DNA of 64,000 bases from Omnitrophica bacterium GWA2_41_15 (GCA_919901915.1 CAKKQB010000028.1:38499-102498); one strand, 5' to 3'; numbered from the stretch's first letter, positions 1 through 64,000 are shown. Program-made: numbers and translations. The notes: generated by a model not told the origin, from the letters alone.

Positions 1-413
1 GCCGGATATAAAAATTCTTCCACTACCTTAGAGAGCCGATGTATTTCATCAATAAAAAGAATATCCCCTTTTTCTAAATTCGTTAATATGCCGATAAGGT
101 CCCCAGCGCGCTCAATTGCCGGGCCAGAAGTAGCAGTAATCTTTGAACCCATTTCATGAGCAACGATATGCGCGAGCGAAGTTTTACCTAATCCGGGCGG
201 ACCGCTTAAAAGCAGATGATCAAGAGGCTCTTTTCTTTGTTTTGCCGCCTGCGCTGAAATCTTTAAATTATCCACTATCTCCTTATGGCCTATAAACTCG
301 ATAAGTTTTTTCGGCCTTAAAGAAATATTTAAAACTACATCTTCTTCAGATTCTTTAACGTCAGCCACAATATGACTGCTCTTTAAAAGTGCCTGCCTCG
401 TATCTTCTTTCAT
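1..413 (-). CDS. ruvB: Holliday junction helicase RuvB, N-terminal part; gene continues beyond the window start
   Basis: Reverse-complement translation gives [10 protein letters not shown]...[22 protein letters not shown]...LFIDEIHRL, i.e. Walker A plus the RuvB N-domain. The ATG lies at 411-413. Confidence 0.8.
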
Positions 414-472
414 AATACTATTTTTGTGTCGTTCCAAGTCCACTGTCAAGGTCTGACCCCATCTTCTAAAAT

Positions 473-661
473 GTCATTCCCGCGAAAGCGGGAATCCAGA
501 ACAAGAATCTGGGAAAAAGGTGACTGTCACGCCTTTTATGACTGTCACCTTTTTTTCGCCCCGAATTATCATTCGAATTACCATTAAGGCAGACACATAG
601 GTCTGCCCCTACGGTTTCCCCGGAATTCTCCAGTAGAGACGAGGCACTGCCTCGTCTCTAC
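473..661. repeat. Cluster of four distinct palindromic elements downstream of SBBP paralog A
   Basis: gtcattcccgcgaaagcgggaatcc at 473-497; ggtgactgtcacgcc..gactgtcacc at 512-556; ggcagacacataggtctgcc at 588-607; gtagagacgaggcactgcctcgtctctac at 633-661. Further copies occur at 3147-3197, 2285-2316 and 41646-41685. Confidence 0.8.
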
Positions 662-675
662 ACGACAGGGGCAAA

Positions 676-3123
676 CTAACTATTACAACCGAAAAAAATG
701 GCTTTATTATCAGTCGGTTCAACCTCTATTTTTGCGACAAAACCCCCATAATAGCTAATAGACCTAGAGACACTCCCACTCCAAGAGGAAAAAAGTTTCC
801 AATTACTTTTACTATTATTATCGCTACTGGTGAAACGGCTATTAGACACACCCCCAACATAGACATTATTACTATATACGGCCAGAGCAGTAACTTGATC
901 ATAGCCCGTATCACCTAACCATCGGAGCCATTTAATTGTAGGCATGGGGCTAGAAGATGTAGCGTCATCAATAATTTTCATAACGAATCCTTCATCAGTT
1001 ATGCCGCTATTAGTACCATTAAACTTTGTATTTCCACACCCCTCTTTACCGGTATTAAAATTAAGATAATTTTTAGACACCCCCCCAACATAGATATTTT
1101 TACCTTTCACAGATAAAGCGTTAACCCGGTCATCCCCATCTCCGCCTAACCACAACATCCAGCTTAAAGTAGGTTTGCCAACAGAATCCTCAATGATTTT
1201 CGCGACGAATCCTTCATCTTTTCTAGTAGGGCAAACCATACAAAAAAACCCCCCCCCAACATAGATATTTTTACCGCTCACAACCAAAGCAGTAACTTGA
1301 TCATAAGAACCTGTCCCATAGACACCTGTTTTGGCTAACCATTGACCCCACTTTAAAACAGGATTACCAGTCTCATCAGAAATTTTTATAACAAATCCAT
1401 CGCTATGGTCTTCTCTCTTCTTATCATCAAGTCCGGGTATTCCCCAGCCAACTGTACTAACAGACCGCCCCCCAACATAGATATCGCTACCATTCACAGC
1501 CAGAGCAAAAACTCGATCCTCACTATTTCCGCCTAACCATTGACCCCACTTTAAAACAGGCTTACCAGTCTCATCAGAAATTTTTATAACGAATCCATTA
1601 GGAAAAATACTCCACCCATCAGAGAGCCCGGTTATCGTCGACCAGCCAGTGCTTGACCCACAACCCCCCGCAACGTAGATATTAGTACCGCTCACAGCCA
1701 AAGCAGTAACTCGATCCTGCCCCATATCTCCTAACCATTGTCCCCACGCTATATCACCCTTAGTAGATTTATCAACAATCTTTATAACGAATCTCCTTAT
1801 ACCTGTACAACTGATATCTTTCCAATTATTGGCAATGGGCGTTGTTGACCAATTAGTTGTAGCCTTGGATTCCCCCCCAGCATAGATACTACTACCGTTC
1901 ACAACCAAATTAGTAACTCGATCAAAACTCGTTGCTCCGCCGTCTAAAAATTTACTCCACTTTCTACAAGCTTTACTAGTAGAAGAATCATAGCCGATTT
2001 TCATAACGAATCCGTTCGTACCTGTGTTACGGGCATCGGTAGTGGATGTCACAAAATTACTATTAGAATACGCCCCCCCAACGTAAATATTACTACCATT
2101 CACAGCCAGAGCAAAAACTCGATCCTCCTTATCGCTTATATCTAACCAAAAACCCCAAGCTAATGAAACAACGCTTGGATCAATAAGCAAAGGGTAATTG
2201 GAAAGAGGTTCTTTGATAGAGATAACTAAAGTATCTTGACCAATAATAGTGTAAGAAGCAGTTTTCTTACAACGATCACGTTTTGCAGTAGAGACGAGGC
2301 ATTGCCTCGTCTCTGCATTTGTCCAATAAACAAGAGGTTCTAAAGTAGCAAGAAGTTTTTCATCGCCAAAGCTTACATCACGTTTTAAGGCTTTACGCAC
2401 AGCATCCATTACGCAAGCGCGTTTTTTAGGGTCGGAATTATCTATGCCGGAAATCTTCATCGTTCTATAAATATTAACACTGCCGTTAGACTGTTGCTTA
2501 AGGGTTATGCTCGCGCCGGCATCAGCGGAGAACTTCCAGGTGTATTGGCTTAAATTATCAGGATGGTTAAAAGCCGTAGCTTGAATCCACTCTTTTAATC
2601 CTGCGCCGGAAGAAGATTGGGAAGCAAAATAAATAATAGTATCGGTTGACCGTTGATAAACCTGCGCATGGCCAAACGATTTAGACCTTGCCGTAAACTG
2701 TTTAAAAAGAACAGAACCCTTATCTAACTCCATAGTGAACGAAACAGTATCTTGTCCGTTTTCTATCTGAAAACGTTTTTTGACGGTATCTGATTTAGCG
2801 TCAAAAATAACGCGCATTTTTGCTTGACCCTGACGGTTGCCAAAGCCTTCGTCATTCCGGCGCAAGCCGGAATCCAGTCTGGGCTCTTGCATAGTAAATG
2901 TTACGGCATCAGGGCTAGTTTGAAATTGCGGTTTGCCAACAGATGGCTCTGGCGCGAGTTTAGATATTTGTTTAAGTATTCCTGCAACCATAGACAACTC
3001 TTGAGCTGTCGGACCGGGGATAGCCGCAAAAGTATTACTGCCTAAAAACCCCTCAAAAGGAAACAGGGTAAATGCCCATAAAACAACTAAACTAATTATT
3101 GATCTATATTTTCGCATTATCAT
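676..3123 (-). CDS. Secreted SBBP-type beta-propeller repeat protein, paralog A
   Basis: N-terminal signal peptide. At least 8 repeats of the form W(G/L)QWLG..DRV.ALAVNGSNIYVGG...GFV(M/I)KI. The N-terminal ~270 aa are near-identical at DNA level to 30072..31733. Stop is TAG. Copies of repeat elements lie in frame at 2285-2316 and 2851-2877. Confidence 0.6.
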   Translation of the reverse strand: MIMRKYRSIISLVVLWAFTLFPFEGFLGSNTFAAIPGPTAQELSMVAGILKQISKLAPEPSVGKPQFQTSPDAVTFTMQEPRLDSGLRRNDEGFGNRQGQAKMRVIFDAKSDTVKKRFQIENGQDTVSFTMELDKGSVLFKQFTARSKSFGHAQVYQRSTDTIIYFASQSSSGAGLKEWIQATAFNHPDNLSQYTWKFSADAGASITLKQQSNGSVNIYRTMKISGIDNSDPKKRACVMDAVRKALKRDVSFGDEKLLATLEPLVYWTNAETRQCLVSTAKRDRCKKTASYTIIGQDTLVISIKEPLSNYPLLIDPSVVSLAWGFWLDISDKEDRVFALAVNGSNIYVGGAYSNSNFVTSTTDARNTGTNGFVMKIGYDSSTSKACRKWSKFLDGGATSFDRVTNLVVNGSSIYAGGESKATTNWSTTPIANNWKDISCTGIRRFVIKIVDKSTKGDIAWGQWLGDMGQDRVTALAVSGTNIYVAGGCGSSTGWSTITGLSDGWSIFPNGFVIKISDETGKPVLKWGQWLGGNSEDRVFALAVNGSDIYVGGRSVSTVGWGIPGLDDKKREDHSDGFVIKISDETGNPVLKWGQWLAKTGVYGTGSYDQVTALVVSGKNIYVGGGFFCMVCPTRKDEGFVAKIIEDSVGKPTLSWMLWLGGDGDDRVNALSVKGKNIYVGGVSKNYLNFNTGKEGCGNTKFNGTNSGITDEGFVMKIIDDATSSSPMPTIKWLRWLGDTGYDQVTALAVYSNNVYVGGVSNSRFTSSDNNSKSNWKLFSSWSGSVSRSISYYGGFVAKIEVEPTDNKAIFFGCNS

Positions 3124-3211
3124 ATTTTACACATCCGTTATTTTCAGGAATCTGGGGGAAAAGGTGACTGTCACGCTCTTTGTGACTGTCACCTTTCTTT
3201 CAAAACCGCAA

Positions 3212-3973
3212 CTACCCCATTGCCACGGGAACAATATTTTCTTTATTGCGTGAAATTTCTATCTCACCGAACAAATTAGGCTGCATAGCAACTACCTCTT
3301 TCATCCTAATCAGCTCCAATATCGCCAGAAAAGTCACAATTATTTCTATTTTATTTTTTGCCTTAATAAATAAATCGGAAAGTTTTACCGAGGGCTCTAC
3401 CAATAAAAAATGCAGGAGATAGTGAATCTTTTCCTCAACAGTAAACTCATCTTTTATTACTTCATAAAATACATCTTTGGGAACATTCTTTAATGCCGCG
3501 GTAAAGGCGCTTATTAAATCAAATATACTTGCCTCAAAATACACCTCTTTCTGCGTAACTAATTCTTTATCCAGGTCGATCTTGGGCCGTTTAAAAATCT
3601 CGCGTTGATTATCTTCCCTTTCTCTTAAGGTCTGCGCTATCTGTTTAAACTTTTCATATTCTAATAACCGCTCTAGTAGCTCAGCGCGGGGGTCTCCTTC
3701 TTCCTCCCCTATACTTTCTTTTTGCGCGGGAAGAAGCATTTTGGATTTAATCTGCATCAGCGTAGCCGCCATTACCAAAAATTCTCCGGCAATATTTGGG
3801 TCTAAAAGCTTCATTAAATCTAAATACTCGAGATACTGCTGAGTAACCTGGGCTATAGGTATATCATAAATATTAAGATGATCTTTTTTTACCAAATATA
3901 AAAGCAAATCCAGCGGGCCTTCGAAAAGTTCTAATTTTATTTTATAATTCATCTTTAATACACCGATACACAC
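3212..3973 (-). CDS. scpA: Segregation and condensation protein A (kleisin)
   Basis: FEGPLDLLLYLVKKDHLNIYDIPIAQVTQQYLEYL...MAATLMQIKSKMLLP matches ScpA. The true start is probably the internal MNYKIK at about 3952. Confidence 0.8.
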   Translation of the reverse strand: MCIGVLKMNYKIKLELFEGPLDLLLYLVKKDHLNIYDIPIAQVTQQYLEYLDLMKLLDPNIAGEFLVMAATLMQIKSKMLLPAQKESIGEEEGDPRAELLERLLEYEKFKQIAQTLREREDNQREIFKRPKIDLDKELVTQKEVYFEASIFDLISAFTAALKNVPKDVFYEVIKDEFTVEEKIHYLLHFLLVEPSVKLSDLFIKAKNKIEIIVTFLAILELIRMKEVVAMQPNLFGEIEISRNKENIVPVAMG

Positions 3974-4050
3974 AGATAAAAGAACGGATAGACACGGATA
4001 AATCCGTGAAAATCCGTAAAAAAAATCCGCGTGAATCCGTGTTAAAATTA

Positions 4051-5031
4051 TTACATCTTAATTAAACCTTTCACCTCATCCATCGTCTGAATGGCAATTG
4101 AGCGCGCTTTTTTCTCTCCATCCTCTAATATGCCCATAATCTCATCTTTATTTTTAAGCAATTCTTTTCTTTTATTCTGTACGGGCTCTAGAAAATTAAT
4201 CAGGCAATTTCCTAACTCTTTTTTACATTCGGCGCAGCCTATTTGGGCTTTTGGGCAGCCTTGCGCGACTTCCTTTTCTTTCTCAGGCGCGAATATCGCG
4301 TAGTAACTGCGCACATTGCACATCTCTGGATGCCCCGGGTCATTTCTCTTTATTCTTAAAGGATCGGTAAACATACCTTGCACCTTTTTGGTAATAATTT
4401 CCGGCTCTTCTGAAAGCGCGATATAGTTATTATAACTTTTACTCATCTTCCTGCCATCCAAGCCCAAGAGACGGTTTGATTTAGTCAAAAGCGCCTGAGG
4501 CGAGGGAAAAATATCTTTTTTATAGAGATTATTAAATTTTCTCGCGATCTCCCTAGTTAGCTCTAAATGCGGAAGCTGATCTTCGCCAACAGGAACTACC
4601 TCTGCTTTATAAAGCATGATATCTGCCGCCTGTAAAACCGGATAGCCCAAAAAACCATAAGTATGTAACTCACGGTTAGTTATTTCGCGCAATTGTTCTT
4701 TATAGGTCGGACATCTTTCGAGCAGGCCCAAAGGGGTAATTATAGAAAAAACTAAACTTAATTCTAAATGCTCTTTAATACGCGACTGAACAAAAATAAT
4801 TGATTTTTTAGGATCTATTCCGCAGGCAAGCCAATCAATTACATTATCAATAATATTTCCCTTTAAATTCCCGGGATTCTCATATTCCGACATAAACGCG
4901 TGCCAGTCTGCCGCCATAAACAAACACTCATATTCATCCTGTAATTTCCGCCAATTTTCTAACGCGCCAACTAAATGACCTAAATGCAACGGACCCGTAG
5001 GGCGCATACCGCTTAAAATACGTTTCTTCAT
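4051..5031 (-). CDS. trpS: Tryptophanyl-tRNA synthetase
   Basis: HIGH-like motif TGPLHLGHLVG and a KMSKS motif. Length of 326 aa is typical of class I TrpS. Confidence 0.9.
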   Translation of the reverse strand: MKKRILSGMRPTGPLHLGHLVGALENWRKLQDEYECLFMAADWHAFMSEYENPGNLKGNIIDNVIDWLACGIDPKKSIIFVQSRIKEHLELSLVFSIITPLGLLERCPTYKEQLREITNRELHTYGFLGYPVLQAADIMLYKAEVVPVGEDQLPHLELTREIARKFNNLYKKDIFPSPQALLTKSNRLLGLDGRKMSKSYNNYIALSEEPEIITKKVQGMFTDPLRIKRNDPGHPEMCNVRSYYAIFAPEKEKEVAQGCPKAQIGCAECKKELGNCLINFLEPVQNKRKELLKNKDEIMGILEDGEKKARSIAIQTMDEVKGLIKM

Positions 5032-5098
5032 ATTTGTTAGCCAGTTGTTAACCGGTTTGCCAGTTTGCCGGTTAGCCGGTTAACCGGCAAATATATTT

Positions 5099-7462
5099 TT
5101 ATAATTTACGTGCTATTTTCTCAATCTCAAACGCCTCAATCACATCGCCTTCCAAAGTCTGATCAAATCCTGCCAGGCTTATTCCACATTCAAAATCAGC
5201 AAGGATTTCGCGCGCATCGTCTTTAAACCGCTTTAACGAAGAAAGCTTACCTTCAAAAACAACCTGCCCGTTCCTTACTAAATTAATCTGGCAATTCCGG
5301 GTAATCTTACCCTTAGTAACAAAGCAACCGGCAATTGTCCCCGCTTTTGATAATTTAAAAACCTTTCTTACTTCAGCGCTGCCTGAGAAAACCTTCTTTA
5401 TTTTAGGCTCCAACATTCCCTCTAACGCTGCTTTCAGCTCATTAACCAATTCGTAAATAATATTATAAATCTTTATCTCAATCCCCTCTTTAGCCGCCTG
5501 TTTTTTGGCTAAATCATCCGCGACAACATTAAATCCCATGATAAGAGCATTCGAAGCCACGGCTAATACCACATCAGAAGTATTTATATCACCCGCGCCA
5601 GCATGTATTATATTCAATTTGATTTCCGCGGTATCTATTTTACTAAAAGTTTCTTTTATCGCCTCGAGCGAACCCTGCACATCCGTCTTAATTATCAACT
5701 TTAATTCCTGAAGCTTTCCTTCCGCTATCTGAGCATGTAAATCCTCAAGATTAATCCTTTTTACCACCTGCATATGTTGCTGTTTTTCCTTTTCTAAACG
5801 CGTAACTGCTAATTCTTTTGCCTGATTCTCGTCCTCAATTACAAAAAATTGTTCACCTGCCTGTGGGATACCAGCTATGCCTAGAACCTCAACCGCGTAA
5901 GAAGGAGGCGCGGCAGTTATAGACAGGCCGCGATCATTAAGCATTGCCCTGATTTTACCATAAAATTTTCCTACGATAATATTCTCATTTAAACGCAGTG
6001 TGCCATTTTGCACGAGAAGAGTAGCAACAGGGCCTTTTGCCGGAGTAATCTTTGCTTCTATCACTACCCCGCAGGCGGGCCTTTTGGGATTACATCTTAA
6101 TTCTAACATCTGAGCTTCCAGAAGTATCATCTCAAGCAACGCATCTATCCCTTGGCCTGTCTTTGCTGATACCGGAACAATTATAGTTTTACCACCCCAA
6201 TCTTCAGCAGTAAGATCCATCCCCGCAAGCTGTTTTTTTACCCGGTCAATATCTGCCCCTTGTTTATCAACCTTATTCATAGCTACAATTATAGGCACGC
6301 CTGCCGCGCGGGCATGGTCAACTGCCTCCTGAGTCTGAGGCATTACACCATCATCCGCGGCCACCACCAAAACTACTATATCAGTAACACCTGCTCCGCG
6401 GCTACGCATAGCAGTAAAAGCTTCATGGCCAGGCGTATCCAGAAAAGTAACTTCACCGTGTTCTAAAATAACATGGTAAGCGCCAATATGCTGCGTGATA
6501 CCACCGTGCTCGGTATCCACAACCTTGCTCTTTCTTATAATGTCTAACAAAGAAGTCTTACCGTGATCGACATGCCCCATAAAAGTCACTACTGGAAATT
6601 TATGCCGCAAATCATCAGTTGAATCTTTTATTTCATGCGCGCGCAAAACTAACTCTTCTTTATTAAGGGCCTTCTTTATTTTATATCCGTATTTCTGACA
6701 AATTTTAACCACCACAGCTTCATCCAAAACCTGATTTATGTTTGCCATAACACCCATATTCATAAGGCTCTTCATAAAACCCGATAACTTCTCCTGCAAT
6801 TTTACAGCCAAATTTTTAACAATTACAGGAAACTCTAACTCAAGTTCTTTTAATTCAACCACAGGAGCCTCGACCTTAGCTTCGACCTTGACCTCAGGCT
6901 TTATCTCAACCTTAGCCTCAACCTTAGCCTCAACCTTTACTTCCTCAACCTTAGCCTCAGGTTTTATCTCAACCTTAGCCTCAACCTTAACCTCAGGCTT
7001 AGCCTCGACCTTAGCCTCAGTCTTTACTTCCTTAACCTCAGGCTTAGCCTCGACATTAGCCTCAACCTTAGTCTCAACCTCAGCCTTTACTTCCTTAGCC
7101 TCAACCTTAGTCTCAACCTCAGCCTTTACTTCCTTAGCCTCAACCTTAGTCTCAACCCTAACCTCCGTCTCAGCCTTAACCTTAGCCTCAGCCTTAGCTA
7201 CCTCAACCTTAGCCTTAGCCTTTATTTCCTTAGCCCTTATTTCCTTAGCCTCAACCTTTACTTCCTTAATCTCAGCCTTAATCTCAGCCTTTTTAACCGG
7301 TTTAGAAACAACTATCTTCTTAATTTTAGCCGCGGCATCAGCTTTAGGTTTGATTATTTTCTTAACAATCTTCTTAATCAAATTTATCTTCGGCGTTATT
7401 TTTTTAATCTTGCCCTTTTCTTCTTCCTTAGGAACTGTTTTTTCTTTCTTAATTTTTAGCAT
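5099..7462 (-). CDS. infB: Translation initiation factor IF-2 with an expanded KVEAK low-complexity N-terminus
   Basis: G-domain motifs [17 protein letters not shown] and NKVD, followed by the IF2 C-terminal domains. The N-terminal third is a K/E/V/A tandem repeat encoded by DNA tandem repeats at 6840-7300. Confidence 0.9.
6840..7300. repeat. Coding tandem repeat ('ccttagcctcaacc'-like units) inside infB
   Basis: Direct reading shows iterated cttagcctcaacc / ctcagccttagc units. This repeat also produces the spurious plus-strand STLAST ORF at 6738..7499. Confidence 0.8.
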
Positions 7463-7526
7463 AGTTATCCTTTTCTTGGTTCCTTCATGTTTAAAGTAAT
7501 AAGCATAGATCTAATTTACGTAAGTA

Positions 7527-7616
7527 TCTGGGCGGGCAAGCCCGCCTCTACAGGTCGTTACATGACCCCTGTAAATCATCGTCGTCGCGTAGGGGCGGGC
7601 TTGCCCGCCCAGATAC
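7527..7616. repeat. GC-rich hairpin element 'gggcgggcaagcccgcc ... ggggcgggcttgcccgccc'
   Basis: Long imperfect palindrome. Paralogous copies lie at 20639-20718 and 39786-39860. It underlies the spurious ORF 7511..7702. Confidence 0.8.
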
Positions 7617-7747
7617 CATAGTCCCGACAGATTGTTGTTATAAACAAATTCTATCAATTTTTCTCTGACAATTGATGTTTTTTTATTTCCCCTTTCTCCC
7701 ATGCCTTTACACCAATTCTTCCACCCTTATTATGAAAGAACCATTTT

Positions 7748-8962
7748 TTAAACACCCAAACAAAGTTTCTTTGCTTCTTCTATCAACTTCTCCGCCTTCT
7801 TTTTCGCGATACCTTTGAGTTTTATTAAATCCTCTACTTTTGCTTCAGCAAGAGATTTCATCGAATTAAACCCTGCTTCCTTAAGGCTCGTAATAATCTT
7901 CTCCCCTGCTCCGGGTAGGTTTTCCAAAGCTGCTCCCTCTATTTCTTTAACTTCTTCTATTACTACTTCCTTTTCCAGCGCCTTCTCTTCTAATTTTGGC
8001 GCGACAGAACTTGCGGTTTCTTTTGTGCGAATATCCAACCCCCAGCCAATCAGTTTCGCGGCAAGCCTCACATTCTGCCCTTGCTTACCGATAGCAAGTG
8101 ACAACTGGTCTTGCGCCACAATAACCTCCGCCTTTAATTTTTCCTTATCTAATTTTATCTCGGAAACCTGCGCCGGAGAAAGCGCCGCCTTAATATACTC
8201 TTTGATATCATCACTAAAATATACAATATCAATTCTCTCTCCCTGCAATTCATTTACAATATTTCGGACACGGTTCCCGCGCATACCTACACAAGCGCCC
8301 ACTGGATCAACCTTTTCATTCTTTGATAAAACCGCGATTTTAGTGCGCTCCCCTGGCTGGCGCGTTATAGATTTTATCTCTACGATTCCTTCGTATATCT
8401 CGGGCACCTCCATTTCAAACAACTTTTTTACAAAATTAACGTGCGCGCGGGACAGAACAATCTGAGGCCCCTTAATTTCTTTTTTTACTTCCAAAATATA
8501 AGAACGTATGCGCTGGCCTTGCTTAAACTCTTCTTTAGGCGACTGTTCGTATTTAGACAGGACGCCTTCAGCCCTGCCTAAAAGATCAATAATAATATTC
8601 CCCTTTTCAAACCTATAAACCGTACCACTGACAATCTCGCCGGCCTTACTTTGAAACTCATTAAAAACAACATCCTTTTCTGCCTCTCTAATTTTCTGAA
8701 TTATTACCTGGCGCGCCGCGGAAGCCGCGATGCGGCCAAAGTCTAAAGAAGTAACTTCCTCTTTATTTCTAAAAACCCTGATCTTGCCGGTAACAGCTTC
8801 CAACTCCACTTTTAGCTCTTCATCGAATTTAATGCCAAGCGCTTTCCTGGCAGCGCTTAAGAGCGCGCTTTCTACCGCCTCAACAAGAATCTCTTTTTTT
8901 ATTCCTTTTTCTCTTTCCAACTGTTCAATTATAGCTAACAATTCCTGGCTCATTTTAAACAC
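7748..8962 (-). CDS. nusA: Transcription termination/antitermination factor NusA
   Basis: S1 and tandem KH domains (the GACVGMRGNRVRNIVNELQGERIDIV region) plus C-terminal acidic repeats. Conserved nusA-infB synteny. Confidence 0.9.
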   Translation of the reverse strand: MFKMSQELLAIIEQLEREKGIKKEILVEAVESALLSAARKALGIKFDEELKVELEAVTGKIRVFRNKEEVTSLDFGRIAASAARQVIIQKIREAEKDVVFNEFQSKAGEIVSGTVYRFEKGNIIIDLLGRAEGVLSKYEQSPKEEFKQGQRIRSYILEVKKEIKGPQIVLSRAHVNFVKKLFEMEVPEIYEGIVEIKSITRQPGERTKIAVLSKNEKVDPVGACVGMRGNRVRNIVNELQGERIDIVYFSDDIKEYIKAALSPAQVSEIKLDKEKLKAEVIVAQDQLSLAIGKQGQNVRLAAKLIGWGLDIRTKETASSVAPKLEEKALEKEVVIEEVKEIEGAALENLPGAGEKIITSLKEAGFNSMKSLAEAKVEDLIKLKGIAKKKAEKLIEEAKKLCLGV

Positions 8963-9096
8963 CCCTTACTTTAATGCAAAAATCAAGACGTCGAGCGTAT
9001 AGCGCAGAGCGTATAGTGGATAGTAAAATCTAACCTATCCGCTAAACGCTATCCGCTAAACGCTAAAACATTCTTCTTTTGCTATTTGATTCTTTA

Positions 9097-9555
9097 TTAA
9101 ATAACCTGTTTTGCATTTATAATCTTGGACAATGGTATTTGTAATTCTTCTTCCAAAACCCTGATACACACGGTATTATCTTCCACGCGCAAAATTTGGC
9201 CAACCCACTCCTGCTTGTCATTTACACATTCATGAAGAAAAACTCTTACTCTTTTGTTTACGCAACGCGAAAAATCATTTTTCGTTTTAAGCGGCCTATC
9301 CAGGCCAGGCGAAGATACTTCTAAAACACATCCTTCCCCTAAAATACCTTTTTCTTCTAAGATCCTACCGACATTACTATTAAGAAAAGCGCAATCATCT
9401 AAATTTATGCCGCCTTGCTGCCTATCTGCCAAAATCTTTAAAAACAGGCCTCTTCCTTCATATCTATAAATAAGGTCTACTAAATCAAACCCTTGATTTT
9501 TTAAATAATCTCCAATTAACCTCTCTAATTCATCAATATTTTCCCGCTTATCCAT
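9097..9555 (-). CDS. rimP: Ribosome maturation factor RimP
   Basis: 152 aa. A GLDRPL-like motif is present (SSPGLDRPLKT). Sits in the rimP-nusA-infB synteny. Confidence 0.75.
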   Translation of the reverse strand: MDKRENIDELERLIGDYLKNQGFDLVDLIYRYEGRGLFLKILADRQQGGINLDDCAFLNSNVGRILEEKGILGEGCVLEVSSPGLDRPLKTKNDFSRCVNKRVRVFLHECVNDKQEWVGQILRVEDNTVCIRVLEEELQIPLSKIINAKQVI

Positions 9556-9564
9556 TTTCTTGTG

Positions 9565-10911
9565 CTACCGTATTTCGTCGTTCGTCGTTCGCTTCACGAA
9601 CAACGCTTCACGCTTCGCAAGATACGGAATTATTTCTTCTCTCGGCTTAATAATCTTTTCGCCGCCGCGGCGCACCTTTAATTCTATGGTATTACTTTTC
9701 AAAAATTCCTTACCCACTATTAACTGTAAAGGAATTCCCAAAAGATCCGCGTCTTTAAATTTAACGCCTGCGCGCTCATCACGGTCATCTAACAAAACAT
9801 CAAACCCCTCGCGCTTAAGCTCATTATAAATTTCTACCGCGCTCCCAAAAATCTTTTTCTCCGTTACATCCAGAGGCAAAATAATAATTTTATAAGGAGC
9901 AATTTCATCCGGCCAGACAATACCAGCGGTATCATAATTTTGCTCAATTACCGCGGAAATCAACCGCGAAACGCCTATTCCGTAACAACCCATAATTATA
10001 GGTTTAAGCTTTCCGTCAGCATCAAGAAAATTTCCTCCCAACATCGTTGTATATTTAGTTCCCAGCTTAAAAATATGCCCTACTTCAATAGTATTAAGCT
10101 CTTGCGTCTTAGTGCCGCATTTGGCGCAATTATCATCTTGGCTTTGGCTATTGGAAGCCAAACCACTACCTGCTGGTTTGTGGTCATCTTCAAGCTCCGG
10201 TAAAGGCAAAGTGTTTGTCTTTACTGCTTCACATTTAGGGCATACCCTAACTACATCCTCTCCGTCTTGAGCCGGAACCATAAACTCATGTGAAATATTC
10301 CCGCCCATCACGCCAGAATCAGCTTCTGTAACAAGAAAATTAAGGCCGCATCTTTTAAATATCTTCTGATAAGCGCTATGCATTGCCTGATAATTTTTAT
10401 CTAATCCATCTTCATCTTTATCAAAACTATACGCATCCTTCATAATAAATTCGCACGCCCTAATCAAGCCAAACCGCGGACGAAGCTCATCGCGAAATTT
10501 TGTCTGGAGCTGATATAAAATTAAAGGCAGCTGCCTGTAACTAGACACGCAGTTTTTTACTAAATCCGTGATAACCTCTTCGTGGGTCGGGCCTAAACAA
10601 AGTTTCCTACCCTTTCTGTCAATAAATTTTAGCATTACATCATTTAAAGTTTTATCGCGGCCTGACCTCTGCCATAATTCTAACGGCTGCAATGCCGGCA
10701 GTAATAATTCGCTCGCGCCGCAAGATTCCATCTCCTGCCGGATTATCTTTTGAATATTATTCAATACCCTATAGCCTAAAGGTAAATAAGAATAAGCGCC
10801 AGCGATAAGCATGCGCGTAAGCCCAGAGCGCAAAAGCAATTTATGGCTTATAGATTCAGCTTCCTGCGGATTCTCTTTTAAAGTTGGTATAAAAGTTTTT
10901 GACCAATACAT
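9565..10911 (-). CDS. proS: Prolyl-tRNA synthetase (class II, archaeal/eukaryote-like type)
   Basis: Class II motifs and a zinc-binding C-terminal region; 448 aa. The last ~12 codons (KRTTNDEIR) are encoded by a heptamer hairpin repeat at 9570-9625. Confidence 0.85.
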   Translation of the reverse strand: MYWSKTFIPTLKENPQEAESISHKLLLRSGLTRMLIAGAYSYLPLGYRVLNNIQKIIRQEMESCGASELLLPALQPLELWQRSGRDKTLNDVMLKFIDRKGRKLCLGPTHEEVITDLVKNCVSSYRQLPLILYQLQTKFRDELRPRFGLIRACEFIMKDAYSFDKDEDGLDKNYQAMHSAYQKIFKRCGLNFLVTEADSGVMGGNISHEFMVPAQDGEDVVRVCPKCEAVKTNTLPLPELEDDHKPAGSGLASNSQSQDDNCAKCGTKTQELNTIEVGHIFKLGTKYTTMLGGNFLDADGKLKPIIMGCYGIGVSRLISAVIEQNYDTAGIVWPDEIAPYKIIILPLDVTEKKIFGSAVEIYNELKREGFDVLLDDRDERAGVKFKDADLLGIPLQLIVGKEFLKSNTIELKVRRGGEKIIKPREEIIPYLAKREALFVKRTTNDEIR

Positions 10912-10959
10912 TTTTCCTCGCTTCGTTCGAGAGTGATTAGTTTATGCTATTCACTATTT

Positions 10960-12219
10960 TTATGCCTCGCTAAAAATCTCTTTCGACAACTCTATACCTC
11001 TCTTTTCAAACAAAGAATAAAACACGGGGATTATTCCTGAAGCCTTAAACCTACCTTTAACTTCCTTATCAGAACCTACATTCTCTATTGCATATGTAAA
11101 TAAATCTTCCAAAACAATCTGTCCGTCTTTTAAACCGTTTATTTGCGTAATATGAGTAATCTTCCTTGAGCCATCCACTAACTGTTCCTGCTGGATAATA
11201 AGATGGACTGCCGCCACAAACTGCCTATATATTGCATCCAAGTTAATCGGCAGTCCTGACGTAAGCACCATTGTTTCAATCCGGTAAACAGCCTCCCGGG
11301 GAGAATTAGCGTGCAAAACTGCCAAAGAACCACTGTGACCGGAGCACGATGCCTGAAGCATATCCAAGGCCTCTGAACTTCTGATTTCACCAAGAATTAT
11401 CCTTCCCGGCCGCATACGTAAAGAATTCCTAAAAAGATCTCCTATCGTTATTTCGCCTTTACCCTCTATATTCGAACCTCTCGCTTCAAGCCTTACCACG
11501 TGCTCCTGTTTTAAATGCAACTCCGCAACATCCTCAATAGTAACAACGCGCTCATCATTACTGATATAGCTCGAAAGCACGCCCAGCGTTGTGGTTTTAC
11601 CAGAACCGGTTGCCCCGGCAAACAGAACATTTACTTTTGCTCTTATGCAAGCGATTAAAAAATCCGCCATTCGATTATCTAACGTGCCAAGCTTAATTAA
11701 ATCTTCAACGGTTATTATTTCTTTCAGGAATTTTCTTATTGTTACAACAATTCCGTCCACTGCTAAAGGCGGAATAATAATATTCACGCGCGAGCCATCC
11801 TTAAGAGATACATCTACGTAAGGAGAAAGCTCATCCACCCTGCGCCGCGTAGGCGCCAACATTTTATATATTAAACACCTTAATTGCTGTTCATCATCAA
11901 ATATAAGATTGGACAATATCTTTTTACCATTTTTTTCAATATAAATCTTTTTTGGCCCATTAATCATAATCTCAGTTACGCTTGGATCATTCATAATGTT
12001 TTCTACCGGGCCGTAACCAGCTAATTCATTAACCAAGTCAGAAATTACTTTGTCTTTATCTCCATCCGATATTATCGCGCGTTCGCGAGAAACGATTTCT
12101 CCTAGAATTCGCCCTATAACCTTTCCTAATCCCTCTTTGTCTACTTTTTCTTCACAGAATATACCGCTATATTGCTCCAGAAGCTTCTGTCTTATTTCTT
12201 TTTTTAATTTTTTAATCAT
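10960..12219 (-). CDS. CpaF/TadA-family type II/IV secretion ATPase; orphan, with no other pilus genes nearby
   Basis: Walker A AGATGSGKTT plus Asp box, Walker B and His box, in the arrangement typical of CpaF/VirB11-like ATPases. Confidence 0.7.
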   Translation of the reverse strand: MIKKLKKEIRQKLLEQYSGIFCEEKVDKEGLGKVIGRILGEIVSRERAIISDGDKDKVISDLVNELAGYGPVENIMNDPSVTEIMINGPKKIYIEKNGKKILSNLIFDDEQQLRCLIYKMLAPTRRRVDELSPYVDVSLKDGSRVNIIIPPLAVDGIVVTIRKFLKEIITVEDLIKLGTLDNRMADFLIACIRAKVNVLFAGATGSGKTTTLGVLSSYISNDERVVTIEDVAELHLKQEHVVRLEARGSNIEGKGEITIGDLFRNSLRMRPGRIILGEIRSSEALDMLQASCSGHSGSLAVLHANSPREAVYRIETMVLTSGLPINLDAIYRQFVAAVHLIIQQEQLVDGSRKITHITQINGLKDGQIVLEDLFTYAIENVGSDKEVKGRFKASGIIPVFYSLFEKRGIELSKEIFSEA

Positions 12220-13340
12220 TTCTTCACCTGTATCCCTTCTAACAAAGCATCAACACATTTATCAAAAGAAACTTTTTTTATCAATTTGCCCTTACTAAAC
12301 AACACCCCCATCTTCTTACCAAAAGCGATCCCAATATCCGCCTGCCTTGCCTCTCCCGGGCCATTAACCTCACAGCCCATTACAGCCACTTTAATCGGTT
12401 TGCCGGTTAACCTGTTAGCCTGTTTGCCTGTTAAACGGGATAACGGGATAACGGGATAACGGGATAACGAATTTTCTAATTCTTTTATTATCTTAACTAA
12501 ATCCACCCCGCAACGGCCGCAGGTAGGACAACTTATAATCTCAGGGCCAAAACATCTCAAACCCAAAGATTCTAAAATGGCTCTGGCTGCCTTGATTTCT
12601 TGCCTTGGCTCATCAGTAAGCGATACCCTTATTGTATCACCTATTCCATCCATCAACAAAGCCCCTAACGCAATGCTGGATTTTATCCCTCCATTATACG
12701 AAGCGCCTGTCGCGGTAAGGCCTAAATGTAAAGGATAGTCGCTTAGCTTAGCTATTTTACGATACGCCTCTACAGTATCTAAAATATCCGACCCCTTAAG
12801 AGAAATAACAATATCGTGGAATTTAAATCTTTCTAAAATTTTTACATAATCTAACGCGCTTTTAACCATTTTATCCGCTTGTGACCGGCAAACCAGCAAA
12901 CCGGCTAACCGGCTAACCGATAACGATCCCGAATTCACCCCCACCCTTATAGGAATATGGTTAATTTTCGCTGCCCTAACTATTTCTTTAATCTGATCTT
13001 GCTTATAAATATTTCCGGGATTCAACCTAATTTTATCCGCGCCATTATCAATTGCCTCCAGCGCCAAACGCCAATTAAAATGAATATCCGCGGCTATCGG
13101 CAATTTTACCTTTAGTTTAATTCTTTTAATTGCCCGCGCGTCAAGGCTGTCTTTTATTGCTAAACGGACTATTTCACAACCAGCGCTTTCTAATTCTTTA
13201 AGCTGTCTAACTGTCTTTTCTATATCAGAAGTTTTGACCTTAGCCATTGACTGAATAGCAATGGGGTTCGCGCCGCCAATTTCTATATTACCAATTTTTA
13301 TAATTCTGGATTTGCGTCTTTTAATTACCATAAACACCAC
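12216..13340 (-). CDS. ispG: 4-hydroxy-3-methylbut-2-enyl diphosphate synthase IspG (GcpE), with two in-frame repeat insertions
   Basis: N-terminal TIM-barrel domain and a C-terminal 4Fe-4S domain (CPTCGRC). Insert peptides SRLTGKQANRLTGKP and SVSRLAGLLVCRSQ are encoded by ccggtta-type hairpin repeats at 12396-12469 and 12885-12925. Confidence 0.9.
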   Translation of the reverse strand: MVFMVIKRRKSRIIKIGNIEIGGANPIAIQSMAKVKTSDIEKTVRQLKELESAGCEIVRLAIKDSLDARAIKRIKLKVKLPIAADIHFNWRLALEAIDNGADKIRLNPGNIYKQDQIKEIVRAAKINHIPIRVGVNSGSLSVSRLAGLLVCRSQADKMVKSALDYVKILERFKFHDIVISLKGSDILDTVEAYRKIAKLSDYPLHLGLTATGASYNGGIKSSIALGALLMDGIGDTIRVSLTDEPRQEIKAARAILESLGLRCFGPEIISCPTCGRCGVDLVKIIKELENSLSRYPVIPLSRLTGKQANRLTGKPIKVAVMGCEVNGPGEARQADIGIAFGKKMGVLFSKGKLIKKVSFDKCVDALLEGIQVKK

Positions 13341-13360
13341 TATGTTAAATTATGTAATCT

Positions 13361-14443
13361 TCACTTAAACAATTTAGCTATCTTATCCCCAAACAATTTT
13401 AATATATCGTTATAAGTTACGAATAAGGCGAAAAAAACAATCATCACAACTCCAATTTGCGTAATAACGCGCTCAAGCTTAAGATTTAATGTTTTGCCCC
13501 TTATTTTTTCAATGCCTAAGAACAAAATGTGCCCGCCATCTAACACAGGAAACGGAAGAAGATTAAATATCGCCAGGCTCACGCTTATCAACCCCACCAA
13601 ATTTAAGATTGCGATTATCCCCTGCGAGGCAACCTTTGAGGTTATGATAAACATTCCCAGCGGGCCGGTTACTGATTCACGAAACGATACGCGGCCCGTA
13701 AAAATTCTCCAAAGCCCTTTATATGTCATCTCCGTCAGGTAACAGGTCTTATCTACAGCTAACAAAAAAGCCTTAAAAAAACCATGCCTTACCACAACCG
13801 CGTCATTATAATCAGGGGTTATGCCAAGCAGGCCTACCTTCTGTTTCGCGCCCAAAGTGCCATCTAAGTGTTTTTCTCTTATAGTAACATCTATTTTACG
13901 AACCTCATTGCCCCTAGCAACTGAAAGCAAAACATTAGCAGTTTCTTTTTTGTTGTAAATAATTTTTGTTAAGTCCTCCCAATATTCCACCTTTTGATTA
14001 TCTATGGCGATAATCGTATCACCGGCTTCTATCCCTGCCTTCTTTGCCCCAAAACCATCAATAAGGCCGCCTACTTTAGTAGTAAGCGTAGGGTAGCCAA
14101 CAAAAAATATAAACCAAAAACACAAAAATCCTAATATATAATTCAACAAGGCGCCGCTTGAAATTATCCAGAAACGTTTTCCTACTGGTTTTGAAAAATA
14201 CTCATAGCTCTGACCGCTGTATTCTTCAGGGTCATCTCCTGCCATCTTAACGTAACCACCCAAGGGTATTAAATTAATGCTGTATTCAGTATGGCCTTTT
14301 TTCTTTTTTAATATTTGCGGCCCAAAACCCAAAGAAAAATTCTCAACCCTGACACCCACTTTCCTGGCGGCAATAAAATGCCCAAATTCATGGACAAAAA
14401 TTAAAACGCTTAAAATTGTTAAAAAAATAATAAAGGTAATCAT
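13361..14443 (-). CDS. rseP: Site-2 zinc metalloprotease RseP
   Basis: HEFGH motif in TM1, an internal PDZ domain, and a C-terminal LDGG motif. Confidence 0.85.
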   Translation of the reverse strand: MITFIIFLTILSVLIFVHEFGHFIAARKVGVRVENFSLGFGPQILKKKKGHTEYSINLIPLGGYVKMAGDDPEEYSGQSYEYFSKPVGKRFWIISSGALLNYILGFLCFWFIFFVGYPTLTTKVGGLIDGFGAKKAGIEAGDTIIAIDNQKVEYWEDLTKIIYNKKETANVLLSVARGNEVRKIDVTIREKHLDGTLGAKQKVGLLGITPDYNDAVVVRHGFFKAFLLAVDKTCYLTEMTYKGLWRIFTGRVSFRESVTGPLGMFIITSKVASQGIIAILNLVGLISVSLAIFNLLPFPVLDGGHILFLGIEKIRGKTLNLKLERVITQIGVVMIVFFALFVTYNDILKLFGDKIAKLFK

Positions 14444-15597
14444 CCTATAATCCTCCTAGCTTTCTCTCGGGCCCAAATATCCGCTTCTAAAATATCGCCT
14501 AAATCGGGTTTAGTAATATTACGGTGCGCATCAAGAGTCATCCTGATGACTTTCGCGATAGCCAAAAACTCAAGCCTATTTTTTAGGAATGCCGCCACAC
14601 AAACCTCATTAGCGGCATTTAAGACGCAAGGCATAGTTCCTAAACTAGACGCGGCCTGAACAGCAAGCTCCAAACAAGGAAATTTCTTAAAATCCGGCCT
14701 CTCGAAATGCAACTCCTTTAATTTATAAAAATCTATTCCAAGAAACGAGCTTGGTAATTTTTCCGGATAAGAAAGCGCGTACTGTATAGGCAGGCGCATA
14801 TCCGTAGCGGATAACTGCGCCAGATAAGTTCCATCAATAAATTCAACCATAGAGTGAATTACGGATTCAGGATGTATAAGAATCTTAATTTTTTCTAATG
14901 ACACTCCAAATAAAAACATAACCTCAAGAAGTTCTAAACCCTTATTCATTAATGTCGCGGAATCAACGGTTATCTTTTTCCCCATCTTCCACTTGGGATG
15001 CTTTAAGACTTTGCTGACAGACGCGTCTTTTAATTGTCTTTTACTCGCGTTTCTAAAGGGGCCTCCTGAACCTGTTAAATAAATATTTTTTAAATCATCC
15101 TTATTCTTTCCTTCCAGGCATTGCCAAATCGCGCAAGTTTCGCTATCCACTGGAATTATCCTTTTAAAGCGATTCTTAGCTCTTTGGGCTATTAAAGGCC
15201 CTGCCATAACTAACGCCTCTTTATTGGCTAACGCAACCTGCTTATCGCAATCAAGGGCTTTTAATAAAGGCATCAACGCGGCTGAGCCGCTTATCGCGAG
15301 CAAAATCCTATCTACCTTTTTTTCCGAAACCAAAAAATTAAGACCTTCATTACCCGCGAAGATTTTGGTTTTGCAACTTAATCTGGATTCCAATTTTTTA
15401 GCCGCCTTTAAATCTATTACAGCGGCAAAAAGAGGTTTAAATTCCTTTATCTGTCTTTCTAAAATATCAACATTAGAATTCGTACTTAAACCCACTACAT
15501 GGAATTCCGAGGGAAAATGCCTTACAACTTCTAAAGCATTCTGACCTATGGAACCAGTGGAGCCTAATATAGTAATATTCTTCATAGCAAAACTCAA
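14440..15597 (-). CDS. dxr: 1-deoxy-D-xylulose 5-phosphate reductoisomerase
   Basis: N-terminal GSTGSIG NADPH-binding motif and full Dxr architecture. MEP-pathway neighbour of ispG. Confidence 0.9.
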   Translation of the reverse strand: MSFAMKNITILGSTGSIGQNALEVVRHFPSEFHVVGLSTNSNVDILERQIKEFKPLFAAVIDLKAAKKLESRLSCKTKIFAGNEGLNFLVSEKKVDRILLAISGSAALMPLLKALDCDKQVALANKEALVMAGPLIAQRAKNRFKRIIPVDSETCAIWQCLEGKNKDDLKNIYLTGSGGPFRNASKRQLKDASVSKVLKHPKWKMGKKITVDSATLMNKGLELLEVMFLFGVSLEKIKILIHPESVIHSMVEFIDGTYLAQLSATDMRLPIQYALSYPEKLPSSFLGIDFYKLKELHFERPDFKKFPCLELAVQAASSLGTMPCVLNAANEVCVAAFLKNRLEFLAIAKVIRMTLDAHRNITKPDLGDILEADIWAREKARRIIG

Positions 15598-15665
15598 ACT
15601 AATACTTTAGCGTATAGCGTATAGTTTTTCTATCCGCTATCCGCTATACGCTCAGCCTCTTACAT

Positions 15666-16475
15666 TTACCTTACAATACTGCTCATATAAAAATAAAATA
15701 CCGGCGCGGTAAACAATAAACTATCTATTTCATCCAAAATCCCGCCCATACCCGGCAGTAAATCGCCTGAATCCTTTATCTGACAATCCCGTTTTATCAA
15801 AGACTCTGACAAATCCCCCAACTGCCCGATTATTCCAAGAGAAATCCCTAAAAATATCAGGTGCGGATATGAAAAACTCAAAAATGGTTTACTAAGGCAG
15901 GCGCCAAGGACACTAAAGAATAACCCCCCGACAGCCCCTTCAACTGTTTTCTTGGGGCTGATATGCGGCAGGAGAGGAATTTTTCCAAAGCGGCTGCCTA
16001 TAAAATACGCGCCAATATCTCCTAATTTTGTGATCAATAATATCGAGCTCAAGATACCCAAACCATGATTTAAGTATTTTATCTTAAGCAAAAAACTAAA
16101 AAACCAAGAAACATAAAATATGCCAAACAGGGTTGTAGATACGCCTATAGTTACACCAGCGCTCTCCCTGCGCTTAAACTGCATAAGAATTAAAAATAAA
16201 AGCGCTATAACTATAAAAAGAAATTCCCATTTTTTAGTAAGCTCAAATTGCAGCATTATGGAAATAGGGATTATCGCGCCCATACAAATACCAAAATATT
16301 TATAAGTGGCTATGCCTTTGTGCTCAAGCATGCGGAAAAACTCGCGTAAACCCAAAACAATAAGAGCAATAACTACCAGATCGCAAATCCGGAAATTATA
16401 CCACCAATCAATTAAAAGAGAGGCAATAACAATGCTTACAATCCAAAATCCGCTAATTATTCTCTTTATCATCAT
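15666..16475 (-). CDS. cdsA: Phosphatidate cytidylyltransferase
   Basis: Polytopic membrane protein with the C-terminal CdsA signature (KRDCQIKDSGDLLPGMGGILD). Conserved uppS-cdsA-dxr-rseP order. Confidence 0.8.
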   Translation of the reverse strand: MMIKRIISGFWIVSIVIASLLIDWWYNFRICDLVVIALIVLGLREFFRMLEHKGIATYKYFGICMGAIIPISIMLQFELTKKWEFLFIVIALLFLILMQFKRRESAGVTIGVSTTLFGIFYVSWFFSFLLKIKYLNHGLGILSSILLITKLGDIGAYFIGSRFGKIPLLPHISPKKTVEGAVGGLFFSVLGACLSKPFLSFSYPHLIFLGISLGIIGQLGDLSESLIKRDCQIKDSGDLLPGMGGILDEIDSLLFTAPVFYFYMSSIVR

Positions 16476-17196
16476 TTATCCCCCTCTGCACTCCCCCAAA
16501 CCGTCTTTCCCTTTTTTGATACTCAAGGATTGCTTCCTGAAAATCCTGGCGCTTAAAATCCGGCCAATATTTTTTCACAAAATATAACTCCGCGTAAGAA
16601 AGCTGCCAGAGTAAAAAATTACTCAAGCGCATTTCACCGCTGGTACGTATCAGGAGATCCGGATCAGGCAAATTCGCGGTATAAAAATAACTATTAAACC
16701 CTTCGATATCAAGATCGTTCGCGTTAACCTGCCCGCGGAGAACATTTTCAGCAAATCTTTTTGCCGCATCCACTATCTCTTGCCTTGAGCCATAATTTAA
16801 TGCCAAAACCATTGTCAAGGCCTTATTATTTTGGGTCTTCTCTTGGGCCTTTCTAATTTTTTCTAATATATATTTAGGCATGGGCTCAGGCCTGCCGATT
16901 ACCAAAAAACGAATATTATCTTTGCTTAACTGCTCAATTTCTTTATCCAAAAAGTTGCCAAGATAACGCATGAGCATGCGTATTTCGTATTTTGGCCTAT
17001 TCCAGTTTTCAGTTGAAAAAGCAAAAAAGGTAACTGCCTCTACCCCTGATTCAATCGCTGCTTTTACAATTTCCTTAACCCTTTTCGCGCCTTCATGATG
17101 ACCAATGACGCGGCTAAAACCTTTTTCTTTTGCCCAGCGCCCATTACCATCCATTATTATAGCGACGTGCTTAGGGATATTACTCTTATCAATCAC
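16453..17196 (-). CDS. uppS: Undecaprenyl diphosphate synthase
   Basis: HVAIIMDGNGRWA and FSTENWNRP motifs of cis-prenyltransferases. Confidence 0.9.
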   Translation of the reverse strand: MIDKSNIPKHVAIIMDGNGRWAKEKGFSRVIGHHEGAKRVKEIVKAAIESGVEAVTFFAFSTENWNRPKYEIRMLMRYLGNFLDKEIEQLSKDNIRFLVIGRPEPMPKYILEKIRKAQEKTQNNKALTMVLALNYGSRQEIVDAAKRFAENVLRGQVNANDLDIEGFNSYFYTANLPDPDLLIRTSGEMRLSNFLLWQLSYAELYFVKKYWPDFKRQDFQEAILEYQKRERRFGGVQRGINDDKENN

Positions 17197-17197
17197 G

Positions 17198-17253
17198 TTT
17201 TAGCGGATAGCGGATAGCGGCTAGCGTATAGTTTTTCTATCCGCTATCCGCTT
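17198..17253. repeat. Heptamer-tandem hairpin (gcggata)n ... (tatccgc)n; one example of a pervasive family
   Basis: tttagcggatagcggatagcggctagcgtatagtttttctatccgctatccgc. More than 20 family members with different heptamer units sit at gene boundaries and inside genes. The coordinates are given in the findings. Confidence 0.85.
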
Positions 17254-17254
17254 C

Positions 17255-18835
17255 TTATTGGTGCACTCTATAATCTATATTGGGGAATATGTTATCTTTA
17301 CGTTCAATCTCGGAAAGCCATTCCTGATCAATGGAATTTGATTTTATGTCTTCGCATAAACGATTAAAACAGAGAAGATGCTCTTTAGTGCGCCGAACCG
17401 CGTAATCAACATGAGTGCCTGTACCCATAATAAACGCCCAATCAGAACTCTGCGCGAGTAAAAGTTCGCGTAAAGCCTGATTTAACGCGCGCCTTAACAA
17501 ATCTCGCGCGTCAGGAAAGCCCTTTGTTAATTCCGCCATCCGCCCTGAAGCAGTATGCAGGTGCCGATAAATCCAGTCATTTGTCCCCTGAAGCCACATC
17601 TCGCTGTAACCCTTCCAGCCCCAACTTGACAAAGAAGGCGCCACTACCTGATTTCTGGGATTCTCCGCCAAATATTCTGACGCGGTAATCAAACGTATTT
17701 CGTCTTGATCAAACGCGATTTTTCGAATCAGGAAATCTAACCACATCGGGCCTTCATACCACCAGTGGCCGAACAACTCCGCGTCATAAGGAGAAACAAG
17801 AATAGGCTTCTTCTGCATAAAATCATAAAGATATTCCACTTGTTTCTGGCGATTAAATAGAAAATTGCCCGCGTGTTCCGCGGCTCTAGCTCTAGCCCGC
17901 TCCACGTTATAGGGTTCCTTTTGACAAGATGTTCCAGTAATACGATAATACTTCATCCCTGTATTTATTCTTATTCCGTCGGGATGAATATAGGGCTTTA
18001 TATACTCAAACTCTAAATCAAATCCTATATCACGATAAAACTCACGGTAATTATAATCTCCCGGGTAACCTTCAACCGAAGACCAGACCTGCTTAGATGA
18101 CTCTAAGTCCCTCGCGAAACAAGCGACACTTGTACCTTTACAGTAAACCGGAGCAAATACACCATATTTTGGCCTGGGTGTGCCATGCAAAATTCCGTGA
18201 GAATCAGTAAAAAAATAACGCAGGCCCGCTTCTTTTAGAATTTCATCATGTCCCGGATGATAACCACATTCGGGTAACCATATACCCCTTGGCTTCCTGC
18301 CAAATATACTTTCATAATGGCTCACAGCTACTTTAACCTGCGACCTGACTGATTCACGGCAAACATCCATAAACGGAAAATATCCATGAGTCGCTCCACA
18401 GGTAATAATCTCTAATTTTCCGGCATCTTGAAAGTTTTTAAAAGCAACGGTTAAATTACGATTGTACCTTAAAAAAGTGTCGCGAGCCTTACAAAATTGA
18501 TTCAAATACATTATTGCCAAGCACTGAAAATCCGACTGCCAAGTAGTCCTTTCTATTTCCTTATGCGCAAGCTCAATAAGCTCATTTATATGTTTTAAAT
18601 AACGCTCTTGAAGCAAAGAATCAGTTAACATAGAAAGAAGCGTTGGACTTAAAGTCATCGTCAAACGAAAATCTACCTTATCAGCCAATAAATTTTCAAA
18701 GACCCAAATCAGAGGAATATACGTCTCTGTTATTGCCTCATAAAGCCAATCCTCTTCTAAAAAATCCTCGTGTTCAGGATGACGAACAAAAGGAAGGTGG
18801 CCGTGCAATACTAAACTTAGATATCCTTTATGCAT
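17255..18835 (-). CDS. Glycoside hydrolase family 57 protein (1,4-alpha-glucan branching enzyme type)
   Basis: N-terminal HGHLPFVRHPE and the overall GH57 TIM-barrel pattern; 526 aa. Confidence 0.75.
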   Translation of the reverse strand: MHKGYLSLVLHGHLPFVRHPEHEDFLEEDWLYEAITETYIPLIWVFENLLADKVDFRLTMTLSPTLLSMLTDSLLQERYLKHINELIELAHKEIERTTWQSDFQCLAIMYLNQFCKARDTFLRYNRNLTVAFKNFQDAGKLEIITCGATHGYFPFMDVCRESVRSQVKVAVSHYESIFGRKPRGIWLPECGYHPGHDEILKEAGLRYFFTDSHGILHGTPRPKYGVFAPVYCKGTSVACFARDLESSKQVWSSVEGYPGDYNYREFYRDIGFDLEFEYIKPYIHPDGIRINTGMKYYRITGTSCQKEPYNVERARARAAEHAGNFLFNRQKQVEYLYDFMQKKPILVSPYDAELFGHWWYEGPMWLDFLIRKIAFDQDEIRLITASEYLAENPRNQVVAPSLSSWGWKGYSEMWLQGTNDWIYRHLHTASGRMAELTKGFPDARDLLRRALNQALRELLLAQSSDWAFIMGTGTHVDYAVRRTKEHLLCFNRLCEDIKSNSIDQEWLSEIERKDNIFPNIDYRVHQ

Positions 18836-18888
18836 AATATAATATGTATTGTGAGACTATTGCGAAATTGATTTCAAACAATCCGTTA

Positions 18889-19980
18889 CTATTTTGTTAC
18901 TTCTTCTTTAACCAAGATACTGCTTTTTGTCTCTCTGTTAACTGTGGGTGTAATAGTGCGTTCTTCGATAGAATCGCTTGATACAGCTTTAACGGGTATA
19001 ACCTGCTTTCCATCAGGAAGAGCAAAACGTAATGAAAAAGTCCCATCCTGCCTTAACGTTATAGGCCTGCCCTGAACAGTCACCTTAGCATCTGGCTCAG
19101 TGGCGCCATAAACAATCAATTCACAGTCAACTACAAGCCAAAATTTCCTTTCCTTTTCCCCCGGCATCTTTTTTACCGGACTGCCCATAGAAGCCATTCC
19201 AGGCGAAGCAAAAACACCGGAAAAAAGAGCCTTTTTAATCCTCTCCTGCCATGCTTTACCTACCGGAGAACTTTGACCTAACCCGAAACCCATGCCATAA
19301 AGCCGCGCGAACATCTCATCAGGAATCATCCACTCCTCATCAGTAATCCATGATGGGCCTTCTACTGGCGTATGAACTATATTTGAACGTATGATAGTAA
19401 CAAATCTTCCATCAGACAGCAATAAACCAAAATCCACAACCCAAGATTTTCCCGGGCCGCCAGTATCAATATACCAACTACTGGAATAATCACTAACCTG
19501 GACATCAAAAAAACCATGCGCATTCTGGCCATTAAATACAATATTACTTATATCATAAACACGTAAAACACGCTTTGCTTTATAGAATTCATCTCTGAAC
19601 TCATTTTTTAGCTTTTCAATGGTTGTTCCCCTAATCTCCCAATAAGCATGAAGCCACCACAAATCACGCACCTGCAGTATAATTTTATCATAATCATATC
19701 TATCAGGTAACTCTTGGGGCAAGACACGCTTTGGCTTAACTACTTCCGGACGAGAATACTTTGCTTTTTCTATTGCTAATTGCTCTTCATTAAAAACCGT
19801 TTCTTTTGCTTCTGGCAAAACAGCTTCTTCGCCTGCTCTTATCTTTTCTGCTTTTACCTTTTTTGGTTTAATTTCCTTTACCTTTTTTGGCTTAATTTCC
19901 TTTGGTTTAATTTCCTTTGGTTTGGTTTTTCTCTCTACTAATTCTTTTATTTTTTCCTTAATCTTGCGAAATATAACCAT
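18889..19980 (-). CDS. Hypothetical protein with a K/E/P-rich N-terminal repeat; possibly the DUF4912 family that accompanies GH57 genes
   Basis: N-terminal KEIKPK repeats and a conserved core (LWWLHAYWE). Position immediately downstream of GH57. Family assignment is from memory only. Confidence 0.35.
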   Translation of the reverse strand: MVIFRKIKEKIKELVERKTKPKEIKPKEIKPKKVKEIKPKKVKAEKIRAGEEAVLPEAKETVFNEEQLAIEKAKYSRPEVVKPKRVLPQELPDRYDYDKIILQVRDLWWLHAYWEIRGTTIEKLKNEFRDEFYKAKRVLRVYDISNIVFNGQNAHGFFDVQVSDYSSSWYIDTGGPGKSWVVDFGLLLSDGRFVTIIRSNIVHTPVEGPSWITDEEWMIPDEMFARLYGMGFGLGQSSPVGKAWQERIKKALFSGVFASPGMASMGSPVKKMPGEKERKFWLVVDCELIVYGATEPDAKVTVQGRPITLRQDGTFSLRFALPDGKQVIPVKAVSSDSIEERTITPTVNRETKSSILVKEEVTK

Positions 19981-20212
19981 TTCTACCTCCTAATATAATC
20001 AGACATCCTTATTGCTTCTCTATTATAGGATATCTTAACAAGAAAATTGCCTCCATTAACAACCTTGAGGGGCAATTTTCGCAGTGGTACAGGAAAGTTT
20101 TATACTTTCCTGTACCATAAAAAAAAAAGGGGCACTACCCCTTTTCCAAAAAACTTGTTACTCCTGCCTCCTTTTATATTATTTTCTTATTGCTAAAGCA
20201 ACTAACTCATTA

Positions 20213-20590
20213 CTATTTTTTAGATTTTTCAGCTTTGTGAACGTTCAATGCTTCTTTGAGGTCTTCCTCAAGAGTTTCCCTTAGCTTACTTATCTTTTGA
20301 ATTTCATCTTTAAGACTCTGATTGACCAATTGCTCCTGCACCAGGGCCTTTTTTATTGCCTGGCCGCCGATCTTTTCTTCCTCTAACTCGCTCTCTCTTG
20401 TCCTCAAGCTTTCCTGTAAAATTGTTTTTTCTTGAGAAATTTTATTCACCTTCTCTTCTAAATCAAGTCTTAAACCCATTTCCCTATCCCGGCTAGCCTT
20501 TTGCAAAAATGTATTACTACACGACTTTAAGGTTGACACAAAAAATATTACATTCAATATAGCTAGTATTAAAATAATTCTATTTTTCAC
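20213..20590 (-). CDS. Small coiled-coil lipoprotein/exported protein
   Basis: Signal peptide with a lipobox-like LKSC, followed by a heptad-rich coiled coil. Confidence 0.4.
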   Translation of the reverse strand: MKNRIILILAILNVIFFVSTLKSCSNTFLQKASRDREMGLRLDLEEKVNKISQEKTILQESLRTRESELEEEKIGGQAIKKALVQEQLVNQSLKDEIQKISKLRETLEEDLKEALNVHKAEKSKK

Positions 20591-20826
20591 CTGAAAATCT
20601 CCGCGACTCGTTTAAAAATCATCTTGTGAATTCTATTTTGGGCGAGCAAGCCCGCCCCTACGCGAATCGCTACATAATTCCTACGTGTTTTGCCGCGTAG
20701 GGGCGGGCTTGCCCACCCTTTCTCACTTAAAAATCTCCGCGACTCGTTTAAAATCAATGCGTCAAAACAACACGATTTTCATTCTTATTGGTGCCCCACC
20801 AAAGCGGGGCATGAAAGTTTCATAAT

Positions 20827-21468
20827 TTACTTAAGATTTTCCCGCGGCTCCCTAATGCTTTGCGCTGCTTCTTTTGCTTTGCTGTCCTTAGACAAAATTA
20901 CAATTTCAACCCTGCGATTTAATTGGCGGCCATCCTTTGTGTCATTAGACGCGACCGGATGAAATTCACCATAGCCAACCGCGGACAGGCGCCCTGGTAG
21001 AATTCCTCCATTATCAACCGTATAATGTAAAACGCTCAATGCCCGAGCTGTGGAAAGTTCCCAATTTGTTTTCCACCCGGAACTCTGAATAGGCTGATTA
21101 TCCGTATGTCCTTCTATCCTCACATTAAAATCTGACACGTTCTCTTTCAAAACCTTAGTTACTTTAGTAAGCACCTGATAAGCCTCATTTTTAATTTCCG
21201 CTTTTCCTGAATCAAATAAAAGATCGCCTAACACAGTAATCACTAAGCCTCTTTCTGACATATCCACCCTTACTGACTTTTCCTGAATTTCATTCTTAAG
21301 CCTTCCCTCAAGAAGTCTCTTTGCTTGTTCTAGTTCATCCAATCGCGCGGACAACTCTTCAATTTTTTGAATATCTGAACGCCTTCCTTTTTGAAAAATA
21401 AATGTACACCCGCTAAGAGCTACTGATAAAAATGCTATAACCATCATTCTAAAAAATTTTACTTTCAT
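20827..21468 (-). CDS. OmpA-family peptidoglycan-associated lipoprotein with an N-terminal coiled coil
   Basis: Lipobox LSGC. C-terminal OmpA/MotB domain with GHTDN...NRRVEIV. RBS aggagg 8 nt upstream of the ATG. Confidence 0.75.
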   Translation of the reverse strand: MKVKFFRMMVIAFLSVALSGCTFIFQKGRRSDIQKIEELSARLDELEQAKRLLEGRLKNEIQEKSVRVDMSERGLVITVLGDLLFDSGKAEIKNEAYQVLTKVTKVLKENVSDFNVRIEGHTDNQPIQSSGWKTNWELSTARALSVLHYTVDNGGILPGRLSAVGYGEFHPVASNDTKDGRQLNRRVEIVILSKDSKAKEAAQSIREPRENLK

Positions 21469-21647
21469 AAATTACGCCTCCTAATATAATTTTTAGGCAT
21501 AACTATAAATTATGCCTAACTAATAGCCTCGAACGAATTTCGTAAAAGACTATATTTTTGGAAATTTTCAAAGTGAAACTTAACTGTAACACAATCAATG
21601 AGTTTAGTCAAGTATAAATTTCATTACACAATTCGTGGTAATTCCTG

Positions 21648-23129
<1,482 letters not shown>

Positions 23130-23130
<1 letters not shown>

Positions 23131-24368
23131 TACGGACTCATCGTAAATATCTTACGCGCGATATCCGGATACTTCGCGATAAATTTTAGCTCATCTTCAA
23201 CTAAAGGTTTCTGATTATGAACATTGGCATATCTAACCAATTCCAATACCTCTGCCGCTTCGGCGTTATCTTTAAAAGCAACCTCTATTTTATCATAAAC
23301 ATTTCTAAAACCCTTAATTCCAGAATATTCTCCTGTAGTAATTTGACGTCCTGTCTCAATTATCTCCGGCTCGCCGCGGCCTAATTCCTCAAAATCATAT
23401 AGCTCATAATTACGCCTGTCTTTAAGCGCCCCATCAGCATGAATTCCTGATTCATGCGCGAAAGCGTTCGCGCCTATCCCAGGCTGATTTATAGGTATAG
23501 GCACGCCAAAGGCATAAGAGGCATATTTACAAATTCGCCAAGCAACTTTTAACCTTATTCTTTCATCAAGTTGATATTCTTGCATCGCGTTTCCATATTT
23601 TATAGCCAAAATTACAGAAATCAAATCCGCGTTGCCTGCGCGCTCACCCATGCCATTAACGCAAGTATTAATATAGGCGTCGCATCCAGCGTCATTTGCC
23701 GCCCTCGCGCCCGCGATTGAATTTGCCACAACCAACCCCAAATCATTATGGCAATGAACCTCAATAGGTAGCTTAACCGCTTCAGCTAAAAGTTTTATTC
23801 TCTCATACATTGTAAAAGGAGTGTCGCAGCCCAAAGTATCGCAATAACGAATCCTGTGCGCCCCCGCTTCCTTGGCGCTCATAGCAAACTCAATTAAATA
23901 CTCTAACCTCGTGCGTGAGGCGTCTTCCGCGTTTACACCGATAAGCTCAACGCCTAATTTAGCCGCTTCCCTCACCGCTTCCATCATTTCTTTTATCACC
24001 GACTGATGATCAAGTTTTCCTTTAAACTTATGCGTAATCATCTGGTCAGATGTAGAAATAGAAAGATTCACATATTTAAGCCCCTCTACAAATTTAAAAG
24101 CGGTATCAACATCTTCCTTAGTTGCCCTTAACCAACCGCTTAATTTTATAGGAAAAAGCGCGCCAATTTTTGCCAACTCTAAATTAGCGTTTAAATAATT
24201 TGTTTCATGGCGTGTAACCGGAAAACCAAATTCCGATTGAGACACCCCCATTTCATTTAAATAAAGATTGAGCATTGTCTTCTGCAGTTTAGAAAGACAT
24301 ATCCGTGAAGTCTGAACCCCGTCGCGGTTAGTCACATCGATAATATAAATTTTTGGTTTGTCTGTCAT
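23130..24368 (-). CDS. HMGL-like aldolase-family synthase (2-isopropylmalate / homocitrate / citramalate synthase family)
   Basis: DVTNRDGVQT near the N-terminus and HCHNDLGLVVANSIAGARAA...NGMGERAGNADL, as in the LeuA/NifV family; 412 aa. Substrate is not assignable. Confidence 0.7.
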
Positions 24369-24410
24369 ATTTCACCTCGCATAATATTTATTAAACAATT
24401 ACACTGATAG

Positions 24411-24537
24411 GACTGTGTCATAACTCCACTTTTGTGTCATTGCGAGGCTTCCAAAGGAAGCCGTGGCAATCTTTTTCCAACGAGAAATATTTTTAAGATT
24501 ACTCGCCTTCGGCTCGTAATGACATCGTGACACAGTC
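24411..24537. repeat. MITE-like element of about 127 bp
   Basis: Perfect terminal inverted repeats gactgtgtca...tgacacagtc enclose a gtcattgcgagg...cgtaatgac inner palindrome. Confidence 0.7.
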
Positions 24538-24551
24538 TGAATGCCTCGTCT

Positions 24552-26291
24552 CTACTGCTTCTTTATAATCTTCCTCAATTCCTCCTTCGACGGCACGGCT
24601 TTTGTGGAAAATATTTCCTGATTATCCACAAGATACGCCGGGCCAAACATAACTCTTAGTTCTCTGTTAAGTTCGATATTCTTCCTTAAAAGATTTTTCC
24701 CTTCACTGCCCCTGGCGCACGCCTTTACCTCACTTAAATCCATACCGGCTCCGATACAATCATCCCACCAGGAACTTTTAGAATTTTGCGCCCGGCAACT
24801 TATGTAATTCCAAAACCTTTGCGGATAATACTTCTGTACGCATACCGCGCGTAAACACTCTTCAGTCTCAAAAGCGCCTCTTTGCGCGTCAAATCCATTT
24901 TCATTTTCAACCGCCAGAAAATGAATCTGGGGATCAAACTCCCTTGCTGTATCTAATAATCCCGCGGCATCTTCATCAAATAAACTTATAAATAAATCTA
25001 ATTTTTTATTTATTTTTAACCTGCTGATAAATTGGGAAATACCGCTGAATTCCGGCTTCAACATATAAAAATCGCCTTTTACCTCTAAATTACGTTTAAG
25101 ATCTTCAAATTTTTTCTCCTTATCAACTTCTTTACCTAAAAAATAGGCAGGCAGGCTTGATATAGAAAATTTCTTAATAAGGTCCTGCGCCTTTTCCCCG
25201 GGATAATATTCATAAGAAACAATTAAATTGGGGAAATCCCTTTTTAAGGCTTTAATCGGTGTTTGCGTATCGCATACCCTGCAATTCTTTGGGGTAATAA
25301 TCAAAAGATTAACCTTACCTGATTCTTCAAATGAACAACGAGAATCTAATTTCCCCGGATTATGGCACGTTCCAGCAAGGCCATCTTTCTTACAATTGGT
25401 ATCCTGAAAACAACGCGGCAATAAAGAAAGAACCTCTGGATCATCCTGTATTTTGTCCGAAAGACGCAGAGTTTCTATCTCATATTTTACTAGCTTATTA
25501 TCCTTTAAAGTAATGGTTGCCCTGCCTAACCTGCGCCCCTGCCAAGAGCTCCTTAAAAATAACGTATTAGCTATTTTTTCAAAAGAAGAAATCCCCTCTT
25601 CTTTTGAAAAAGAATCCTGTAAAATAACGATATCTACGCCTTTCACAGCGCTAATCAAATCAAGAGTGTCCTTCTGGGGCAAATAACTTAAAAGCACAAT
25701 AATATTAACAGGAATTTTTTTTAATTCTTCAACTGATTTTTTAAGCGCTATAATTGGCTCGATAATTTTGGAGCCCTCCAGCTTCTGCCTCGCGTAAGGA
25801 TCAGTTATCCCGACAATCCCGACTTTTATGTTTAAAATTTGTTTTATAATATAGGGTTTCACAAAAGGAAACTCATCCGTAGAAATATTGCTTGATAAAA
25901 AAACTAATTTTGTTTTGGCGGCATTATCCTGAAAAAAACTCCTGCCAAGATTAAACTCATCACTGCCGATATTCAAGGCATCATATTTCATCAATTCCAT
26001 TGCCCTAAGGTTGATGAGCGACCTCTCCGAGTCAAATTGCGTATTCTGCGTCCACTCATCCAAAAGGCCGCCGGCAAAGAAACCGCCGGAATCCAAAAGC
26101 AGGCTTTGAGGATATTTTTTCTTAATCTGCTTAATTAAACTTGCTCTGCGGCTAATACCGCCATCAATCTCTTTCGGACAGCTACAGGGATAAAGCATAG
26201 CGTGGGTGGAACCGGTATAAAGGATAGTAATTTCTTCAGCAAAACAAGTAAACATAAAACCATAAATACAAAATGCAAAAACGCAAATCAA
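24552..26291 (-). CDS. Exported hypothetical protein with a metallophosphatase-like N-domain and a Cys-rich C-domain; start is uncertain
   Basis: Signal-peptide-like ICVFAFCIYGFMFTCFA. The N-domain resembles 5'-nucleotidase but lacks the canonical metal-binding motifs. The ORF-track N-terminus at 26414 translates gcggatagcg/ctacgct repeats and is spurious. Confidence 0.4.
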   Translation of the reverse strand: MICVFAFCIYGFMFTCFAEEITILYTGSTHAMLYPCSCPKEIDGGISRRASLIKQIKKKYPQSLLLDSGGFFAGGLLDEWTQNTQFDSERSLINLRAMELMKYDALNIGSDEFNLGRSFFQDNAAKTKLVFLSSNISTDEFPFVKPYIIKQILNIKVGIVGITDPYARQKLEGSKIIEPIIALKKSVEELKKIPVNIIVLLSYLPQKDTLDLISAVKGVDIVILQDSFSKEEGISSFEKIANTLFLRSSWQGRRLGRATITLKDNKLVKYEIETLRLSDKIQDDPEVLSLLPRCFQDTNCKKDGLAGTCHNPGKLDSRCSFEESGKVNLLIITPKNCRVCDTQTPIKALKRDFPNLIVSYEYYPGEKAQDLIKKFSISSLPAYFLGKEVDKEKKFEDLKRNLEVKGDFYMLKPEFSGISQFISRLKINKKLDLFISLFDEDAAGLLDTAREFDPQIHFLAVENENGFDAQRGAFETEECLRAVCVQKYYPQRFWNYISCRAQNSKSSWWDDCIGAGMDLSEVKACARGSEGKNLLRKNIELNRELRVMFGPAYLVDNQEIFSTKAVPSKEELRKIIKKQ

Positions 26292-26410
26292 TGTTTTAGC
26301 GTTTAGCGGATAGCGTTTAGCGGATAGTTTATCATGTCCTATACGCTCTACGCTATGCGCTCTACGCTCATCTTGCTCTACGTTATACGCTTGACATTTG
26401 AATCTCTTTA

Positions 26411-28006
26411 TCATAGCCTTATCCCCTTCACTGATAAAATATTTTCTATTTTTTTTATCTCTTCCAAGATTTTCGCTGAAACAGGAGTATCCACATTTAA
26501 AACGCTTATTGCTTTTCCACCGGGCGCCTCGCGGCCAAAGGTCATAGCCGCAATATTAATATTGTATTTGCCTAAAAACATTCCCAGATTTCCGATAATA
26601 CCCGGCCTATCCCAATTCTCCACAAAAATCAAATCCCCCATAGGAATCACTTCAACATAATACTCATCAATCTTTACAATGCGCGGCTGTTTATTGGAAG
26701 AAAGGGTGCCTAAAATTCTCCTGGTTTCCTTATCGGTCTTAAGCTCCAATTGAATCAGGTTTACAAATTCCTCTTCCTTTGAAGATTTTGCCTCATTGAT
26801 TTTAATACCTCTTTCTTTAGCTAACGCCAAAGCATTGATAGAATTAACTGTCTCGCCAAGTATAGGAGTAAGCAATCCTTTAACCAAAGCTAATGTCAGA
26901 GGCGTTAAATTATGCCGGCTGATATCGCCGCTATAAATTATATTTAATTCTTTTAACCTGCCCTCAATTAGTTGACAGCTGAATAAGCCTGTCTTCTCTG
27001 CCAGATTAATATACGGCTCAATAGCCTTATACGCCTCTGGTTCCACGCAGGGGTAATTGGCGGCATTCTGAATACCTTTGCCTAAAAGCGCGTCAGAGAC
27101 AATATGTGCCACTTCGATTGCCACATTAACCTGCGCTTCTTCCGTGGAAGCGCCCAAATGAGGGGTGAGGATAACATTATTTAATTTTAAAAGCTCGCTG
27201 TCAGCCAAAAGCGGCTCATTCTCAAAAACATCCAAAGCAGCGCCGGAAACCTTACCTTCTTTAACCGCCTTAACAAGCGCCGCCTCATCAACAATACCGC
27301 CCCGGGCGCAATTAATTACGCGCACGCCTTTTTTCATAATCGCGAACTGTCCATCTGATATCATATGCTTAGTCTCGCTGGAAAGCGGCACGTGAACCGT
27401 AATGTAATCAACCCGCTGAAACAGCTCTTCTAATTCCACTACCTCTACCCCAATGCCTTGCGCGACTTCAAGCGACAAATACGGGTCGAATGCTAAAATC
27501 TTCATCCCGAATGATTTAGCCCTTTTAGCCACTTCTGTGCCAATCCTTCCCAATCCAACGATACCCAATATTTTACCATAAAGTTCAACACCCATAAACT
27601 TAGAACGTTTCCACTCGCCTAATTTTACCGAAGCATTTGCTTGGGGAATGCTCCTGGAAAGCGACAAAATCATACTCATTGTATGCTCGGCTGTAGAAAT
27701 AGTGTTACCCGCGGGCGTATTCATCACGATTATACCCTTTTGCGTAGCTGCCTCTAAATCCACATTATCTAATCCCACGCCGGCGCGGCCTATTACTTTC
27801 AGCCTGTCTGAAGCGCCAATAATATCCTTAGTTACCTTGGTAGCGCTTCTTACCACTAAAGCATCGTAATCTTTAATTATCTCTTTTAACATTTCCGGCT
27901 TTAAGTCTGTCTTCACATCAACCTGAAATTCTTTCACGTCTCTAAAAATTTTCAATCCCTCTTCTGATAACGCATCGCTAACTAATATTTTTTTCATTTT
28001 ACGCAC
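26411..28006 (-). CDS. serA: D-3-phosphoglycerate dehydrogenase with a C-terminal ACT domain
   Basis: 2-hydroxyacid dehydrogenase NAD-binding motif GIVGLGRIG, catalytic R/E/H residues, and ASB plus ACT C-terminal domains; 531 aa. Confidence 0.9.
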   Translation of the reverse strand: MRKMKKILVSDALSEEGLKIFRDVKEFQVDVKTDLKPEMLKEIIKDYDALVVRSATKVTKDIIGASDRLKVIGRAGVGLDNVDLEAATQKGIIVMNTPAGNTISTAEHTMSMILSLSRSIPQANASVKLGEWKRSKFMGVELYGKILGIVGLGRIGTEVAKRAKSFGMKILAFDPYLSLEVAQGIGVEVVELEELFQRVDYITVHVPLSSETKHMISDGQFAIMKKGVRVINCARGGIVDEAALVKAVKEGKVSGAALDVFENEPLLADSELLKLNNVILTPHLGASTEEAQVNVAIEVAHIVSDALLGKGIQNAANYPCVEPEAYKAIEPYINLAEKTGLFSCQLIEGRLKELNIIYSGDISRHNLTPLTLALVKGLLTPILGETVNSINALALAKERGIKINEAKSSKEEEFVNLIQLELKTDKETRRILGTLSSNKQPRIVKIDEYYVEVIPMGDLIFVENWDRPGIIGNLGMFLGKYNINIAAMTFGREAPGGKAISVLNVDTPVSAKILEEIKKIENILSVKGIRL

Positions 28007-28043
28007 CTCCTGATAGTTTTAATAACAATTCCCTCCCCCTTGT

Positions 28044-28136
28044 GAGACTGGGTCAAATAGCTGTGTCATTCCCGCGAAAGTGGGAATCCTGAGACTGGGT
28101 CAAATAGCTGTGTCATTCCCGCGAAAGCGGGAATCC
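28044..28136. repeat. Tandem duplication of a 'gagactgggtcaaatagctgtgtcattcccgcgaaagcgggaatcc' unit
   Basis: Two nearly identical ~46-nt units at 28044-28089 and 28091-28136. Each contains the gtcattcccgcgaaagcgggaatcc palindrome. Confidence 0.8.
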
Positions 28137-28163
28137 ACGAAGGGAAATACTTCTTATTAAACC

Positions 28164-29303
28164 CTATACCCTCAAAAACACTTCCTCCGCCGCTTTTACG
28201 CCAGAACCTAATTCAAATTTGTATCCCATTTGAGTCAAAACTTTTTCCAGGCATGATATGCCGAGAATAATATCAAACTCTTCAATAAAACCCATATGGG
28301 CAATCCTGATCAATTTGCCTTTCATTTCATCCTGGCCTCCGGCAATGGTTATGCCGTAAGTATCGCGCATAGTTTTAACTAATTTCTCGCCGTCAAGGCC
28401 CGCGGGAACATTAGCCGCTGTAACCGCGTCAGAAGAATTACTGCCGGCAAATAATTCCAGTCCCAGCGCCTTCATCGCCGTTCTTACGGCAACCCCAAGC
28501 TTTTTGTGGCGCGAAAACACATTTTCTAAACCGTCCTCCTTAAGCATTTTTAACACTTCATTCAAGGCAATAATTAAAGTAATGGCGGGAGTAAAAGGGG
28601 TATCTGTTTTATCAAGCGCCTTTTTTGCTTTTTTTAAATCAAGATAATACCTAGGGCATTTCGCGTTTTCAACTAAGCCAAATGCCTTTGAACTTACAGA
28701 AATAAATCCTAAACCCGGGGGAAGCATCAGGCCTTTTTGCGAACCGGAAACCACTACATCGCAAAACCAAGCGTCGGTTTTAAGGTCAACAGCGCCTAAG
28801 CCGCTTATGGCGTCAACCACTAATACCGCCGGTGTATCTTTTATGATTTTACCAATAGCCTCAATATCGCTTTTCGCGCCGGTTGATGTTTCACATAAAG
28901 TTGTAAATACGGCTTTTATTTTTGGATTTGCTCCTAACCTGCGCTCTATCTCCTTAGGCTCAACCGCATGCCCCCATTCCACTTTAATAACATCACAATT
29001 TACATTATTCGCGCGACAGATCTCTGTCCAACGCTCGCCGAATTTTCCAGCCTCCACTATTATCACCGTGTCGCCGGGGGATAACAAATTTACAACTGCC
29101 GCCTCCATCGCGCCTGTCCCAGAAGAAGCTAAAATAAAAACATCGTTTTTTGTCTGGAATACATACCTTAGGCCGTCAGTCGTCTCTTTTAGAATTGCCT
29201 GAAATTGCGGAGTCCGATGATGAATTATCGGCCTGGACATCGCCTCGCAAACATACGGCGGTAATGGTGTTGGCCCGGGTGTTAATAAATAGTTTTTGCG
29301 CAT
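28164..29303 (-). CDS. Class V aminotransferase; phosphoserine / serine-pyruvate aminotransferase type, probably the SerC partner of the adjacent serA
   Basis: LLTPGPTP N-terminus and the SGSQKGL pyridoxal-lysine region. The 17-aa ORF-track extension ([11 protein letters not shown]) is a translated cgtatct heptamer repeat. Confidence 0.8.
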   Translation of the reverse strand: MRKNYLLTPGPTPLPPYVCEAMSRPIIHHRTPQFQAILKETTDGLRYVFQTKNDVFILASSGTGAMEAAVVNLLSPGDTVIIVEAGKFGERWTEICRANNVNCDVIKVEWGHAVEPKEIERRLGANPKIKAVFTTLCETSTGAKSDIEAIGKIIKDTPAVLVVDAISGLGAVDLKTDAWFCDVVVSGSQKGLMLPPGLGFISVSSKAFGLVENAKCPRYYLDLKKAKKALDKTDTPFTPAITLIIALNEVLKMLKEDGLENVFSRHKKLGVAVRTAMKALGLELFAGSNSSDAVTAANVPAGLDGEKLVKTMRDTYGITIAGGQDEMKGKLIRIAHMGFIEEFDIILGISCLEKVLTQMGYKFELGSGVKAAEEVFLRV

Positions 29304-29393
29304 AGACACCTCCTTGTGTGCGTATCTCGTATCTCGTGAATCGTATCTCGTCATTCGTCGTTCGCATTTCGTAACGATTCACGAGATACGAAC

Positions 29394-30005
29394 TTATTTC
29401 TTCTGGCTAACAATCACCTCATCAATAATTCCGTAATCTTTAGCTTCATTCGCGGACATAAAATAATCTCTATCCGTATCCTTTTGTATCTTATCCAAAG
29501 ATTGCCCCGTATGAACCGCCAAAAGGCCGTTTATAGACTCGCGCATCTTTAAAATCTCTTTAGCATGACGGGAAATATCTTCCGCGGTTCCCTGAACGCC
29601 GCCCCAAGGCTGATGAATCATAACTCTTGAATTAGGAAGCGTCTGACGTTTTCCTTTTCTACCCGCGCATAAAAGAAGCGCGGCTATGCTAGATGCCTGG
29701 CCCACGCAATAAGTCGCCACATCGCACTTGACAAACTGCATGGTATCGTATATCGCAAGGCCTGCCGTAACTACTCCGCCGGGAGAATTTATATAAATAT
29801 TTATATCTTTATTAGCATCCTCCATCTGCAAAAACAACATCTGCGCAATCGCTAAATTTGCCACATAATCATCAATAGCAGTCCCAATAAATATAATACG
29901 CTCTTTTAATAACCGGGAATAAATATCATAGGCCCGTTCATAACCCCGCGAAGTCTGCTCGATAACCATCGGAACCAATGTCTGATTTTTAATCTCCATA
30001 CCCAC
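29394..30005 (-). CDS. clpP: ATP-dependent Clp protease proteolytic subunit
   Basis: Active-site context INSPGG around the catalytic Ser, the His-containing MIHQP, and the Asp region; 203 aa. Confidence 0.9.
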
Positions 30006-30071
30006 CTCCTCAATTAATGTCTACTGTCAAGGTCTGACCCCATTTTAGTTAACACAACCGGGGTAACTTAC

Positions 30072-31733
30072 TTAACTGTTACAACCGAAAAGAATAGCGT
30101 TATTCTTAGTAGATTCATCCCCTAGTTTTACGACAAAGCCGTCTGCGCCAACGACAAGATGCTTTTGCGGTTCCCATGATGTTGCTTCCCAGCCGGCTTC
30201 ATCACACGACCATCCTCCAACATAAATATTCTTACTATTCACAGCTAACGCAATAGGTTCCTCTCCAGGGCCAGAAATGCCTTTTTCACCTAACCATTGA
30301 CCCCACTTTACTGCAGGCAAAATGCCATCAATAATTTTTATAACGAACTTTTGCTTATGACCACTATATGTCCCCAAAAATGTTGTTTCCCAACCTATTT
30401 GAGGGCTGGTAACGCCAATCCCATAGGTATTGGACGTCCCTCCAACGTAAATATTATTACCATTCACAGCTAAAGCATTAACTGAATCCATTGCTTTTCC
30501 ACCTAACCACTGACCCCATTTCAATTCAGGCTTATTAGTAACGGGATTATCGAAAATTTTTATAACAAATAGTTCCCTCGTGCTAGAGCTTTTAAACTCA
30601 CCTAACATCGTTATTCCATCCAAGCCGGTTTTGCTAGTTGACTCCCCCCCAACATAGATATTGCTACCATTTACAGCTATGCATAGAACTAAATCATAGA
30701 TTTTTCCTCCTAACCATTGACCCCAAACCACCGAAGCACTCGGATCAATAAGCAACGGGTAATTTGAAAGAGACTCTTTAATAGAAACAGTTAAGGCATT
30801 ATCAGCGTTAATAATATAGGATGCAGTTTTTTTAACTCCATCAGCTGTCCAATAAACAAGAGGTTCTAAAATAGCGAGAGGTTTTTCATCGCCAAAAGCG
30901 ACATTATGGTTTAAGGCTTTACGCACAGTATCCATTACCGAGGCGCGTTTTTTAAGGTCAGAATTATCTATGCCGGAAATCTTCATTGTCCTGTAAACAT
31001 TAACACTACCGTTGGGCTGTTGTTTGAGAGTTACGCTTGCGCCAGAGTCAGTTGAAAATTTCCAGGTATATTGGCTTAAATTATCAGAATGATTAAAAGC
31101 CGTAGCTTGAATCCACTCTTTTAACATTGCGCCTTGAGCAGATTGAGAAGCAAGGTATATAATAGTGTCTGTTGGCCGTTGATAAACCTGCGCAGAGCCC
31201 AGCGGTTTAGATTTAACGGTGAACTGTTTAAAAGGGGCAGAATTATTATCTAATTCCATCGTGAACGAAGCAGTATCTTGACCGTTTTTCATCAGAAAAC
31301 GTTTTTTGACGGTGTCCGATTTAGCATCAAAAGAAACGCGCATTTCCACTGGGCTCGACCGACCGAGGGCGGAATGCCCGAGGAAGTCGGGATAATGCTC
31401 CACTCCTTCGTCATTCCGGCGCAAGCCGGAATCCAGTCCGGACTCTGACATAGCAAATGTTACAGCATCACTATTAGTTTGAAATTTTGGTTTACCTGTA
31501 GGAAATAAAGCAAGAGGCTCTGGCGCGAGTTTAGATATTTGCTTAAATATCCCCACGGTCATAGACAACTCTTGAGCTATTGGCCCAGGAATAGCCGCGT
31601 ACACGTTACCAGTTAAAAAAGGCGCCGAAGAAAACAAAATAAACACTGGTAAAATAATTAAACTAACTACTGCGGCATACTTCCTTATCATTTTCAATCC
31701 TCCATTTAAACTTCTACGCCCTTTTTCATCCAT
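30072..31733 (-). CDS. Secreted SBBP-type beta-propeller repeat protein, paralog B
   Basis: The N-terminal ~270 aa are homologous to 676..3123 (AIPGPIAQELSM..QISKLAPEP..DSGLRRNDEG). WGQWLGG...NIYVGG repeats and a C-terminal ...FGCNS. In-frame repeat copies at 31356-31392 and 31409-31435. Confidence 0.6.
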   Translation of the reverse strand: MDEKGRRSLNGGLKMIRKYAAVVSLIILPVFILFSSAPFLTGNVYAAIPGPIAQELSMTVGIFKQISKLAPEPLALFPTGKPKFQTNSDAVTFAMSESGLDSGLRRNDEGVEHYPDFLGHSALGRSSPVEMRVSFDAKSDTVKKRFLMKNGQDTASFTMELDNNSAPFKQFTVKSKPLGSAQVYQRPTDTIIYLASQSAQGAMLKEWIQATAFNHSDNLSQYTWKFSTDSGASVTLKQQPNGSVNVYRTMKISGIDNSDLKKRASVMDTVRKALNHNVAFGDEKPLAILEPLVYWTADGVKKTASYIINADNALTVSIKESLSNYPLLIDPSASVVWGQWLGGKIYDLVLCIAVNGSNIYVGGESTSKTGLDGITMLGEFKSSSTRELFVIKIFDNPVTNKPELKWGQWLGGKAMDSVNALAVNGNNIYVGGTSNTYGIGVTSPQIGWETTFLGTYSGHKQKFVIKIIDGILPAVKWGQWLGEKGISGPGEEPIALAVNSKNIYVGGWSCDEAGWEATSWEPQKHLVVGADGFVVKLGDESTKNNAILFGCNS

Positions 31734-31990
31734 TCAGGTAAAGGAGTACGAGTTGCTTCACAATAAAGAATTTCAGGCGCTATATCTATTTCTTTATTCC
31801 ACGTAAGATTACCGATTTCTTTATCAAGCTGGAATGATTTAAAAAATTCGATATTTTTGAATCTCTCAAAAACACCGCTTTTTTCTAAATATGGACAAAA
31901 ATCCATAATTCCTGCCTCTCCATTCTCAAATGTGAGCTTTATTTTATAATCTTCCAGATACTCCGCCAATATTATATCTAAAAGCATCAA
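31706..31990 (-). CDS. DUF2442 family protein
   Basis: Small ~90 aa protein of the DUF2442 family (family assignment from memory, no defining motif identified), paired immediately downstream of a DUF4160 gene, which is the usual arrangement. Confidence 0.5.
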   Translation of the reverse strand: MMLLDIILAEYLEDYKIKLTFENGEAGIMDFCPYLEKSGVFERFKNIEFFKSFQLDKEIGNLTWNKEIDIAPEILYCEATRTPLPEWMKKGVEV

Positions 31991-32000
31991 GAGCCTCCTT

Positions 32001-32261
32001 TTATTTTAAAGGTTCTATTTTTTCAGGTGGAAGATTTTGAGCCATAATTTCCCAATCTTTTAATAATTCATTTTTATATAAAAATGCCCATTCCATAATT
32101 AGGCCTAATGCTCTTGGCGGAAATCTTCCTTCCAAAATTCGCAATGAATTAATATCAATTGCAATTTTATATTCACCGTAACGAGCATGGAAATGAGGCG
32201 GATTATGTTCGTCATAAAACATAGACACTATAATTCCATAAAATCTCGATATTTCAGGCAT
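32001..32261 (-). CDS. DUF4160 family protein
   Basis: MPEISRFYGI...YDEHNPPHFHARYGEYKIAIDI, the characteristic HNPPHFH core. Confidence 0.55.
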   Translation of the reverse strand: MPEISRFYGIIVSMFYDEHNPPHFHARYGEYKIAIDINSLRILEGRFPPRALGLIMEWAFLYKNELLKDWEIMAQNLPPEKIEPLK

Positions 32262-32553
32262 TTTAATTCCTCATTATTTCTCAAATTTTACGACAAAACC
32301 GCCTACAGGGATTGTTGCAAAATGCTTCCGAGCTGTCAAGAGCCCTGCTTGACTGGGCAATCCAGAAGTTTTTATCGACAAGCTTTTCAGTTTCTCTCAT
32401 TCCGGATTAAAACATTCCGGAATGACGGCTTTTCTGAGATTGCTGAAATAATCCAAAATAGGCAGCAATCTCTGATTACAGCGATTAAATTTAGATTACA
32501 GCGATTTATTTCCGTCGGTAAAATCTCTGTAATCTTTTGTAATCTCCGTAATC

Positions 32554-32600
32554 AGAGGTCACTGATATAGTTTTTAGGAATTTTTCAGTGACCTCTTTTC
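32554..32600 (+). terminator. Strong stem-loop followed by a T-tract; candidate plus-strand intrinsic terminator
   Basis: A perfect 12-bp stem agaggtcactga ... tcagtgacctct is followed by tttc, but no confident plus-strand gene lies upstream. Confidence 0.35.
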
Positions 32601-32632
32601 TTAATTCTTGACACCACCTGATTGTCATGTCT

Positions 32633-33508
32633 CTACACGACCTGCCAATCCGCTTCCCTTAACAAAAACTCCATAACATGGCGCGACATATTATCGTCGG
32701 AAGGAATATTTTCCTTCTTTGCTATTTGGGCAAAAACTAAATACACCAAAACATGCTTTTTAGCCTCTGGTTCTAATTTTTCAATTAAAACCTTTTCCTG
32801 ACTGTCTATTGTTTCTCTAGGAACTCCTTTTAATGCCAAATCCACTTTTGCCTGCTTTAGCATATCATCAAGCTGGCGCTTTATAAGGCTTTGCGGCAAT
32901 TCAAAAACAAAATCCTTGGTTATATTTTCAATTATTTCGTTTTCAATTCTGGCGTGCTCCTGGTTTTCTTTATTCATAAAAATCTGTCTTTCTATAGCCC
33001 TCTCTAATTCCTGCGTGCCGGGATACCCTAAAGACTTAGCAAGCCTATCATCTACCTCTTCAATTTTATACTGCTCTTTCAAAGAATCAATGCCGCGCTT
33101 TACCTCATCATCAGCCACATTTGTCTTTTTAAAGTTAATCTTTATATTTTTATAGTTTTCTATAACTATCTCGGGACTTACCTCAACTTTTGCCTTAAAC
33201 GAAAGGCTGTTTTTATCTAATTGGACTTCTGTAATCTCCGGCAGGCCCACAACATCAAGATTTTCTTTTTGCATTGCCTCATTGTAAACATCCGGCACTA
33301 ATTCCCTAAGAACATTTTCGCGGACAACAGAGCCATATTGCTTTTCTACAATATCGCGCGGGGCCTTCCCCGGACGGAATCCCTGCACCTTCGCGTCCCT
33401 GGCAACCCTTTTAAAAACATCTTCAAACTTATTTTTTACAATATCACCGCTTACCTCAATACTTATCTCTCTTCTAATACTGTCTACTTTTTTGATTTCT
33501 GTTTTCAC
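32633..33508 (-). CDS. tig: Trigger factor lacking the PPIase (FKBP) domain
   Basis: N-terminal ribosome-binding signature GFRPGKAP and a C-terminal arm domain. At 291 aa, the ~100-aa PPIase domain found between them in canonical Tig is absent. Confidence 0.7.
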   Translation of the reverse strand: MKTEIKKVDSIRREISIEVSGDIVKNKFEDVFKRVARDAKVQGFRPGKAPRDIVEKQYGSVVRENVLRELVPDVYNEAMQKENLDVVGLPEITEVQLDKNSLSFKAKVEVSPEIVIENYKNIKINFKKTNVADDEVKRGIDSLKEQYKIEEVDDRLAKSLGYPGTQELERAIERQIFMNKENQEHARIENEIIENITKDFVFELPQSLIKRQLDDMLKQAKVDLALKGVPRETIDSQEKVLIEKLEPEAKKHVLVYLVFAQIAKKENIPSDDNMSRHVMEFLLREADWQVV

Positions 33509-33519
33509 GTTTGTCCTTT

Positions 33520-34242
33520 CTACATCCTAAATTTCTCGCCCAAATATACTGAACGAGCCTGCGGATTATTAACCAATTCTTCTGATGTCCCGGAAATCAA
33601 AATTCTGCCTTCAGCAATTAAATACGCCCTGTCAGTTATAGAAAGTGTCTCCCGGACATTATGGTCAGTGAGTAAAATCCCCAGGCCTTTTTTCCTTAGT
33701 TCCCTGATAATCTCCTGCGCCTCACTAACCACAATCGGGTCTATACCTGAAAACGGCTCATCTAAAAGTATGAACGAAGGGTTTGTCACTAACGCGCGCG
33801 TTATCTCAAGGCGCCTTCTTTCCCCTCCCGATAATGTATAAGCCTTACTTTTAGCAAGATGCGAAATATTTAATTCTTCCAACAGATAAGCGAGCCTCCT
33901 GTTTCTTTCAGCCTTACTTATAGATAGGGTCTCTAATATCGCCATAATATTTTCTTCCACGGTAAGTTTTCGAAATACAGAAGGCTCCTGTGAAAGATAA
34001 CCTATACCATAACGGGCACGCTCATGAATAGGCAGTGCCGTTATATCATTATTATCAAAAATTATTTTCCCGCGATTAGGCGCGATTACACCCACCACCA
34101 TATAAAACGTTGTAGTTTTTCCCGCGCCATTAGGCCCTAACAGGCCCACAATCTCACCGCGCAAAACCTGCATATTCACGCCCTTGACAACTTCCCTTCC
34201 ATCATAGGACTTAGCTAAATCTTTAATTTCCAATAAATGCAT
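33520..34242 (-). CDS. lptB: LPS export ABC transporter ATP-binding protein
   Basis: Walker [10 protein letters not shown], the ABC signature LSGGERRR and Walker B ILLDEP; 240 aa. Sits in the kdsD-kdsC-lptC/A-lptB synteny. Confidence 0.85.
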
Positions 34243-35275
34243 TTTTAGCGTCCTCTGTTGAATTTATAATTAACTTAGGCCTTCCAGTAAGAACAATCTT
34301 TTTATCTGAAGCGGTATAAAGCGCTTCTTCGCTGTAAGAAACATTTTCCCCGCGAGAAATCTTTACATTTCCCTTCGCGATAATCTTGTCTATTTGGCTT
34401 CCTATGGATTTCGGCCCTTGCTTTAATTCACCAGTAGGGACAGCGCAGTGCGCTGTCCCTACAGCTGTCCCTACGTTATCTTTGTGTTCCCTACCGGTCC
34501 GAATAAAATAGACATCCATTTTATCGCTCGAGATTTCAGATCCCTGCTGGCTGACTTTAACATTATTGCTAAATTGAGCGATATTTTTTTCATAATCTAC
34601 CTCAAGCGGGCCATCGCAGGTAATGATTATTTTTTCTTGTGATTTTACGCCTAAAAGCCCTTCTTTCTGAACAGGCTCAATGTCTAACCGCACATCGCGT
34701 TCTAAGGCAATCTGTTTTAAATCAGACTGCCCCTTTACCCCTGTCGCCGTCACAGTCATATTATCTCTTTTTATATTTACCGGATCACCTGTTGTAACAA
34801 CCCCGCCTTTTCTATCCCAATCCAAAGAATCAGTAGTTAGTTTTGTGCCGCCGGAAGTAGTAATAACAACATCCTGCTTTAGATTAACCTTACCATTTTC
34901 TTTATTGAAATCGCCTTTTTTAGCGCTAAGCCGAATATCTTCTCCTTTTCCATAAAAATTACCCACCACACTATCAAGCTTTACCTGCGATTGAAAAATA
35001 TCGGCTGTTTTAGCGCGAAGATCCCATTCCTTTTTACCTTTTTCTCCCTGGCCAGCAACGCTAAAATCATTAATCTGCTGATCTGCTTCAATAGATGACT
35101 GTTCAGCGGCAAATGAGAAATTATAAATACCAAAACATAAATAACAAAATAAACATAAAGCGTAAAATAAGCTCGTATCTCGTGAATCGTATCTCGTGAA
35201 TCGTTTCCCAACGAGATACGAGATACAAGATACAAAATACGAGATACGAACGACGATTCCTATTCTAAATATCAT
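34223..35275 (-). CDS. OstA-like LptA/LptC-family periplasmic LPS transport protein; start is uncertain
   Basis: Beta-jellyroll OstA-like repeats with the pattern K.N.....NV.......I..D. Lies between kdsC and lptB as in the canonical operon. The N-terminal ~35 codons translate the heptamer repeat at 35172-35260. Confidence 0.55.
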
Positions 35276-35807
35276 ACACTGCCAAAGCCTCCTGCCACTT
35301 CCCTTGCGATTTTAAAATAAGTTCCGCGACTTCGCGCACAGCGCCTTTACCGCCCAGCGCAACCGTAATATAAGAAGCCGCTTGCTTAATCTCGGAAACC
35401 GCGTTAAATACCGCTACCGGCAAACCCACTCTTTTCATTAAACATAAATCCACCAAATCATCGCCCACAAAACATACTTCGCTAATATCAACTTTGTATT
35501 TCTTTAATATCTCCCCCAACACCGCTGTTTTAGGAGAAATATTTTCAAAAATCTCCGCCACCCGCATATCACGGGCGCGCGGTCTTATTGTCTTTGAGCC
35601 TTTTGCCGTGATAATAACTGTTTTTATTCCGGCCCTATAAAGCAGGCACACGCCCAGGCCATCATGGACATCAAAAAATTTCGAATCCCTTCCTTTAGAA
35701 TCATAGATTATTCTGCCATCCGTTAAAACCCCGTCAACATCCAAAAGCAGCAACTTAACTTTTTGAGCCTTTCCCTTTAATTCTTCTGTTACTATAGTAT
35801 TTAACAT
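35265..35807 (-). CDS. kdsC: 3-deoxy-D-manno-octulosonate 8-phosphate phosphatase
   Basis: HAD motif LLLLDVDGVLTDG; 180 aa, the typical KdsC size and architecture. Confidence 0.8.
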   Translation of the reverse strand: MLNTIVTEELKGKAQKVKLLLLDVDGVLTDGRIIYDSKGRDSKFFDVHDGLGVCLLYRAGIKTVIITAKGSKTIRPRARDMRVAEIFENISPKTAVLGEILKKYKVDISEVCFVGDDLVDLCLMKRVGLPVAVFNAVSEIKQAASYITVALGGKGAVREVAELILKSQGKWQEALAVYDI

Positions 35808-35859
35808 ATTTGTGAACCGGTGAACCGGTGAACTGGTTAACCGGTTAACCGGCTAACCC

Positions 35860-36822
35860 TTACACCAATCCCGCCTTCAAAAGATCCTGCACATCTAATA
35901 GTCCCACCGGCCGCTTATTTTTATCCACAACCGGAACTTCATCTATTTTCTTGTCTTTTAATATACTCATCGCGCTGGCAGCCAGCATATCCGCGCTAAC
36001 CACGCAAGGATCCTTAGTCATTACTTCTTTAATCTTACGCTGGAGTAAATTCCCGTCTATTTCTAAGTGCCGCCGCAGGTCTCCATCAGTAAAAATCCCT
36101 TTTAACCGGCCAACCTTATCCACCACAGTAGCGCAGCCAGCCTTGGCCTGCGTTATTTCAAGCAAAACCTCTGAAACATTTTTTTCTTCATAAACAACCG
36201 GATTATCTTGAGCCTTGCGCATGATATCTTCTACTTTTAATAAAAGGCTCCTTCCCAAAGCTCCACCCGGATGAAAAAAAGCAAAATCCTTTTCTTTAAA
36301 TCCCCTCAAATCAAGAACGCATACTGCCAAGGCATCACACATAGCCAGCGTAGCGGTAGTAGAAGCAGTAGGAGCCAGACCCAGAGAACAAGCCTCTTTT
36401 TTTACTGAAATATCCAAAACCACATCGCTATATTTGGCAAGAACTGATTTCATATTTCCGGTAAGAGCGATTATTGAACAGCCGATTTTTTTTAAGAGTG
36501 GTAATAATTGTTTTATTTCATCGGATATGCCGCTGGTAGAAATAATTACAACTACGTCCGCGGGAACAACTCTTCCCAAATCTCCATGGATTGCCTCCGC
36601 GATATGTAAAAACAAGCTCGGCGTGCCTGTAGATGCCAATGTCGCGGAAAACTTCTGGGCAATAATTCCGGTTTTACCCATACCGCTTACCACAACCCTG
36701 CCTTTAGTCTTTAATATATAATTGGCCGCTCTTTCAAAGTTAATCTCAAGTCTGGATTTTAAGTCAAGGATCGCGCCAGCCTCAATATCCAAAACCTCTT
36801 TTGCTCTTTTTAATATATTCAT
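35860..36822 (-). CDS. kdsD: Arabinose-5-phosphate isomerase (SIS domain plus tandem CBS)
   Basis: SIS domain GMGKTGIIAQKFSATLASTGT followed by two CBS domains. Confidence 0.85.
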   Translation of the reverse strand: MNILKRAKEVLDIEAGAILDLKSRLEINFERAANYILKTKGRVVVSGMGKTGIIAQKFSATLASTGTPSLFLHIAEAIHGDLGRVVPADVVVIISTSGISDEIKQLLPLLKKIGCSIIALTGNMKSVLAKYSDVVLDISVKKEACSLGLAPTASTTATLAMCDALAVCVLDLRGFKEKDFAFFHPGGALGRSLLLKVEDIMRKAQDNPVVYEEKNVSEVLLEITQAKAGCATVVDKVGRLKGIFTDGDLRRHLEIDGNLLQRKIKEVMTKDPCVVSADMLAASAMSILKDKKIDEVPVVDKNKRPVGLLDVQDLLKAGLV

Positions 36823-37634
36823 TTCAACGCTTTCTCTATTCGCGTAACCTGTTTAAGAAGCTTTTCTAAGGCCTTGAAATCAATCATATTTGGGCCATCG
36901 CAAAGCGCCTTATCAGGAGAAGAATGCACTTCCAAAAATAAACCATCACAGCCAAAAGCAACCGCCGCGCGCGATAAGCCCTCAACAAATTCACGCTGTC
37001 CGCCCGAAGCTGTACCTTTGCCGCCCGGAAGCTGAACGCTGTGCGTAGCATCATAAATCACAGGGTATCCAAACTCCCGCATTATGCCAAGGCTTCTAAA
37101 ATCAGTGACTAAATTATTATACCCAAAACATGCTCCCCGCTCAGTAATCAGTATTGACTTATTGCCTACAGATTCAATTTTTTTAATTATAGGAACGATA
37201 TCCCATGGCGCTAAGAATTGCCCTTTTTTAATATTTATCACCTTACCGCTCTTTGCCGCGGCCGTTACAATATCCGTCTGGCGGCACAAAAGGGCAGGAA
37301 TCTGAATTATATCCGCGACCTTGGATACCTCTATTATATCCGCCTGACAATGAACATCAGTCAATATAGGCACCTTAATTTCTTGTTTTATTCTACGCAA
37401 AACAGAAAGCCCTTTTTTTATGCCCGGGCCGCGATAAGAATCTATAGAAAGCCTGTTTGCCTTATCAAAACTAGTTTTAAAAATAAAAGGAATGCCGACC
37501 TTATCGGCAATCTTCTTTATCGTTACCGCGGCATCTAAACAAAGCCCCTCTGATTCAATCACACAAGGCCCAGCGATTAAAACCAGGGGATTTTTATCGC
37601 CTATTTTTATATTACCTACCTGTATTTGCTTCAT
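36819..37634 (-). CDS. kdsA: 2-dehydro-3-deoxyphosphooctonate aldolase (Kdo-8-P synthase)
   Basis: DAHP-synthase-like TIM barrel (IAGPCVIES, QIPALLCRQTD, HSVQLPGG); 271 aa. Confidence 0.9.
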   Translation of the reverse strand: MKQIQVGNIKIGDKNPLVLIAGPCVIESEGLCLDAAVTIKKIADKVGIPFIFKTSFDKANRLSIDSYRGPGIKKGLSVLRRIKQEIKVPILTDVHCQADIIEVSKVADIIQIPALLCRQTDIVTAAAKSGKVINIKKGQFLAPWDIVPIIKKIESVGNKSILITERGACFGYNNLVTDFRSLGIMREFGYPVIYDATHSVQLPGGKGTASGGQREFVEGLSRAAVAFGCDGLFLEVHSSPDKALCDGPNMIDFKALEKLLKQVTRIEKALK

Positions 37635-38532
37635 TATTATTAATCGTGCTTGTCGGACTTGGCTTATCCCCGCCTATCGGCGGAACAGACAGGCCTGCTT
37701 CTTTTTCGGGACAGATAAATCCGCCCCCTATATTTATGGATAAAGCAGTTTTTGCAGGAGCTTGATTTATCAAGCCTATTCCTTTGTTTTTTTCTATTCT
37801 CTCATTTTGAAAATAAAGTTTTACCTTCTCGAGATCCTCTATGGTATCCACGCCAATTGTATCATATTTTGTTTCAATAACCTTAATACGGTAACCTTCT
37901 TCCAAAACTCGCAACTGCTCTAAGCGTTCTACTCTCTCTAAATAAGAAACCGGCAAATTCTTGTAGGTAAAAAGGAAATCTTTGGTGTAACCGTATAAAC
38001 CTATATGCTTAAAATAAACCGGAAAATTTATTTCTGATTCTTTAGCGCGAAAAGGTATGGGTAAACGTGAAAAATAAAGAGCAAAATTATTTTTATCAAT
38101 CACAACCTTAACTACATTAGGGTCATTAATAACAAGCTCATCTTCAATATTTTTCATAACAGTCGCCATAGAAATAGAGCTGTTATCTAATAATGCTCTC
38201 GCGACAGTATCTATCATAGTAGGATGAATCAACGGCTCATCGCCCTGAATGTTTATAACTATTTTCGCGTCTATTGAATTTATTACTTCACAGATCCTAT
38301 CTGTGCCCGAGGCATGGCCTTTAGCAGTAAGAACCACCTTCGCGCCAAACCCTTTAGCCGCGGCAGCCACTCTCTCGTCATCGCAGGCAATAATCAAATC
38401 GTCCAAGGTAAGCGCCTGTTTTGCCCGTTCCCAGACATGCTGGAGCATAGGTTTACCCAAAATATTCGCCAGAACCTTCCCCTCAAATCTTGTTGAAAAA
38501 TATCTTGCCGGAATAATACCGATTACATCCAT
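37612..38532 (-). CDS. kdsB: 3-deoxy-manno-octulosonate cytidylyltransferase (CMP-Kdo synthetase) with a ~55-aa low-complexity C-terminal tail
   Basis: IIPARYFSTRFEGK N-terminus and the KdsB core. The tail overlaps the kdsA start by 23 nt. Confidence 0.8.
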   Translation of the reverse strand: MDVIGIIPARYFSTRFEGKVLANILGKPMLQHVWERAKQALTLDDLIIACDDERVAAAAKGFGAKVVLTAKGHASGTDRICEVINSIDAKIVINIQGDEPLIHPTMIDTVARALLDNSSISMATVMKNIEDELVINDPNVVKVVIDKNNFALYFSRLPIPFRAKESEINFPVYFKHIGLYGYTKDFLFTYKNLPVSYLERVERLEQLRVLEEGYRIKVIETKYDTIGVDTIEDLEKVKLYFQNERIEKNKGIGLINQAPAKTALSINIGGGFICPEKEAGLSVPPIGGDKPSPTSTINNNEANTGR

Positions 38533-38597
38533 ATTTCCTCACTTTGTTCGGAAGAGTACAGAGAACAGAAAACAGAGAAAAACCTTTCTGTACTCTC

Positions 38598-39623
38598 TTA
38601 CCCACACTCTATTCCCGATAATAACTCTTTTCTTGTCGTAGCCGCAGTCCCTACTTTACCCACCACTATCCCTGCCGCGTAATTTGCCAGATGCGCCGCT
38701 TCTAATTTAGCCGCCCCACAACTTAACCCTAAAGTAAATACGCTTATAACCGTATCACCCGCGCCCGAGACATCAAAAACCTCTTGCGCGACTGTGGGTA
38801 TATGCGCCATATGACCATTATTTTCAAATAACTTCATTCCGCGCTCACCTAAAGTAATTAAAACTGAATCTAACTCCAAATATTTAAGAACTTCGCCTGC
38901 CGCCCGGTCAATATCCTTATCAGTAAATAACTTATCGTCATTTATCTGAAAACTATTCGTAGTATCTTTTATTTTTAAATTTCTAACCGCGTTTTCTAGT
39001 TCCTTACCATTAGGAGTAATACAGGTAGCAAGCCGGTAATACTGAAAATGCTCTTCTTTGGGATCAACGGTAATAATCTTTTTTTCAACGCGCGACAACC
39101 CGATAACCTCTTCAACTAATTGCTTATTTATCACCCCTTTGCCATAATCTTCTATAATAATGGCATCAAAATCATTTATATTTTTCTTTATAAATTCAAT
39201 GAGCCGCTGGTTTAGCTTAGCTGAAAGCGCCTCCTTATGCTCCCAATCAACCCTTACAACCTGTTGATGGCCGGCAATAATGCGCGTCTTTACCGTAGTA
39301 TGCCTGGAAGAATCAATAAAGATACCCCTCGTATCTATATTTCTCTTTCGCAATTCTGAAAATAATATCTGGGAATTCTTATCCTTTCCCACAATTCCCA
39401 CAAGGCAAACATTCGCGTCAAGGGAACGAATATTATTGGCAACATTGGCTGCTCCGCCCGGAATATGAGTTCTTCTATTCGCCCAAACCACCGGCACAGG
39501 CGCCTCAGGAGAGATCCTGTCAACACTGCCCCAAACATATTCATCTAAGATTAAATCCCCAACAACCAAGATTCTTGCTTTAGAGAATTTAGAAATTATA
39601 TTTTTTAGGGTATTTGTCCTCAT
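38598..39623 (-). CDS. D-glycero-beta-D-manno-heptose-7-phosphate kinase (RfaE domain I; PfkB-family sugar kinase)
   Basis: ILVVGDLILDEY start and a DVSGAGDT anion hole near the C-terminus; 341 aa. No adenylyltransferase domain is fused. Confidence 0.75.
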   Translation of the reverse strand: MRTNTLKNIISKFSKARILVVGDLILDEYVWGSVDRISPEAPVPVVWANRRTHIPGGAANVANNIRSLDANVCLVGIVGKDKNSQILFSELRKRNIDTRGIFIDSSRHTTVKTRIIAGHQQVVRVDWEHKEALSAKLNQRLIEFIKKNINDFDAIIIEDYGKGVINKQLVEEVIGLSRVEKKIITVDPKEEHFQYYRLATCITPNGKELENAVRNLKIKDTTNSFQINDDKLFTDKDIDRAAGEVLKYLELDSVLITLGERGMKLFENNGHMAHIPTVAQEVFDVSGAGDTVISVFTLGLSCGAAKLEAAHLANYAAGIVVGKVGTAATTRKELLSGIECG

Positions 39624-40211
39624 TAGTAATGAAAATTTTAGCGCCTTACGTCGTTATGTATTTGTATTCGAAGTTCTAATTTTAGCATAAATTTTAATTA
39701 AATCAATACTATTTTAGGAATGCGTCAAGCCAATTTAGAAATGTCGTATTTTCATATTTCAATTACGAGGTGTCTGAATTGTTGCATTTTTGGGCGAGCA
39801 AGCGACCGAGGGCGAAATGCCCGAGGAAGTGTCGCGCCCATCTGGGCGGGACCTCGCCCCTACTTTAGAATACGACATTTCTAAATTGGTAGAATACGAC
39901 ATTATCATATTGGGATGACATACTATTTTAAACACAAACCCTATCCCGCCTTTTCTGCCACTTTTTGGCCATTTTTCGCGAAATATCATGGCTAAACCTA
40001 TCGCACCCCCGTCATTCCGGTGAAAACCGGAATCCAGTCACATAAAAATCACTGGACCCCGACTTTCGTCGGGGTGACGCACCTTGCCTTCGTCATTCCA
40101 GCCCCGATTTTCATCGGGGCAGGCTACATCCGGAATCCAGGTTAATAATATTTCCTGGATTCCGGATTAAAACATTCCGGAATGACGGTTTTTCTTAATT
40201 GTGACACAGTC
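39624..40211. repeat. Non-coding region of ~590 bp filled with nested palindromic elements
   Basis: TIR pair aatttagaaatgtcgtatt / aatacgacatttctaaatt flanks a GC-rich gggcgagcaagcgaccgagggcgaaatgcccgaggaagt...gggcgggacctcgcccc hairpin. Three gtcattcc..ggaatcc units follow at 40011-40140, then ggattccggattaaaacattccggaatgacgg at 40158-40189. Confidence 0.75.
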
Positions 40212-42344
40212 TTATTTACCGGCGACTGCCGTTTCTATTGCGCAGTTTGGACGGGTTAAGATCGCGTCAGCGGCTTCTATTACATCCTCTATGCTGACAG
40301 CTTTAAGACAGGCAAATTCTTTTTTGCAGTTATGCGCCAGACATTCAATACATCCTGCTTCTTTATGATGTAAAATTTTGTCTCTTTCACCCAACGGTCC
40401 CCAGCGTTTAGGGCTTAGGCCTTTTTGATTCCTGCCAAATATGGTAATTACAGGCGTCCCCACTGCCACAGCAATATGCATGGGGCCAGAGTCAGTGGAA
40501 ATAAACAACTTACACCTCTTTAAAATACTGGCTAACTGGCTTATTGACGCTCTTCCTGTCAGGTTAATTACAGGAATACGCGAATGTTTCACTAAATTTA
40601 ACGCCAATAAAGAGTCTTGCGCTCCGCCAACCACAATCACCTTAAAACCATATTTTTCAACCACCCTCTCGCCAACCCGGGCAAAACGCTCCTGCGGCCA
40701 AATCCTAGACGGACAACTTGCGCCCGGATGAATTGCCAATATTTTATCAGAGCTCTTAATCCCTTCCTTGCTAAATAATGTCTCTACCCAATCTTCAGAA
40801 TCCTGCCTAATGGGAACAAATAATTTTTTATCTTTTGGCTCAATCCCCAAAGCCCTTACCAAATCAAGGCTGTATTCTACCTCATGTTTTTCTCCTAATT
40901 GTTTAGTATGTTTTATTCTTTTTGTAAGCAAAAAACCTAATTTATAGTCATACCCAATTCTTCTGGGTATGCGAGCAAAAAATATTACAAGATGCGCGCG
41001 GCTTGTAGGATGCAAAATCAGGCTTACATCAAATCTTTTTTTCTTTAATTGGCTGGAAAATTTTAATGACCCATACCAGCTTTTATGCAAAGCGCTCTTA
41101 TCATATATTATTACGTCATCTAAATAAGGATTGACCTCCACTATTTCCTTTGTATAAGGCGAAACCATCATCGCTATATAGGCATTAGGATATTCATCTC
41201 TTAATGCCTTTATTACCGGCGTGGATAAAACCACATCGCCGATTCTATCGGTCCTTACGATAAGAATCCGCTTGAAATTATTTTTTGAGCGGATAGTGTT
41301 TGGCGGATAGCGGAACCCCAAAATATTTCTTACATCTCTTATTACATCTTCAACCTTAATCAAATTCATACACTCTACAGTATCAAACCTGCACTGTGCC
41401 GCTTGACACGGCCGGCAAAAAATATCCTTTTTAACTACCGCGCGAACCTCTGACCAAGGGCCATATTTCTCCTCATTAGTAGGCCCAAATATTGCTGCTA
41501 CAGGGACATTTAAATAACTAGCCAAATGCGAAACCGCGCTATCATTGCTTACCAATATTTTTGCTTTTTTTAATAACGCGGCCAATTGCAAAAAAGTTAT
41601 TTTTCCGGCTAAATCTATTATAGATTCTTCGCCCTTCGAACCCGTAAAAAGGTAACTGTCACGCCCTTTGCGACTGTCACCTTTTTGTTCACCTTTTTTT
41701 AGATACTCCGTTATAACTGCGTCATCCTTATCTCCCACCAAAATTATCTTGGCAGAAAATTCTTGTATTAAAAATGGAATTAATTCCGCGAACTTGTCCT
41801 TGTCCCACATCTTCAGATGACTGCGCGCTCCCGGGGCAATAACGATTATTTTATCCCCGGCGGCTAAACCATTCTCTTCCAATATTTTTTTAATACATTC
41901 TTCGTCTTGGCGGCTAATATATAAAGACTTTTTATCCGCGGCTTCTCGCGGACTTTCACGAACTCCCATAGCGCTAAGCGCCCCGCGCAAGCGCCTTTCC
42001 TTCATATGTTTTATTTTCCCGGAAATAAACAGAAACGGCGAAATTTTAATCTTCGCGGGTAAAAACGCGCCATACAAACTATTACGCAAATCAAAAACCG
42101 CGTCAAACTTTTCCTTCTTAAGTTGATTGAATAATTTTATCTTATCCCTTAACTTTGAATGTTTATTATAAATAATGAGTTTATCTATGGAAGGGTTATT
42201 TTCGAATATCTCCTTTGGGCGAGGAGCAGTCATAACCGTAATTTTAGCCGCAGGAAACTTCTCTTGCAATATATCCAAAACCGGCAAAGTCAGGACCACA
42301 TCGCCGAGATTACTTAGAGTAATAAAGAGAATCTTGTTTATCAT
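40212..42344 (-). CDS. Tandem-fused double GT9 heptosyltransferase (two ADP-heptose:LPS heptosyltransferase domains in one 710-aa ORF)
   Basis: Two complete GT9 folds, each ending in the ...SNDSGPMH..A..TP...FG motif region. Two palindromic repeat copies are read in frame: 41646-41685 (encoding GDSRKGRDSY) and 41288-41316 (FRYPPNTIRS). Confidence 0.75.
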   Translation of the reverse strand: MINKILFITLSNLGDVVLTLPVLDILQEKFPAAKITVMTAPRPKEIFENNPSIDKLIIYNKHSKLRDKIKLFNQLKKEKFDAVFDLRNSLYGAFLPAKIKISPFLFISGKIKHMKERRLRGALSAMGVRESPREAADKKSLYISRQDEECIKKILEENGLAAGDKIIVIAPGARSHLKMWDKDKFAELIPFLIQEFSAKIILVGDKDDAVITEYLKKGEQKGDSRKGRDSYLFTGSKGEESIIDLAGKITFLQLAALLKKAKILVSNDSAVSHLASYLNVPVAAIFGPTNEEKYGPWSEVRAVVKKDIFCRPCQAAQCRFDTVECMNLIKVEDVIRDVRNILGFRYPPNTIRSKNNFKRILIVRTDRIGDVVLSTPVIKALRDEYPNAYIAMMVSPYTKEIVEVNPYLDDVIIYDKSALHKSWYGSLKFSSQLKKKRFDVSLILHPTSRAHLVIFFARIPRRIGYDYKLGFLLTKRIKHTKQLGEKHEVEYSLDLVRALGIEPKDKKLFVPIRQDSEDWVETLFSKEGIKSSDKILAIHPGASCPSRIWPQERFARVGERVVEKYGFKVIVVGGAQDSLLALNLVKHSRIPVINLTGRASISQLASILKRCKLFISTDSGPMHIAVAVGTPVITIFGRNQKGLSPKRWGPLGERDKILHHKEAGCIECLAHNCKKEFACLKAVSIEDVIEAADAILTRPNCAIETAVAGK

Positions 42345-42462
42345 TTGATGGAATAATGATTAATAATGGTTAGCAAGGGTTAATTTTGTTAACCTCTATT
42401 AACTTTTTATTAACTGCTATTAACCCTATATAATTCTTATTTCACATTCGCGGTAATCCAAT

Positions 42463-43482
42463 TTAAATAATAGCTTCTATCTCCTTAACAACATCCTCAA
42501 CCGTGATTTCCTTCATACAACGATTATCTTCACAATCTAGCCTGTAGCAAGGAATCGAACAACCTACATCCTTTCGCAAAATAACCGTATTTTTCATAGG
42601 ATAAGGCCCGGTTATTTCCGGCGACGTGGGGCCAAAAATGGCTATAATCTTTTTTGCGCCTGAGGCGTTCGCGATATGCAAAGGCCCAGTATCGGCGGTA
42701 ATAAATAAATCAAGCATAGAGCACAAAGCAGCCATTTGTTTTATATTTAAAATGCCGCAGGCAATTACAGGCTTTTCCTTCATCGCTTCTTTTATTTCTT
42801 TAACTAATGTTAAATCGCCTGTTCCTCCAGTTATAACAACCTTAGCCTTAAAATCCGCGATTAACCTGTCTGCTAAAAGCGCCCAATATTCTTTCGGCCA
42901 ACGCTTAAGCATCCAATTTCCGCCCGGATTCAAAACCACAAGGACATCGTTTTCCGCAATCGAATTTTTATTTAAAAAATCATTCGTAAAGGTCCTGTCT
43001 TCTTCACTGAAAAAAAACTCTAAAAACCTGTCTTCTACTTTAAGCCCTGCTTTTTCAATTATATTAAGGTAGTAGTCTATGCGATGGATGCTGTCTTTTT
43101 TAGGCCTCGGTATGTTCTTTGTTAAAAGGAATGCTCTTTTCTTTGTCTGGTAACCTATTCTCTCTTTTATGCCTGCCAGCCTGCAGATAAGCGCGCGGCT
43201 AAATGAACGGTGCAAAAGAAATACCACGTCAAAATTCTTATCTTTAAGAAACCTTACAAAACTCAATTTCTGAAAAAATCCTTTATGGAAACCTTTCTCA
43301 TCAAAAATAATGAGCTCATCCAAATGCGGATTTCCTTTTAAAACCTGATAACAATGTTTGGGTATTATACAGGCAATAAAACTATTTCCGTAATTTCTCC
43401 GGATATTACTGATAACAGCGGTAGAAAATAACACATCGCCTAACCAGTTAACGTTAAATATAAGTATGCGTTTAGGTTCCAT
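42463..43482 (-). CDS. GT9 family heptosyltransferase
   Basis: LGDVLFSTAVI N-terminus and C-terminal TADTGPLHIANASGAKKIIAIFGPTSP; 339 aa. Confidence 0.8.
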   Translation of the reverse strand: MEPKRILIFNVNWLGDVLFSTAVISNIRRNYGNSFIACIIPKHCYQVLKGNPHLDELIIFDEKGFHKGFFQKLSFVRFLKDKNFDVVFLLHRSFSRALICRLAGIKERIGYQTKKRAFLLTKNIPRPKKDSIHRIDYYLNIIEKAGLKVEDRFLEFFFSEEDRTFTNDFLNKNSIAENDVLVVLNPGGNWMLKRWPKEYWALLADRLIADFKAKVVITGGTGDLTLVKEIKEAMKEKPVIACGILNIKQMAALCSMLDLFITADTGPLHIANASGAKKIIAIFGPTSPEITGPYPMKNTVILRKDVGCSIPCYRLDCEDNRCMKEITVEDVVKEIEAII

Positions 43483-43496
43483 ACAACGAAAATTTG

Positions 43497-44618
43497 TTAT
43501 TTCACAACAATCTCTAGATATACCTTTTCTGTTTCAAAAACCATTTTTTCCTGCGAAAAATTCTCTTTGATAAAAGTTTTGGCATTACCCGCTAAATACT
43601 CTCTCTTGGGCGCGGAATTCAATAATTCTAAAATCGCCGCGGCTAAAGCGCCTGAATCAGCAGATTTTACTAACAGGCCGCTATATCCATCTTTTATTAA
43701 ACTTCGTATGCCTCCGACATTTGAACCAATACAAGCCTTGGCTTGCGCCATTGCCTCCATTAAGGCTAGACCCAAGCCCTCTTTCAAAGAAGGCATCACA
43801 AAAATATCCATAACTGACAACACTTCTCTCGTATCGCTAACCCCGGGCAAAAAATATGTATTTTTTTCAATTCCCAAAACTTTAACTAAATTTACCAACT
43901 CTTCTTTCATCTTGCCTTTACCAACAATAAATAACTGCGCTTGGCTAACAGCGCCTAAAACAATTTTCATTGCCCGAATAAGATAAATATGGCCTTTTAC
44001 ATCACTTAGCCTTGCCACAATACCAATCACCGGCCCATCACTTAGGCCAAAACCCTTCTTTCTCTGTTCTCTGTTCTCCCTGTCCCGAGCGAAGTCGAGG
44101 GATGTTCTCTGTTCTCCGAATTTATTAACATCTATCCCATTATGTATAACAACTATATTTTTCTTATCCACCTTAAAATCTTTAATCAAATGTTCTTCTA
44201 CTTGTTCGCTTATAGCAATTGTCTTTTGCCCCCAACAGGGAAAAAGCCAACGCGAAAATCTTGTCATAAAAAATCCATGGCCAGTCGAAATATAAGGAAT
44301 ACCCGTTTTCCTGCTTAACCAGCATCCTAAAACCTGCGTTGTGCGGCTATTCGCATGCATGATACTTATCTGATTCTGCTTTAAGAATCGCTTTAATCTA
44401 AAATAACTCAATAACATTTTGGGACTCGCCTCTGACTTTGTCCTAATGGGAATGTGGATATAATTTATCCCCTCTTCAATAAATCTTCCAAGAAGATCCC
44501 CCCCGCTTGAGGCGACATAAACATTGTGGCCGCGTTTTTTAAGGCCTGTAGCCAGAGACAAAACATAACTGGTTATCCCGCCGATATTGAGATGATTGGT
44601 GATAAATAGGATGTTCAT
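43497..44618 (-). CDS. GT4 family glycosyltransferase with an in-frame repeat insertion
   Basis: GT-B fold with the E..EAMA motif (GLALMEAMAQAKAC). The insert QRTSLDFARDRENREQRK is encoded by the agaacag heptamer hairpin at 44061-44120. Confidence 0.8.
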   Translation of the reverse strand: MNILFITNHLNIGGITSYVLSLATGLKKRGHNVYVASSGGDLLGRFIEEGINYIHIPIRTKSEASPKMLLSYFRLKRFLKQNQISIMHANSRTTQVLGCWLSRKTGIPYISTGHGFFMTRFSRWLFPCWGQKTIAISEQVEEHLIKDFKVDKKNIVVIHNGIDVNKFGEQRTSLDFARDRENREQRKKGFGLSDGPVIGIVARLSDVKGHIYLIRAMKIVLGAVSQAQLFIVGKGKMKEELVNLVKVLGIEKNTYFLPGVSDTREVLSVMDIFVMPSLKEGLGLALMEAMAQAKACIGSNVGGIRSLIKDGYSGLLVKSADSGALAAAILELLNSAPKREYLAGNAKTFIKENFSQEKMVFETEKVYLEIVVK

Positions 44619-44621
44619 TTT

Positions 44622-46727
44622 TTACTTCAATAATTTCTCTACCGCCTCTATTACCTCCTGCGGCGTAATCAGCTCCATACATTTGCGGCTTTTACACTTT
44701 GATTTATAGCATGGGCCGCAGACTAAATCTTTTTTTATCACCACACATCCTTTCACAGGCGCAAGATGCCGCCGAGGGTCAGTAGGGCCAAAAAGCGCGA
44801 CGAAAGGGGTGTTTACCGCTGTAGCGATATGCAAGGGACTAGAATCGCCAGACACAAACACACTACATCTTTTAATCAGGCATGCCAACTGATTAATTGT
44901 GGTTTTACCGCATGTATTGATAAGCTTTGTATTCTTGACTGAATTTAACAATGCTTGCGCTACAGCGCTATCTTTCTCTGTTCCGGTAAGCACAACCCGC
45001 ATATCCTTAGAGCCTAATTCCTCGCAAAATTTAACCATATATTTAAAAGGCCAATTTTTAGTTTGCCACCTGACGCTCGCGCTTATGTTTAACCCAACTA
45101 TTTTCGCTTTAGCGCTTAACCACTGGCTGTTTAATAATTCATCTATATACTGGCCATCTTCAACCGAAGGCCAAAGCTCTAAACGCGGGTCATTCAAATC
45201 TATACCCAACATCTTCAATATTCTAAATTGATGCGAAACCGGATCAATAGAAGGCCTGCCATCCTCAATCCGATGATTAAGCAAATTGCCAAATTTTTTA
45301 TTGTCATATCCATACCGATCCAACGCTAAGCTCAATCCGGCTAACATATGAGATTTACGGTTATTCTGCAAATCAATAACAATATCAAAATTCTTTTTTC
45401 TTAAAACTTCTGCCAACCGCCAATACCCTCCCGGCCCCTTATCTTTACCTTTAAAATCAACAACCAATAATTCATCTATATAAGGAGACGCCAAAAGCGC
45501 GTCCTTTGAATCATTTGAAACTAATAAACTAATTTTATAGTCTTTTTTTCCGCCTTTAGCGAAAAACTTTTCCTTAATCGCCTTTAACGCGGCAGTAGAA
45601 AGTATGATATCGCCTAAAGAACTAAATTTAATAATCAGAATCTTAAAATTACTTAAAGCATCCTCATAGACACCAAGGGTATTTTTTACCATAAGCTCAA
45701 CATTATACTTGTCCTTTACTTTTTTATATGCTTTTTCCGCCAGATTACGCGCGAAAAGCGCATCCTTAAAAATTCTTATCGCTGCCTCAGCGATCCTTGC
45801 CGGATCAGACGGCGGAACAATCAAGCCCGTTTCTTCATTTTCAATAATATCAACTACTCCTCCCACCCGCGTGGCAACCACAGGCACGCCTGAAGCCTGC
45901 GCCTCTATAATCACCCTGCCAAACGCTTCATGAGTAGTAGTAGCAAGTACAAGGAGATCCAAATGCGATAAAATCCCCGGTATATCCCGCTGTGTGCCTA
46001 AAAAATTAGTGCGCGACGTTTGCCCCAGCCTCTTAACCAAGCCTCTAATTTCTTCCTTATAGGCCTCCTTAGATGCAGGCGCGTCACCAACTATCCAAAC
46101 CTTTAAATTTGGCACAACCTCTCCTACTTTAGCCATGGCCTTAATAAAATCCAAATGTCCCTTAAGAGGCGTAATCCTGCCGATAATCCCCACGTTAAAA
46201 TCATCTTTTCTTTTTTCTTTTGGATCAATATATCTAAATTTCTCAAGATCAACACTACGCGGAACCAGCCTTATACGTTCGCGCATAACGCCAAAATCAT
46301 CAATCATATGCCGGGCAATAACATTGCTTAAAACAATCACGCGCTTTCCCCACCCCATCACTGAACTTAAAGGATGTTTTTTATAGTAACCGTGACAGGT
46401 AGTGATAAAAATTGTTTTCGCGCGCCGGCAGGCAAAATAGGCAATCCACGCCGGAACGCGTGAACGCGCGTGCACAATATCAATCTCTTCTTTTTTAATA
46501 ATTTCCACTAAGCGCGGGATTAATTTTATTATAGAAATAATGGATTTCTCATGCACCGGCAGTTTATAATGCACCGCGCCATTTGACTCGAGCTCTTTAA
46601 CTAATTCTCCGCCGCCAGACACGACAACCGCTTTATGCCCAAGTCTGATTAGATACTTGGCCAGGTCAAGGGTCCCGGTCTCTACTCCGCCGACATTAAG
46701 TTCAGGTAAAATTTGCAAAATATTCAT
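44622..46727 (-). CDS. GT4-GT9 fusion glycosyltransferase (N-terminal GT4, C-terminal heptosyltransferase-like)
   Basis: The N-terminal ~350 aa are GT4 (EAFGRVIIEAQASGVPVVA). The C-terminal ~340 aa are GT9 (SGDSSPLHIATAVNTPFVALFGPTDP). Confidence 0.75.
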   Translation of the reverse strand: MNILQILPELNVGGVETGTLDLAKYLIRLGHKAVVVSGGGELVKELESNGAVHYKLPVHEKSIISIIKLIPRLVEIIKKEEIDIVHARSRVPAWIAYFACRRAKTIFITTCHGYYKKHPLSSVMGWGKRVIVLSNVIARHMIDDFGVMRERIRLVPRSVDLEKFRYIDPKEKRKDDFNVGIIGRITPLKGHLDFIKAMAKVGEVVPNLKVWIVGDAPASKEAYKEEIRGLVKRLGQTSRTNFLGTQRDIPGILSHLDLLVLATTTHEAFGRVIIEAQASGVPVVATRVGGVVDIIENEETGLIVPPSDPARIAEAAIRIFKDALFARNLAEKAYKKVKDKYNVELMVKNTLGVYEDALSNFKILIIKFSSLGDIILSTAALKAIKEKFFAKGGKKDYKISLLVSNDSKDALLASPYIDELLVVDFKGKDKGPGGYWRLAEVLRKKNFDIVIDLQNNRKSHMLAGLSLALDRYGYDNKKFGNLLNHRIEDGRPSIDPVSHQFRILKMLGIDLNDPRLELWPSVEDGQYIDELLNSQWLSAKAKIVGLNISASVRWQTKNWPFKYMVKFCEELGSKDMRVVLTGTEKDSAVAQALLNSVKNTKLINTCGKTTINQLACLIKRCSVFVSGDSSPLHIATAVNTPFVALFGPTDPRRHLAPVKGCVVIKKDLVCGPCYKSKCKSRKCMELITPQEVIEAVEKLLK

Positions 46728-46798
46728 AATACAAAACCTCTTAATTTGTAATTTCTATTATAATTGGTTAACGCTGAAAAACCCTCATTATAAGCTAA

Positions 46799-48748
46799 TT
46801 ACATTATCCTCTTTACCGCTTCAACTACCAAAAGATTATCCTTAGGCGTATAAATCGAAGGATTCGTTCGCCAGATATGATCAATTTTTTTACCTAATTC
46901 CAAAATATCAACTAAATAAATATATTTGTTTCTGGCAAAATAATCAAGGAATCTTTTATGCTTCCCGTCTAATCCGGACGACTTAAAAACAAACGTATAT
47001 TTATTACTGCTTACTGCCTCTGAAACCATGGACAAACTGTCAGGAGAAGTTACAATAATTTTACTCAAACCAAGTATCCCTCCCACAGCCTCCGGAACAT
47101 TCTTTTCATTAGCTACAATTAGCATTTTACAACGTGGATAATCTCTGAACTCCTCTTTAACCAAAGCCTCTACTTCTTTTGAACTACGCCTTGAAGTTGT
47201 AATCAGAATACCTGCGTTCAAACTTTCAGATACTGCTTTTACCTGCTTAATCACCCCTAAAACCGTGTCTTTGTTAAGAGTGAAATTTTTCGTATCTCCC
47301 CCGATTAATAAACCAATGTAAAATCCAGTATTGCGTATTGCGTATTGCGTATTGCGTATTAACTTATCCGTCTCTTCTTTTAAATAAACCTCATCTATTA
47401 AATTCAGCGCTCCCTCGGTCACTACGACATTTTTTCTCTTCGGCGGGCAATCGTGTTTAGGCATTATTACCAGATCAAATCTTTTCATGCTTAATACAGA
47501 CGGCCGCATAACTACTATTGACTTAGCCATGTTTTCTCTGGCTAATATAAAATTAATCGGAGCCGCGCTTGCGCCGCAAGAAATTATTATATCGGGCTTC
47601 GCGCTTATTAAGCCATCATAAACATCACTTTTAAGAAAACTCTTCAAGCACCCTGAACAGCCCTGGCAATTATATTTACCTGCCAAAAAACTACTAAAAA
47701 TAAGCGCGTATTTAGAAAAATTGTTTTTAAATCTTATTTCTTTACTTTCAATTTTCGCCTCAATTCCCCTCTCCTTTAAAACATCACTAACGAGCCTCGC
47801 TACGCCTTGCGCCTGCCGGACATGCCCGGCTTTCGCGTCATTTAAAAGCAAAATACTTTTCTCTTTCGTATACTTCCATATTTTATAAGTCCAAAAAAGT
47901 TCTTTAGGGTATTTAAAAATATATTTTTCATAAACCCCAACCAGCCTTTGTAGATTGCTCTGAATATCTTTATCCGAATCGGCGCTCTTTTTGATTTCAA
48001 ATGCCGGCTCAATAAAAACCTTTGTAAACGGCCCTTTTACCCGCGTATAAAAAACCGGAATAATCGCGGCATCATACCTTAGCCCCAACTTCAACGCGCC
48101 GGTTGCCATAGAAGCGTATTGGCCGAAAAACTTAACCAAAACGCCGTTTTTACCGCCTTGGTCCATAGTCATACCAACCGCGCAATTATCTCCAAGCGCT
48201 TCAATTAATTGGCGTATACCGCCTTTTCTATAAATCACTTTAGAGCCTTTTAATCCACGGTATGAATTGAGCAGTTTATTCAGGCGGGGATATTTTTGCC
48301 CTTGCACGAATACAACATAAGGAAATCCAAGGTTAGCGCCGATAATATTAGAAAGCTCCCAACTGCCTTCGTGAACCACTAAAAGAATTACGCCTTTCCC
48401 TTTCTTAAAACCGGCAGAAATATTTTCCAATCCCTCGAAAGCCACATATTTATCTAAATATTTTTTATCCACCAAAGGGACAAGAAATACCTCTATCAAA
48501 TTCTGTCCAAATGCCCGATAAAATTCCTTGGTTATCCGGAATAATTCAGATGGCGGCTTCTCCTGTCCGAAGGCTGTTTTTATATTAGAATAGGCAACCG
48601 CCCTATGCCTAACATCAAAACAAAAAAGAAAATCACCCAGCCTTCTTCCCAGAAAAAAGCTAAAATTTTTAGGCAAGCATCTAATAAAAGAACCAACCGC
48701 CCTAAAAAGAATACAGCCCCAATAATCTATTATAGAATTCTTGTTCAT
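46799..48748 (-). CDS. Lipid A biosynthesis acyltransferase (LpxL/HtrB family) fused to a ~350-aa C-terminal domain of unknown function
   Basis: N-terminal LPLAT domain with the HEGSWE (H-x-N/S-WE) motif. An in-frame repeat insert NTQYAIRNTQYAIRNT is encoded by the gcgtatt heptamers at 47335-47363. Confidence 0.6.
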   Translation of the reverse strand: MNKNSIIDYWGCILFRAVGSFIRCLPKNFSFFLGRRLGDFLFCFDVRHRAVAYSNIKTAFGQEKPPSELFRITKEFYRAFGQNLIEVFLVPLVDKKYLDKYVAFEGLENISAGFKKGKGVILLVVHEGSWELSNIIGANLGFPYVVFVQGQKYPRLNKLLNSYRGLKGSKVIYRKGGIRQLIEALGDNCAVGMTMDQGGKNGVLVKFFGQYASMATGALKLGLRYDAAIIPVFYTRVKGPFTKVFIEPAFEIKKSADSDKDIQSNLQRLVGVYEKYIFKYPKELFWTYKIWKYTKEKSILLLNDAKAGHVRQAQGVARLVSDVLKERGIEAKIESKEIRFKNNFSKYALIFSSFLAGKYNCQGCSGCLKSFLKSDVYDGLISAKPDIIISCGASAAPINFILARENMAKSIVVMRPSVLSMKRFDLVIMPKHDCPPKRKNVVVTEGALNLIDEVYLKEETDKLIRNTQYAIRNTGFYIGLLIGGDTKNFTLNKDTVLGVIKQVKAVSESLNAGILITTSRRSSKEVEALVKEEFRDYPRCKMLIVANEKNVPEAVGGILGLSKIIVTSPDSLSMVSEAVSSNKYTFVFKSSGLDGKHKRFLDYFARNKYIYLVDILELGKKIDHIWRTNPSIYTPKDNLLVVEAVKRIM

Positions 48749-49796
48749 TTTTTATGATTGTTAATTCGATACGCAAGACTAAAATTCGTGAAGCGTGAGG
48801 CGTGAAGCGTGAAGCGTAAAGCCGCGCCGCGTCCTTTTCTGTGGTGATAATTGTGTCTATACCCTTATCAACAGAATCTTTGATAATTTTATCTATATCT
48901 GTCTTGATGTAATTATGGTGGTCGGGAAATTTAAAAGATAAGCCTATTTTAGCGCCGAGTGAAATAATCAAATTTTCAAAGGAATCGGGGTCTCCTATGC
49001 CGCAAAATATACTTACGCGCTTATCCTTAAGTATATCTGTCCCAAATAATTCAGCGCTTTTTTCAAGATTATATAATCCTATGGGTTTATGAACACTTTC
49101 CGCGATCAATGTTTTTGGATTAATCTTACTTAAAATATCTTTAAGCTCATCCAGTTTCACCCCAAAATCAACCTTGGTCAAAAAAAAGATATCCGCGCGC
49201 CTCAAGCAAGAAAGCGGCTCGCGCAAGATCCCCCTGGGTATCATATGGCGGTTACCAAAGGGATTAACAGCATCAATAGTTACAATCTCTAAATCTTTTT
49301 TAAGCCTCCACTGCTGAAAGCCATCATCCAACATAACCGTATCCACGCCATAATCTTTAAGCGCTCTTTTTGCCGCCCTAATTCTATCCGCATCCACAAT
49401 TACCGGAATATCGTTTAATTTTTTAGAAAGCATGTAGGGCTCATCGCCCATGGTTTCATAGCGGATAGCGGATAGCGCCTGCCTGCCGGCAAGGCAGGGA
49501 TAGCGGATAGATTTTCTTTTATAACCGCGGGTTAATATTGCGACTTTGCGGCCTTCCTGTTTTAAATACCTCGCGATAACTTCAACTAAAGAGGTTTTTC
49601 CTGTCCCGCCTACGGTAATATTACCCACGCTGATGACTTTAACATTCAGGCGATTCTGCCTAAGGAAACAAAAAAAGATTAAACCCCTGATTACTAATCC
49701 ATAAATAAGGGAGATAAGAAATAGGAAACCTTTTACAATAGCCGGGCCAATTCCCTTATATTTATCTGTAGCTAAATTATAAAGATACTTTTTCAT
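48702..49796 (-). CDS. lpxK: Tetraacyldisaccharide 4'-kinase
   Basis: P-loop GNITVGGTGKT. Two in-frame repeat inserts: SIRYPCLAGRQALSAIRY (49459-49510) and RFTPHASR (48786-48823). Confidence 0.85.
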   Translation of the reverse strand: MKKYLYNLATDKYKGIGPAIVKGFLFLISLIYGLVIRGLIFFCFLRQNRLNVKVISVGNITVGGTGKTSLVEVIARYLKQEGRKVAILTRGYKRKSIRYPCLAGRQALSAIRYETMGDEPYMLSKKLNDIPVIVDADRIRAAKRALKDYGVDTVMLDDGFQQWRLKKDLEIVTIDAVNPFGNRHMIPRGILREPLSCLRRADIFFLTKVDFGVKLDELKDILSKINPKTLIAESVHKPIGLYNLEKSAELFGTDILKDKRVSIFCGIGDPDSFENLIISLGAKIGLSFKFPDHHNYIKTDIDKIIKDSVDKGIDTIITTEKDAARLYASRFTPHASRILVLRIELTIIKNEQEFYNRLLGLYSF

Positions 49797-50084
49797 ATAT
49801 TCTGTATCTTATCACACCGAGAGACTCCTGACAACATTTTATTGTAACCTAATCGTAGCCAAATTCAACCGCAAGATCGAATCAATTAATCTCCGATGAC
49901 AAATCAAAGCAAGCGCTTTCTTTTAGAGCTGATTTAGCCTTGTTTTTACCCAATTCATAGTGTATACTTTAAGTATAAATACGTATATCGTATCCATGAT
50001 TTTCACTACGCGGTAGAACCTTCAGCAAAAGCTTTCAGCTTAAAGCTTAAAGCTTTTGCTGACAGCTGATAGCTGATAGCTAAA

Positions 50085-50249
50085 ATGCGCAAACTTATAA
50101 TTTTAATTATCCTTATTACCTTTTCCTTCACCTCCTTAGGCTTCCCCCCAGGTTCTGCCTTCCCTTCCTGTCATTCCTGCGAAAGCAGGAATCCAGTCTC
50201 AACCCTTACTTCGTTACCTAAGCGTCAACTCTGCCAATCCCCGTAATTA
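50085..50249 (+). CDS. Signal-peptide-encoding 5' segment, probably the frameshifted start of the long ORF 50497..52320
   Basis: MRKLIILIILITFSFTSLG, then a C6 tract at 50144-50149. Removing one C joins this frame to the ~120 codons that run stop-free (from 50141, no ATG) into the 607-aa ORF. Confidence 0.45.
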
Positions 50250-50496
50250 TTTTAATTTCCTCTTAGATGAAGGAGGCTATCAGCCTTCAGCTGAAAGCCG
50301 AAAGCTGATAACTGACAGCTTAACAGATGAAGCCAAAAAACTCATCCATTATTTTTTCCTCGGCATTACCCTACCCTCAACCGCGTTCTGGGTAAACCTA
50401 CAACCAACTCAATCAGACAGAATTACCTCAGATGAACTCTCTAAGACTGATTTAGGCAGAACCCTGTTAGAGCAAGACTTACAACTTAAGAAAGAT

Positions 50497-52320
50497 ATGG
50501 CTAATTATTTGCATCCCAAGAATCCCGTAGGCAAACTCTATTGGGAAAAACTCTATTCTGCAATCGGCAAAGAAAAAGCCAAGAAAGCTAAAATTACTAC
50601 CTCAAATCGTGTCTGGATTACTCCGAATCAAGCAGTGGTTATGGAAACTGAAGACGGAGCCTTGGTTGCTAAGGCAACCCTAAAAGTAATGTTGGAGAAC
50701 GAATATCTGAGTAACCAGACACCTCCGCGGTGGCCGAAGGCCTCCGCGGAGGTGGAAGCGGTTAAGAATGAGCAAACCCAACAACTCAGCGAGCAACTAA
50801 TGAAAGAAATCATCATTCCTGCAATAACTAAGGACATCAACGAAAGCCCACGCTATGCGCCCTTGCGCCAGGTTTATTACTCTTTAATATTAGCAGAGTG
50901 GTATAAGAGAAAAGTTAGCCGAAAGCTGACAGTTGATAACCCATCCCCTTACGCCCCCTATATTAACTCCGGCACAACCGCCGGTTTGGAATCCGAAGTC
51001 CCTTGGAAAAAGCAAGCAATCTGGCAGGAATACCTAAAAAGCTACCAACAAGGCGAATACAAACTTCAGGATACGCTTTTTGGCCTAAAGAGGATGTATT
51101 TTAGCGGGGGGATAATAATTGAGTTAGGCAATACCCCTACTTTAACATCTATCACTCAAAAAAAATTATTAAATAATCCCGATTTAGCAAAGGGGTTAAG
51201 CATTTCAAAGAATCCTAATGAAGCACTTGTTATAGTAAATACTATTTTGGAAGATAATAAGCAAATCGCCAGCTCGTCTATGGATGGTCAATCTAATGAT
51301 CGATCTTTGGTTTATGAGCAGTGTTCTTTTGATTTTATAAAAGATGAAAGGAAAAAAGTTTTAGACATTCAAGCTGAAACTTTATTCAAAGAAATGGATG
51401 AATTGCAACAAAGAATAAATGCGCTTAATATTGTTAGCGACCTTTCCAAATTAGTTTGTAATGAAGATACACTTATTCGTAAAATTGGTGGAATTCTCTC
51501 TTCCTTTAAAAATTTAAAACAAAAAGTAGGCGCATCTAAGGAAAGTCTTTCATATGAAAGACTTAATAATAGGCTAAAAGAATTGGAAGAGTTACTATTT
51601 GAAAGATGTTATTTTTCAGTTTTGAAAGATTTGGAGAAAGAAAGATATAATGAGATTAGGTATGTTCAGAAGTTTTTGACGCTAAGATTATGTAGGGAAT
51701 CTTTAAATCTTATTGATTCTTTCATTAAGCATTTCCCGGATTTAAGCAAAGAAGAGCGAAAAAAATACTTATGGAATACTGAACTGCAGGTAGCTAACGT
51801 CCTTATACGGGATGATCTTTTTAGGGGAATAACGGCAAAGAATGATATTGCATGGATTAAAGATATGATGATAAAGGGTAAATTTCTTAGTGTCGCACCT
51901 CCTTTAAATAACTGTTGGTTATCGGCAAATTATTTTTATTCAACATTTAGATATAATGATGAATCTCCGCGAGCAAAATTGCTTTGTATCTTAGATGCTT
52001 TCCGAATATATGGGCATGTTTTAGCAGAGGAAGAATACTTCTCCGAATCGGAAGAGGAAAAATACTCCGACGCATCGGGATGGAGAAGCTGTTTAGAGGG
52101 TGACTTAGAAGATATCCTTAGTTCTTTAGATACAAAAGAATTTTATCAGATATCATCTTTGTCTAAGTTAGTTTCCTTAATTAAAAAAGAATTGAAAATC
52201 AAGAAGAACCCTTTGCTTAAGTTATTTAGAAAAAGTTTGTTTCAAAACGATGAAATAAAAGAATGTATTACTGAAATTGCCCTTTATTTTTTAAGGCAAA
52301 AAAAGGCATCGTATCCATAA
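50497..52320 (+). CDS. Large hypothetical protein, 607 aa as tracked; about 727 aa if joined to the upstream signal peptide
   Basis: No recognisable domains and a central coiled-coil-like region. The upstream in-frame extension is open and includes a translated gtcattcctgcgaaagcaggaatcc element (VIPAKAGIQ). Confidence 0.5.
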   Translation: MANYLHPKNPVGKLYWEKLYSAIGKEKAKKAKITTSNRVWITPNQAVVMETEDGALVAKATLKVMLENEYLSNQTPPRWPKASAEVEAVKNEQTQQLSEQLMKEIIIPAITKDINESPRYAPLRQVYYSLILAEWYKRKVSRKLTVDNPSPYAPYINSGTTAGLESEVPWKKQAIWQEYLKSYQQGEYKLQDTLFGLKRMYFSGGIIIELGNTPTLTSITQKKLLNNPDLAKGLSISKNPNEALVIVNTILEDNKQIASSSMDGQSNDRSLVYEQCSFDFIKDERKKVLDIQAETLFKEMDELQQRINALNIVSDLSKLVCNEDTLIRKIGGILSSFKNLKQKVGASKESLSYERLNNRLKELEELLFERCYFSVLKDLEKERYNEIRYVQKFLTLRLCRESLNLIDSFIKHFPDLSKEERKKYLWNTELQVANVLIRDDLFRGITAKNDIAWIKDMMIKGKFLSVAPPLNNCWLSANYFYSTFRYNDESPRAKLLCILDAFRIYGHVLAEEEYFSESEEEKYSDASGWRSCLEGDLEDILSSLDTKEFYQISSLSKLVSLIKKELKIKKNPLLKLFRKSLFQNDEIKECITEIALYFLRQKKASYP

Positions 52321-52328
52321 GCGCTAAC

Positions 52329-52715
52329 TTGATAGACGAATACGATTATTTTTTTGAATTAGAATACGCAAAAATAGAACCGTTCTTTTTGGATCTAATT
52401 GCGAAATTATACTTCCAAAAATTCAAGCCTACAAATTTAGTATTATCTCATAAACGGAAAGAAGAGAAAAAGTATATTAAAGAATACATAGAGCAGGCAG
52501 TTAAAGAAAATTTAAAGATATTGGGACTCTCTGAAACGGAAGATTCATGGGCTAATGTTCAAAACGCCCATCGGGGATTGGCTAAAAAATATCATCCTGA
52601 CCTTAATCCAGGGAAAAACACGCACGAAGAGTTTATAAAAATTCAAGGTGCGTATGAGTTTTTAGAAAATGATAGAAAAAAAATTTTCCTATTAAATCGT
52701 CTGCTTCGCCGATAA
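52329..52715 (+). CDS. Small J-domain (DnaJ-like) protein
   Basis: C-terminal J domain with an HPD motif (LAKKYHPDLNPGKNTHEEFIKIQGAYEFL) and a non-homologous N-terminus. Confidence 0.6.
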   Translation: MIDEYDYFFELEYAKIEPFFLDLIAKLYFQKFKPTNLVLSHKRKEEKKYIKEYIEQAVKENLKILGLSETEDSWANVQNAHRGLAKKYHPDLNPGKNTHEEFIKIQGAYEFLENDRKKIFLLNRLLRR

Positions 52716-52741
52716 AAAGCCAAGAATTTGTTTCTTCGGCA

Positions 52742-54046
52742 GTGGTTCAAGAACCAGATTTAACCGAGTCAGCCGACGCGGTTGCCAAGGGCAGCCCCTT
52801 AGTAAACAAAGATCACCGTTTTCTTGCAAAAGATCAACCCGACTCTTCAGTGCTGGAAACAGATATCAAGGAGGATACTACCAACTCGCCGACGGCGGCT
52901 GAACTTGCCTCTTTGGCGGTGAGAATATCTAAAAGTAATCTAAAAGATGTTAATAACGCTTCTTTGAATATTATTCAAGCCAAGGTCAATCCTAATTTAA
53001 GGGGTGATTTTAAAATAGCAATTCCTGGGGCGATAGTAGATAATACCCCAAAACCTGATAAGAAAATAGACAGTTCAAATAGCATAGAGAATAAAATTTT
53101 AGATTACATAACAAGGCATAGAGTAGACCCCTATGAACTTATTATGAAAAAATTTGAAGAAGGTTACCAAGTTATTACCTTAGGAGAAACGCATCATTGC
53201 AAAAAAATGCAAACCTTCTTCCTTTCTTTAATTAAAAGGTTAAAACAATCTCAGGATAATAATGTAATAATAGCCATGGAAGATGGTAATTCTAAATACC
53301 AACCGTATATTGAAAGCTTATTCTAGAGTTTAAAAGATGTAAAACCGGAGGCCCGAATTGAACATATTAACCAAGTATTATTTGATGCAACTAAAAAATT
53401 AGGAGATATAAATCATGAAGGTGTAGGAATTAGCGGCGTAACTAACTTGCTTTGTGAAACAATAAAGATAGCCTTCGAAAATAATATCAAAGTAATCTGC
53501 GTAGATCCAAAAAGGCCGTTTACAAGACGTGATGAAGAAATGGCTAAAAATATCGGAAATATTATAGAAAAAAATCCTGGAATTAAAATTCTTTTTTATG
53601 GAGGAGCAAGTCATGCTGCAAATACGTCTTATATTCAGAAGGGTGGGTGGTATCGCGACGAAGATGATGTCGCCCTTTATACCTCTCTAGGTAAATATCT
53701 TAAGACCCGTTATTCTTCAAAAAAAACGTACACTATTATTTTATCGAGCGATAAAGACCTCTTTCCTTATTTTGATGGAGGATGGTTTAGCCGAACATTT
53801 AACTTACCTTCTAATAATCAAATAGAGAAAATGGTTTTTGCTTTAGATGGATTAAAAGAGACGATATTTTCTCAGGATCCTTGGTTGTTTACAGGCGAAG
53901 AGGATAAGTGGGAAAAAATGTATGAAGGAAATAATATGCCGAGTTGGACAAAATATAAGCGTAGCAAATACAATATGTTAGGAAATGCAGCAAATGGCCT
54001 TATCTTTTTAGGCGCAACTTATCCTACGGCAGACAAAAAAACCTGA
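52742..54046 (+). pseudogene. ChaN/Tiki (PF04187-like) family protein interrupted by an in-frame TAG at 53324-53326
   Basis: ORFs 52742..53326 and 53447..54046 share one frame and are open between them except for the single TAG. The upstream half carries ITLGETHH and the downstream half KILFYGGASHAAN, matching the two His motifs of ChaN/Tiki. Confidence 0.5.
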
Positions 54047-54085
54047 ATTGGTTCTTTAGCGCTAAAAACACAAGACCTGACACTT

Positions 54086-54430
54086 ATGGCCCATAATTCA
54101 GATACAGGTGGCATCGATCTCTCTCAAATCGAACTCACGCTTAAGGACGAAGCGTATATGTCAGGCCTTAACCCCGCTGACAGAAAAATCCTCTATGCAG
54201 CCAACGCGTTAAAAAAGGACTGGGAAAGCCTTTCACTGCTTTATGTCCATGAAATAATGCTACTTTTAAAAGACAACCTTGTCTCGGATATACAGAATAA
54301 AACCCTTTTCCTTGATATCCTCAACCAACTCAAAGTCAAGGAATTCCTTAACCCACAGGCCGTGCAATTCCTTAATCTCATCCAGTCCCAAAAGCCCCTT
54401 TCTGAGATAAAACTCGCGCTGTATAATTAA
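54086..54430 (+). CDS. Hypothetical protein
   Basis: 114-aa ORF in the island with no recognisable motifs. Confidence 0.3.
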   Translation: MAHNSDTGGIDLSQIELTLKDEAYMSGLNPADRKILYAANALKKDWESLSLLYVHEIMLLLKDNLVSDIQNKTLFLDILNQLKVKEFLNPQAVQFLNLIQSQKPLSEIKLALYN

Positions 54431-54459
54431 AATCGCAGCCAATCGCAACTGAATAATAT

Positions 54460-54490
54460 CTATCTAACAATTTTAAATTGTGGTATAATT
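54460..54490 (+). promoter_or_regulatory. Candidate extended -10 promoter and operator for mntA-hepT
   Basis: tgGTATAAT at 54481-54489 (TGn extended -10) is flanked by direct repeats taaattgt ... taaattgt. RBS aaggag lies 6 nt before the ATG at 54525. Confidence 0.4.
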
Positions 54491-54524
54491 AAATTGTTAA
54501 AAAAAAATGAGAAAGGAGCGTAGG

Positions 54525-54824
54525 ATGTTTACAAAGAGTGATATATTGAAAGTAATCCAAGAAAATACGGATGAAATCAAAACCTACGGTATTAAAAGAA
54601 TAGGAATTTTTGGTTCATTTGCTAGGGCCGCAGAGAAGGATAAAAGCGACATTGATGTACTTATTGAATTTAAGAAAGGCAAAAAAGCGTTTGACAATTA
54701 TATGGAGACTAAATTTCTTTTGGAAAAGATATTTCATCGCAGGGTTGATTTAGTAATAAAAGAGGCATTAAAGCCTGAAATTAAAAAAAATATACTTCGT
54801 GAGGTAGTATATGCGAGAATATAA
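54525..54824 (+). CDS. mntA: MntA-type minimal nucleotidyltransferase antitoxin
   Basis: GIFGSFARAAEKDKSDIDVLIEF matches the GS..G....D.D motif of pol-beta-like nucleotidyltransferases. It overlaps the hepT start. The first ATG with an RBS is at 54525; the ORF track starts at 54507. Confidence 0.8.
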   Translation: MFTKSDILKVIQENTDEIKTYGIKRIGIFGSFARAAEKDKSDIDVLIEFKKGKKAFDNYMETKFLLEKIFHRRVDLVIKEALKPEIKKNILREVVYARI

Positions 54825-55164
54825 TCTTTATTTAAACGATATCCTTAAGAGTATTAAGAAGATAGAGAGAGAGAGAGAGATATATATATATACAAAAGGG
54901 CTAACCTTAAAACAGGTAATGAAGAATGAATTAGTCGTTGATGGAGTTGCCAAGAATCTGGAGGTGATAGGTGAAGCGGTAAAAAATATTCCTTTCCAGA
55001 TAAAAGAAAAATATCCGAAGATTGAATGGAAGAAAATTGCCGGTTTAAGGGATATTTTAACCCACGAATATTTTAGTATAGATTTGGAAGTCTTATGGGA
55101 TATTACACAGAATAAATTACCTATTTTGAAAAAGCAGATTTTAACATTACTGCTTACGAAGTGA
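54811..55164 (+). CDS. hepT: HepT-type HEPN toxin (DUF86)
   Basis: R-x4-H-x-Y motif RDILTHEY near the C-terminus; 117 aa. It overlaps mntA by 14 nt. Confidence 0.8.
   Translation: MREYNLYLNDILKSIKKIEREREIYIYTKGLTLKQVMKNELVVDGVAKNLEVIGEAVKNIPFQIKEKYPKIEWKKIAGLRDILTHEYFSIDLEVLWDITQNKLPILKKQILTLLLTK
54874..54902. repeat. Dinucleotide repeat (AG)8(AT)6 inside hepT
   Basis: The run agagagagagagagagatatatatatata is read as EREREIYIY. Confidence 0.85.
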
Positions 55165-55483
55165 AATAAGGTAATTCTCGCGGCATTGGCCTCAACCAAC
55201 TCAAGGCCAATGCCTCTTTTTCAATATCAAGTAGATACAATCCGCCGCCAAACGCAGTCTCTAAAATCCTGAATTGTGGTTCAGTGCTAGAGCCAATGGA
55301 TAACGCCCGCATTTTCTGAAATAACGGCAGTTCTTTACTCAACGCCCTTATAACCTTGGTCAGTTCCTCTTCAATATCAACCTTGTCATTACTGTAGCGC
55401 GACCAGATTTTATCTTCATGGCTTAATTTTAAACAGCCGGTCCTAACACCTGCCTCAATTATTTTTTTATCGGAATAATTCAT
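55154..55483 (-). CDS. Hypothetical protein; possibly an N-terminal fragment of a SAM-dependent methyltransferase
   Basis: RALSIGSSTEPQFRILETAFGGGLYLLDIEKEAL weakly resembles methyltransferase motif I. The ORF ends exactly where the plus-strand island begins. Confidence 0.3.
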   Translation of the reverse strand: MNYSDKKIIEAGVRTGCLKLSHEDKIWSRYSNDKVDIEEELTKVIRALSKELPLFQKMRALSIGSSTEPQFRILETAFGGGLYLLDIEKEALALSWLRPMPRELPYFTS

Positions 55484-56759
55484 TTTTTATTAATTCAATT
55501 GCCCTTTTTGTTGACCCCTTATTTTTAAAAAGCGTTTCTCCTGCCTTGCGGCCTATTTCCTTAGCCTGCCCGGGATCAATAAGGAGCTCTTTTATTTTTT
55601 GCTTTAGAGCCTCAGGGCTATTTACCATAATTGCGGCATCATCAGTCAAGAATAAATCAGTGATACCGCGAAAATTAAAGACGTGAGGGCCGAAGAGGAT
55701 TGGTTTTTCTAGGGAAGCGGGTTCTAAAATATTATGCCCGCCCTTTTGGACAAGGCTGCCGCCCACAAAGACAATGTCTGCGATTGTATAGTAACTCATA
55801 AGTTCTCCTATGGTATCTAGAATAAAAACTGTTTGCCGGTTTGCCCATTCACCCGTTAACCCGTTAACCCGCTCACCCATTAACCCGCTCACCCTTAAAG
55901 AATTAAATTCATATTTCTTTATCACCCGCTCTATCTCTTTAGCTCTCTCCGGATGCCGCGGGGCAATAAGTAATCTTAAATAAGGAAACTCCGACGATAA
56001 TTCTTTATAAACACTTAATATTATTTTCTCCTCCCCCGGATGCGTACTTGCCGCCACAAAAAGCTTTTCACGTTTTTCTAACCCTAATTTTTGCTTATAA
56101 TCCGTGTCCTTCGTGAATTTTTTATCCGTATAATCCGTAGTATCAAACTTCAAATTTCCGCTCACTTTGATTTTTTCCCGCGCAACCCCTAAAGCCGCGA
56201 ATCTTTCCGCGTCAAGTTGAGTTTGAACGCAAAAGAGCGAAATTTTGGTTAAAATTGGCTTTAATAAAAATTTTATAACTGAATACCCCTTAAAAGAGCC
56301 ATCTGAAATCCTGCCATTAACGGTAACAATCGGAATCTTTCTTTTATGGAGGCAGGAAATAAGATTCGGCCAAATTTCGGTTTCTGCCAAGATAAATAAG
56401 GATGGATTTATTTTATTTATTACTATCCGGACTAAGAAACTTAAATCTAAGGGAAGATACGTTACAAAGTCAGTTTCTTGGGCAATACTCTTTGCAATTT
56501 TATTTCCCGTGGCAGTTACAGTTGAAATTACGAAATTTTTACCGGGATAAGCCCTTCTTAACTCCTCCAATAAACTCCTTATCGCCATTACCTCGCCCAC
56601 ACTTACCGCGTGTATCCAGATGGGCCTATCTAATTTCAATCCCCGCGGCAAAATTCCCAATCGCGCCAAAAACCCCTTATGAAACTTCCTTTTAAATAAA
56701 TATACGGGTAAATAAATAAGCGCGAAAATCAAAAATATTAAATCGTATATTATAAACAT
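55467..56759 (-). CDS. waaA: 3-deoxy-D-manno-octulosonic acid transferase with an in-frame repeat insertion
   Basis: WIHAVSVGEV signature and a GT-B C-terminal domain (FVGGSLV.KGGHN.LE). The insert GERVNGLTGEWANRQ is encoded by the heptamer repeat at 55833-55896. Confidence 0.85.
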   Translation of the reverse strand: MFIIYDLIFLIFALIYLPVYLFKRKFHKGFLARLGILPRGLKLDRPIWIHAVSVGEVMAIRSLLEELRRAYPGKNFVISTVTATGNKIAKSIAQETDFVTYLPLDLSFLVRIVINKINPSLFILAETEIWPNLISCLHKRKIPIVTVNGRISDGSFKGYSVIKFLLKPILTKISLFCVQTQLDAERFAALGVAREKIKVSGNLKFDTTDYTDKKFTKDTDYKQKLGLEKREKLFVAASTHPGEEKIILSVYKELSSEFPYLRLLIAPRHPERAKEIERVIKKYEFNSLRVSGLMGERVNGLTGEWANRQTVFILDTIGELMSYYTIADIVFVGGSLVQKGGHNILEPASLEKPILFGPHVFNFRGITDLFLTDDAAIMVNSPEALKQKIKELLIDPGQAKEIGRKAGETLFKNKGSTKRAIELIKNELFR

Positions 56760-56795
56760 ATCATTAGTGATTAGTGATTAGTGCCCCTTTAATCT

Positions 56796-57164
56796 TTAAC
56801 CACCATTCACCTTCTTTTTAAGTGAGCTTATTAAGGCATTTAACATCTTCTTAATTTCAAGCAGATCTTTTACTAATAAATTTAATTCTTTAGAAAAAAC
56901 AAACTTCAGATTACTGGATATAATCAACAAAGTTTCTATCTCGCCACAAGAAGCTAATGCGATATATAAAAACTGAATATATTCATTAGTATATCTTCGG
57001 GTGTAACCTTCAGATATATTTGCTGGCACAGAAACCGCGGCTCTTCTAATTTGACTCACTAATCCATATAATTCTTCTTTAGGAAATGGGATTGTTTCTT
57101 GATATATCTTAGTTACAAAATCTACTGCTTTTTGCCAAACAATTAATTCCTTAAAGTCTTTCAC
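56796..57164 (-). CDS. Four-helix-bundle protein (TIGR02436 / 23S rRNA intervening-sequence protein family, Avd-like)
   Basis: 122 aa with IVWQKA...RRAAVSVPANISEGY, typical of this family. Confidence 0.7.
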   Translation of the reverse strand: MKDFKELIVWQKAVDFVTKIYQETIPFPKEELYGLVSQIRRAAVSVPANISEGYTRRYTNEYIQFLYIALASCGEIETLLIISSNLKFVFSKELNLLVKDLLEIKKMLNALISSLKKKVNGG

Positions 57165-57205
57165 TTTTTCTCCCTAACCCTAATCCCTAATCACTAATCA
57201 CTATC

Positions 57206-58075
57206 TTAGGCCCGCGGATGCGCCTTATCATAAACGTTTTTCAATTTCTCGGTAGTGAGATGGATATAAATCTGCGTAGTTGAAAGGCTCGCGTGGCCCA
57301 GGAGCTCCTGAACCGTCCTCAAATCCGCTCCGCGATTTAATAGGTGTGTGGCAAAACTATGCCTAAAGGTATGCGCTGATACGCCTGATTTCACCCCGGC
57401 TATATGAATATATTTTCCCACGATATCCATCACGCCTCGGCTAGTTATGCGCTTCCCGTTTTTATTTAAAAATATAGCGGCTATCTGCTTCTTTTTTTTG
57501 TCCTGATATTTTCTTATTGCTGTTAAAGCAGTATCGCCAATAGGAACAAGGCGCTCTTTCTTGCCTTTTCCTAAAACCTTAATTGTTCCGCTGATAAAAT
57601 CAATATTCTCTAAATTTAACCCGACTAATTCCGAAATTCGCAATCCCGCGGAATAAAATGTCTCTAAGATTGCCCGATCGCGCAAGCCTAATAGATCTTT
57701 TTCACTTTTCGCGAAAGCGCCCTCAATTAATTTGGCTGTCTCCTCTTCAGTCATAAAAGATGGGAGGCGCTTTTCTTGCTTGGGACTTGAGATCGCGAGC
57801 ACAGGATTAACTTTTAAATAACCGTCGCGGGTCAAAAACCTAAAAAAACTGCGTAACGCGGAAAGCCTGCGATTAACCGTCCGTGACGAGAGATTTTTTT
57901 GTTTTAAAAACCCCAAGTACTTTCGCAAAATAAGGTAATCAATTTTTTCTAAATCAGTTTCGCCAATAAATTTCGCGAAATCTACCAGATCTAATTTATA
58001 ATTTAAGATTGTATGAGCTGAATAATTCTTTTCTATCTCTAAATAACGGGCAAATTTTTCAATATACTTTTCCAT
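57206..58075 (-). CDS. Tyrosine recombinase XerC/XerD family
   Basis: The catalytic R..H..R..Y tetrad is readable (ARDRAILE...HTFRHSFAT...GHASLSTTQIYIHL); 289 aa. Confidence 0.85.
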   Translation of the reverse strand: MEKYIEKFARYLEIEKNYSAHTILNYKLDLVDFAKFIGETDLEKIDYLILRKYLGFLKQKNLSSRTVNRRLSALRSFFRFLTRDGYLKVNPVLAISSPKQEKRLPSFMTEEETAKLIEGAFAKSEKDLLGLRDRAILETFYSAGLRISELVGLNLENIDFISGTIKVLGKGKKERLVPIGDTALTAIRKYQDKKKKQIAAIFLNKNGKRITSRGVMDIVGKYIHIAGVKSGVSAHTFRHSFATHLLNRGADLRTVQELLGHASLSTTQIYIHLTTEKLKNVYDKAHPRA

Positions 58076-60036
58076 TATTCCTTATCAGAGGGGAGGGTCT
58101 TTGAAATGAATCTGCATTTCGGGAAATTTGAGCAACCGTAAAAAAGGCCTCTTTTTGAATGGCGTTCAATCAACTCCCCGCCGCAATTTGGTTCAAGGCA
58201 TTTTACCCCTGAAGTAATGGATTTGGAATTCTTACAGTTAGGAAAATCAGAGCAACTTAAAAATTTCCCTCTTCTTCCCCATTTTATCACCATCGGTTTC
58301 GCGCATTGAACACAAATCTCTTCGGTTACAATAACCTCTTTTTTAATATTCGCCTGCGCGAAGTCAAGGCTCACTTTAAAAGGTTGGTAAAAATCTTCCA
58401 ACACCTTCAATTTATTGACGCGGCCATCCTCTATCCCGTCAAGCTCTTCCTCCATAAGCGCGGTAAATTTTAAATCCATAATTTTAGGGAAATACTCAAC
58501 CAAGAGGTCACAAACCTTAAATCCTAACTCAGTAGGAGTAAAGTAACCTTTAATTCTGCGCGCGTAATCGCGGTAAATTAATGTAGAGATTATAGGAGCA
58601 TACGTAGAAGGCCTGCCAATACCCTCCTCCTCTAATGCCTTAACCAAAGAGCTATCTGAAAATCTCGCTGGCGGCTTTGTAAAATGTTGCGACGGGATTA
58701 ATTTAAGCAAATCTAAAACCGAATCTTTTTGCAGTTCAGGAATTTTATTTTTTTCTTGAGCCTCGTCATTTTTATTATAAACAGCGCTAAACCCATTAAA
58801 GACAAGATCGCTTCCTGAAGCTGTAAATAAGTATTGATCCGCCATAATACTAACGGAAACTTGAAGATAACGGCTAGGGGTCATTTGACTGGAGACAAAA
58901 CGATTATAAATAATTTCATATAGTTCGTATTGATCAAGAGTTAAAAATTCCCTCAGGCTCTCAGCGGGCCTTGTGATTAAAGTAGGACGAATAGCTTCAT
59001 GCGCCTCTTGAGCAAGCTTCTTTACCTTATAGACATTGGGTGTTGGGGGCAAATAATCAACTCCAAAATTTTTAGTAATATAATCTCTTACTTCATTTAT
59101 TGCTTCCGGAGCTGCCCGAGGTGAATCAGTACGCATATAAGTAATTAAACCCACGGGATTATCATTGCCAATATCAATACCTTCATAAAGTTGCTGCGCG
59201 ATAATCATGGTTTTAACGGCATTAAACCTTAACTTATTAAATGCTTCCTGCTGTAAGGTACTCGTAATAAAAGGCGCTTCCGGAAAACGTTTCTTTTCTA
59301 TCTTTTTTATATCTTGAACCCGGAATTCTTTGCCCTTTATTTCTTCAACTAACCTGTCAGATTCTTCCTTATTTTTTATCTGCGCTTTTTCATCTCCTAT
59401 TTTTGCAAGCTTCGCCAAAAATGAGCCTTCAGCCTCGGGGCGCTTGAATTCCGCCTCCATCTCCCAATATTCCATAGAAATAAAGGCCTTAATCTGTTTT
59501 TCTCTTTCAATAATCAACCGCAAGGCTACTGATTGAACCCTGCCCGCGCTTAAACCTCGGGCTATTTTTTTCCAAAGCAAAGGGCTCAAAAAATAACCGA
59601 CAATCCTATCCAAAACTCTTCGGCCAATCTGCGCCTCAATCATTCCAAGATTAAAATCACGTGGTTTTTTAAACGCCTCAGCAACAGCGGAAGAAGTAAT
59701 TTCATGAAATTCAACGCGCAAAACCTCTTTATCTTTAAAAAGTTTCTCTTTAAGCTGCCAGCCAATCGCCTCGCCTTCCCTGTCAGGGTCAGTAGCAATG
59801 TATATTTTATCTTTGGCCTTGGCCTCCTTCTTAAGAGAACTTAACATCTTCTTTCTCGTGGAAATGGTTGTATATTCCGGCTTAAAACCATTCTCAACAT
59901 CTACACCAAGCTTTCTCCTGGGAAGATCGATTATGTGGCCCATAGAAGAAGTTACCAAAAATTCAGGGCCTAAAATCCTGCCTATCGTCTTTGCCTTGGT
60001 CGGAGATTCTACTATTACTAAACTTTTAGCTTTCAT
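58075..60036 (-). CDS. topA: DNA topoisomerase I
   Basis: TOPRIM start LVIVESPTKAKTI, the catalytic Tyr region, and C-terminal Cys4 zinc ribbons (CVQCAKPM...C...C). Confidence 0.85.
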   Translation of the reverse strand: MKAKSLVIVESPTKAKTIGRILGPEFLVTSSMGHIIDLPRRKLGVDVENGFKPEYTTISTRKKMLSSLKKEAKAKDKIYIATDPDREGEAIGWQLKEKLFKDKEVLRVEFHEITSSAVAEAFKKPRDFNLGMIEAQIGRRVLDRIVGYFLSPLLWKKIARGLSAGRVQSVALRLIIEREKQIKAFISMEYWEMEAEFKRPEAEGSFLAKLAKIGDEKAQIKNKEESDRLVEEIKGKEFRVQDIKKIEKKRFPEAPFITSTLQQEAFNKLRFNAVKTMIIAQQLYEGIDIGNDNPVGLITYMRTDSPRAAPEAINEVRDYITKNFGVDYLPPTPNVYKVKKLAQEAHEAIRPTLITRPAESLREFLTLDQYELYEIIYNRFVSSQMTPSRYLQVSVSIMADQYLFTASGSDLVFNGFSAVYNKNDEAQEKNKIPELQKDSVLDLLKLIPSQHFTKPPARFSDSSLVKALEEEGIGRPSTYAPIISTLIYRDYARRIKGYFTPTELGFKVCDLLVEYFPKIMDLKFTALMEEELDGIEDGRVNKLKVLEDFYQPFKVSLDFAQANIKKEVIVTEEICVQCAKPMVIKWGRRGKFLSCSDFPNCKNSKSITSGVKCLEPNCGGELIERHSKRGLFYGCSNFPKCRFISKTLPSDKE

Positions 60037-60158
60037 TTTAATTCAACGGGTTAAATAATAATTCTATTATTTGGGCGGTTCACGGACCGCCCCTACAAAA
60101 AAATGGTGTCAGAACTCCCTATCCCTGCTATGGTTTGGGTTCAATTATAAGTTATAAA

Positions 60159-61319
60159 TTATAAGCTTTTTGGCTTATAACTTACAAAATGTTTCCCCGG
60201 AACCTGTTTGATTAGCCTTTTCATTTGCAACTTTAAAAGTATATCAGAAATCCTTGAAACATCCATATTTGTTTTTTTCACGAGCTCATCTAATTGAATC
60301 TTTTCTTCTGACATCAAAGCAAAAACACGGTTTTCTTCTTTATCAAGCGTTATGACTTCATCCCCGCGGGATTCACCACTTGCAACGCGATCTCCCCCAT
60401 CTGCTTCATGGCTTTTCCGCTCCCTTATCTCATGCCAGCCCCTCCTGATCATTAAAGGCAGGAGCTCTTCCAAAATATCATCTACGCAAGAAATCAACTT
60501 CGCGCCTTGCTTAATTAAATTATTCGTGCCAAAAGATGTTTCAGAATCAACTTTGCCAGGCATCGCGAAAACTTCCCTGCCCTGCTCCAAAGCAAAATCC
60601 GCGGTTATAAGCGCGCCACTATTTTTTGCCGCCTCTGCCACCAAAAGGCCTAAAGACAAACCGCTGATAAGACGGTTTCTTCGCGGAAAATTTTGTTTCT
60701 CCGGCATAGTATTTACTGGAAATTCTGAAATAACCGCGCCATTTCTAGATATCTCTTCGGATAATTCCCTGTTTTCAGGCGGATAAATATGATTGAATCC
60801 ACTCCCCATTACCGCGATAGTGCGGCCTTTCTGCTTTAACGCGCCACGATGGCTGTAAGTATCAATGCCGCGCGCCATACCTGAAACAATGGTAAACCCT
60901 TTAGCTGATAATTGAAAGGCAAACTTTTGGGCATTCATCAAGCCATAAATAGAAGCCCGGCGCGAGCCAACAAGGCCTATGCTAAATTTATCCTCTTCTT
61001 TTAAATTTCCCTTAACATAAAGCGCGATTGGCGGGTCATAAATATCTTTAAGATTTTGCGGGTATTCAAGATCATCCCGCGTAATAATTTTTAAGCCGAA
61101 TTTCTTAGCCAAACCCAGCTCTTTATCAAGGGTATCACTCTTAAATGAGTTAATTTTAGCGGCTATTTTTTTTCCGATACCCGAAACTCCCATCAATTTT
61201 TCACAAGAAGCCTTTAAAATATCTTGCGGCTTATCAAAAAATTCCAACAGTTTTTTTAAACGGACACCTCCAATATCACCGATCAAATTCAAACTAACCA
61301 ACGCCTCGAACTTCGTCAT
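60159..61319 (-). CDS. dprA: DNA processing protein DprA (Smf)
   Basis: Rossmann-like DprA core (IVSGMARGIDTYSHRGAL...GSGFNHIYPPEN) and a C-terminal winged-helix domain. Confidence 0.85.
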   Translation of the reverse strand: MTKFEALVSLNLIGDIGGVRLKKLLEFFDKPQDILKASCEKLMGVSGIGKKIAAKINSFKSDTLDKELGLAKKFGLKIITRDDLEYPQNLKDIYDPPIALYVKGNLKEEDKFSIGLVGSRRASIYGLMNAQKFAFQLSAKGFTIVSGMARGIDTYSHRGALKQKGRTIAVMGSGFNHIYPPENRELSEEISRNGAVISEFPVNTMPEKQNFPRRNRLISGLSLGLLVAEAAKNSGALITADFALEQGREVFAMPGKVDSETSFGTNNLIKQGAKLISCVDDILEELLPLMIRRGWHEIRERKSHEADGGDRVASGESRGDEVITLDKEENRVFALMSEEKIQLDELVKKTNMDVSRISDILLKLQMKRLIKQVPGKHFVSYKPKSL

Positions 61320-61840
61320 CTTGTTATTTTTATAATTTTTTCTACAACTTTTCCCACAGAAAGCTTTGATGTATCAATGGCCTCATCCGCCAAGGCATAA
61401 TAAGGAGCGCGAAGCTTAAGTAGAGACGCTATCCGCTCTTTAGGGTCAAGAACATTTAAAAGAGGCCTGCGCGTAGTGCCGGATATCCTTTTTAATATCA
61501 CTTCTATAGCCGCGCTAAGACAAATTATAATTCCTGTTTTTTTCATTATTTTTATATTTTGCGGATTCATAACAATCCCGCCGCCGCAAGAAACCACAAA
61601 ATTTTTTTCTTTAGAAACCTCGCTTAAAACTTTTTTCTCTATCTTACGAAAATAAGGCTCGCCATTTTTAGCAAAAATTTCAGAGATAATTCTTTTTTCT
61701 TTAAGTTCAATTAAATCGTCCAAGTCCGCGAACTGCCATTTCTTTCTCTTGGCCAACTCTTTGCCAACCACGGTTTTTCCCGTTCCCATAAAACCAACGA
61801 GATAAATATTATTCATAGAAATATACTGTAGGGACAGCAC
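61316..61840 (-). CDS. aroK: Shikimate kinase
   Basis: Walker A GFMGTGKT at the N-terminus; 174 aa. Adjacent to aroC. Confidence 0.8.
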   Translation of the reverse strand: MLSLQYISMNNIYLVGFMGTGKTVVGKELAKRKKWQFADLDDLIELKEKRIISEIFAKNGEPYFRKIEKKVLSEVSKEKNFVVSCGGGIVMNPQNIKIMKKTGIIICLSAAIEVILKRISGTTRRPLLNVLDPKERIASLLKLRAPYYALADEAIDTSKLSVGKVVEKIIKITR

Positions 61841-61871
61841 AATGTGCTGTCCCTACTTAATGTAAATCGTT

Positions 61872-62138
61872 TTACCCTTCCTTGTAAGTTGCCAAAACTA
61901 AGTCGTTAATTTCTTTCTGGATCTCCTTTGTGGCGGACTCAACAGTATTGTACCATTTACCGTCTTTTCCTTGGTGCTGCGGCATACCCACGAATAAACC
62001 ATTGATTCCATCAACAACGCGCAGGCCCTTTACTATTACACCACCGAAAGAAACATCCACAAAAGCCTTTAACTTTGAATCTCCGTCAACCTTGTAAATA
62101 CGGCTGACCTGAACTGTGTTATTTTCCATCTCAATCAC
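61872..62138 (-). CDS. spoVG: SpoVG family protein
   Basis: LKAFVDVSFGGVIVKGLRVVDGINGLFVGMP matches the SpoVG consensus; 88 aa. Confidence 0.7.
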   Translation of the reverse strand: MIEMENNTVQVSRIYKVDGDSKLKAFVDVSFGGVIVKGLRVVDGINGLFVGMPQHQGKDGKWYNTVESATKEIQKEINDLVLATYKEG

Positions 62139-62269
62139 CCCCTTTCTACTATAATAGACGTAAAAGGGGTGATTTTCTCACATAAATATTTTTATACATT
62201 CGCGGCCAGAATAATGGCCGCTCAGTATTTCGCTCTAAGAAACCGCCCCGCCTCCGGCAGGGCAGAGCT

Positions 62270-63313
62270 TCATTTTCTTATCCTTAATAGATAATTTTGG
62301 TATGTCTTTTTTATATCTGAAATATTGTCAGCGCCAAATTTTTCTAAAAACGCGTCCGCCAAAGCATAAGCGCAGACAGATTCCGCGATTACCCCAGCGG
62401 CAGTAACCACGCAAATATCTGAACGCTCAACACTTGCTTTGGATGATTTCTTAGTCGTAATATTTACCGAATCTAAAGGATTCATCAATGTGCAAATCGG
62501 CTTCATACAAGCGCGAAGGACAATACTTTCACCGTTAGAAGTCCCGCCTTCAATACCTCCGGCATTATTGGTTTTGCGAAAATACCCCTTAGCCTTATTA
62601 TAATAAATCGCGTCATGAACCTCTGAACCAGACCTATCCGCGTAACCAAAACCCAAACCAATCTCTACTGCCTTTATTCCGGGGATCGACATTACAGCCA
62701 TAGCAAGCCTTGCGTCTAAACGCCTGTCCGGCTGGACATAGCTTCCTAAACCCACAGGAACATTTTTTGCCGTTACTTCAAATATCCCTCCCACAGTATC
62801 TTTATTGCTTATAGCTTTTAAAATTTTTTCCTTCATTCCTTCTTCGGTATTCTCTCCATTGATAGATAAAACCTTGCTGGAAATTTCTACCCCAAAGACA
62901 TCCAGAAATATTTTACATACCGCGCCAACCCCAACAGTTGCCGCGGTATTTCTGGCTGAAGCTCGCTCCAAAACTTCCCTTATGTCAGTAAACCCATATT
63001 TTAACAATCCGGCTAAATCCGCGTGTCCCGGCCTGGGGCACAACACCTCTTTTAATTTCTCAATACTAAAATCCTTGTTTTCAATCAACAAGGTAATCGG
63101 GCTAGCCAAAGTAACATTTCCTTTAAGCCCGGAAAGTATCCGGACATTATCTTTCTCAATCTCCATACGCTTACCACGGCCAAAACCAGATTGACGGCGC
63201 TTCAATTCTTCATCTATACTGGCAGTCTCCACCCTAAGACCTGCTGGCATACCCTCCAAAATTGCAATTATTGCTCTTCCGTGCGATTCACCCGCGGTTA
63301 GATAACGTAACAT
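62270..63313 (-). CDS. aroC: Chorismate synthase. The ORF-track start at 63361 is extended through a repeat.
   Basis: MLRYLTAGESHG start and the full AroC fold. The upstream 16 codons (MRNTQYAIRNTQ) translate the gcgtatt heptamer hairpin. Confidence 0.9.
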   Translation of the reverse strand: MLRYLTAGESHGRAIIAILEGMPAGLRVETASIDEELKRRQSGFGRGKRMEIEKDNVRILSGLKGNVTLASPITLLIENKDFSIEKLKEVLCPRPGHADLAGLLKYGFTDIREVLERASARNTAATVGVGAVCKIFLDVFGVEISSKVLSINGENTEEGMKEKILKAISNKDTVGGIFEVTAKNVPVGLGSYVQPDRRLDARLAMAVMSIPGIKAVEIGLGFGYADRSGSEVHDAIYYNKAKGYFRKTNNAGGIEGGTSNGESIVLRACMKPICTLMNPLDSVNITTKKSSKASVERSDICVVTAAGVIAESVCAYALADAFLEKFGADNISDIKKTYQNYLLRIRK

Positions 63314-63402
63314 TACAGCCTCCTTTTGCGTATTGCGTATTGCGTATTGCGTATTGCGCAATACGCATCACGCACGACGCACGACGAAATATGCGCGACG
63401 AA

Positions 63403-63957
63403 TCATTTCCACAATCCTCTTCTATTTTCCCGCGCTTCCCGGTATAATTTTAAGAATAAGTCCGCGTATTGAACATTTGGCGCGATAGTCATTAAAGAAG
63501 CATACCCCTGCGTTACAATTTCAGCATTTACAAACATACCATCTTCTAAATAAACGTAAGCTAGAAGCCTGCTATACTTATCACGCTTAGTTACATCAAA
63601 CTCTAAACGGACGCGTTTTCCCTCTACTAGATTCTTGGTAAATTCGTACGCCTGTCTTCCTAATTCCTGAATCGTTTTTACATCTTGGCCTGAACGCTGG
63701 CTATCGCGATATAATTTCGCGCTTTCATGCATTTCAGGCGTATCAATTCCGATGAGCCGGACCCTCTCTCCATTCTCAAGCACTAAAGTATCTCCATCAA
63801 CAGCCCTTTTCACAAAAATATCCGAATAATCATAATCCTTTCCAAACGGAATACTAATTCTCCCTTTTTTAGAGTGATCCGCACCGGATTCTCCATTACA
63901 AGAAATCAAAAAAATAAGGCTTGCTGACAAAAAAATCAATTTTAGCGCATTTTTCAT
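63403..63957 (-). CDS. Staphylococcal-nuclease-like (SNase/thermonuclease) exported lipoprotein
   Basis: Signal peptide plus lipobox LISC. SNase-fold motifs DGDT..L.......RLIGIDTPE and the later R/E residues. Confidence 0.7.
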   Translation of the reverse strand: MKNALKLIFLSASLIFLISCNGESGADHSKKGRISIPFGKDYDYSDIFVKRAVDGDTLVLENGERVRLIGIDTPEMHESAKLYRDSQRSGQDVKTIQELGRQAYEFTKNLVEGKRVRLEFDVTKRDKYSRLLAYVYLEDGMFVNAEIVTQGYASLMTIAPNVQYADLFLKLYREARENRRGLWK

Positions 63958-64000
63958 TTTATTATGCTCCTTTCAACGTCATTTGGCAGGGACAGCACAA

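Follow-up and report, generated by a model that had tools for sequence, protein, structure and literature searches.

The two plus-strand genes at 54525-55164 of the window (the whole 64-kb stretch of DNA analysed here, from a Hainich groundwater contig, ERZ1292640, Hain_H43_02um) encode a predicted toxin-antitoxin pair of the HepT/MntA type, and the toxin gene carries a compound dinucleotide microsatellite in its early codons. The features of the locus are the following:

54467-54497, plus strand: operator-like repeats, read from the sequence, flanking the -10 hexamer
54481-54489, plus strand: extended -10 element TGGTATAAT, 36 nt 5' of the mntA start and without a good -35
54525-54824, plus strand: mntA, a minimal nucleotidyltransferase antitoxin gene, 99 aa
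54811-55164, plus strand: hepT, a HEPN RNase toxin gene by homology, 117 aa in the window allele
54864-54892, plus strand: the microsatellite agagagagagagagagatatatatatata, consisting of (AG)8 at 54864-54879 and (AT)6A at 54880-54892
54919-55164, plus strand: internal ORF starting at Met37 of HepT, 81 aa (P0002), without helix alpha-1 (modelled residues 4-29)
55182-55224, plus strand: intrinsic-terminator-like hairpin, with an 11-bp perfect stem (55182-55192/55204-55214) followed by CTCTTTTTC

The nucleotidyltransferase gene lies upstream of the toxin gene on the same strand, an arrangement also found in two related loci (L016 and L017), and the two genes overlap by 14 nt (54811-54824), the length given in the original prediction. 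HepT matches the HepT-like/DUF86 HEPN family of Pfam (PF01934; E = 6.2e-26, bit score 90.9, cut-off 23.5), and MntA matches NTP_transf_2 (PF01909; E = 4.8e-14, bit score 53, cut-off 21) as well as Polbeta (7e-13). HepT/MntA pairs are defined by the RX4HXY motif of the toxin, which comprises the RNase site and the acceptor tyrosine, together with the GSX10DXD motif of the antitoxin (Yao et al. 2020, PMC7641770). The former is present in HepT as RDILTHEY (R80-DILT-H85-E-Y87, encoded at 55048-55071), with R80, H85 and Y87 invariant among 32 aligned sequences, and the latter in MntA as GSFARAAEKDKSDID (G30-S31-FARAAEKDKS-D42-I-D44 of 99 aa, encoded at 54612-54656).

A PDB search with the single HepT sequence gave no match and a profile was needed; the homolog profile matched S. 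oneidensis HepT (5yep/6m6u) at 5e-8 in an alignment that runs across RX4HXY, where the window motif is paired with GLRNIAVHDY of 5yep. The same two structures were the best Foldseek matches (TM 0.57-0.68) of the AlphaFold model of HepT, which has a mean pLDDT of 84. MntA matches PDB entry 1wot at 5e-11 and the PADLOC candidate family PDC-S09 at 6.5e-36, the only PADLOC match of the pair. Both NCBIfam equivalogs score below their cut-off of 60, with 39.1 bits for NF047751 (HepT) and 47.2 bits for NF047752 (MntA). The locus had been described as a canonical, AMPylation-controlled type VII pair; the domains, both motifs and the gene overlap support a pair of the HepT/MntA type, for which AMPylation is predicted, whereas the word 'canonical' is slightly generous because of these equivalog scores. 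Judged by sequence, these two proteins fall within the DUF86/MNT family at large and are not equivalogs of the characterised HepT/MntA proteins. Outside the tract, dN/dS of hepT is 0.10-0.12 in comparisons with two relatives (0.20-0.25 for mntA), and the gene is otherwise intact, with no lesion beyond the tract; therefore, hepT has not long been a pseudogene and was functional for most of its history. Among the GTDB species representatives, the best hepT match is only 62% identical, and the species is without a genome there. Placement in the Omnitrophota comes from homologs of TopA with 70-80% identity, every named one of which is from Omnitrophica/Omnitrophota.

The mntA reading frame opens at 54507, but the preferred start is the ATG at 54525, which is preceded by the ribosome-binding site AAAGGAG (54512-54518) and is picked by most gene callers. 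The ribosome-binding site of hepT is GAGG (54801-54804), 6 nt ahead of the ATG. Upstream of mntA, a tgGTATAAT element flanked by direct repeats had been reported, and it is indeed found, as TGGTATAAT between two copies of TTAAATTGT. Elements of this kind are no more frequent in the window than expected by chance (TGNTATAAT occurs 2 times against 4.25 expected), so a promoter role is suggested only by the position of TGGTATAAT and by the closest relative (L016), which keeps the element as TGTTATAAT; the predicted transcript would have its 5' end near 54496. The copies of TTAAATTGT, at 54473-54481 and 54489-54497, are 16 nt apart and are the only two occurrences in the 64-kb window; the first one forms the right half of a perfect palindrome, the inverted repeat ACAATTT-t-AAATTGT at 54467-54481. 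These operator-like repeats are partly retained in L016. In S. oneidensis, the -10 and -35 of MntA's own promoter carry palindromes to which this protein binds (PMC4621449) and, by analogy, protein binding to the repeats and a promoter-operator role are plausible. Downstream of hepT, the terminator-like hairpin has an RNA fold of -20 kcal/mol (z -5.3), with none of 200 shuffled sequences as stable. A two-hexamer consensus scan made no call at the promoter, which has no -35, nor at the terminator, which has an 11-nt loop, and both were judged from sequence and folding. With promoter-like signals upstream and the hairpin downstream, the operon has recognisable boundaries. Two homopolymers, A9 in the mntA leader between the -10 and the ribosome-binding site (54499-54507) and A8 within mntA (54783-54790), have the same length in every assembly that spans them.

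The pair is part of a group of seven plus-strand genes (50497-55164) within a long minus-strand run of housekeeping genes, with a GC content of 0.31-0.38 versus about 0.40 in the flanks. The group encodes a 607-aa protein of no assigned function, a 128-aa DnaJ-domain protein, the products of ORFs of 194, 199 and 114 aa, MntA and HepT, and is possibly an accessory island. Classification as a mobile cassette or defence island was not adopted: the downstream integrase sits in a housekeeping order of the dprA-topA-xerC type, and PADLOC matches MntA only. The gene for the 114-aa protein (54086-54430) precedes mntA, and L016 has both this gene and the toxin-antitoxin pair, with about 78% nucleotide identity over 54107-55142; L016 also has a second copy of the start of this gene (1773-1853) directly after hepT, the first copy being at 733-1100. 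The 114-aa protein, for which no match was found in Pfam, NCBIfam or PADLOC, may be a third component of the module. The copies of a 21-nt direct repeat (54319-54339/55190-55210), identical in its first 15 nt (CCTCAACCAACTCAA), lie on either side of a segment that comprises the promoter, both genes of the pair and half of the terminator, with copy 1 within the 114-aa gene and copy 2 in the terminator loop; it may be the recombination scar of a cassette insertion. On the minus strand, a 109-aa ORF (55154-55483) without a family match overlaps the waaA stop by 17 nt and the hepT end by 11 nt, and its last 17 codons traverse the hepT terminator hairpin; this ORF may represent a gene truncated by the arrival of the toxin-antitoxin cassette. 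Elsewhere in the window, two 500-nt stretches (2320-2819 and 30846-31345) are 84% identical, which indicates that the two proteins they encode in part, from an 815-aa ORF and the ORF at 30072-31733, share a paralogous domain. Both ORFs are without a Pfam match. The latter is 553 aa long as an ORF and 539 aa according to the gene callers, and an exact protein look-up of the 553-aa form gave no match, probably reflecting another called start.

The microsatellite covers codons 18-27 of hepT and is read as E-R-E-R-E-I-Y-I-Y at codons 19-27; mntA ends 40 nt upstream of it. A tract encoding this peptide had been placed at 54874-54902; the tract and its reading stand, and its position is 54864-54892, 10 nt lower. 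All the features described in the original prediction exist, with two coordinates corrected. The tract had also been claimed to be of a rare kind, and this holds in the window: (AG)8(AT)6A is the sole dinucleotide tract of more than 4 units, the next-longest one having 4 units, and the two longest dinucleotide tracts of the window adjoin each other within hepT. Under a first-order Markov model, the expected number of (AG)8 in the window is 5e-7, and the longest dinucleotide tract in 100 shuffled sequences had 4-6 units.

None of 31 aligned homologs has an insertion at the position of the tract, and these proteins read KKIEKYTKG where the window protein reads KKIEREREIYIYTKG; the tract is also absent from the 120 best HepT homologs. 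In these 120 proteins, 47-49 residues separate Met1 from the conserved GEA, and a spacing of 53 is found only in the window protein. At the DNA level, the relatives read ATAGAAAAATATACA (L016) and ATAGAGAAATATACA (L017) at this site, and the window reads ATAGAGAGAGAGAGAGAGATATATATATATACA, a net in-frame gain of 18 nt or 6 residues. In 214 kb from 42 related loci, a single dinucleotide tract reaches 5 or more units, a (CG)5 located outside hepT. From these sequence comparisons, the tract appears to have grown from AGAG and ATATA seeds of 4-5 nt in codons 18-22 of hepT. The possibility that it is a conserved coded feature of HepT was rejected, as no homolog among the 31 aligned and the 120 best has it, and hence it does not represent conserved codons. 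In the AlphaFold model, the insertion is predicted to extend one continuous helix alpha-1 (residues 4-29), with a pLDDT of 79 for residues 21-30.

A change of one unit in either part of the tract shifts the reading frame, as gain of one AG truncates HepT at 31 aa and loss of one AT at 38 aa. When all unit combinations were computed, the frame was kept only at combined totals (AG plus AT) of 11, 14 or 17 units, and all other totals stopped translation after 31 or 38 codons. The suggestion that a single-unit change would truncate the toxin is thus correct, the 31- and 38-aa stubs being the products of (AG)9(AT)6 and (AG)8(AT)5, respectively. The 31-aa stub is present as a called protein (P0245) in contig NODE_43 of assembly ERZ1292638, and a search for further stub alleles with an artificial 42-aa stub returned only this one. 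In the frameshifted alleles, it is the predicted 81-aa ORF from Met37 that gene callers label 'HepT'.

Loci from other public assemblies were recovered by exact-protein look-ups, and the repeat units were counted in contigs L001-L005. The tract in these assemblies is as follows:

Window, ERZ1292640 (44x): (AG)8(AT)6, hepT intact, 117 aa
NCBI contig of 118 kb: (AG)8(AT)6, inferred from the protein, hepT intact, 117 aa
ERZ1292638 NODE_43 (34x): (AG)9(AT)6, hepT truncated, 31 aa
ERR3858135: (AG)9(AT)6, hepT truncated, 31 aa
ERR2809158: (AG)9(AT)6, hepT truncated, 31 aa
SRR32696711: (AG)8(AT)5, hepT truncated, 38 aa
ERR3858133: two contigs that stop at the AG/AT junction, tract not spanned

The NCBI contig is assigned (AG)8(AT)6 because it encodes the identical 117-aa protein. 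Truncated alleles are thus found in four of the six assemblies that span the tract and the intact allele in two. The tract, which was to be checked for variation, is not invariant: three length alleles occur among public assemblies that are otherwise 99.6-100% identical, and between the window and each of these loci there are 0-2 SNPs and no indel besides the tract. No in-frame length variant was found among these alleles, every observed variant being a frameshift. In JGI metagenomes, neither a gapped pattern across the tract nor a degenerate one for hepT gave a match.

The window and NODE_43 of ERZ1292638 could be compared over about 52 kb and differ there by 1 SNP and 2 indels, both of which are in tandem repeats: one AG unit in hepT and one 8-nt unit in an octamer array located between genes (35812-35852). 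The remaining tandem arrays of the compared region are unchanged. As repeat changes outnumber substitutions (two repeat indels versus one SNP), these populations appear to differ mainly through repeat slippage. ERZ1292638 has the same allele as ERR3858135 at both repeats, and the two probably represent the same population. The second polymorphism, in the octamer array, points to repeat instability as a general property of this genome rather than of hepT.

The octamer array (GTGAACCG/GTTAACCG, about 5 units) lies between the minus-strand genes 35265-35807 and 35860-36822, just upstream of the start of a gene for a KdsC-like hydrolase in an LPS/Kdo cluster, and, relative to the window, is shorter by one 8-nt unit in both ERZ1292638 NODE_43 and ERR3858135. 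In total, the window contains about 40 tandem arrays with a unit of 7 or 8 nt, the unit sequence being different in each array (for example, 15608-15652, 17201-17252 and 26295-26391; further arrays are at 35172-35249, 50021-50081 and 63326-63386). Many of them consist of an array followed by its reverse-complement array, located in the gaps between minus-strand genes, and long hairpins are predicted for these, with -21 to -42 kcal/mol and z -4 to -7. The 64-kb window as a whole has no match to any Rfam family. The heptamer-repeat arrays are possible terminator-like or REP-like elements.

Taken together, these observations make it probable, in our assessment, that a slippage-prone tract switches hepT of a HepT/MntA (type VII) operon on and off and leaves the antitoxin intact. 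That the tract is prone to slippage, as originally proposed, is supported by the length alleles between populations and by its absence from homologs. The reading in which hepT changes between intact and truncated frames through the tract, with mntA unaffected, is well supported, and the polymorphism is known between populations. The proposed sequence of events would begin with the expansion, in this lineage, of the AGAG and ATATA seeds into an uninterrupted (AG)8(AT)6, followed by replication slippage that would add or remove 2-nt units in either half of the tract. Because only some unit sums keep the frame while mntA is unaffected, the population would hold both toxin-ON and toxin-OFF genotypes, which would coexist and interconvert by single-unit slips, all of them still making the antitoxin. 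By homology, HepT would be a HEPN RNase that MntA neutralises by adding AMP to the tyrosine of RX4HXY; we infer both the RNase toxicity and the AMPylation by analogy with characterised pairs. Slippage would likewise be the mutational process, and it may be reversible and may carry a benefit, such as bet-hedging against the cost of an RNase or defence module. For fast, reversible switching within a clone, the one hint is the ERR3858133 assembly, which breaks inside the tract. The alleles could also have become fixed, each in one or another of a few close strains. Going further, hepT might be a contingency locus, that is, a free-living groundwater member of the Omnitrophota would use the compound repeat to switch HepT randomly, with the antitoxin retained, and would thereby hedge the cost of an RNase-based stress or anti-phage module against its benefit; we put this forward as plausible but less likely than not.

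The main rival to switching is neutral decay, according to which the tract would be a chance hotspot in a dispensable toxin gene and the frameshifts would be early pseudogenisation, with no selection for switching. It owes this rank to the majority of truncated alleles (four of the six spanning assemblies), which is what gene decay would give, to the probable origin of ERZ1292638 and ERR3858135 from one population, and to the variation of a non-coding octamer array in the same genome, which contains dozens of tandem arrays. Loss of chromosomal toxins of toxin-antitoxin systems is, moreover, common. However, a decaying gene fits poorly with a hepT that has no other lesion and a dN/dS of about 0.1 against two relatives. 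Nor does decay readily explain that the tract is perfectly uninterrupted, is located early in the gene and is the only long dinucleotide tract of the window, or that variants of +1 and -1 unit both surround the in-frame allele. On balance, we regard neutral decay as unlikely, although decay of recent onset would agree with all of these points.

A technical origin of the alleles, through PCR or Illumina stutter combined with assembler choices at a low-complexity tract, is highly improbable, since within one study the two deep assemblies, at 44x and 34x, disagree in consensus length, three assemblies concur on (AG)9(AT)6, and the second indel, a clean 8-nt unit, was reproduced by an independent Logan assembly. 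Dinucleotide tracts are stutter-prone, one assembly (ERR3858133) breaks at the tract, and two of the variants come from short Logan contigs (L004 and L005) for which no depth is given, but stutter touches a minority of reads and the consensus tracks the majority. We give scarcely any credence to the view that the tract matters as protein, with ERERE-IYIY lengthening alpha-1 and tuning HepT oligomerisation or the interaction with MntA, so that in-frame changes of length would be the variation of interest: the model does give one continuous helix (residues 4-29) that includes the insertion, and in-frame alternatives could be reached by slippage, but the observed variants are all frameshifts, and no homolog, whether among the 31 aligned or the 120 best, has an insertion at this position.

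If the tract does switch hepT, this would be the first repeat-switched type VII toxin, and classical phase variation would extend beyond host-associated pathogens. Some of the natural population would then always carry a disarmed toxin, which bears on the purpose of chromosomal toxin-antitoxin modules. If the switch is not real, the locus still provides a clean natural case of microsatellite birth and frameshift decay within a conserved gene. The alleles are already present in public Hainich metagenome runs, and published work on the Hainich wells also used metatranscriptomes (PMC12960796).

Among characterised systems, the closest counterpart is HepT/MntA of S. oneidensis (SO_3166/SO_3165; PMC7641770, PMC4621449; PDB 5yep, 6m6u), which consists of the same PF01934 and PF01909 pair with the antitoxin first and overlapping genes, shares RX4HXY, GSX10DXD and palindromes around the -10, and is the best solved-structure match in both profile and fold. 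The window proteins differ in that they are shorter (117 and 99 aa) and that HepT is only about 20% identical to the solved HepT; in addition, no repeat tract is reported in S. oneidensis, whereas the window has a length-polymorphic (AG)n(AT)m in alpha-1, in a pair known from its sequence alone. In the HEPN-MNT system of Aphanizomenon flos-aquae (7ae2, 7ae6, 7ae8), the HEPN toxin is neutralised via an AMPylated tyrosine next to the RNase motif, and 'di-AMPylated HEPN toxin' is the title of the PDB entries; with TM 0.47-0.53, this system is a poorer fold match than the S. oneidensis protein. We know of no repeat tract in the A. flos-aquae system.

On/off switching driven by repeats is textbook knowledge for surface antigens and restriction-modification genes of pathogens. 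To our knowledge, such switching is hardly documented in free-living, uncultivated bacteria. No report of a repeat-switched HepT, or of another toxin of a toxin-antitoxin system switched in this way, is apparent in the titles and abstracts of the papers retrieved by full-text search, and in the 2013 survey of HEPN proteins 'phase-variable' occurs only within a cited title. Switches based on dinucleotides in coding regions include oipA of H. pylori, with (CT)n (PMC10564699), and the Type III mod gene of M. mycoides, with (AG)12 (PMC3498834). Like hepT, these genes have an uninterrupted tract early in the ORF, a single-unit change shifts the frame and truncates the product, and tract lengths differ among close genomes. 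Both belong to host-associated pathogens, encode surface proteins or restriction-modification methyltransferases, and have had their switching rates and phenotypes measured. In contrast, hepT encodes a toxin of a toxin-antitoxin pair in a free-living groundwater host, its tract is compound, with both units varying, and the polymorphism is documented between populations. Thus, the mechanism and the protein family are each known, and what appears to be new is their combination, together with a free-living, uncultivated host in which natural alleles are found.
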